A stretch of DNA of 31,172 nt from Gammaproteobacteria bacterium (GTDB taxonomy: Bacteria > Pseudomonadota > Gammaproteobacteria > DSM-16500). Each line of letters opens with the position of its first letter. Within the stretch, counting starts at the first letter, position 1. Below the pieces are notes generated by a model that saw nothing but the letters and a program-made list of their open reading frames with translations, was not told the DNA's origin and did not search any database. Positions 1 to 31,172 of this stretch are shown here, one piece after another. The stretch is taken from NCBI GenBank assembly GCA_009885665.1, contig VFKI01000155.1, forward strand, positions 1 to 31,172, in the 5' to 3' direction. The translations under genes and the position numbers were made by a program.

Positions 1-102
1 CCTCGAAATACTTCAGTATTCCTGCGATTTTTCTTCTTCCGGTACGCTTATATCTGACACCACGCTGGGCGCAATCTGTCAAAGTTATTTATGCGCAGAG
101 CC
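1..102. repeat. End of a palindromic repeat element (family B), truncated by window start
   Basis: Hairpin AATAC-TTCA-GTATT (7-20) followed by CTGCG. The terminal 17-mer ATTTATGCGCAGAGCCT (87-103) recurs exactly at 10673-10689. Lies 12 nt beyond the DoxX stop. Confidence 0.5.
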
Positions 103-114
103 TAACTTCATCCA

Positions 115-879
115 CTACATCCACCAGCGAATAAGCGCCGGAATATTGAAGCGCTCTTTTAATAATTGATCAAACGAAAATTGTGGTGAGCGACAAACGG
201 CGAATGAGGCAATCATTACCATCCATAATACAGCAAACTCCCAGCCGCCACCGACATTTGCCCAAATAAATCCCAGCATAAAATGATGACCCAGCAAAGT
301 GGCGATGAGTAAATATAGCACTGTTAAGCTGGCGCCGAGACGTGTGAATAATCCGAAAGATAGCGCAATGGCGGCGCCAAACTCACAAAACCCTGCCAGC
401 CAAACAAAAAAATCGGCATGCGCGACGCCCAGGGAGATAAATGCTTGGACATCCACTAAATGCGGCGCGGATCCGGCAAACAATTTTTCAGTAAAATGGG
501 GTACAAAATTAAGGCCAAGATAGAGGCGAATAAAGACAAGTTGCCAGTCGTGCCAATTGCCCGTTTGGCGGGCGCAATAGAAAAAATTTACCAGCGCAGC
601 GAGAAAACCGCACAATAACAGCCAAGTGACGGGTGATACATCATAAATACACGCAATGCGCCAGGCGATCATCATGCCAAGCAAACTCGGCAAATAGCCC
701 CAAATAAAACTTTGATAACTCAATAAGCAAAATACGATAGACCAGGCCAGCCATGCCAACATAAAGAAATGTGCGATGCCAGGTATGTTAGTTGCGGGTT
801 GTATGATCGTTAGTATGGCTGCGGCGCTGAGCGCAAGCAAGTTCAGCGTCGTTAAAATAACATGGCCATGGCTTGTCAT
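115..879 (-). CDS. DoxX-family membrane protein with extra N-terminal transmembrane helices
   Basis: 254 aa, hydrophobic throughout. C-terminal half has DoxX-like motifs IRLYLGLNFVPHFTEKL, GFCEFGAAIALSFGLFTRLGA and GGGWEFAVLW. Confidence 0.8.
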   Translation of the reverse strand: MTSHGHVILTTLNLLALSAAAILTIIQPATNIPGIAHFFMLAWLAWSIVFCLLSYQSFIWGYLPSLLGMMIAWRIACIYDVSPVTWLLLCGFLAALVNFFYCARQTGNWHDWQLVFIRLYLGLNFVPHFTEKLFAGSAPHLVDVQAFISLGVAHADFFVWLAGFCEFGAAIALSFGLFTRLGASLTVLYLLIATLLGHHFMLGFIWANVGGGWEFAVLWMVMIASFAVCRSPQFSFDQLLKERFNIPALIRWWM

Positions 880-1019
880 AATGTATCCTCACTTTTAGCG
901 CTTTTTTGAGCATCTACGGTGGGTTGTCTCCTTATCCAGTATTGTCGATATATTTTTTTTTACACGCTTTTTAACAAAAAAATGGCAAACTGCCGAATAC
1001 TTTTTAATCTTGAGGCTTT

Positions 1020-1047
1020 TAACTAGTTGATTTATATCAATTTTTTA
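1020..1047. promoter_or_regulatory. Palindromic site: FNR/CRP-family box TTGAT-N4-ATCAA overlapping two inverted IHF consensus matches
   Basis: TTGAT-TTAT-ATCAA at 1027-1040. WATCAANNNNTTR matches at 1035-1047 (+) and 1020-1032 (-). About 150 bp upstream of the DoxX start. Confidence 0.5.
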
Positions 1048-1088
1048 TTTAGAAAACCGTTTGTCTGTGTGTTGGCAATCGAACGCTC

Positions 1089-1162
1089 AGCGCGCGCCAT
1101 TGGCGATACATGCTATATGACAATAAGCGCGCGTTATTGGCGATACATGCCATATGACAATG
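1089..1162. repeat. Tandem duplication, 2 x 37 bp
   Basis: AGCGCGCGCCATTGGCGATACATGCTATATGACAATA (1089-1125) and AGCGCGCGTTATTGGCGATACATGCCATATGACAATG (1126-1162), 33/37 identical, no spacer. Confidence 0.9.
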
Positions 1163-1187
1163 CCATATGGCTTATGGCTTCTTACGA

Positions 1188-1580
1188 CTAACGTGAAGAC
1201 GATGTCTCCTGCTTACCATGTACCAATAGCTCGATTGCCATCAATAATGCCGAATTATCGATCGGTTTTTCAAATGAAACGGCGGCACCTAGCGTTTCAG
1301 ATAAATCCAGATAACCAATCGGATCCAAGCGACCGCCACCCGAAATTGCGATGATATCCATGTCTGGATGTTTATTGCGGACTTCTGAAATTAAGGTGAT
1401 ACCACTTTTTTTGGGCATAATGATATCGGTAATCATGATGTCAGGATTGCTGGTTTTAAGCATTTCTGTCGCTTCGTCACCATTGTTGGCTGTTTGCACC
1501 TGGTGGGAGGCGCGTGTCAATATTTGCGCCAACATATCACGTACTAATTCATCATCTTCAACCAGCAGAATGTTTGCCAT
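1188..1580 (-). CDS. Single-domain (CheY-like) response regulator
   Basis: Starts [10 protein letters not shown], with phospho-acceptor ITDIIMP, ISGGG and the conserved FEKP. GGAG ribosome-binding site 7 nt upstream of the ATG at 1580; the ORF-track start at 1778 lies inside the kinase gene. Confidence 0.85.
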   Translation of the reverse strand: MANILLVEDDELVRDMLAQILTRASHQVQTANNGDEATEMLKTSNPDIMITDIIMPKKSGITLISEVRNKHPDMDIIAISGGGRLDPIGYLDLSETLGAAVSFEKPIDNSALLMAIELLVHGKQETSSSR

Positions 1581-2655
1581 CTGTATTCTCCATATATTCA
1601 GGTAAATATAAAGTAAAAGTTGCACCACTACCCGGTGTGCTGTTGACGGTGATTTCGCCCATATGCTCTTTAACAATAGAGTGAACAGTCGATAAGCCGA
1701 GGCCAGTGCCACGCCCAACTTCTTTAGTCGTAAAAAAAGGTTCGAAAATACGTTCGCGCGTCGCCGCATCCATGCCATGGCCGGTATCCATCAGACTGAT
1801 TTTATAATAATGCGTAGCGTCATTTAATTTGGAAAACCCATGTGCTTCAGGTGACGATGCGCCAATACGGTCTAGCTGGACGGTAATGTCACCTTCGCCA
1901 TCCATCGCATCCACGGCATTGGTTATCAAGTTAACAATGACTTGATGTAGCTGAGTTTGATTACCCAAAATAGTATAGTCATCGGCAATAGGTTTGTAAT
2001 GAATAATAACACTGGCCGGAATAGTGGGTTTTAATAATGCCATCGCACCTTCAATGGCTTCGCCAAGATGGATGGGTTTTAAATCTTGATGTTGGCGACG
2101 GCTGAAAGCCAGAATACGCGCGACTAAATCTTGGCCACGTCGTGCCGCGGTCAGTACTTTACCCAAATTTTTATACAGTGTCGTATCAGGTGCGGAATCT
2201 TGCTGTGCCATTTCGGCGTAGCCCATGATGGCATATAACAAATTATTGAAGTCATGCGCAATACCGCCTGCTAGCGTGCCGATGGCTTGTAATTTTTGTC
2301 CTTGCAATAAGGCTTTTTCTAATTGTTGCTGATTGGCTTCAGTTTGCAAGCGTTCTGATAATTCTTTTTCGAAATTTGCCGTCATGGTGATGAGTTCGGC
2401 GCGATGACGACGGCCGAATTGTATCAAAAAAACGATGATGAGCGCGCTCACGGTAATGCAGCTACTGATGAGGAGCTCGACGGTATGGTCGGGTATATTG
2501 GGAAATATAGGCAGCTGCGACATAAAAAAGCTTGCAGCAATAACACAGATGATAAGGGTAACCAGTAGGGGTCGCCACAGGCTGGGGAGCGTTGCAGATG
2601 TTTTTAATGCTGTGTTGTCCATATAAGGCTTTTCATCCTGGTTAATCGAGCGCAT
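1558..2655 (-). CDS. Membrane-bound sensor histidine kinase (HisKA + HATPase_c)
   Basis: Two N-terminal TM segments, H-box [12 protein letters not shown]-box [30 protein letters not shown]. Start could be 2655 or 2622. Confidence 0.88.
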
Positions 2656-2740
2656 TAATAGCTTAATCGATTCTAGGCGTTGAGGCTACCACTGTCTTTC
2701 ATATATACTCTTCGACTGATGACGATGGGGTGGAGATGGC

Positions 2741-5700
2741 ATGCAGCTGAAAAAGATTAAACTCGCAGGATTTAAATCCTTTGTGGATCCTGTCATAGTG
2801 CCGGTTGAAAGCCATTTGGTGGCGATTGTGGGGCCCAATGGTTGCGGTAAATCCAATCTCATTGATGCCGTTTGTTGGGTGATGGGCGAAAGCTCCGCCA
2901 AATATTTGCGCGGCGAATCGCTCACCGATGTGATTTTTAATGGCTCAAGCGCGCGTAAACCTGTGGGTCAAGCGTCAGTCGAGTTAATATTTGATAACAC
3001 GGATGGCAAGCTGGGTGGCGAATATGCTAACTATGCTGAAGTTTCCATCCGTCGCACGATCAATCGCGATAGTGAATCGGCTTGGTATTTAAATGGCAGC
3101 CGCTGTCGGCGTCGCGATATCATCGATATTTTTTTGGGTACGGGTCTCGGGCCACGCAGTTATTCTATCATTGGCCAAAATATGATTTCACGTTTAATCG
3201 AAGCCAAGCCGGAAGAATTGCGTAATTATCTAGAAGAAGCCGCTGGTATTTCCAAATATCGTGAACGGCGCCGTGAAACGGAAACGCGGATCCAACATAC
3301 ACGTGAAAATTTAGCGCGCCTCGATGATATTCGCACTGAACTCGAGCGTCAGTTGGTCACATTAAAGCGTCAATCCGATGCGGCAGAAAAATTTAAAGTA
3401 TTAAAACGCGACGAGCGCACCTTGCGCGCTATATCATTAGCATTACAATGGCGTCAGCTGGATGGACGACGCGTCGATGATTCTTTACAAATTCAACAAC
3501 AAGAAACGGGGTTGGAAGCTAAGCAGGCGGAAGCGACGGCATTATCACTGTCCATCGAACAATTGCGCGATCGTCAAATAGAAACCAATGAAGCATTTCA
3601 AGGCGTACAACGGCGTTTTTATGATGCGGGTAATCACATTACGCGCATTGAACAAGATATTCACCATACGCGTGAACGTCGCCGGCAATGGCAAACAGAC
3701 CTCGATCAAACGCAACGTGAATGTCAGCACGCCGAACAAAAATTGACAGAGGCCGTTGCCGATCTCGCACAATTAACCGCCTCTTGTCAGCAACTTTTGC
3801 CGCAACGTGCCGCAGCGGCTGAAGCGGCTGAAGCAGCTAAAGTTGCAGCCATAGCGGCTGAAACAGCGGTTGCGCAATGGCAAAATCAATGGGATACATT
3901 TAGTCGCGAAACGGCGAAAGCGAATGAAACGGCGCGCGTTGAGCAAACGCGTATTACCCAATTGGAACAACGTTTAGTCCAACTGGCCGAACGCGATACG
4001 CGTCTTGTTGATGACATTAACCAATTGTCTAGCGGTGAGCAAGGGGATGTACTTGCAGCGTTACAAAGTAAAGTGGATGCAGCGGCCGGTGAAGTCGAGC
4101 AACACACGGTAGCACTTGCCGCATTGCGTAATGAAATGCAGACGCTAGAACATACGCAGCAACAACGTAATCGCGATGCAAATGGCGTACGCGAACGGTT
4201 ACAAAAATTACGTGGCCAGCAAGCCTCATTAGAAGCTTTACAACAAACGGCTTTGGGACAACGTGACAATCGTGTGACGCGCTGGTTGGAAGGACAACAA
4301 TTAAATCAGCGGCCGCGTCTTGCTAAGGGGTTAAAAGTGGCGGCGGGTTGGGAAGACGTCGTTGAAAAAGTATTGGGGATTTGTTTGCAAGCTGTCTGTG
4401 TGGATGCGCTGGCGGATGTGTTACAACGCGCAGATACTTTTGCGCATGGTAGTTTATGTTTAGTCGATAAAAATAATGCGGCGCGCTTAATCGATACACA
4501 AATTAACGCGAAACCGTTAACAAGTATTATTCAATCTGATTGGCCATTAGCCAGTCTCATTGCGGGTATTTATATTGCAGAAACCTTAGATGAAGCGCAA
4601 TCACTTGTTGCAACGCTTGCGGCGCATGAATCCGTTATTACCCGTAGCGGTATTTGGTTGGGGCCTGGCTGGTTGAAAGTATTACGGGAAGATAATCCTG
4701 CCGCCGGTGTATTGCAGCGTGAACAAGAATTAGCAACGCTTGTGCAAGATGCGGCAAGCTTGACGCGTGAATTGCAAACCTTAGAAACAGCGATCAGCGA
4801 TGGGCGCCAACAACGCGAGCAATTGGAAAAACAACGCGATATACAGCAAGCGCAATTAAATGCAATGACGACGGCAGCGGCAGAAATACGCACGCAATTG
4901 AAAATGCGCGCGGCGCAACAAGCAGAATTGACAGCGCGTCACGCGCGCTTACACAATGAGCAAGCATCGATTGCGGCGCAAACGACAACGCTACATAACG
5001 AATTGGCCGTCGCGCGCGAAAAGTGGCAGGCAGCGTTAGCATTATTAGAAACGCAAACCCGCCAGCGTGATCAATTGACTGCGGCGCGTGATAGTGTACG
5101 TCAAGCCGCGCAAACTGAACGTCATACCGCCGATACAACACGTGAAGCGGCGCATCATCTTGCGTTGCAATTGCAGGCAGCGCAATCGCGCCAACAAATT
5201 TTGCAGCAATCACAAGCACATTTGCAGCGACAACTGACAACAGCGACAGAGCGTTTGTCCGCTTTACAGAGCGATGGGGCAACGCTGGCTGCGGTTGAAA
5301 CCCTGGAAACTGAATTAACGGCTGCATTAAACGCACGTATGCTGATTGAAAATGAATTAAATGCTGCGCGTATGGCGGTCGATGCGTGTACCCATGAAAT
5401 GCGTGAATTAGAAAATACCCGCCATGAAGTAGAAAATGAAGTCAATCGCATTCGAGATATTCTGCAAGCTTTACGCGTGGAAAGTGAAGGTTTGCGTATT
5501 CGCGTTGAAGGCATTATTCAACAATTTGCTGAAATTCAAATTCGGCTAGAAGATGTGTTAGCAGAATTGCCGGCAGATGCAACAGTTGAGGCGTGTCATG
5601 CACAATTGGAACAAGTTGGCCGGCGTATTGCGCGCTTAGGCCCGATTAATTTGGTCGCGATTGATGAATATGCTACGTGCAATGAACGCAAAGAATATCT

Positions 5701-6250
5701 AGACCATCAGCATGCTGATTTATTGGCGGGTTTATCGACGTTGGAAAATGCGATTGCCAAAATGGATAAGGAAACGCGTGCACGTTTTCGTGAAACTTTT
5801 GACGAAGTGAATATGCATTTTCAGGAATTATTTCCCACTATTTTTGGTGGGGGTAAAGCGTGGATGCAATTGGAAGGTGAGAATTTGCTGGATGCGGGTG
5901 TCACTATCATGGCGTGTCCGCCAGGCAAACGGAACAGCACCATTCATTTACTGTCGGGCGGTGAGAAAGCCATGACAGCAATTGCTTTGGTATTTTCTAT
6001 TTTTCATTTGAATCCAGCGCCCTTTTGTTTACTTGACGAAGTGGATGCGCCATTGGATGATGCGAATATCGGTCGTTTTTGTGACTTAGTGAAAAAAATG
6101 TCAGAAAAAACGCAGTTTATTTTTATCAGTCATAATAAATTAGCGATTGAAATGGGGGATCATTTGATGGGGGTTACCATGCATGAGCCTGGTGTATCCC
6201 GTCTCGTGAGTGTTAATGTAGAAGAGGCTGTCAGTCTCGCAAACGCATAG
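2741..6250 (+). CDS. smc: Chromosome segregation protein SMC
   Basis: 1169 aa. Walker A GPNGCGKSN, long coiled coils around a hinge, signature LSGGEKA, Walker B LLDEVDAPLD, H-loop ISH. Confidence 0.97.
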   Translation: MQLKKIKLAGFKSFVDPVIVPVESHLVAIVGPNGCGKSNLIDAVCWVMGESSAKYLRGESLTDVIFNGSSARKPVGQASVELIFDNTDGKLGGEYANYAEVSIRRTINRDSESAWYLNGSRCRRRDIIDIFLGTGLGPRSYSIIGQNMISRLIEAKPEELRNYLEEAAGISKYRERRRETETRIQHTRENLARLDDIRTELERQLVTLKRQSDAAEKFKVLKRDERTLRAISLALQWRQLDGRRVDDSLQIQQQETGLEAKQAEATALSLSIEQLRDRQIETNEAFQGVQRRFYDAGNHITRIEQDIHHTRERRRQWQTDLDQTQRECQHAEQKLTEAVADLAQLTASCQQLLPQRAAAAEAAEAAKVAAIAAETAVAQWQNQWDTFSRETAKANETARVEQTRITQLEQRLVQLAERDTRLVDDINQLSSGEQGDVLAALQSKVDAAAGEVEQHTVALAALRNEMQTLEHTQQQRNRDANGVRERLQKLRGQQASLEALQQTALGQRDNRVTRWLEGQQLNQRPRLAKGLKVAAGWEDVVEKVLGICLQAVCVDALADVLQRADTFAHGSLCLVDKNNAARLIDTQINAKPLTSIIQSDWPLASLIAGIYIAETLDEAQSLVATLAAHESVITRSGIWLGPGWLKVLREDNPAAGVLQREQELATLVQDAASLTRELQTLETAISDGRQQREQLEKQRDIQQAQLNAMTTAAAEIRTQLKMRAAQQAELTARHARLHNEQASIAAQTTTLHNELAVAREKWQAALALLETQTRQRDQLTAARDSVRQAAQTERHTADTTREAAHHLALQLQAAQSRQQILQQSQAHLQRQLTTATERLSALQSDGATLAAVETLETELTAALNARMLIENELNAARMAVDACTHEMRELENTRHEVENEVNRIRDILQALRVESEGLRIRVEGIIQQFAEIQIRLEDVLAELPADATVEACHAQLEQVGRRIARLGPINLVAIDEYATCNERKEYLDHQHADLLAGLSTLENAIAKMDKETRARFRETFDEVNMHFQELFPTIFGGGKAWMQLEGENLLDAGVTIMACPPGKRNSTIHLLSGGEKAMTAIALVFSIFHLNPAPFCLLDEVDAPLDDANIGRFCDLVKKMSEKTQFIFISHNKLAIEMGDHLMGVTMHEPGVSRLVSVNVEEAVSLANA

Positions 6251-6261
6251 GAGTTATAGAA

Positions 6262-8912
<2,651 letters not shown>

Positions 8913-8953
8913 AAACGGCCGCCTTTGGCCAAGCAAAAATAAGGTGTTTTTAA

Positions 8954-9502
8954 ATGCTTAAATTTTTATATGATTTTATTCCAGTGCTGTTATTTTTTGG
9001 CGCTTTCAAATTTTATGGCATTTATGTTGCGACCACGGTGGGCATCATTGCCACGGCTGTTCAAGTTGCGTTAACGTGGATATTAAAACGCCGTCCTGAT
9101 CATCAGCAACTCATCACGTTGGTGGTTTTCACGCTATTTGGTGGTTTGACGTTATATTTTCATAATCCTTTGTTCGTAAAATGGAAGCCCACGGTTATTT
9201 TTTGGATTTTTGCGGTGGCTTTTTTGGGCAGTCAATTCATTGGTAAAAAAAATTTGGTGCGCCGTATGCTTGAAAAAGGATTCGAAGGTCATGCCACGGA
9301 GCATTTGCCGTGGGGGCGTTTGAATTTGGTTTGGGTGGTGTTTTTTGCGTTATTAGGCGGTATTAATTTATTTGTTGCGTATCATTATCCCACTGATATC
9401 TGGGTGAATTTTAAGCTGTACGGTGTAATGGGTTTGTTGGTATTCTTTTGTTTCGGCCAAGCCATTTGGTTAGCACGTTATATGGAGCAAGACAAAAAGT
9501 GA
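8954..9502 (+). CDS. yciB: Inner-membrane septation protein A (YciB/IspZ)
   Basis: MLKFLYDFIPVLLFF, FVKWKPT, WVNFKLYG; 5 TM segments; 182 aa. Confidence 0.9.
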   Translation: MLKFLYDFIPVLLFFGAFKFYGIYVATTVGIIATAVQVALTWILKRRPDHQQLITLVVFTLFGGLTLYFHNPLFVKWKPTVIFWIFAVAFLGSQFIGKKNLVRRMLEKGFEGHATEHLPWGRLNLVWVVFFALLGGINLFVAYHYPTDIWVNFKLYGVMGLLVFFCFGQAIWLARYMEQDKK

Positions 9503-9762
9503 TGACGCCAGATGAACGTAAGACGCTGATGATGATGCGTTTGCAACACGCGTTTACGCCGAGCTATTTAGAGGTAATTGATGACAGCGCTGCGCATGCG
9601 GGTCATATCGGTGCTGCCGGCGGCGCGGGGCATTATCGTATCCTCATCACCGCAAGTCAGTTAAATCAACTTCCTCGTATTGCCGCACATCGTGCCGTGT
9701 ATGCCGTCTTCGCAGATTTAATCCCGCAGGAAATTCATGCGTTATCGATCAGTGTGGTTTAG
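9502..9762 (+). CDS. bolA: BolA-family protein
   Basis: LEVIDDSAAHAGH, HYRILI, RIAAHRAVY, EIHALSI. ATG overlaps the yciB stop (TGATG). Confidence 0.85.
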   Translation: MTPDERKTLMMMRLQHAFTPSYLEVIDDSAAHAGHIGAAGGAGHYRILITASQLNQLPRIAAHRAVYAVFADLIPQEIHALSISVV

Positions 9763-10589
9763 GCTGGGGTGAAGGCGGGAGGTGCTGAGCTGTTACTACT
9801 CACTAAATCTTCAGCGGAAGATGGTGGTGTAGGTTTGGGTTTTATACTAAAAAAACGAAAAATTGAGTTTTCGTTGGATGTAGATGCGAGAATGTTTTTC
9901 TCGTAGTGTGGATGCTGAGAATATTTTTTCACAACGCTGCCTGAAAGCGCTAATTTTCTCTCAATACTGATGGTTATTATTTTGTTAAAAGTATTTTGAA
10001 AACCAGCGCGCTCACGGCCTAAAACAACAAGGTCGGACTTTTGATCGCAGGCAGACATTTTTGTTAATGCGTTTAGTAGCGCTTTAACGACGTCCGGGTA
10101 TGGCGTTACATGCAATGTGAGCTGTTTTTCATTATCTGCGGTGAGCATCTTATTTTTGTTTAATAAGCTTTTTAATATACATAAATTTAGCAAATCACTG
10201 CAAATTGATAACGCTTCTATTGCCTTTATTGCGGCGTCTTCTTTTGCTTCAAACTGTTTATTGCTCCATGCGCCGCTCTCTCCTTTGCTGATAAATTGAT
10301 TGAAAACGGAAACTGTAGCCACCCATACATTCTTGCTTACTTCTTTTAGCTCATACGGATTGCCGAGGCCAGCTCCGAGGTAGAATTTGCTTAAAGAAGC
10401 CGAAATATTCGTACCGTCCTTATAAGGTATACTAAATACAAATCTCTCTACTTCTCTATTGGAAGCAAAATCATCACTAGTATCAAAAAACGCATCATCC
10501 TCATCATCTTCTTCTTTCCCTTCTTCCACTACCGCTGTCGATAAAGAAAGCGTCGTTTTCTCTTTTTCTTCCTGCGGACTTGGTGTCAT
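9759..10589 (-). CDS. Hypothetical protein (orphan, acidic N-terminus, Ser/Pro-rich C-terminus)
   Basis: 276-aa ORF with GAGG ribosome-binding site; more AT-rich than neighbours; no recognisable motif. Stop overlaps the bolA stop. Confidence 0.75.
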   Translation of the reverse strand: MTPSPQEEKEKTTLSLSTAVVEEGKEEDDEDDAFFDTSDDFASNREVERFVFSIPYKDGTNISASLSKFYLGAGLGNPYELKEVSKNVWVATVSVFNQFISKGESGAWSNKQFEAKEDAAIKAIEALSICSDLLNLCILKSLLNKNKMLTADNEKQLTLHVTPYPDVVKALLNALTKMSACDQKSDLVVLGRERAGFQNTFNKIITISIERKLALSGSVVKKYSQHPHYEKNILASTSNENSIFRFFSIKPKPTPPSSAEDLVSSNSSAPPAFTPA

Positions 10590-10607
10590 TTTTACCTCAT
10601 TAGAAAC

Positions 10608-10701
10608 GTATCTACTACAAAAGATAGGGTAGGGGAACTGATCAATCGATTGAATGTGAGCTATTTCAATTCATTTATGCGCAGAGCCTTATCTGAGATA
10701 C
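10608..10701 (+). mobile_element. Chimeric copy of the family A MITE-like element
   Basis: Left 33 bp GTATCTACTACAAAAGATAGGGTAGGGGAACTG match family A. The interior is unrelated to family A and ends in the family B 17-mer. Right end GAGATAC (10695-10701). Flanks TTAGAAAC / TATAGAAAC. Confidence 0.75.
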
Positions 10702-10746
10702 TATAGAAACGTTGCGTTCTAATGTCCTCAGCAGCTTGATGATTTT

Positions 10747-11658
10747 TTAGCCTAGACTAACGTTATCGGTATAAATCGCTAATTCTTCCGCCGTCAATAA
10801 AAATACGCCGCCGCCACCCCGTGCAAATTCCAGCCAAGTAAACGGCACATCGGGCAGCGCTTCTGCCAGTGCCTCTTCGCTATTACCTACTTCGACTATC
10901 AATAAACCGTCGGCTGCAAGGTGTTTGCTGGCATGACGTAAAATTTGTAACACGATATCCAAACCCGCGACACCCGCTGCTAATCCTAAAGCAGGCTCAT
11001 GATGATATTCAGCAGGAAGTTCCGCCATTTCAGCTTCATTGACATAAGGGGGATTACTGATAATTAAATCATATTTTTTCGGTGGTATATTTTCAAATAA
11101 ACTCGATTTAATTAAATGCACACGATCCGCGACGCTATGACGGTTGAGATTAATTTTAGCGACAGCGAGTGCATCAGTCGAAATGTCACTGGCATCAACT
11201 TCCGCCTCTGGAAAATACTGTGCGGCGGCAATGGCAATACAGCCACTGCCGGTACATAAATCCAGTATGTGATGAACCTCTCGCTCGCCTAGCCAAGGTT
11301 GACATTGGTTTTCAATCAATTCGGCAAGGGGTGAGCGCGGCACCAATACACGCTCATCCACATAAAATGATAGCCCGGCAAACCAAGCTTCATGGGTGAG
11401 GTAGGGAAGGGGAACGCGGTCACGTACGCGCCGTTCAATTAAGTTATAAAGTGCATCACACTCACTGTGCGTCAAGCGTGCATCCAGCACATCACGAAAG
11501 ATATCATGCGGCAAATGCAAGGTGTGCAATATAAGCGCAGCGGCTTCATCCCAAGCATTATCCGTGCCATGACCATAATAAAGTCCAGCTTCATTGAAGC
11601 GACTGACCGCCCAGCGCAGAAAGTCACGTAAAGTCAAGAGTTCAGAAATTTCTTTCAT
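10747..11658 (-). CDS. prmB: 50S ribosomal protein L3 N(5)-glutamine methyltransferase
   Basis: YYGHGTDNAWDEA, RVPLPYLTHEAWF, VDERVLVPRSP, ILDLCTGSGCIA, IISNPPYV. Confidence 0.93.
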   Translation of the reverse strand: MKEISELLTLRDFLRWAVSRFNEAGLYYGHGTDNAWDEAAALILHTLHLPHDIFRDVLDARLTHSECDALYNLIERRVRDRVPLPYLTHEAWFAGLSFYVDERVLVPRSPLAELIENQCQPWLGEREVHHILDLCTGSGCIAIAAAQYFPEAEVDASDISTDALAVAKINLNRHSVADRVHLIKSSLFENIPPKKYDLIISNPPYVNEAEMAELPAEYHHEPALGLAAGVAGLDIVLQILRHASKHLAADGLLIVEVGNSEEALAEALPDVPFTWLEFARGGGGVFLLTAEELAIYTDNVSLG

Positions 11659-11748
11659 ATCGATTATCCAGATGCAATGTTGGCTAAGAATACTATATAA
11701 TCGACCCCCTTTGCTATGCCGTTACCACAATTGCCCTTGAGGATTTTT

Positions 11749-12318
11749 ATGGAAACCCGCACTGTTTCACAATTACAACAGCTCGCCGAGCGCGCCGAAT
11801 GCCTGCATGACATGACGGCTATTCACCGTGCGCTCGACCGTATGGCAACCGAAATTACGCATAAATTGCAACAGGATAATCCGTTGGTATTATGCGTCAT
11901 GATTGGCGCATTGGTTCCTATGGGGCATTTAGTGACACGACTCAATTTTCCGCTTGAAATTGACTATATCCATGCCACGCGTTATCGCGGCAGTATGCGC
12001 CCAGGCGATTTACATTGGCTGGTCGAGCCGCGCCAATCGCTGGCGGGTCGCGCGGTATTAATTATGGATGACATCATGGATGGCGGCCACACCTTGGCAG
12101 CTATCATTGATTATTGTCAGCAGCAAGGCGCCAAATCCGTTCACACGGCGGTGATGATCAATAAAATTCGGCCGCGCGAAGCGGGCGTTACATTTGAGCC
12201 AGATTTTATTGGCCTTGATACACCCGATCGTTTTTTGATTGGCTTTGGGCTTGATTATGCGGAACACTTTCGCAATTTGCCTGGCATTTATGCTGTTGCC
12301 GCAGAGGATCAAACTTGA
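11749..12318 (+). CDS. hpt: Hypoxanthine-guanine phosphoribosyltransferase
   Basis: PRPP-binding motif VLIMDDIMDGGHTL, DYIHATRY, FLIGFGLDY..FRNLPGIY. GAGGA site favours ATG 11749 over 11716. Confidence 0.88.
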   Translation: METRTVSQLQQLAERAECLHDMTAIHRALDRMATEITHKLQQDNPLVLCVMIGALVPMGHLVTRLNFPLEIDYIHATRYRGSMRPGDLHWLVEPRQSLAGRAVLIMDDIMDGGHTLAAIIDYCQQQGAKSVHTAVMINKIRPREAGVTFEPDFIGLDTPDRFLIGFGLDYAEHFRNLPGIYAVAAEDQT

Positions 12319-14387
12319 TGCAATCACGGCGATCTGCATTACTGTGGTATCTGTTGTTATTGACGATCTTTTTTATATGGATTGAAATAGGCTTTTTGAT
12401 TCAACGTGACCAAATATACTTTGCGGATGTGTCGTTAGTCGCGCAAAATATATCGTTGCCGTGGGTGGCGATACCCGACATTGTCTATTATCTTGTGGTG
12501 CAAATTGCGCTCTACCTTTGCTGGTTATTTGGCATTTATTATCTCATGCAAGGCGTGCGCGCGGCGTTACACCTTACGCCCGCACAGACAGAAAATGTAG
12601 GCATTATCGTATGGTTTATTTCGCTTGCGTTTATTTTATTAGCAAATCAAATAAAGTATCCTGATTCTAAATTCAGTTTTGCTTGGCTAGCATTGGATTA
12701 TCCCGCATTATGTCGATGGGCATTTTATAGCGTTGCGACACTTTTTGCTGTCGTGTGTATCGTTGCATTGCTGGGATTTTTACAAACATTGCCGCGCACT
12801 TTTTTATTACTGACGAGCAGTGTCGCAATTATTTTCCTTGCATTACATTGGCATACAGCGAACCATTTGCCTGTGGTGGATCGCGGCACTACCGCTCGAC
12901 CCAATATCATTTTAATTGGCATTGATTCACTGCGTCCTGATTATTTAGGTAAGAATACGCCCGCGCTCAATGATTTTATGCAGCATGCTGTCGTTTTTAA
13001 TTATTCATTGACACCAATTGCACGCACCTATCCATCGTGGTTCAGTATTTTATCAGGCGAATATCCCAAAGTCAGCGGCATCCGCACCAATTTATTGGAT
13101 CCAGCGCGTTTTGATCTTAGCCAAACCTTACCTGCTGTGTTGCGCCGACATGATTATCACACTATATATGCAACCGATGAAACGCGTTTCAGTAATATTG
13201 ATGAACGCTATGGTTTTGATCAACGCTTGACGGCGCCGATAGGTGTCAATGATTTTTTACTTGGCACGGTCAATGATTTTCCATTATCCAATTTACTTGT
13301 TAATACTCGGCTTGGCCAATATTTATTTCCTTATAGTTATGCCAATCGACCGGCGTATTTTGATTATGATCCAGCGAGTTTTTTGCAACGTATTGCGCCC
13401 ACACTTGCCGAGCGACGCCAACATCCTTTATTTTTAGCGATTCACTTTTGCTTGCCGCATGCGCCTTATTTATGGGCAGATCTTGCAGCAGAAACGGTAA
13501 AACGCGAGGATTATCTCTATTCGGTCGCGCGCATGGATCTGCAGTTCGCCCATTTTATGCAAATATTACGTAAAGATGGTTTGTTACAACATAGCATTGT
13601 GATTGTTTTATCAGATCATGGTGAAGCGTTGGGTTTGCCGGGCGATCGCATCACCGATCCGCATTTATATATTCCCTCTGAAAAATATCAGAAAATCCCT
13701 TTATTTTATCCGCCTATGGTAGAGGATGAGCGTGTCAATGTCTCTAACGGTCATGGTACGGATGTATTAGGCGTGTCGCAATATCATACTGTGTTAGCGG
13801 TGCGCAGCTATGATGTTGCACCTATGCCGCCTAAAACTATAACGGATTTGGTGTCATTAATGGATATTCGTCCGACGCTGTTAGCGTATCTGCATGTGCA
13901 AGATCCGCATGCCAGTAATGGATACTCATTATTACCGGCGCTGCTAGGCAAGCAAACCCGTGTGCCGTTACATACGGATTTTGTCACGGAAAGTGATTTT
14001 TCACCGCCGGCTATTCGGACTATATTTCCAGACACGCACAAAGTATTTTTGATGGGAGTTCATTATTTTCGAATTGATCCGCATACTGGGCGGGTGTTGG
14101 TACGCGATGATATGTTGCATAAAATTATTGCCAGCAAACAATACGCTGACTTTCATGGCGATTGGGTATTAGCGCTTTATCCACGACAAGATGGCAGTCA
14201 ATGGCACGTATTGGTCAATCAGCGCACTGGGCGGTGGACTTTAGATATGCACGATGCATTTGCGCAGCGCGCCCCGGTGCAAAGCATGATGCAGATATTG
14301 TATAAATTCGTAACCATTCAGCACATTTCTCAAAAAACACCCGCGAGGCCAGGTGCAACCAGACTCTACGCGATGGGGGATTCTTAA
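12315..14387 (+). CDS. Membrane-anchored alkaline-phosphatase-superfamily (sulfatase-fold) hydrolase/transferase
   Basis: About 5 N-terminal TM helices, then PNIILIGIDSLRPD, RTYPSWFSILSG, HFCLPHAPY, IVLSDHGE. Start overlaps the hpt stop. Confidence 0.82.
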   Translation: MMQSRRSALLWYLLLLTIFFIWIEIGFLIQRDQIYFADVSLVAQNISLPWVAIPDIVYYLVVQIALYLCWLFGIYYLMQGVRAALHLTPAQTENVGIIVWFISLAFILLANQIKYPDSKFSFAWLALDYPALCRWAFYSVATLFAVVCIVALLGFLQTLPRTFLLLTSSVAIIFLALHWHTANHLPVVDRGTTARPNIILIGIDSLRPDYLGKNTPALNDFMQHAVVFNYSLTPIARTYPSWFSILSGEYPKVSGIRTNLLDPARFDLSQTLPAVLRRHDYHTIYATDETRFSNIDERYGFDQRLTAPIGVNDFLLGTVNDFPLSNLLVNTRLGQYLFPYSYANRPAYFDYDPASFLQRIAPTLAERRQHPLFLAIHFCLPHAPYLWADLAAETVKREDYLYSVARMDLQFAHFMQILRKDGLLQHSIVIVLSDHGEALGLPGDRITDPHLYIPSEKYQKIPLFYPPMVEDERVNVSNGHGTDVLGVSQYHTVLAVRSYDVAPMPPKTITDLVSLMDIRPTLLAYLHVQDPHASNGYSLLPALLGKQTRVPLHTDFVTESDFSPPAIRTIFPDTHKVFLMGVHYFRIDPHTGRVLVRDDMLHKIIASKQYADFHGDWVLALYPRQDGSQWHVLVNQRTGRWTLDMHDAFAQRAPVQSMMQILYKFVTIQHISQKTPARPGATRLYAMGDS

Positions 14388-14458
14388 AGGGGAGAATCGC
14401 GATTCTTCCCCTTAAGTGGCGTAGCGAGGGCTTTGCCCGAGCAGCCATCTGAGAATAG
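14310..14458 (-). mobile_element. Palindromic insertion related to family A, overlapping the 3' end of the sulfatase-fold gene
   Basis: Flanked by direct repeat TTGTATAAATTC (14298-14309, 14459-14470). Contains GCGATGGGGGA (14370-14380, identical to family A minus strand) and a 34-nt hairpin at 14383-14416 resembling the family A central hairpin. Confidence 0.6.
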
Positions 14459-14653
14459 TTGTATAAATTCATTCATTAATGCACAGCACGCGTATTAAGC
14501 CTATTTTTTGCACTTACCGTGTAAAAAACACCTCGCGAGCCCGCCATGTTATGTTAACGTATTGAAAAAACATAAGTGTTTGCATGTGTCCAATTTGTGT
14601 TCTGCTTAGGGTTATCCCTGATGCGACCGAGGCTACCGTGGCTTTCCAAGAGG

Positions 14654-14690
14654 TTAGTCACAGACTTATCCACAGATTCTGTGCATAAGT
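14654..14690. promoter_or_regulatory. DnaA-box cluster with an inverted pair
   Basis: TTATCCACA (14666-14674, perfect) and TGTGCATAA (14680-14688, TTATNCACA on minus) inside a 27-bp palindrome with 12/13 pairs. 7/9 matches at 14654-14662 and 14612-14620. Confidence 0.6.
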
Positions 14691-14747
14691 ATGCGTGTTG
14701 CTGACATGCTTATAAAAGGGCGCGCGTTAAGTTTGCTGCAAACTGCA

Positions 14748-14777
14748 TTGGTATTAGCTATAGAAACTGTTTATACT
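14748..14777 (+). promoter_or_regulatory. Candidate sigma70 promoter of fadE
   Basis: TTGGTA-N18-TATACT, 56 nt upstream of the ATG; AGGAG ribosome-binding site at 14820-14824. Confidence 0.35.
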
Positions 14778-14833
14778 CGGCGAGCGGTTATCGATGACCG
14801 CTTTTAACTATAGTAGCAAAGGAGTGTGCTTAC

Positions 14834-17293
14834 ATGGCGTGGCTTGAAACGATCGTCTTACTGGCAGCCATTATTGGCTTAGGCTATTGGCGCACACCCT
14901 TATGGCTCTGTGGTGTGGTATCCACGCTGTTGCTGGCATATCTCACGCGCTATGGTCATATCAGCCTACTTATTATTTTGCCGATTTGGTTTATATTTCT
15001 TGGGCTCATATTTTTTACCGCCATCAAACCCATTCGTCGTCGCTATATCACCATTCCCTTGATTAAGCATGTGCAAAAAGACATGCCCTCCATCAGTGCC
15101 ACCGAACGCGAAGCCATTGAAGCGGGCGATGTATGGTGGGAAAAAGCGCTGTTTTGTGGCCAGCCGGACTGGCACACTTTACTCAAGATGCCAGCGCCGC
15201 GTCTTACCACTGCTGAGCAAGCGTTTTTGGATAATCAAGTCAACACGCTGTGTGGCATGCTGCAAGATTGGCATATCGTCCAGCAGGGGGATTTACCGAC
15301 TGAAGTATGGAATTATCTAAAACGCGAACGATTTTTCGCATTGGAAATTCCCGTTGAATTTGGTGGGCTTGGTTTTTCTGCTCAAGCACATTCAGCGGTG
15401 ATTACGCGCATTGCGACGCGCAGTATCAGTACGGCGGTTAGCACGATGGTGCCTAATTCTCTGGGGCCTGCTGAATTACTCTTACACTATGGTACCGATG
15501 CGCAAAAAAATTATTATTTGCCGCGTCTTGCCTCGGGCGAAGATATCCCTTGTTTTGCCTTGACATCGCCGACGGCGGGAAGTGATGCCGGCGCTATCAC
15601 GGACAGTGGCGTGGTGTGTCGTGGTGAATTTAATGGCCAAGAAATTATTGGTATACGCTTGAATTGGGATAAACGGTATATCACGCTCGCGCCGATCGCA
15701 ACACTCATTGGCTTGGCATTTCGCTTATCTGATCCTGAAAATTTGTTAGGTAAGGGTCAGGAACCGGGTATCACTTTATGTTTAGTGCCACACCAGCATC
15801 CGGGTGTGCAAAGTGGTCGACGTCATATTCCTTTGAATATGGCCTTTATGAATGGGCCGGTGCGTGGCAAAGATGTATTTGTGCCGCTTGACTGGGTCAT
15901 TGGCGGTGCCGATCGTATTGGTCAAGGCTGGCATATGTTAATGGAATGTTTGTCAGTAGGGCGTGGTATTTCGTTGCCGGCAATGAGTGCTGCGTGTGGG
16001 CAGTTGACATATCGAATGACTGGCGCGTATGCGCGTATACGTAAACAATTCAATGTCGCCATTGCGCATTTCGAAGGTGTGGAAGAGGCGCTGGGTGAAA
16101 TTGCTGGGCGCACTTATTTATTAGAAGCGTGTCGTGTTTTTACGGTTAATGCCATTGATAGCGGTATTAAGCCGGCGATTGCTACGGCAATTACTAAATA
16201 CCATACCACGGAAATGTCGCGCATTGTTATGGCGCATGCGATGGATATTCATGGTGGTCATGGCATACAAATGGGGCCTAACAATTTATTGGCGCAGGGG
16301 CATATTGCGCAACCGATTAGCATTACGGTGGAAGGTGCCAATATCCTGACGCGTAATTTAATTATTTTTGGCCAAGGTGCCATTCGCTGTCATCCTTATT
16401 TACTAAAAGAAATTGAATTATTTGCTCAGCCAGATTCCGCTGAGAAATATATTCAATTAGATGAAATTTTATTTAGCCATGTCGGTTATTTTATTAATTG
16501 TACGATGCGTACACTGTGTTATGGTTTAACCGGCGGCCGTTTTATTCGCTCACCGGTGAGCGGTAAAGTTGCCCATTATTATCGTCAATTGACGCGCATG
16601 AGTAGTGCGTTAGCCTTATTATCAGACCTCACCTTAATGTTATTAGGCGGTGATCTGAAGCGCCGCGAACGTATTTCCGCCCGTTTGGGGGATATATTGA
16701 GCCAACTCTATTTGGCGTCTGCTGCACTAAAATATTTTCAGGATCAAGGTGAGCAAGCGAGTGATCTGGATACGCTGTGTTGGAGTTTGGATTTATGTTT
16801 ATCTGAAATTCAAATTGCGTATGATGATTTATGCAATAATTTCCCGCTGCGTTGGTTGGGTAGGCTATTACGCTGGATGACGTTTCCATTGGGTACAGCG
16901 TATCGCAAGCCACGCGATAAGTTAACGCATCGTATTGCGCGCACTATGCTGGAACCGTCTAATTTTCGTGACCGATTAACGCATTTATTTTATCAAAGTA
17001 AAAAATCGGATGACGCGGCAGCCAGATTGGAAAAAGTTTTTTGTCAAATGCCTGACATGGAACCTTTGTTGAAAAAACTTCGTCAGGGTGACAAAAGTAA
17101 ACAAAACTTTACGGCGCAAGTGCATGCGGCGGTAAAGAAAAATATCATCACCTCAGCCGAAGCAGATAAATTATTATCGTTTCAAAAAGCGTATAACGAA
17201 GTGATTGGTGTGGATGAATTTTCATTTGATTTAAGTCAGCTGTTGACGGATATACCGTTCGCACTTCAAGATGCGAACGCTATCCTTGATTGA
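14834..17293 (+). CDS. fadE: Acyl-CoA dehydrogenase, FadE type
   Basis: 819 aa, N-terminal TM segments, PCFALTSPTAGSDAG, LNWDKRYITLAP, GRGISLP, ITVEGANILTR, long C-terminal extension. Confidence 0.92.
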   Translation: MAWLETIVLLAAIIGLGYWRTPLWLCGVVSTLLLAYLTRYGHISLLIILPIWFIFLGLIFFTAIKPIRRRYITIPLIKHVQKDMPSISATEREAIEAGDVWWEKALFCGQPDWHTLLKMPAPRLTTAEQAFLDNQVNTLCGMLQDWHIVQQGDLPTEVWNYLKRERFFALEIPVEFGGLGFSAQAHSAVITRIATRSISTAVSTMVPNSLGPAELLLHYGTDAQKNYYLPRLASGEDIPCFALTSPTAGSDAGAITDSGVVCRGEFNGQEIIGIRLNWDKRYITLAPIATLIGLAFRLSDPENLLGKGQEPGITLCLVPHQHPGVQSGRRHIPLNMAFMNGPVRGKDVFVPLDWVIGGADRIGQGWHMLMECLSVGRGISLPAMSAACGQLTYRMTGAYARIRKQFNVAIAHFEGVEEALGEIAGRTYLLEACRVFTVNAIDSGIKPAIATAITKYHTTEMSRIVMAHAMDIHGGHGIQMGPNNLLAQGHIAQPISITVEGANILTRNLIIFGQGAIRCHPYLLKEIELFAQPDSAEKYIQLDEILFSHVGYFINCTMRTLCYGLTGGRFIRSPVSGKVAHYYRQLTRMSSALALLSDLTLMLLGGDLKRRERISARLGDILSQLYLASAALKYFQDQGEQASDLDTLCWSLDLCLSEIQIAYDDLCNNFPLRWLGRLLRWMTFPLGTAYRKPRDKLTHRIARTMLEPSNFRDRLTHLFYQSKKSDDAAARLEKVFCQMPDMEPLLKKLRQGDKSKQNFTAQVHAAVKKNIITSAEADKLLSFQKAYNEVIGVDEFSFDLSQLLTDIPFALQDANAILD

Positions 17294-17383
17294 AGCCCCA
17301 TCGCGAAATGAGACACTTTCGATGCTTTGCATCTTCAAGTGTAATGGGTATAACATGGTCGAAAATATGCAAAAGGAACCTTT

Positions 17384-18676
17384 ATGAATAACCCAGTTTA
17401 TATTGTAGATGGTAGACGCACGCCATTTTTAAAAATGCGTGGCACACCTGGCGCATGGTCAGCGTCAGATCTTGCTGTAACGGCGGCGCGTGAAGTGTTA
17501 GCAAGCTTACCGTTTGCAGCCAATCAATTAGATGAAGTGGTATTGGGCTGTATGATTCCCAGCGCGGAAGAAGCGAATATTGCGCGCGTTGTCTCATTGC
17601 GTGCTGGATGCGGTAAAGCAGTGCCAGCTTTTACTGTGCAACGAAATTGTGCATCGGGTTTGCAAGCGATTGATGCAGCATTTCGCAATATTGCGACGGG
17701 TCGACAGCAATTAGTATTAGCCGGCGGTACGGAAGCGATGAGCCGTGCACCGCTACAATTCAATAAGAAAATGGTACGCTGGTTAGCCGGTTTGTCTGGT
17801 GCTAAAACGCTTACCGCTAAATTACAAAAAATCAGTGAATTTCGGCCTGGTTTTTTATCGCCGGTCATTTCATTATTGAAAGGCTTGACGGATCATACAA
17901 TAGGTTTAAATATGGGGCAGACAGCGGAAATCGTCGCGCACCGTTTTGGTATTACACGTGCAGCAATGGATGCGTATGCATTGGAAAGCCATCAGCGTGT
18001 GGCAACAGCGATAGAAAATAAAACACTCTACGGCGTGACGTCTTTATTCAGTGAGCAGGGTACGTTTGCCACAGAAGATGATGGTGTGCGACGCGACACC
18101 ACTTTAGAAAAGCTTGGTAAATTAAAGCCTTTTTTTGATAAAAAATTTGGCGATGTCACCGCGGGCAATAGCTCACAGGTGACGGATGGTGCAGCACTGT
18201 TAGTGTTGGCGAGTCAGACGGCGGTAGATAAATATCAATTGCCTGTGTTAGCACGCATTGTGGATGTGGCATGGGCGGGCAATGATCCCGCAGAAATGGG
18301 CTTGGGGCCGGTGCATGCAGTGGCAAAGTTATTGCGCCAAACCAACAAAAAATTAGCCGACATTGATTACTGGGAATTGAATGAAGCATTTGCAGCGCAA
18401 GTGTTGGGGTGTCTCCTTGCATTTGATAGTGAAACGTATTGCCGTGAATTTTTAGGATTATCAGCGGCCTTAGGCGAAATTGATCCGGCGAAATTGAATA
18501 TTGATGGCGGTGCAATTGCATTGGGTCATCCGGTTGGGGCAAGTGGTGCGCGTATTAGTTTGCAATTAGCCAAAATATTGCAACGTAATCAAGCGCATTA
18601 TGGCATTGCAACATTATGTATTGGTGGCGGCCAAGGTGGCGCTATATTACTTGAGAATACCGGCGGGAGAGCGTAA
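17384..18676 (+). CDS. fadI: 3-ketoacyl-CoA thiolase (FadI/FadA type)
   Basis: Active-site VQRNCASG, WELNEAFA, GHPVGASGAR, LCIGGGQG. The symbol fadI over fadA is a judgement from the long insert after GGTEAMS. Confidence 0.88.
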   Translation: MNNPVYIVDGRRTPFLKMRGTPGAWSASDLAVTAAREVLASLPFAANQLDEVVLGCMIPSAEEANIARVVSLRAGCGKAVPAFTVQRNCASGLQAIDAAFRNIATGRQQLVLAGGTEAMSRAPLQFNKKMVRWLAGLSGAKTLTAKLQKISEFRPGFLSPVISLLKGLTDHTIGLNMGQTAEIVAHRFGITRAAMDAYALESHQRVATAIENKTLYGVTSLFSEQGTFATEDDGVRRDTTLEKLGKLKPFFDKKFGDVTAGNSSQVTDGAALLVLASQTAVDKYQLPVLARIVDVAWAGNDPAEMGLGPVHAVAKLLRQTNKKLADIDYWELNEAFAAQVLGCLLAFDSETYCREFLGLSAALGEIDPAKLNIDGGAIALGHPVGASGARISLQLAKILQRNQAHYGIATLCIGGGQGGAILLENTGGRA

Positions 18677-18678
18677 GC

Positions 18679-20679
18679 ATGGCAAGCACTTATAAAAATT
18701 GGCGCGTAGAAACGGATGCAGATCAAATTTTATGGTTGTGGTTTGATCGCGCGGACAGTTCTGTCAATACCATTAATCCTGAGGTGATGGAAGAATTAAA
18801 TGCTATTTTAAATACTATACACGTCAGTGAAATCAGTGGCGTGATTTTTGCCTCGGCAAAAAAAACCGGTTTCATTGCGGGCGCAGACATTACATTGTTT
18901 AATCAATTTCATGATATTGCTGAAGCGACGAGCGTATTACGTCGCGGTCAAGAAATCATTAGCCGAATTGAGCAATTGAAAGTGCCAACGGTGGCGATGA
19001 TACATGGATTTTGTTTGGGCGGTGGTTTGGAATTAGCATTGGGTTGTCGTTATCGCGTAGCAGAAGAGGGCCCGCAAACGCGACTTGGCTTACCCGAAGT
19101 GAAGCTGGGCATCTACCCAGGCTGGGGCGGCAGCGTGCGTTTGCCCCGTTTGATTGGCGTGTTGGCGGCTTTTGATTTAATACGCAGCGGTAAATTGGTC
19201 AACGCAAAGACGGCGGAGAAATTAGGGTTTATTGATGCGGCGGTACCCGCCCGACATTTAGTGCGCGCTGCAAAACAGTATATTTTGACAAAACCGGCGC
19301 GGCGTGCGCCAAATTTGCTATCCAATTTATATGAATTGCCGCTAGCCCGTAAAATGTTGGCGCACGTCATGCGTAAAAAAATGCGCGCTAAAATTAATCC
19401 CTTGCATTATCCCGCGCCATTTGACGTATTAGCTAATTGGGAGCAGACGGGTTGTCATAGTGACGCCGCCATGGTGCGTGAAGCGACCGGCTGTGGGCGA
19501 TTGTTTTTCAGTGAAACCAGTCAGAATTTAGTGCGCGTTTTTTTCTTGCAAGAAATGTTAAAAGGGCAAGCTAAAAACATTCAATTTAAACCACAACATG
19601 TGCATGTGATCGGTGCAGGCACCATGGGTGGCGATATCGCTGCATGGTGTGCAGCGCAAGGGATGCGCGTCACTTTGCAGGATAGAAGTGCAGAATGCAT
19701 TGCGCCCGCCATTAAGCGTGCCGCACAAACATTTCGTGAAAAACTCAAAGATCCAGTACGCTGTCAGCAAGCGATGGATAGATTAGTGCCTGATGTGACC
19801 GGGCAAGGTGTGTCGCGCGCGGATGTGATTATTGAAGCGATTTTTGAAGATTTGCAAGCTAAGCAAGATTTATTCCGTACGCTTGAGCAGCAAGCGCGTC
19901 CTGACGCAGTGCTGGCAACGAATACATCGAGTATTTTATTGGATGATATTAACAAAGTATTGACACGGCCTGAGCGTTTGGTCGGTATACATTTCTTTAA
20001 TCCTGTGGCAAAAATGCAATTGGTGGAAGTGGTGAAGGGTTTGCGCACGGGTGAAAGTGTATTTGAAAAAGCGCTTAAATTTGTACGCAGTATTGATCGT
20101 TTACCGTTACCGGTTAAAAGTAGCCCAGGCTTTTTAGTGAATCGTATTTTGATGCCTTATCTCATGGATGCCATGAATTTATTGGAAAGTGGTGTGCCGG
20201 CGGTCGTGATTGATAAAGCAATGACTGATTTTGGTATGCCGATGGGGCCGATTACGTTGGCGGATACGGTTGGCTTGGATGTTTGTTTATCGGTAGCGAA
20301 TTATTTGGGGCAGCATTTTAATATGCCGGTGCCCGTGAGATTACAAACAATGGTTGCGGCGGGTAAGAAGGGTTGTAAGACCGGCGCAGGATTTTATACG
20401 TACACCAAAGAAGGCAAGCAAATCAAAGAAAAAACGGTTGCGACAACGAGCGCGGGCGAATCATTGGAAAATATTGCGGATCAATTGGTGACGCGTATGT
20501 TAGATGAAGCGCAAGCGTGTTTACAAGAAGGCGTGGTGGCAACAGCTGATTTATTGGATGCAGGCATGATTTTAGGCACGGGTTTCGCACCTTTCCGTGG
20601 CGGCCCGATGCATTATGCTAAAACGCGCGGCGTGCCGCTGGGAAACGAAAAAATAGTGGTGGCTAATGCAGAGTTATAA
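18679..20679 (+). CDS. fadJ: Enoyl-CoA hydratase / 3-hydroxyacyl-CoA dehydrogenase (FadJ/FadB type)
   Basis: GFCLGGGLELAL, GLPEVKLGIYPGWGG, NAD-binding VIGAGTMGGDIA, ATNTSS, HFFNPV, PGFLVNRIL. Confidence 0.88.
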   Translation: MASTYKNWRVETDADQILWLWFDRADSSVNTINPEVMEELNAILNTIHVSEISGVIFASAKKTGFIAGADITLFNQFHDIAEATSVLRRGQEIISRIEQLKVPTVAMIHGFCLGGGLELALGCRYRVAEEGPQTRLGLPEVKLGIYPGWGGSVRLPRLIGVLAAFDLIRSGKLVNAKTAEKLGFIDAAVPARHLVRAAKQYILTKPARRAPNLLSNLYELPLARKMLAHVMRKKMRAKINPLHYPAPFDVLANWEQTGCHSDAAMVREATGCGRLFFSETSQNLVRVFFLQEMLKGQAKNIQFKPQHVHVIGAGTMGGDIAAWCAAQGMRVTLQDRSAECIAPAIKRAAQTFREKLKDPVRCQQAMDRLVPDVTGQGVSRADVIIEAIFEDLQAKQDLFRTLEQQARPDAVLATNTSSILLDDINKVLTRPERLVGIHFFNPVAKMQLVEVVKGLRTGESVFEKALKFVRSIDRLPLPVKSSPGFLVNRILMPYLMDAMNLLESGVPAVVIDKAMTDFGMPMGPITLADTVGLDVCLSVANYLGQHFNMPVPVRLQTMVAAGKKGCKTGAGFYTYTKEGKQIKEKTVATTSAGESLENIADQLVTRMLDEAQACLQEGVVATADLLDAGMILGTGFAPFRGGPMHYAKTRGVPLGNEKIVVANAEL

Positions 20680-20716
20680 ATAATGTGGAGTTATAAATAA
20701 TGTGGAGTTATAAATA
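20671..20716. repeat. Tandem repeat, 2.7 x 17 bp, spanning the fadJ stop
   Basis: GAGTTATAAATAATGTG at 20671 and 20688, partial GAGTTATAAATA at 20705. Confidence 0.95.
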
Positions 20717-20718
20717 TT

Positions 20719-20749
20719 ACGCGACGTCTATCGTGACGTCGCGTTTTTT
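20719..20749 (+). terminator. Intrinsic terminator of the fad operon
   Basis: 10-bp stem ACGCGACGTC/GACGTCGCGT, 6-nt loop, T-run. Confidence 0.75.
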
Positions 20750-20774
20750 AACACGTTTTTGTGGTGTTTATTTC

Positions 20775-20824
20775 ATATCTCCTACATAAATTAGGGTAGT
20801 GGGCAGCGATGGGGGAATAGATAC
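20775..20824 (-). mobile_element. Internally deleted 50-bp derivative of family A
   Basis: Minus strand reads GTATCTATT-CCCCCATCGCTGCCCACTACCCTAATTTATGTAGGAGATAT, i.e. the left terminus joined to the right arm. Flanks TTTATTTC / TTCACTTC (6/8). Confidence 0.85.
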
Positions 20825-20825
20825 T

Positions 20826-21380
20826 TCACTTCCACTTAATATTACATCCTACCGAGGGTAGTTGTTCGTTGCTCACTGGCTTGCCCGCGATGACGGCATC
20901 TAATGCGGCGCTTAATGCATTTCCGGTCACCGGTTTACCATTGCCAGGCGTTGAGTCATCGAAGCGTCCGCGATAAATGCATTTCAATTGTGCATCAAAC
21001 ACATAAAAATCAGGCGTGCAGGCGGCTTGATACGCTTTAGCCACGGCTTGGCTTTCATCGTATAAATACGGGAATGGATAAGCGAATTTTATCGCTTCAT
21101 CGCGCATTTTGTCTGGCGCATCGGCCGGATGTGTTGCGACATCATTTGCGCTGATGGCGATGAATTGAATGCCATTGTTTTGATAATGTTTAGCGACTTC
21201 AACTAATTTTTGCTGAATATGTTTAACATAAGGGCAATGATTGCATATAAAAATAATGACAGTTGCAATTTTACCGTGCGCATTTTGTAGTGAAATGGTT
21301 TTACCACTGACTGTGTCGGGCAATTGAAATGCAGGCGCGAGCGTGCCGAGCGGTAACATGGTGGAAGGGGTCAGTGACAT
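20826..21380 (-). CDS. Thioredoxin-family (AhpC/TSA-like) protein
   Basis: FICNHCPYV CxxC motif, YPFPYLYDESQAVAKAYQAACTPDF, YRGRFDDS, SVGCNIKW. Confidence 0.87.
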   Translation of the reverse strand: MSLTPSTMLPLGTLAPAFQLPDTVSGKTISLQNAHGKIATVIIFICNHCPYVKHIQQKLVEVAKHYQNNGIQFIAISANDVATHPADAPDKMRDEAIKFAYPFPYLYDESQAVAKAYQAACTPDFYVFDAQLKCIYRGRFDDSTPGNGKPVTGNALSAALDAVIAGKPVSNEQLPSVGCNIKWK

Positions 21381-21404
21381 AGTGAAAACCTCTTTGTATT
21401 GTTT

Positions 21405-21423
21405 GTAGAATCAGGTATTCTAC
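21405..21423. promoter_or_regulatory. Inverted repeat, candidate operator between divergent thioredoxin-like gene and fadL
   Basis: GTAGAAT-CAGGT-ATTCTAC, perfect 7-5-7 palindrome. Confidence 0.35.
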
Positions 21424-21482
21424 TTGGATTATAGTGGGTATGACAATTTTTTATAGTTAAAATAAGAGAGGATCTAAATAGT

Positions 21483-22868
21483 ATGAAGGGTAATCGGAAA
21501 ATGAATCAAGCTAAAACACTTTGTAAGTTTTTGTCTGTTGCAAGTTTGTTGTCTGCAGCAGGATTATTGATGACAATCAGCAGCACGGCAAATGCATCTG
21601 GTTTTCAGTTGTGGGAACAAGATGGCGCCAGCATCGGTAATTATCACGCAGGTCGCGCAGCGATTGCTGAAGATGCCAGCACTTCTTTTTATAACCCAGC
21701 CGGTTTGGTGCGCATCCATAATCAACAATTGGTGATTGGACTGGATCCGATTATGACAAATTTTAAATATACCGGCACGGTTAACGTCACAAATAATGGC
21801 ATTCTATCAACCGGGCCACAAACAACAACGGCACAAGGCGGTAATTTTGCTTTAGTGCCTGATTTGCATTATGCCGCACCTATTAGCAATCGCGTGGTGT
21901 TTGGTTTCAGTGTTGTGTCACCGTTTGGTTTGCAAACCGATTATGGCCGTGGCGCCTATGCGCGTTATGCGGCAACGATGACAAAATTAACCGTGATTGA
22001 TCTCGCGCCTTCATTAGGTTTTGCGCTAACAGATAAATTATCACTGGGTGTTGGACTTGATTTTGAACGCGCACGCGGTGAATTTGATTTGGTGGCAGGG
22101 ATTCCCTATTTCGGCATAATTCCTGGATCATCGGCGAGTGCTTTTGATACAACGAGCACGAATGTAGGATATAGCTGGGGATATGGTTATCATCTCGGAG
22201 CTTTGTATCAATTTTCAGAACAAACGCGGATTGGGTTAAGCTATCACTCTCATGTTGTCCAACATTTACGTGGCAGCAGTCACTTCAATGGCCGACTGGC
22301 GAATGGTATGGCGGGTGGCGAGCAAACCAGTGGTGCATTAAAGGCGAATCCCATTTTTCCTGCAACGACTGCATTAAGTATTTTTCATACCATCAATTCA
22401 AGCTGGGATGTAATGGGTTCGGTGATTTATACAGAGTGGAGTGTGTTTTCTAATTTAAGATTACAAAACGTCGCAGCGATAAATGGTCAGTTTCATCCTA
22501 TTAATAATCTGGAAGTTAATATCCCAGAACATTATCGTAATACCTGGAATTTGGCTTTAGGGGCTAATTATCATGTGAATACGCAATGGATGCTGCGTAG
22601 CGGTATTGGTTATGATGAAACTCCGGTTAATAACAGCTATCGCAATTTGCAATTACCGGATGGCAACCGCTTTATTATTGGTTTAGGCACGCATTTCCAA
22701 GCGACCAAAAATTTAGGATTTGATGCGGGTTGGGATCATTTCTTTGTACAGCAAACGCGTATTAAACAGTTGTCACAGGATGTGGGTTCACAAAATACTG
22801 TCACTGATGGCAAAGTCAATGCCAGTGCGGATGTGTTTGGTTTCCAAATGACGTGGGATATTGTTTAG
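21483..22868 (+). CDS. fadL: Long-chain fatty acid outer-membrane transporter (FadL/OmpP1)
   Basis: Signal peptide, then ASGFQLWEQ...GRAAIAEDASTSFYNPAG; beta-barrel pattern; YRNTWNLALG, R.GIGYDETPV, LPDGNR. Start 21483 or 21501. Confidence 0.92.
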   Translation: MKGNRKMNQAKTLCKFLSVASLLSAAGLLMTISSTANASGFQLWEQDGASIGNYHAGRAAIAEDASTSFYNPAGLVRIHNQQLVIGLDPIMTNFKYTGTVNVTNNGILSTGPQTTTAQGGNFALVPDLHYAAPISNRVVFGFSVVSPFGLQTDYGRGAYARYAATMTKLTVIDLAPSLGFALTDKLSLGVGLDFERARGEFDLVAGIPYFGIIPGSSASAFDTTSTNVGYSWGYGYHLGALYQFSEQTRIGLSYHSHVVQHLRGSSHFNGRLANGMAGGEQTSGALKANPIFPATTALSIFHTINSSWDVMGSVIYTEWSVFSNLRLQNVAAINGQFHPINNLEVNIPEHYRNTWNLALGANYHVNTQWMLRSGIGYDETPVNNSYRNLQLPDGNRFIIGLGTHFQATKNLGFDAGWDHFFVQQTRIKQLSQDVGSQNTVTDGKVNASADVFGFQMTWDIV

Positions 22869-22875
22869 TAAAAAT

Positions 22876-22918
22876 CCCCTCATCCGCCGAATGGTTTTGC
22901 CAGTCGGCGGATGAGGGG
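22876..22918. terminator. Probable bidirectional terminator hairpin
   Basis: Perfect 15-bp stem CCCCTCATCCGCCGA/TCGGCGGATGAGGGG between convergent genes; T-rich tails on both strands. Confidence 0.7.
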
Positions 22919-22926
22919 CTAGCACT

Positions 22927-23328
22927 TTATTTGTTACTAATTTCAACTACAGCATTACCATATGACGTGACTGTATACGCTGGAGATAATGGCGTAACCG
23001 CTACGGTAAATGTGCCAAGGTTAATATCCGCTTCAGCAACCTGTGTACCAGAGCAATCTCTGCTATCATACATGGTTGTTTTGCATATATTGCCTACTGC
23101 GCCAGCGCAAAAAGCGCTTACTAAGACGGCAGGCGTATTTGACGAGCCGCCAGCAGGGGTGTAATTGCTAGGGCCTGAACATACATCGCCTCTGCTTGTA
23201 TGGATCAACACGGAAGAATCTTTATTGCTTTTATTAATGACTTGCAACGAAGCATCCGCCATTGCAGTTGCTGACGCACTCATTACCACCACACTCAAAC
23301 TGGCTAATAATGCTTTCTTCATGAACAT
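22927..23328 (-). CDS. Small secreted hypothetical protein with four cysteines
   Basis: 133 aa from MFMKKALL; Sec signal peptide ending ..TAMA-DA; AGGAG site 9-10 nt upstream. The longer ORF-track start lies inside the repeat. Confidence 0.8.
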   Translation of the reverse strand: MFMKKALLASLSVVVMSASATAMADASLQVINKSNKDSSVLIHTSRGDVCSGPSNYTPAGGSSNTPAVLVSAFCAGAVGNICKTTMYDSRDCSGTQVAEADINLGTFTVAVTPLSPAYTVTSYGNAVVEISNK

Positions 23329-23365
23329 AAAAATTAACTCCTGATAAAAAATGTAGAAAAATATA

Positions 23366-23505
23366 GTATCTATTACAAAAGATAGGGTAGAGGAACTGAG
23401 TGCGCAGCACACTGCATTGACAAGCGTCAGAGGGGGAGAATAGCGCTCTCCCCCTCTGACAACTCCCCCATCGCTACCCATTACCCTAATTTATGTAGGA
23501 GATAC
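23366..23505 (+). mobile_element. Full-length family A MITE-like element, 140 bp
   Basis: Imperfect TIRs GTATCTATTACAAAAGATAGGGTA / GTATCTCCTACATAAATTAGGGTA (reverse complement of right end). Perfect 8-bp flanking duplication AAAATATA (23358-23365, 23506-23513). Perfect 14-bp central stem GTCAGAGGGGGAGA/TCTCCCCCTCTGAC. Confidence 0.9.
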
Positions 23506-23510
23506 AAAAT

Positions 23511-23541
23511 ATAAATTAAAGCCGGCCTACTATAAGCCGAC
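23511..23541 (-). terminator. Candidate intrinsic terminator of the RND operon
   Basis: Minus strand GTCGGCTT-ATAGT-AGGCCGGC (8-bp stem with G-U pairs) followed by TTTAATTTAT. Confidence 0.45.
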
Positions 23542-23570
23542 GTTATTTAAAAAACAAAGAAAAAATGAAT

Positions 23571-23598
23571 TGTTAACATAAATATTTTTATTGACAAA
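23571..23598 (-). other. dif-like (XerC/XerD) 28-mer
   Basis: TTTGTCAATAA-AAATAT-TTATGTTAACA versus E. coli dif GGTGCGCATAA-TGTATA-TTATGTTAAAT: XerD arm 9/11, XerC arm 6/11, inner ATAA/TTAT correctly spaced. Confidence 0.3.
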
Positions 23599-23622
23599 AT
23601 AGAAAATAATCAAGTTTTCACT

Positions 23623-26600
23623 TCATGTGTTTTTTATAAGCCTTTCGCGTCCCAATAGCGTATACATAGTCGGCACCACAAATAAAGTGAAGCAGGTGCC
23701 GACCAACATACCGCAAGCAATCACGATGCCGATCGAGAAGCGGCTGGCCGCACCTGCGCCTGATGCCATGATCAATGGCAAGACGCCGAGCACCATGGCA
23801 GCTGTCGTCATTAATATGGGTCTTAAACGCAGTGACGCGGCTTTTACAATCGCTTCAGTACGTTGCAAGCCTTCATGTAATTGCAATTTATTGGCAAAAT
23901 CGACCATCAAAATACCATGCTTACTGATGAGGCCAATCAAGGTAATTAAGCCAATGCCACTGTAAATATTTAAAGTGGCCGCGCCTAAAAATAATGGCGC
24001 CAAAGCGCCCACCATGGATAATGGCACGCTAATCAAAATAATAAGCGGATCAACAAAACTTTCAAATTGCGCAGATAACACAAGATAAATGATCAATAAA
24101 GCAAAGAAAAAGGTATACAGTAAACTATTCCCTTCTTGCGTCACTTGACGTGATTGCCCAGCAAAATCATAAGAAACCCCTTCCGGCAGCATCTGCTGCG
24201 CAATATGTGTCAAATCAGTCAAAGCCTTATTTAATGACACGATGGCAAATCCTTGCAACATGACCGAGTTCAATTGCTGAAATTGCGTTAATTGATTAGG
24301 TTGCGTATCAATATGCAATTTCACCAAGCCCGCCAAGGGAATCAAGGTGCCGCTTACCGTTGGCACATAATACCCCTTTATTTTATTGGGATTTAAACGC
24401 AAAAGATCAGGGACTTGTGGAATAACTTGATAGCTTTGCCCTTCGCGAGAAAATAAATTGATATAATTGCCACCCAATAAAGTGGCAAGCGAGGTGCCGA
24501 TCGTTTGCATCGTCACACCCATCGTCGCGGCTAAATTACGATCAATATCGACTTGTAACTCAGGTTTATTGTATTTTAAATCCGTATCCAGAAAAGCAAA
24601 ATCATGCGTTTGCATGGCCGCCGCTTTTATTTTTTCCGCTAATTGATACAAAATGCGATAATCATATGTCGAGGTTAAAATAAATTCTACCGGCAAATCA
24701 TTGCTTTTGCCGGGAATAGAGGGTAGGGGGAATGCCACGGCCGATAAGCCGGGAATGGCGCCGAGCTTAGGTTGCAACGCGCGTAAAATTTCATTTTGCC
24801 CTTTCTTGCGCGCATCCCAGGGTTTTAAAATAATCCCTGAAAACGCTGAATTAGTTTGATTAACAATGAAATAGGCTAATTTTTCAGGAAAACTATCGTA
24901 AATTTTATTTAACATATGCGTATAACGCTGCGTATAAGCGGAATTAGCATATTGCGGCGCATTCAAGAGCGTGAAGATGACACTTTGATCTTCCGTCGGT
25001 GCCAACTCCGCCGTGCTTAATTTAGCAAATACCAAACAAAACACGAATACCACCGCGGCAAATATACTCATCGCTCGTCGGTGTTGCACCACTTCATGTA
25101 AAGTGCGTTGATATTGGTTTTTTAGTTTTTCAAAGACATGATCAACGCGCGCCGCAAATGATTCATGGCCATTACGCGAATTAGGAACAGTTAATAATTT
25201 AGCACACATCATCGGCGATAAAGTTAACGCAATAACGCCTGAAATAATGACGCAAAAAGTGAGTGTAAAAGCAAATTCACCAAACAACGCACCGGTCACA
25301 CCGCCCATAAAACCAATCGGCGCATAGACTGCCGCCAATGTTGTCGTCATGGCAATAATAGGCGTGGCAATTTCTCGCGCACCCATGATCGCTGCTTGCG
25401 TCGCGGCATGACCTTCTTCCATATGACGGTGAATATTTTCCACCACCACAATGGCATCATCTACGACTAAACCAATGGCCAACACCATGGCTAATAAGGT
25501 TAATAAATTGACGGAAAACCCCATCGCCAGCATGAAAGAGGCAACACCGACCAATGACAGGGGAATCGTGATGATAGGAATACTGACGCTGCGCAATGCA
25601 CCTAAGAATAAAAAAACCACCAAAATAACAATACCGGTTGCTTCAGCAATACTGCGGACAACTTCGTGCAGTGAATTGCGAATATATTCGGTACTGTCAT
25701 AGACAATGTTGCCTTCAAAATCAGGGGGGAAATCACGTTGTAATTTAGGGAAAATGGCGCGCACACCATTGATGACCGTCAACGGATTGGCGGAAGGTGT
25801 GGCTTGAATACCAATGAACACCGCATTTTTACCATTGAAAATTACCGAAGTATCATAATTTTTTGCGCCCAATTCCGCGTGACCAATATCACGGATCCGA
25901 ATCAGTGCATTATTACGTGTCGATACGACAATTTGATTAAAGGCATTCACATCCGCCGTGGTGCTGTGCACATTCAGTGTATACAACACTTCATGGCCAC
26001 GAATTTCACCCGCCGCGGTGAGAAAATTTTGTGATTGCAAGGCACTGACCACTTGGCTACCGTTAATGCCTAACGCCGCCATTTTGAGTGGATCCAGCCA
26101 AATGCGCATCGCATACGTTTGACCACCCAAAATATCAGCGCTGGCAACACCCGCAACGCTTTGCAATTGTGGTTGCATAATACGGGATAAATAATCCGTG
26201 ATTTGTTGCGTCGTCATATGCTGGCTGTTAAAACCCATATACATCAACGCCAGCGTACTGCCAGTGGTTTTTTGGATAATCGGCGCATTACTTTCACGCG
26301 GTAAAAGATAAGAAACCTGTTGCACTTGCGACATGATATCCGTCATCGCCGTACCGGGATCATAATTTAATTTAATAAAAGCTTTAATCGTACTCACACC
26401 TTCCGTGCTGGTCGCAGTGAGATAATCAATGCCTTCTGCCTTCGCAATCGATTGCTGCAAAGGTGCAGTAATAAAACCCTGCATCACATTGGCGCTGGCA
26501 CCGGGATAGGCGGTGGTAATCGTGATGACGGTATTTTTCATGGCGGGAAATTGCCGTAAGGGCAATTGCGTGATGGCGCGTAAGCCAACAAAAAAAATTA

Positions 26601-26685
26601 ATAAACTGATCACGCAAGCTAATACCGGCCGCTGAATAAATAGGTCGGTAAAAAACGTGTATTTAGATTTAGGTGAATCAGTCAT
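23623..26685 (-). CDS. RND efflux transporter permease (AcrB/MexI-like)
   Basis: FIQRPVLACVIS, LRQFP, GLVVDDAIVVVENI, SKHGILMVDFAN, RLRPILMTT; about 1020 aa, 12-TM pattern. Start ATG 26685 overlaps the upstream gene end. Confidence 0.95.
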   Translation of the reverse strand: MTDSPKSKYTFFTDLFIQRPVLACVISLLIFFVGLRAITQLPLRQFPAMKNTVITITTAYPGASANVMQGFITAPLQQSIAKAEGIDYLTATSTEGVSTIKAFIKLNYDPGTAMTDIMSQVQQVSYLLPRESNAPIIQKTTGSTLALMYMGFNSQHMTTQQITDYLSRIMQPQLQSVAGVASADILGGQTYAMRIWLDPLKMAALGINGSQVVSALQSQNFLTAAGEIRGHEVLYTLNVHSTTADVNAFNQIVVSTRNNALIRIRDIGHAELGAKNYDTSVIFNGKNAVFIGIQATPSANPLTVINGVRAIFPKLQRDFPPDFEGNIVYDSTEYIRNSLHEVVRSIAEATGIVILVVFLFLGALRSVSIPIITIPLSLVGVASFMLAMGFSVNLLTLLAMVLAIGLVVDDAIVVVENIHRHMEEGHAATQAAIMGAREIATPIIAMTTTLAAVYAPIGFMGGVTGALFGEFAFTLTFCVIISGVIALTLSPMMCAKLLTVPNSRNGHESFAARVDHVFEKLKNQYQRTLHEVVQHRRAMSIFAAVVFVFCLVFAKLSTAELAPTEDQSVIFTLLNAPQYANSAYTQRYTHMLNKIYDSFPEKLAYFIVNQTNSAFSGIILKPWDARKKGQNEILRALQPKLGAIPGLSAVAFPLPSIPGKSNDLPVEFILTSTYDYRILYQLAEKIKAAAMQTHDFAFLDTDLKYNKPELQVDIDRNLAATMGVTMQTIGTSLATLLGGNYINLFSREGQSYQVIPQVPDLLRLNPNKIKGYYVPTVSGTLIPLAGLVKLHIDTQPNQLTQFQQLNSVMLQGFAIVSLNKALTDLTHIAQQMLPEGVSYDFAGQSRQVTQEGNSLLYTFFFALLIIYLVLSAQFESFVDPLIILISVPLSMVGALAPLFLGAATLNIYSGIGLITLIGLISKHGILMVDFANKLQLHEGLQRTEAIVKAASLRLRPILMTTAAMVLGVLPLIMASGAGAASRFSIGIVIACGMLVGTCFTLFVVPTMYTLLGRERLIKNT

Positions 26686-27778
26686 CGCTATCACTGCCTA
26701 TGGCAACATGCGCATTATTTTGTAATTTTAATTGACCCGATGTGATGACTAAGTCATTCGGCTTAACACCGGTGAGAATGGCAACATGATCACCACGCCG
26801 TTCGCCCACTGTGACATAACGCCTTACCGCAATTTGCCAAGGTGAACCATTCGCTTCTTTCTTTTCCTTATCATTTTCTATGACAAATACTGCATCGCCA
26901 TGCAAAGTATAGTCGATGGATGTTTCCGGCACGATGACGACATGTTGCTGTGCGCGCAACCATACCGTTACCAGCGCAAACATGCCCGGCCGCAATTTTA
27001 AACCTGAATTGGCAATATTCGCTTGTAGCATAATATTATGCGTGGTTTGATCTACGCGTGAATTGATCGCGGTAATTGTGCCATTGACATCGCTAATATC
27101 CGGTAAATTAAACGATAAGCTGACACGTTGACCCATATATAAATTAGGTAATTCTTGTTCGGGTACATTGAATTGTACATAGAGTGGATCTAATGCTTGC
27201 AAGGTGACAATAGCGGTGCCAGGTTGAATGTATTGCCCTAAATTAACCAAGCGTATCCCTAGATAACCGTTAAACGGCGCACGGATGGTTTTTTGCGCAA
27301 TGCTGGCGGTGGCGGATTCAACATCCGCTTCAGCTTCTTGTAATTGCGCAAGATCTGCATCGACAGCAGCGGGCGAAGCCGCATTGCGTTTCAATAAAAT
27401 TGCGTCACGGTTGTAGCTCAATTGCGCCAATTTTAATTGCGCTTGATGATTTTTTAATTGCGCCGCTTCAATTTTCGCATCCAGCAATAGTAATAAATCG
27501 CCGGCATGCACAAATTGACCTGAATTAAAATGGATTTCACTGACTTGCCCCGCCGCTTGGCTGTTGATGTCAACGCCATTAATCGCCGTTAATGTGCCAA
27601 CAGCGCTGAGTTGCGATTGCCACGTGACTATTTTGGCCGGTGTAGCAGAAACAGTAATGGGTGGTGGTGTCATGTGCACTAAACGCCAAATGCGTAGACC
27701 ATCCAACACGACACCTAATATCAATAGACTGACTAAGACAATCCCAATGATCCATAAGGTTTTAATAGTGGGCTTCAC
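26678..27778 (-). CDS. RND periplasmic adaptor (membrane fusion protein)
   Basis: N-terminal anchor, AVGTLTAINGVDI, IRAPFNGYLG, INSRVDQTTHNI, LRPGMF, VITSGQLKL. GTG start with AAGGA site. Confidence 0.92.
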   Translation of the reverse strand: MKPTIKTLWIIGIVLVSLLILGVVLDGLRIWRLVHMTPPPITVSATPAKIVTWQSQLSAVGTLTAINGVDINSQAAGQVSEIHFNSGQFVHAGDLLLLLDAKIEAAQLKNHQAQLKLAQLSYNRDAILLKRNAASPAAVDADLAQLQEAEADVESATASIAQKTIRAPFNGYLGIRLVNLGQYIQPGTAIVTLQALDPLYVQFNVPEQELPNLYMGQRVSLSFNLPDISDVNGTITAINSRVDQTTHNIMLQANIANSGLKLRPGMFALVTVWLRAQQHVVIVPETSIDYTLHGDAVFVIENDKEKKEANGSPWQIAVRRYVTVGERRGDHVAILTGVKPNDLVITSGQLKLQNNAHVAIGSDSDD

Positions 27779-27831
27779 GAACGTATCATCCTTTTAAAAC
27801 GCATTTTTTTCTCGATTTATACAAAAAATAC

Positions 27832-27973
27832 GTATCTATTACAAAAGATAGGGTAGAGGAACTGAGTACGCAGCACACTGCATTGACGAGCGTCATGAGG
27901 GGAGAGCTGCGCTTCTCCCCTCCCGACACCCACCCCATCGCAGCCTTATACCCTAATTTATGTAGGAGAATAC
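27832..27973 (+). mobile_element. Full-length family A MITE-like element, diverged copy
   Basis: Aligns end to end with 23366-23505; 9-bp central stem GAGGGGAGA/TCTCCCCTC; right end GAGAATAC abuts the degP stop. No clear flanking duplication. Confidence 0.9.
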
Positions 27974-29410
27974 TTACAATCCTTCTTTTTTAATCACCAG
28001 GAATAATGCGCCATTGGCACGCAATATATTTAATAATAAATTGCCGCCACTCGTTGCGCTGGCGATTTTACGTAAGTCACTCACAGAATGCACGGCTTGC
28101 ATGGTTTGTTGCTTATCACCAAATGTGCTGCCAAGCGTATTAGCAGGTTGACCGGCGGCAATAATCACATCACCTGGACGTAAATCGGCACGCCATGCGT
28201 CACTATCTTGCTGCACATCAACAACCAATAAACCATCAATATCCCCTTGTAATGGGCTGCTTAAAGTGAAGTTGGGTTTTAGCGCCAGGCCATACAAGAA
28301 AGGATCTTGTTTTTCGCTCAGTTGTTCACGTACTTTGGCATCGGTTAATTTCGTAGTCAGTGTTATTTTTTTACCATCACGTAAAATGCTGACAGTGGCA
28401 GCAGAATCGACACGTGCAAAACCAACGGCATTCACAACATCATTTGCACTGCTAATGGTCGTGTCATTGATAGCGGTAATGATGTCGCCAACTTGCAAAC
28501 CCGCCAATGCAGCAGGTGAATTAGGCATGACTAAAGTGACCACGGCACCCGCGTCATTTTGTAAACCAAACGCACTGGCAAGATCAGGCGTGACATCTTG
28601 CGCACCCACGCCCAACATGCCACGTTTAACATTGCCAAATTTTGTTAATTGCGCTATAACGCTTTGCAATAAATTAGAAGGAATAGCAAAGCCGATGCCG
28701 ATATTGCCACGGTCTGGCGCAAGAATCGCCGTATTAAGTCCAACTAATTCACCCTTAGTATTCACTAAAGCACCCCCCGAATTACCCGGATTAATCGGTG
28801 CACTGATTTGGATGAAATTTTCAAATGTTTCGATACCCAGTGTGCTACGTCCCAGCGCACTGACAATGCCGGATGTAACCGTTTGACTTAAACCATACGG
28901 ATTGCCGATAGCCACGATCGTGTCACCGACTTTTAAATCACTGGAATTGCCCATGGTGATGGCGGTGAGATTTTTTGCATCAATTTTTAATAGGGCAATA
29001 TCAGAAGGGCGATCTAACCCCACAATTTTTGCGATATAGCGATGGCGATTACTGAGGGTAACAATGATTTGTTGTGCATCTTGTACGACATGCGCATTCG
29101 TTAAAATATAGCCTTTTGCCGCATCAACAATGACACCCGAACCAATTGATAATACTTGGTCAGGCACAGCTTGCTGCTGTTGCGTGCTGCCATTATTTGG
29201 TGTTTGCGCTTGTTGTTCTTGTTGTAAACGATTGAGCGTAGCGAGATCAGTAATTTTTAATTGCGCATTAATATTCACCACCACGGGCATCACGTTTTTT
29301 AGCATGGGCGCAAGAGAAGGCGTGCTGGTATTCGTATCGGCATTAGCGAGGGAATACATAAACAATAAACCGCACATCAAGGCTAAAAATTTAGCTGACA
29401 CAGATTTCAT
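27974..29410 (-). CDS. degP: Do-family periplasmic serine protease (DegP/DegQ) with two PDZ domains
   Basis: Signal peptide, catalytic TNAHVV / SDIALL / INPGNSGGAL, GIGFAIP, PDZ motifs GLQVGDII and LRPGDVII. degP versus degQ cannot be separated by eye. Confidence 0.88.
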   Translation of the reverse strand: MKSVSAKFLALMCGLLFMYSLANADTNTSTPSLAPMLKNVMPVVVNINAQLKITDLATLNRLQQEQQAQTPNNGSTQQQQAVPDQVLSIGSGVIVDAAKGYILTNAHVVQDAQQIIVTLSNRHRYIAKIVGLDRPSDIALLKIDAKNLTAITMGNSSDLKVGDTIVAIGNPYGLSQTVTSGIVSALGRSTLGIETFENFIQISAPINPGNSGGALVNTKGELVGLNTAILAPDRGNIGIGFAIPSNLLQSVIAQLTKFGNVKRGMLGVGAQDVTPDLASAFGLQNDAGAVVTLVMPNSPAALAGLQVGDIITAINDTTISSANDVVNAVGFARVDSAATVSILRDGKKITLTTKLTDAKVREQLSEKQDPFLYGLALKPNFTLSSPLQGDIDGLLVVDVQQDSDAWRADLRPGDVIIAAGQPANTLGSTFGDKQQTMQAVHSVSDLRKIASATSGGNLLLNILRANGALFLVIKKEGL

Positions 29411-29579
29411 ACATGCGCTCCTTGATACATTATGTTAATTACGATCATATTACATGGGATGTGAGATAAGGGCTATAGTTGAAGTTAATTTATGCACGTT
29501 CCTAATGATATCAAACGCAACAGCATCAATTACCCCTCCCCGCACAGACAAACGCATATTAAAATAAAAAATACTTTAT

Positions 29580-29592
29580 AATCAATAGGTTA
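29580..29592 (+). promoter_or_regulatory. IHF consensus site upstream of degP
   Basis: AATCAATAGGTTA matches WATCAANNNNTTR, preceded by an A-tract. Confidence 0.45.
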
Positions 29593-29634
29593 CAAAAAAT
29601 AAACTTAGAAAGTCTTCGTCAGTTTGCTGATTTT

Positions 29635-30369
29635 TCAGCTGCGCCAAATCAAACTGACCATACGTCCTGACTGCTGACCCTCTCGTCGATAGGAATAAAA
29701 TCGATTGATATCCGTGTACGTACAATATTGGCCGCCATAAATCTCCGTCACGCCGGCGGCGTATAAATCAAGGCGCGCCAGTTGATAGAGATTTGCGAGC
29801 CAATGATTGGGTCGAGCCGCAGGTTGAAAAGCCGTAGTAGCAGCACAATTGCGCATGATAAACCGTTCGCGCACTTCATCGCCCACTTCAAATTTTGCGG
29901 GACCAATGGCAGGTCCCAACCAAACCATTATTTCTTTTGCTGCCGCAGGCAATACCGCGAGTGTTTCATGAATAATGCCATCGGCCAATCCGCGCCAACC
30001 GGCATGAATCGCCGCGACTGCACCGCCATCGCGGCGACACATGAATATTGGCAGGCAATCGGCCGTCATAATGGCGCAAACAATATTAGCGTGCGTAGTA
30101 AAACTTGCATCGGCTTGTCTATCTGTTCCCGCCATCACCACACGCGTACCATGGGTTTGATTAAGCCAACACGGTTCACTGGGTAATTGTAATGTTTGGC
30201 GTAGCAATTCACGATTGGCGGCGACATGATGTGCATTATCACCGACATGTTCGCCCATATTGAAACTATCATAGGGCGGCAAACTCACACCGCCATGACG
30301 CAATGAAGTATAAGCATGAATGTTATGCGGCGCCGGCCAAGTGGGCGTCAAAAAATCAGGTTTCGTCAT
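29635..30369 (-). CDS. pgeF: Peptidoglycan editing factor PgeF (YfiH, laccase-like)
   Basis: FLTPTWPAP, LNQTHG, TADCLP, IHAGWRG, LGPAIG, CT..FYSYRR. Start set at ATG 30369, just downstream of the glycosyltransferase stop. Confidence 0.92.
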   Translation of the reverse strand: MTKPDFLTPTWPAPHNIHAYTSLRHGGVSLPPYDSFNMGEHVGDNAHHVAANRELLRQTLQLPSEPCWLNQTHGTRVVMAGTDRQADASFTTHANIVCAIMTADCLPIFMCRRDGGAVAAIHAGWRGLADGIIHETLAVLPAAAKEIMVWLGPAIGPAKFEVGDEVRERFIMRNCAATTAFQPAARPNHWLANLYQLARLDLYAAGVTEIYGGQYCTYTDINRFYSYRREGQQSGRMVSLIWRS

Positions 30370-30376
30370 TTTCTTT

Positions 30377-31072
30377 TCACGGATGATAACGGTATAACTG
30401 CACAACATGGCGTAAATAATTCCACTGTTCGCGCAAATTCATTTTAGATTGACCCGCATCACGTGCGACAAAATGGTAAGGAACTTCATCGATACGCTTA
30501 GCTTTTCCCTTGACAATAATTTCCATTAAAATTTTCCAACTGAGTGGATCTAAGTTGACACCTTCGATTACGCTACGCCGTAAGCCAAAATAACCGCCGG
30601 TACAATCTGACAGGGTGCGAAATTTTTTAATGAATATGCGACCAATACAGCGCGCCACCCATGAGACTAATTTACGAAATATATTTAAACCGCCATCCGA
30701 ACCACCCGCCATAAATCGGCTGGGAATAACAAGATCAGCGTCTTGCTGCAAGTGTGTGATCATCTGCGGCAATAATTCTGGCGGATGTTGCAAGTCCGCA
30801 TCCATGACAATCACATATTCTCCGGTGGATTGCTGAAAACCGGTGACAACGGCTGAACCCAAGCCACGCGTAGTGGTGCGATGGATAAAATGAATATTGT
30901 TATGCGCGGCGGCAAGTTCTGCCAACAAAGTAGGCGTGTTGTCGGTGCTGTCATCTATAAACCAAATGTCATAGGTAAGCGTCATTGGCTGCAATACGGA
31001 TTGTATGCGCGTGGCCAGCGTTACCACATTTTTGCCTTCATTAAAGCTCGGTATGATAATGCTGATATTCAT
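30377..31072 (-). CDS. GT2 glycosyltransferase, polyprenol-phosphate mannose synthase (DPM1)-like
   Basis: IIIPSFNEG, IDDSTD, RGLGSAV, VMDADLQHPP, SDCTGGYF, EVPYHFVARDAGQSKM. Confidence 0.88.
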   Translation of the reverse strand: MNISIIIPSFNEGKNVVTLATRIQSVLQPMTLTYDIWFIDDSTDNTPTLLAELAAAHNNIHFIHRTTTRGLGSAVVTGFQQSTGEYVIVMDADLQHPPELLPQMITHLQQDADLVIPSRFMAGGSDGGLNIFRKLVSWVARCIGRIFIKKFRTLSDCTGGYFGLRRSVIEGVNLDPLSWKILMEIIVKGKAKRIDEVPYHFVARDAGQSKMNLREQWNYLRHVVQLYRYHP

Positions 31073-31108
31073 TCTTAATCCTGTAAAAAAGCATTTGTAT
31101 CGAGCGAT

Positions 31109-31172
31109 GTATCATTACAAAAGATAGGGTAGAGGAACTGAGTGCGCGGCAAACTGCATTGGCAAGCGTCAG
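31109..31172 (+). mobile_element. Family A element, left part, truncated by window end
   Basis: Matches 23366-23430 with one deletion and three substitutions. Confidence 0.9.

Follow-up and report, generated by a model that had tools for sequence, protein, structure and literature searches.

How did a membrane sulfatase-family gene come to end in 25 codons that belong to a mobile element rather than to the gene? The window, by which we mean the whole stretch of 31,172 nucleotides that was analysed, has a G+C content of about 45%, and the host is an uncultured sediment bacterium whose metagenome-assembled genome comprises 1.54 Mb in 193 contigs. The C-terminus encoded by the open reading frame (ORF) at 12315-14387 reads SMMQILYKF followed directly by VTIQHISQKTPARPGATRLYAMGDS and a stop. 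An earlier interpretation of the letters alone (the sequence-only reading) had attributed this end to the insertion of a repeat that was captured at a recent stage and was flanked by a 12-bp duplication. The explanation that we regard as very probable is that a non-autonomous transposon of approximately 150 bp, with IS66-like ends, an 8-bp duplication and no coding capacity, inserted into the final codons of the gene. The features on which this explanation is built are collected in Table 1.

Table 1. Coordinates of the sulfatase-family gene, the inserted element and their parts in the window
Feature	Position	Strand	Basis or remark
Membrane sulfatase-family (alkaline-phosphatase superfamily) gene, 690 aa	12315-14387	+	ORF list
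Native coding part, ending SMMQILYKF (F665)	12315-14309	+	Orthologue alignments
Left 8-bp target-site duplication ATAAATTC, inside codons TAT AAA TTC	14302-14309		Abuts first base of element; 8 bp is the family norm
MITE copy, 153 bp: left arm, palindromic core, right arm	14310-14462	+	nhmmer match to profile positions 1-150, score 159
Left terminal inverted repeat GTAACCATTCAG	14310-14321	+	Conserved first 12 nt of copies; starts GTAA
25 element-encoded codons	14310-14384	+	Translation; peptide frame recovered from other element copies, not from orthologues
AGA codon at the family's in-frame stop position (element codon 18)	14361-14363	+	Comparison with other copies
Central palindromic hairpin of the core, 34-nt near-palindrome	14383-14416		RNA fold
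Present stop TAA, in outer stem CTTAAA of the core hairpin	14385-14387	+	Sequence, ORF list, RNA fold
Right terminal inverted repeat, variant CTGAGAATAGTTGT (consensus CTGAATAGTTAC)	14449-14462	+	2-nt insertion; terminal GT replaces AC
Right 8-bp target-site duplication ATAAATTC	14463-14470		Sequence and copy comparison
Former final two codons and stop, ATT CAT TAA (IH-stop), now untranslated	14471-14479	+	In frame with LYKF after removal of element and one duplication copy

The host gene and its former end

Translation of the ORF probably starts at the ATG at 12318. The Pfam Sulfatase domain (PF00884) covers residues 196-527 (E=1e-22), and its score of 81.3 bits against a curated cut-off of 25 places the protein in that domain family. 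More than 1000 homologues with 43-49% identity were retrieved from 5.8 billion proteins. The AlphaFold model of the 690-aa protein (mean pLDDT 84.8, pTM 0.86) consists of N-terminal helices at residues 9-181, which form the membrane region, followed by the catalytic domain, and the final native helix (residues 655-667) is confidently predicted. F665 occupies a nearly invariant alignment column, and orthologue alignments, made with proteins of 23 related genomes and with over 1000 database entries, stop at query residues 663-672. Outside the tail the ORF is intact and all columns that are invariant among 57 aligned proteins are kept; at the level of sequence conservation, selection on the enzyme appears to have persisted after the tail was added.

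The break in homology coincides with a repeated 12-mer. As the sequence-only reading had observed, TTGTATAAATTC occurs at 14298-14309, where it is read in frame as LYKF, and again at 14459-14470; these are its only two occurrences in the window, and no further match appears when one mismatch is allowed. Deletion of the insert together with one repeat copy yields TTG TAT AAA TTC ATT CAT TAA, or LYKFIH-stop, which bears out the reconstruction that had been offered, and the corresponding empty site would read ...TTGTATAAATTCATTCATTAA, with the 153 bp absent. It could be argued that the two 12-mers match by chance and that the 149 bp between them are native, single-copy sequence, given that approximately 0.65 pairs of 12-mers at a spacing of 100-250 bp are expected per window (2 were observed). 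This case, which the sequence-only reading had itself set against the insertion, is ruled out by the conserved termini and by 76 blastn matches of at least 60 nt to the 149-bp segment in its own genome, and orthologues do not have the tail; we give it a negligible probability. Its position directly at the termini of a repeat family is the reason why the pair is considered non-random.

No empty site was found in genomes of the same genus and family or among the 5.8 billion proteins, where the nearest orthologue is about 50% identical. Because the nearest relatives are no closer than this, the state before insertion is reconstructed rather than observed. In 56 homologues the LKxF helix is followed by a tail of another kind, [FY]GxD[IL]TxV, which is loosely conserved and 2-25 residues long (median 11). 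The reconstructed LYKFIH end is without the [FY]GxDIT motif seen in most homologues, and tails of three residues or fewer occur in only 2 of the 56. The native tail of this lineage may have been lost earlier, or by an event that is invisible here; when all three frames after 14471 were read by eye, no relic of [FY]GxDIT was present.

A repeat copy misjoined to the gene end by the assembler could also resemble an insertion. Dozens of contigs in this fragmented, 193-contig genome end inside the MITE family, so that the family evidently breaks the assembly, and coverage of the locus in public runs is only about 3x. Set against this are the same 8-bp duplication on both flanks and the Logan unitigs from two freshwater-sediment samples, which span 14135-14343 and 14228-14405 at the left flank and 14316-14477 at the right flank, differ from the assembly at zero or one position and carry copy-specific bases across both junctions, although the public runs may be the assembly's own source and are not independent strains. 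Since unitigs cross both junctions, we consider a chimeric assembly very unlikely. No contig that skips the element was found among the freshwater-sediment Logan contigs; these are the only public data in which the locus was found, and their low depth (~3x) makes them uninformative on polymorphism.

A MITE family with IS66-like ends

The inserted segment is one copy of a MITE family whose members are small, multicopy and devoid of a transposase of their own, and are flanked by 8-bp target duplications. Element ends were fixed by aligning 14 full copies with their flanks, and the same copies constitute the nhmmer profile, which returned 82 matches with at least one arm (0.55% of the genome). 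Complete copies are 134-158 bp long, with the majority at 150-157 bp. The terminal inverted repeats, GTAACCATTCAG and CTGAATAGTTAC, are complementary at 11 of 12 positions and conserved across copies, as is characteristic of MITEs. The shared core module spans approximately 14362-14418, and a second subfamily of this MITE family has CCAAAG/CTTTGG at the core-stem position. The sequence-only reading had pointed out that the outer stem differs from that of a repeat family it called A (CTTAA/TTAAG versus GTCAG/CTGAC) yet still pairs, and both points hold for the core stem. No Rfam family matches 14200-14850.

The arms and the core differ in their distribution. When 86 genomes of the bacterial family were searched, this one included, the left and right arms were found in this genome only, and the left arm is absent from both same-genus genomes within that search. 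The core alone matches in 24 of the other 85. Other genomes contain a 24-nt core palindrome, taken as the consensus of the other copies and differing from this copy at two bases, in at least 98 stretches; most of these are from uncultured proteobacteria or Gammaproteobacteria, and a few are labelled Coxiella, Coxiellaceae, Legionellaceae or Berkiellales. That genomes with the label Coxiella or Coxiellaceae contain the core makes the host look Coxiella-like.

With respect to age, the present copy, compared over the first 95 positions, shares 90.5% identity with the consensus and the same value with its nearest sibling; for most copies the corresponding values are 93-99% and 97-100%. The copy is more diverged than most and is therefore among the older ones. 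Together with the loss here of an in-frame stop that 54 of 58 other copies retain, this contradicts the suggestion that the coding sequence was captured at a recent stage.

The proposed 12-bp duplication also requires revision, as the 12-mer is composed of the 8-bp duplication ATAAATTC and four bases, TTGT, that are the element's own end. Within these four bases TT is invariant and GT is a variant of the consensus AC: the right end reads ...ATAGTTAC in the consensus and ...ATAGTTGT in this copy and in the copy on contig C50. Duplications of 8 bp are the norm for the family. An automated scan for elements with these termini found 21 flanked by 8-bp repeats that agree at 7 or more of 8 positions (15 perfect, 6 at 7/8), and the direct repeats abutting the ends of other copies include CTTATGCT, CGCGGAGT, ATATCACC, TATTCTTT, AATTGTAT, ATCCAGAA and GAAAAAAC. 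The further copies with flanking repeats that had been anticipated are thus present. As a lesson for annotation, apparent 12-bp duplications can consist of 8-bp duplications plus element termini.

The GT end itself looks like a subfamily terminus when copies are compared: an additional base within the right repeat and a penultimate G occur in the copies on both C50 and C182, and the C50 copy also ends in GT. It is also conceivable, if rather doubtful, that the flanking repeat grows after insertion, such that variant outermost bases of the element tend to match the base beyond the opposite duplication copy. Growth of this kind, if real, would explain TTGT at this locus, GT in C50 and TTGAC/GAC in C58. 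It would be consistent with short-patch conversion, or with replication slippage that is aborted, between the duplication copies while the palindromic element is folded back, and would both bring the element closer to precise excision and give rise to over-long duplications in MITE surveys.

Members of the IS66 family are recognised by ends that start with GTAAGCG and by 8-bp direct repeats (PMC11946415). The MITE family resembles IS66 elements and the MITEs derived from them in its ends beginning with GTAA and in the 8-bp direct repeats at its insertion sites, and differs in that its ends continue with CCA or CTA (GTAACCA or GTAACTA) in place of the canonical GCG. An intact IS66 element of 2472 bp resides in the same genome (contig C170, 663-3134); it encodes TnpB_IS66 and a DDE transposase TnpC of 522 aa, and its ends are GTAAGCGATCCAGCA. 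In a hand alignment, GTAA-CCATTCAGCA of the MITE agrees with the end of this resident element at 12 of 15 positions with one gap. There is, in addition, a second MITE family of ~173 bp that has nearly identical 12-nt ends and a different interior. Mobilisation of the IS66 type is the best reading of these likenesses, namely of end similarity and duplication length, and the element would have been mobilised in trans by an IS66-family transposase, for example the intact one on C170.

A further element copy downstream of the gene was considered and rejected, as the intergenic stretch 14462-14833 is single-copy and shares with the element just the 20-nt AAAAAACACC-CGCGAG, which is treated as a chance match or as too short to call.

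Origin and fate of the tail

As had been claimed, the gene now ends in 25 new residues with its stop inside the element's hairpin. The tail matches other copies of the element and orthologues carry different tails, in keeping with the repeat-derived coding that the sequence-only reading had put forward. The insertion lies directly behind the codon for F665; it duplicated ATAAATTC and pushed the old IH-stop downstream, and the reading frame now enters the left arm of the element and halts at the TAA in the central hairpin. Tail codons 1-17 derive from the left arm, and the final 8 codons and the stop derive from the core module. Of the 58 other copies that include element codon 18, 54 have a stop there in the frame of the gene (TGA in 52, TAA in 2), and the codon is AGA here; the sole other AGA belongs to a truncated copy that starts at that very point. 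Had the family stop been kept, the tail would comprise 17 residues instead of 25. A gene for a cytidine deaminase on contig C58 corresponds to this 17-codon version: it uses the same element frame and ends in TIQHNLRKTPAKPDAT at the family stop. At the time of insertion, the tail of the sulfatase-family protein was thus probably 17 residues long and ended at the TGA that nearly all copies carry, and a later T-to-A change (TGA to AGA) would have allowed it to run 8 codons further.

It is tempting to ask whether the longer tail was co-opted, that is, whether the change from TGA to AGA was selected and the added residues help localisation, stability or contact with a partner. The codon-18 stop that 54 of 58 other copies keep is lost here, and the gene is still intact despite ~9% divergence of the element, both of which would be compatible with such a role. 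However, a single event in a single genome cannot demonstrate selection on the tail. Departures of the copy from the majority base affect 8 of 78 translated nucleotides and 6 of the 72 remaining profile positions, so that the translated part is no less diverged than the untranslated part and there is no sign of purifying selection on the tail. Differences from the majority base were used for this comparison, since a strict count of private substitutions gives only 2 positions; that count is low because rare bases recur among the 82 copies. Residues 670-690 have a pLDDT below 50, a value to be expected in part from the absence of those residues from all homologues, and the tail is predicted to be disordered. 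Homologue tails range from 2 to 25 residues, and this end of the protein therefore tolerates change. Taken together, co-option is distinctly unlikely. The predicted tail is probably a tolerated, disordered appendage on the extracytoplasmic catalytic domain; as judged from its sequence it most likely has no function, and it would be a neutral by-product of the insertion.

Another possibility is that the main effect of the element falls on the transcript. The stop codon lies within a 34-nt near-perfect palindrome, and a hairpin at this position might alter processing or stability of the 3' end, for example through RNase III cleavage or non-stop decay, and hence the amount of enzyme; a mechanism of this kind was raised by Wachter et al. 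for EnhC (PMC5896051). However, none of the public runs listed for this stretch is recorded as RNA, the predicted fold of the element as a whole is not significantly more stable than that of shuffled sequences (z = -1.48), and no T-run follows the hairpin on the plus strand, for which reason a terminator role for the hairpin was also rejected; the element has a single terminator-like site, in the left arm on the minus strand. A predominant transcript effect is, in our estimation, unlikely, and it would be compatible with the insertion explanation rather than a replacement for it.

Known translated repeats and recurrence at other gene ends

An insertion of a MITE that rewrote a C-terminus is a real and known kind of event, and no new mechanism is involved. 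The closest precedent, by analogy, is QMITE2 of Coxiella burnetii, which is 150-190 bp long, has terminal inverted repeats, direct repeats of 7-11 nt and a palindromic centre, and is present in about 50 copies located mostly at the 3' ends of genes (PMC5896051). In strain Dugway, EnhC ends in 33 residues that are encoded by an in-frame QMITE2 copy (Wachter et al. 2018, PMC5896051), and the GTAG REP that defines QMITE2 serves as a target of IS1111 (PMC5896051). Compared by published architecture, the two families are alike in size, inverted repeats, palindromic core, location at gene 3' ends and C-terminal extension of a protein. They differ in that the arms of the present family are found in this genome only, and in that the tail here would also have grown by a later loss of the stop.

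Rickettsia palindromic elements (RPEs) are palindromic repeats of ~150 bp that are translated within unrelated housekeeping proteins (Ogata et al. 2000, summarised in PMC10969869). An RPE is typically placed within a gene, in frame, and the reading frame of the host gene runs on past it, whereas the present element carries stops in frame and replaces the C-terminus; the frame is not kept open through the element and the downstream IH-stop is no longer translated. The present element also differs from RPEs in its clear inverted-repeat ends and 8-bp duplications. Short repeats of the QMITE1, ERIC and BOX type similarly overlap the 3' ends of functional genes, and QMITE1 does so by 2-50 bp (PMC5896051). 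Those are other element families, and the overlap here is longer (78 nt) and the stop that preceded the insertion can be reconstructed.

Beyond the sequence-only reading, the analysis adds the probable loss of a stop, the IS66-like character of the family and the further gene ends at which such overlaps recur. If the proposed steps are correct, the locus would illustrate how, in nature, selfish DNA can turn into protein sequence in two stages, insertion at a gene end and subsequent loss of an in-frame stop. The setting is a poorly known, uncultured, Coxiella-like lineage, and its genome offers replicates. In small, repeat-rich genomes, seemingly novel C-terminal residues should be checked against a repeat catalogue.

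Six genes of this genome have their stop inside this MITE family. In addition to the sulfatase-family gene and the Pfam-confirmed cytidine deaminase gene on C58, they encode an OYE-type flavin oxidoreductase with the element-encoded end NDYPA, BirA with the end NHSS, a YggS-like PLP protein with the end NYSDG (all three Pfam-confirmed) and a 586-aa protein, which has no Pfam match above the cut-off, with the end NYSDGYSGK. A sister family provides a further case within the window, where the end of ligA (6888-8912) is formed by the first 23 nt of a sister-family remnant, 44 nt long, that is 93% identical to positions 17600-17643 of contig C41.

Repeat-derived C-termini in the window and elsewhere in the genome

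The sulfatase gene is not alone in the window in ending within a mobile repeat, as the DNA ligase gene ligA provides a second C-terminus of repeat origin. Its stop lies inside a MITE remnant, giving the C-terminus ...LLQS|NCSGAP*. This remnant consists of 44 nt of a second MITE family with a length of about 173 bp, is 93% identical to C41:17600-17643 on another contig of the same assembly, and begins with GTAACTGTTCAG, the same kind of end as that of the main MITE family. Copies of the main family itself hold the stops of five further ORFs in the genome, to which the element supplies tails of 4-16 residues. In the cytidine deaminase, the element is read in the frame used by the sulfatase gene and translation terminates at the family's TGA.

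Genes ending in MITE sequence and the resident IS66 element (C, contig of the same assembly, followed by position)
Feature	Location	Remark
ligA (DNA ligase)	window 6888-8912	stop in second-family remnant, window 8889-8933
Cytidine deaminase	C58:20685-21128	stop within main-family MITE copy
586-aa protein	C79:91-1851	stop within main-family MITE copy; Pfam match sub-threshold only
OYE flavin oxidoreductase	C112:68-1114	stop within main-family MITE copy
BirA	C173:6551-7546	stop within main-family MITE copy
YggS-like protein	C173:151-840	stop within main-family MITE copy
IS66-family element (locus L156)	C170:663-3134	complete, 2472 bp

The reconstructed pre-insertion end of the sulfatase protein, LYKFIH* (IH* being window 14471-14479), is without the [FY]GxD[IL]TxV tail that most of 56 homologues carry. 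The native tail seems to have been lost in this lineage earlier than, or at the same time as, the MITE insertion.

Variation within the main MITE family

Two subfamilies are distinguished by paired changes in the core outer stem, CTTAAG/CTTAAG versus CCAAAG/CTTTGG (example copies are C9:11797, C39:4307, and C107:17225 on one side of the division and C169:277 and C58:353 on the other). The equivalent position in the sister family A reads GTCAGA/TCTGAC. Core pairing or dyad symmetry seems to be maintained. A 6-nt insertion, GAGCTA, occurs in the right-arm hairpin of most CCAAAG copies (C9 is without it) and of some CTTAAG copies. In the copy at the sulfatase gene, the minus-strand sequence of the left arm (window 14337-14356) forms a terminator-like hairpin with a T-run behind it, and a AAAAAACACC-CGCGAG-like stretch appears again at about 14522-14541, in the single-copy intergenic region.

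In full-length copies (C132:14310, C50:1692, C58:20737, C39:4307, C124:2142, and C182:8168), outermost bases that depart from the consensus mostly match the base immediately outside the 8-bp duplication copy at the other end of the element. In this post hoc observation, the match was found at 5 of 8 variant versus 52 of 202 consensus positions (automated set; Fisher p=0.036), and at about 10 of 14 variant positions when three hand-scored copies were included. This pattern could stem from conversion, or from slippage, between the two copies of the duplication.

A resident IS66-family element

The IS66-family element on C170 encodes a 133-aa ORF, TnpB_IS66, and a 522-aa DDE TnpC, and its ends read GTAAGCGATCCA... 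Its insertion site is the 3' end of an IS110-family (DEDD) transposase ORF, where a 22-nt stretch of the left flank is repeated 17 nt past the right end, instead of a simple 8-bp duplication.

Follow-up and report, generated by a model that had tools for sequence, protein, structure and literature searches.

Here we describe family A, a repeat of 140 bp in the genome of an uncultured member of the Coxiellaceae, which is a MITE by definition and was supported as such on every test that we ran. The best explanation of its properties, and one that we hold with considerable confidence, is that family A is a gene-less, non-autonomous DNA transposon that was once mobilised in trans and is now decaying, and that it carries a core module shared among MITEs. 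Under this explanation a DDE-type transposase acting in trans would have cut and pasted the element, recognising its GTATCT... ends and making cuts staggered by 8 bp; that enzyme would since have been lost from the genome, or not have been binned. The family would now be in decay, with all copies 4-30% off the consensus, and deletions from the very stable central palindrome would have reduced about half of the loci to one-ended stumps. The centre itself (hairpin 1, GGGGAGA...TCTCCCC and the CCCCATCGC tail) is a module common to MITE families that have other ends. Taken by itself, family A adds another lineage-specific MITE to those described; it is new, restricted to its lineage and probably extinct. 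Its conserved, covarying central module is the feature that deserves follow-up.

Anatomy of family A and its copies in the window

The window, by which we mean the whole stretch of 31,172 nucleotides analysed, is contig C132 of an assembly of 1,540,532 bp in 193 contigs with a G+C content of 46.4%. The host is an uncultured Coxiellaceae MAG from freshwater sediment, which is 98% complete by marker genes and derives from metagenome runs at about 3-5x depth, and from which repeats may have been left unbinned. For one protein encoded in the window, the closest named relatives are uncultured Coxiellaceae/Legionellales MAGs at 51-60% amino-acid identity. The reference copy of family A and its parts are located as follows.

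23358-23365, no strand: left target-site duplication AAAATATA, 8 bp, a perfect match to the right copy
23366-23505, + strand: full-length family A MITE, 140 bp, non-coding, nearest of all copies to the consensus (96.4%)
23366-23390, + strand: TIR-L GTATCTATTACAAAAGATAGGGTAG, complementary to TIR-R at 19/25 positions; the TIR pattern occurs 144 times in the genome
23404-23415, + strand: hairpin 1, GCAG-CACA-CTGC, 4-bp, in the same place as the sequence-variable hairpin of all core-bearing elements
23426-23460, no strand: central palindrome GTCAGAGGGGGAGA-ATAGCGC-TCTCCCCCTCTGAC, the family A version of the widespread GGGGAGAATCGCGATTCTCCCC core
23461-23474, + strand: conserved tail AACTCCCCCATCGC, found 3' of the core in all families
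23481-23505, + strand: TIR-R (reverse complement GTATCTCCTACATAAATTAGGGTAA), complementary to TIR-L at 19/25 positions
23506-23513, no strand: right target-site duplication AAAATATA, 8 bp, adjoining the family A element

The copy reads GTATCTATTACAAAAGATAGGGTAG...TTACCCTAATTTATGTAGGAGATAC over window positions 23366-23505, with the outer tips GTATCT...AGATAC. In folds of either strand, as RNA or as single-stranded DNA, the two ends pair with each other and a long G+C-rich stem of 14 bp forms within 23426-23460; the folding energy lies 5.6 to 7.0 standard deviations under that of shuffled sequences (z about -6 to -7, DNA and RNA). An original prediction, made from the letters of the window, had described imperfect TIRs with GTATCT...AGATAC tips, a perfect 8-bp duplication, a 14-bp GC stem and no encoded transposase, and all of these features hold: the 25-nt ends are complementary at 19 of 25 positions, AAAATATA stands intact on both sides, the stem was recovered in the folds, and the longest open frame is one of 41 codons. 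It had also described two small hairpins, of which GCAG-CACA-CTGC stands, while TGAC-AAGC-GTCA (23418-23429) is absent from the minimum-energy folds, out-competed because its GTCA pairs into the long stem. Covariance models run over the whole window gave no Rfam match at the gathering score and only noise at E<=1, made up of hairpin models of microRNA precursors and a single weak sRNA model. The element itself contains no pattern resembling a sigma-70 promoter or an intrinsic terminator. A terminator-like hairpin belonging to the upstream acrB-type gene lies just outside it, at 23521-23541.

Further repeats in the window are these.

10608-10702, + strand: family A/D two-ended chimera, with flanks TTAGAAAC and TATAGAAAC
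14310-14462, - strand: family C element with GTAAC...GTTAC-type ends and the canonical core, with an 8-bp duplication ATAAATTC at 14302-14309 and 14463-14470
20775-20824, - strand: family A internal-deletion derivative of 50 nt with both tips kept; its flanks TTTATTTC/TTCACTTC match at 6/8 positions
27832-27973, + strand: full copy of family A at 85% identity to the reference, from the core-variant subfamily GAGGGGAGAGCTGCGCTTCTCCCCTC, in which the central stem is a variant one
31109-31172, + strand: left part of family A cut by the contig end

Together with the reference copy there are thus five family A pieces, as had been predicted, although only two of the five are full length. The copy at 27832-27973 adjoins a family B remnant on its left and has no recognisable duplication, and in the derivative at 20775-20824 one end has kept 10 nt and the opposite one about 40 nt. 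In the chimera, a 34-nt left end of family A (10608-10641) is joined to an inverted family D arm ending ...TCTGAGATAC. The repeat at 14310, which had been taken for a relative of family A, belongs to a different family, with an end of its own (GTAACCATTCAG) and its own duplication, and has only the central module in common with family A. The insertion of this sister family C element has led to C-terminal rewriting of a gene end at 14298-14480.

Transposition, decay and the search for a transposase

A profile built from 35 full copies (nhmmer, own genome) identified 156 distinct family A loci, which occupy about 1.2% of the genome, a number well above chance; the earlier expectation was that it may hold hundreds of copies. 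Full-length copies account for 42 loci and two-ended deletion or insertion derivatives for 16, the latter including mini forms of 65-97 bp and 5 elements of 211-217 bp whose central stem carries an insert of 65-70 bp at its tip. One-ended fragments number about 75, of which about 57 are left ends (away from contig ends) and 15-18 right ends; there are 5 internal pieces, and 18 family A matches touch contig ends. Such repeats explain the break-up of the MAG into 193 contigs, are usable as a strain marker and, with the sister families, are a source of altered gene ends.

Several lines of evidence show that these loci arose by transposition. At profile-predicted boundaries, the two 8-nt flanks of 40 full copies agree at 6 or more of 8 positions in 23 cases and at 7 or more in 19; control pairs, composed of a left and a right flank from different copies, do so in 1.4% and 0.19%. 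Flank identity averages 0.68 over 8 nt and 0.27-0.35 at the other lengths from 4 to 12, and tabulation of the flanking duplications, a check that the original prediction had proposed, gave a signal at length 8 only. The duplicated octamers all differ between copies; their A+T content is 72%, rising to about 80-87% over the six inner positions, where the genome as a whole has 53.6%. ORFs fill 88% of the genome, yet 131 of the 156 loci fall between them. Furthermore, the copy at C101:6388-6528 interrupts a member of family B; without this copy and one duplication, the sequence runs on through the junction as it does in 45 or more family B copies that are not interrupted (88-97% identity), and these are paralogous empty sites for the insertion. 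In the same-genus genomes DNA identity is only about 68% and synteny is lacking at this site; metagenome contigs of the source sample, which are of low depth and break at repeats, yielded no empty allele. Fixed 8-bp duplications, A/T-rich intergenic targets and a paralogous empty site together establish family A as a true MITE, as had been predicted from its TIRs and its want of coding capacity: it is smaller than about 500 bp, has no transposase gene, bears TIRs, is flanked by duplications of fixed length and variable sequence, and has empty sites.

The copies are, in general, old and eroded. Full copies are 70.7-96.4% identical to the consensus (4-30% diverged), the best pair among them is 96.4% identical and the median pair 80%, many duplications have decayed, and most loci are truncated. 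The breakpoints are clustered: in 40 of the 57 left fragments with one end only, the break falls within profile positions 50-66, a 17-nt stretch from hairpin 1 to the foot of the long palindrome, and right fragments tend to begin on the palindrome's other side, from which we infer that the palindrome may provoke deletions. Left stumps exceed right stumps (57 versus 15), in part because the shorter right remnant is harder to detect. No genome-wide bias in the orientation of family A relative to neighbouring genes or transcription was found: left ends of full copies are turned towards a gene start in 14 cases and towards a gene end in 16, and right ends in 18 and 18; within co-directional intergenic regions, full copies run with transcription in 12 cases and against it in 13, and left fragments in 16 and 16; and the asymmetric core plus tail is oriented with and against transcription 15 versus 12 times in family A and 7 versus 11 times in other families. 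With neither an orientation bias nor a consensus promoter or terminator inside the element, a promoter or terminator role for family A was rejected.

We found no autonomous element with family A ends in the assembly, in 85 relatives, in metagenome records or in viral contigs. The assembly has no repeats longer than 1 kb, and the long elements with the same ends around a transposase ORF that the original prediction had suggested seeking do not occur in it; TIR pairs 1-2 kb apart (1.3-1.8 kb) enclose ordinary or housekeeping genes. Pfam searches of the own genome detected no Transposase_mut/IS256 (PF00872), IS1595 (PF12762), DDE_Tnp_1 (IS4/IS5), Y1_Tnp or IS6/IS240-type match. An ISL3 parent was rejected on the finding that the sole PF01610 match is the C-terminal part of a 392-aa fatty-acid desaturase, and IS3 and IS21 parents on the finding that rve matched a remnant of IS3 orfB and an istAB element of the IS21 type, the latter with TGT... 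at its ends. For a MITE derived from ISL3, IS256 or IS1595, the length of the duplication fits but no such transposase was detected in the assembly. An IS66 parent was set aside, the ends of the intact IS66 (C170:665-3130), GTAAGCGATCC... (GTAAGCG), sharing only GTA with family A; so was an IS110 parent, the IS110 transposase gene on C170 being a fragment split by this same IS66. That no cognate IS was found is a property of many accepted MITEs, Correia and QMITE among them, and costs mechanistic detail while leaving membership of the MITEs unaffected. Since the host assembly is a MAG, a multi-copy IS could also simply be unbinned.

Family A also appears confined to its own lineage. A degenerate TIR pattern (up to 2 mismatches) has 144 matches in the own genome and 0-1 in each of 85 relatives, where it is no commoner than a reversed-pattern control (0-1), and a search with the whole element found nothing in two same-genus genomes or other relatives, about 100 genomes in all. 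To judge from these sequence comparisons, the termini occur in no other genome searched and the family is lineage-restricted, which, along with the lack of an Rfam match, agrees with the earlier remark that the ends were not recognised from any named IS or repeat.

These searches bear on an alternative that we regard as unlikely, namely that family A is still active and that its transposase resides on a multi-copy IS that was collapsed in the short-read assembly or left unbinned. The state of the assembly (a 193-contig MAG from runs at about 3-5x depth, with 18 family A matches touching contig ends) favours such activity, as do the perfect 8-bp duplications that are retained by several copies and by two-ended derivatives, at C4:5848-5937 (AAAAGTTA) and C123:5573-5758 (GAATATCG). 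Against it, no pair of full copies exceeds 96.4% identity and most loci are truncated; a 26-mer comprising the TIR and adjacent sequence has 0 matches in 185,579 species genomes and 241 million metagenome records, collections from which records of the own genome were possibly left out; and the degenerate TIR pattern gave only 5 single chance matches in the same 241 million metagenome records and 0 in viral contigs, own-genome records again possibly being left out. Given an assembly in which no mobilising transposase was found and a best pair at 96.4%, the original prediction of mobilisation in trans is therefore best read as describing a past process rather than a present one. We regard family A as an old, orphaned and probably extinct family.

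A palindromic core shared by families with different ends

When Coxiellaceae genomes were searched at the DNA level, only element positions 66-109 were matched, and this segment holds a module that extends well beyond family A. The pattern GGGGAGA-N-TCTCCCC-N-CCCCATCGC has 108 sites in the own genome, of which 52 lie in family A and the other 56 sit mid-element between quite different arms. The module consists of a variable hairpin, then GGGGAGAATCGCGATTCTCCCC, then CCCCATCGCG, the centre of family A being a variant of it. It is carried by elements of at least four unrelated end types (GTATCT..., GTAACTATTCAG..., CAGCAATTCCCGC... and ATACCCATTAC...), among them family C (ends GTAACTATTCAGATGG..., about 155 bp, 8-bp duplications), family D (ends (TATA)GTATCTCAGATAAAT...) and a rarer core-bearing family with ATACCCATTAC-type arms, and the core-bearing units carry 8-bp duplications where checked. 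A 1.5-Mb Coxiella-like genome thus bears at least four MITE families around one palindromic module.

The same module is present in many copies in distant Gammaproteobacteria. GGGGAGAATCGCGATTCTCCCC, a perfect palindrome of 22 nt, occurs with up to 2 mismatches in 25 of 86 Coxiellaceae genomes and 8 of 21 genera, with 73 occurrences in the own genome, 34 in G074 and 28 in G094, and is absent at this threshold from both same-genus genomes. Of 400 further Gammaproteobacteria, sampled evenly across the class, 13 contain it with up to 1 mismatch, including G027 (53), G364 (23) and G244 (21); a reversed-pattern control gave 0 everywhere, and IMG/VR viral contigs contained none. Members of other gammaproteobacterial families, G027, G364 and G194, again carry the GTAACTATTCAG ends of family C. 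We found no mention of the core sequence in the searchable literature and no Rfam match to it.

Among 39 examples that were fetched, the layout is much alike throughout: an arm with a terminal hairpin, a variable hairpin, a closing stem, the core, the complementary stem, (A)ATCCCCATCGCG and the second arm. Several whole core-bearing units have a perfect 8-bp duplication on either side, such as TATTAATC, TTCTAATT or TATGATTA. At least eight versions of the closing stem were seen, all fully complementary and including TCAGA/TCTGA, TTAAG/CTTAA, CAAAG/CTTTG, CAAGA/TCTTG, TCAAG/CTTGA, TTAGA/TCTAA, CCAAG/CTTGG and CCGG/CCGG, and the hairpin upstream of the core keeps its shape while its sequences are unrelated between types. 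The tips of families A, C and D are alike (GTATCTATT, GTAACTATT and GTATCTCAG), which may be a hint of related transposases. In G244, a complete genome with an arm type of its own, the arms form MITE-sized pairs only, and the two longer candidates enclose housekeeping genes, so the core-bearing elements are orphans there too.

Three A/C chimeras (C29:580, C107:27054 and C173:6397) have a left half of family A and a right half of family C that are joined within or just after the core. The shared module offers a crossover point from which chimeric elements result, and could act as a recombination hotspot that shuffles element ends.

We consider it possible, if well short of probable, that the module, more than family A, is the real unit of interest, that it defines a superfamily of 8-bp-duplicating MITEs with swappable termini and that it is kept for sequence-specific recognition by a protein or for nucleic-acid structure; core-bearing elements are spread over the Coxiellaceae and several other gammaproteobacterial families. 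If this is true, the internal core and not the TIRs would be the conserved functional part, the reverse of the usual MITE rule, and candidate roles for the module would be those of a cis-acting transposition site or a host-factor site. A functional module would, furthermore, provide a handle on the recognition and movement of orphan MITEs such as Correia elements and the QMITEs of C. burnetii. The strong conservation of the core across genera counts against our preferred explanation, that of a decaying non-autonomous transposon, since purely selfish neutral filler would not predict it.

A host function is one way to account for this conservation. The elements, or at least the core, might be kept by the host as an RNA hairpin that stabilises or terminates transcripts, as a small RNA or as a protein-binding site, which we think improbable. 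The identity of the 22-nt palindrome across genera whose proteins are about 55-60% identical is consistent with such a function, as are the covariation of the closing stem through at least eight fully complementary variants, the constant position of a variable-sequence hairpin 5' of the core and the folding z-scores of -6 to -7; in C. burnetii, moreover, QMITE loci give rise to small RNAs (PMC5896051). However, neither in family A nor in the other families does the core have an orientation bias relative to transcription, the element contains no site like a promoter or a terminator, truncation erodes its copies freely, and the distribution is patchy, with the core in neither of two same-genus genomes and in 25 of 86 across the family.

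HUH enzyme sites have a layout of a hairpin plus a cleavage motif, and the core hairpin, followed 6-9 nt on by the invariant CCCCATCGC, resembles it. We nevertheless find it very hard to believe that these are REP/REPIN-like hairpin elements spread by a RAYT/Y1, IS200/IS605-type or GIY-YIG 'Ssn'-type enzyme. Those enzymes do not make exact 8-bp duplications and TIRs, which family A has, and the own genome has no Y1_Tnp match; the sole GIY-YIG protein both here and in G027, with its 53 cores, is UvrC-sized, whereas a core-less genome has a small one. A REP/REPIN with a RAYT would be a hairpin tagged with GTAG/CGTC, neither bounded by TIRs nor flanked by a target duplication, in a genome that has a RAYT (Y1) gene. 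As a reading of family A as a whole, such an enzyme-spread hairpin element is already largely refuted.

Further associations of the core were examined and rejected. As a target of IS110/IS1111 it would not account for G074 and G094, which have many cores and no IS110. Travel of the core with IS66 was likewise dismissed, IS66 being present in 16 of 25 carriers and 31 of 61 non-carriers, as were links to Y1/RAYT, of which the own genome has no Y1_Tnp match, and to a small GIY-YIG nuclease, which is absent here and in G027 and present in a core-less genome. A tRNA-like tail found no support, ARAGORN detecting nothing.

Comparison with described elements

The closest counterparts of family A are the QMITEs of C. 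burnetii. QMITE1 and QMITE2 are present there in 45 and 78 copies and occupy 0.93% of the genome; QMITE2 measures about 190 bp, is bounded by TIRs and unique direct repeats of 7-9 bp, includes truncated, REP-like copies and has no transposase that is known (PMC5896051). Like family A, they belong to a member of the Coxiellaceae, are non-coding, about 140-190 bp long and bounded by TIRs and short direct repeats, and reach tens of copies and about 1% of the genome (about 1.2% for family A alone). Both include many truncated copies that are shorter, REP-like and devoid of TIRs and duplications, as well as copies that overlap the 3' ends of genes, and for neither is a cognate transposase known. 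QMITE2 differs in being a hotspot for IS1111 (PMC5896051, Wachter et al. 2018), whereas here the presence of the core does not track IS110-family transposases. The comparison with QMITE1/2 is one of described features, PMC5896051 printing no QMITE sequence; none of the 86 genomes has the roughly 20 copies of IS1111 that C. burnetii would be expected to show, so that this species does not seem to be among them. The termini of family A appear in no other genome searched. The suggestion that the window contained an undescribed system stands for the sequence, which is new, but not for the kind, since the Coxiellaceae were already known to have MITEs that bear TIRs and duplications of 7-9 bp (PMC5896051). 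A large census found conserved MITEs in 99.6% of Legionella genomes (PMC11602168), and some core-bearing elements may already sit unnamed in MITE catalogues.

Correia (NEMIS) elements of Neisseria and ERIC/IRU of enterobacteria are, like family A, orphan, MITE-like elements of 100-160 bp with TIRs of about 25 bp, highly structured, intergenic, variable through internal deletions and insertions, and of no known transposase (PMC10969869 and general knowledge). They duplicate TA where family A duplicates 8 bp, and their sequences are unrelated to it.

Within the Coxiellaceae, IS66 is common (47 of 86 genomes, with one intact IS66 in the own genome). Its ends begin 5'-GTAA as a rule in ISfinder. 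It also makes 8-bp duplications, and the sister family C and its relatives elsewhere start with GTAAC. Family A, by contrast, starts with GTATC, and the inspected IS66 copies end in GTAAGCG...; the resident IS66 and six IS66 copies from other carriers have nothing beyond GTA in common with family A and nothing further with the MITE arms. G027 (53 cores) and G074 (34 cores) contain no IS66. A derivation of family A from IS66 was therefore rejected: the 8-bp duplication fits, but the ends are GTATC... and show no TIR similarity to IS66.

We know of no report of an internal module shared between MITE families with different ends. Interchangeable modules are familiar from BOX elements and BIMEs, in which recombinant and chimeric forms are common. 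The core-bearing elements described here are likewise modular and chimeric; BOX elements and BIMEs have neither TIRs nor a fixed-length duplication, whereas here whole units are bounded by TIRs and 8-bp duplications.

Variant forms of family A

In the genome to which the window belongs (G000; C-numbers denote its contigs), family A includes a subfamily of 211-217 bp, in which 65-70 bp are inserted at the tip of the central stem. Present within this insert is AAAAACGGCTTTCCTGCCGTTTTTT, a sequence with the appearance of a bidirectional terminator hairpin. Tandem arrays were also identified, built from a 47-nt unit that corresponds to part of the left module of family A (positions 9-56, covering the remainder of the TIR together with hairpin 1), and in one 546-aa adenylate-forming-enzyme-like ORF the C-terminal residues and stop codon come from a family A left end.

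Variant forms of family A in G000
C156:11533-11747; C183:2951-3165; C62:4328-4542; C166:2726-2936; C153:1-213, 211-217-bp subfamily
C123:2701-2859, tandem array, three 47-nt units
C53:1652-1755, tandem array, two 47-nt units
C58:11018-11099, family A left end within the final codons of the 546-aa ORF

Other MITE-like families

Family B, a second abundant MITE-like family with arms CCGACATTCCGCACCAAAGTATTTTTTGTATAAATCGAGGCAAAAATGCG..., is found genome-wide in at least 45 copies, counted as matches to one 79-nt probe, and is repeatedly targeted by family A insertions. Family C is characterized by GTAACTATTCAG-type ends, a length of about 155 bp and 8-bp duplications; in the window, one such element has inserted, with duplication of ATAAATTC, into the 3' end of ORF 12315-14387, so that the encoded protein now terminates within the element. 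Family D elements are about 150 bp long, with tips GTATCTCAGATAAAT.../...TCTGAGAAGC and TATA on both sides in every case. No 8-bp duplication was seen at their edges as delimited in our analysis, and TA or TATA may be the duplicated target in place of 8 bp.

Representative loci of families B, C and D
C180:13626-13703; C46:1162-1239; C177:~1760-1925, family B examples
Window 27793-27831, family B remnant adjoining the family A copy at 27832
Window 14302-14470, family C element with its duplication ATAAATTC
Window 10642-10702; C180:7596-7746; C70:1485-1634; and others, family D

The core palindrome in other families of Gammaproteobacteria

An identical 22-nt palindrome was found at 3-53 copies per genome in five genomes from other gammaproteobacterial families (G027, G244, G364, G194 and G269; loci L081-L094), where its host elements are about 180 bp long with 8-bp duplications. 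Three of these genomes (G027, G364 and G194) also possess family C-type ends. The complete 2.0-Mb genome G244 carries 21 palindrome copies, and a search of it for a full-length parent element found none.

Transposase-related loci and direct repeats

C170:622-3175, intact IS66-family element (IRs GTAAGCGATCC...) within an IS110-family transposase gene
C177:1935-3113, minus strand, fatty-acid desaturase, 392 aa
Window 1089-1161, pair of 36-nt direct repeats in tandem, AGCGCGCGCCATTGGCGATACATGCTATATGACAAT

Where 8 nt would be usual, the sequence repeated on the flanks of the IS66-family insertion (AAATAATTGAGAATTACAAAGATAAAATCAGCAGTATTTT) is about 40 nt long; this may be an artefact of assembly or a duplication of an unusual kind. 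The C-terminal region of the desaturase matched the ISL3 transposase domain PF01610 at 41.5 bits; the match reflects similarity at the domain level, and the protein is not a transposase. The direct repeats in the window, 92% alike and spaced at 37 nt, are situated between two minus-strand ORFs.
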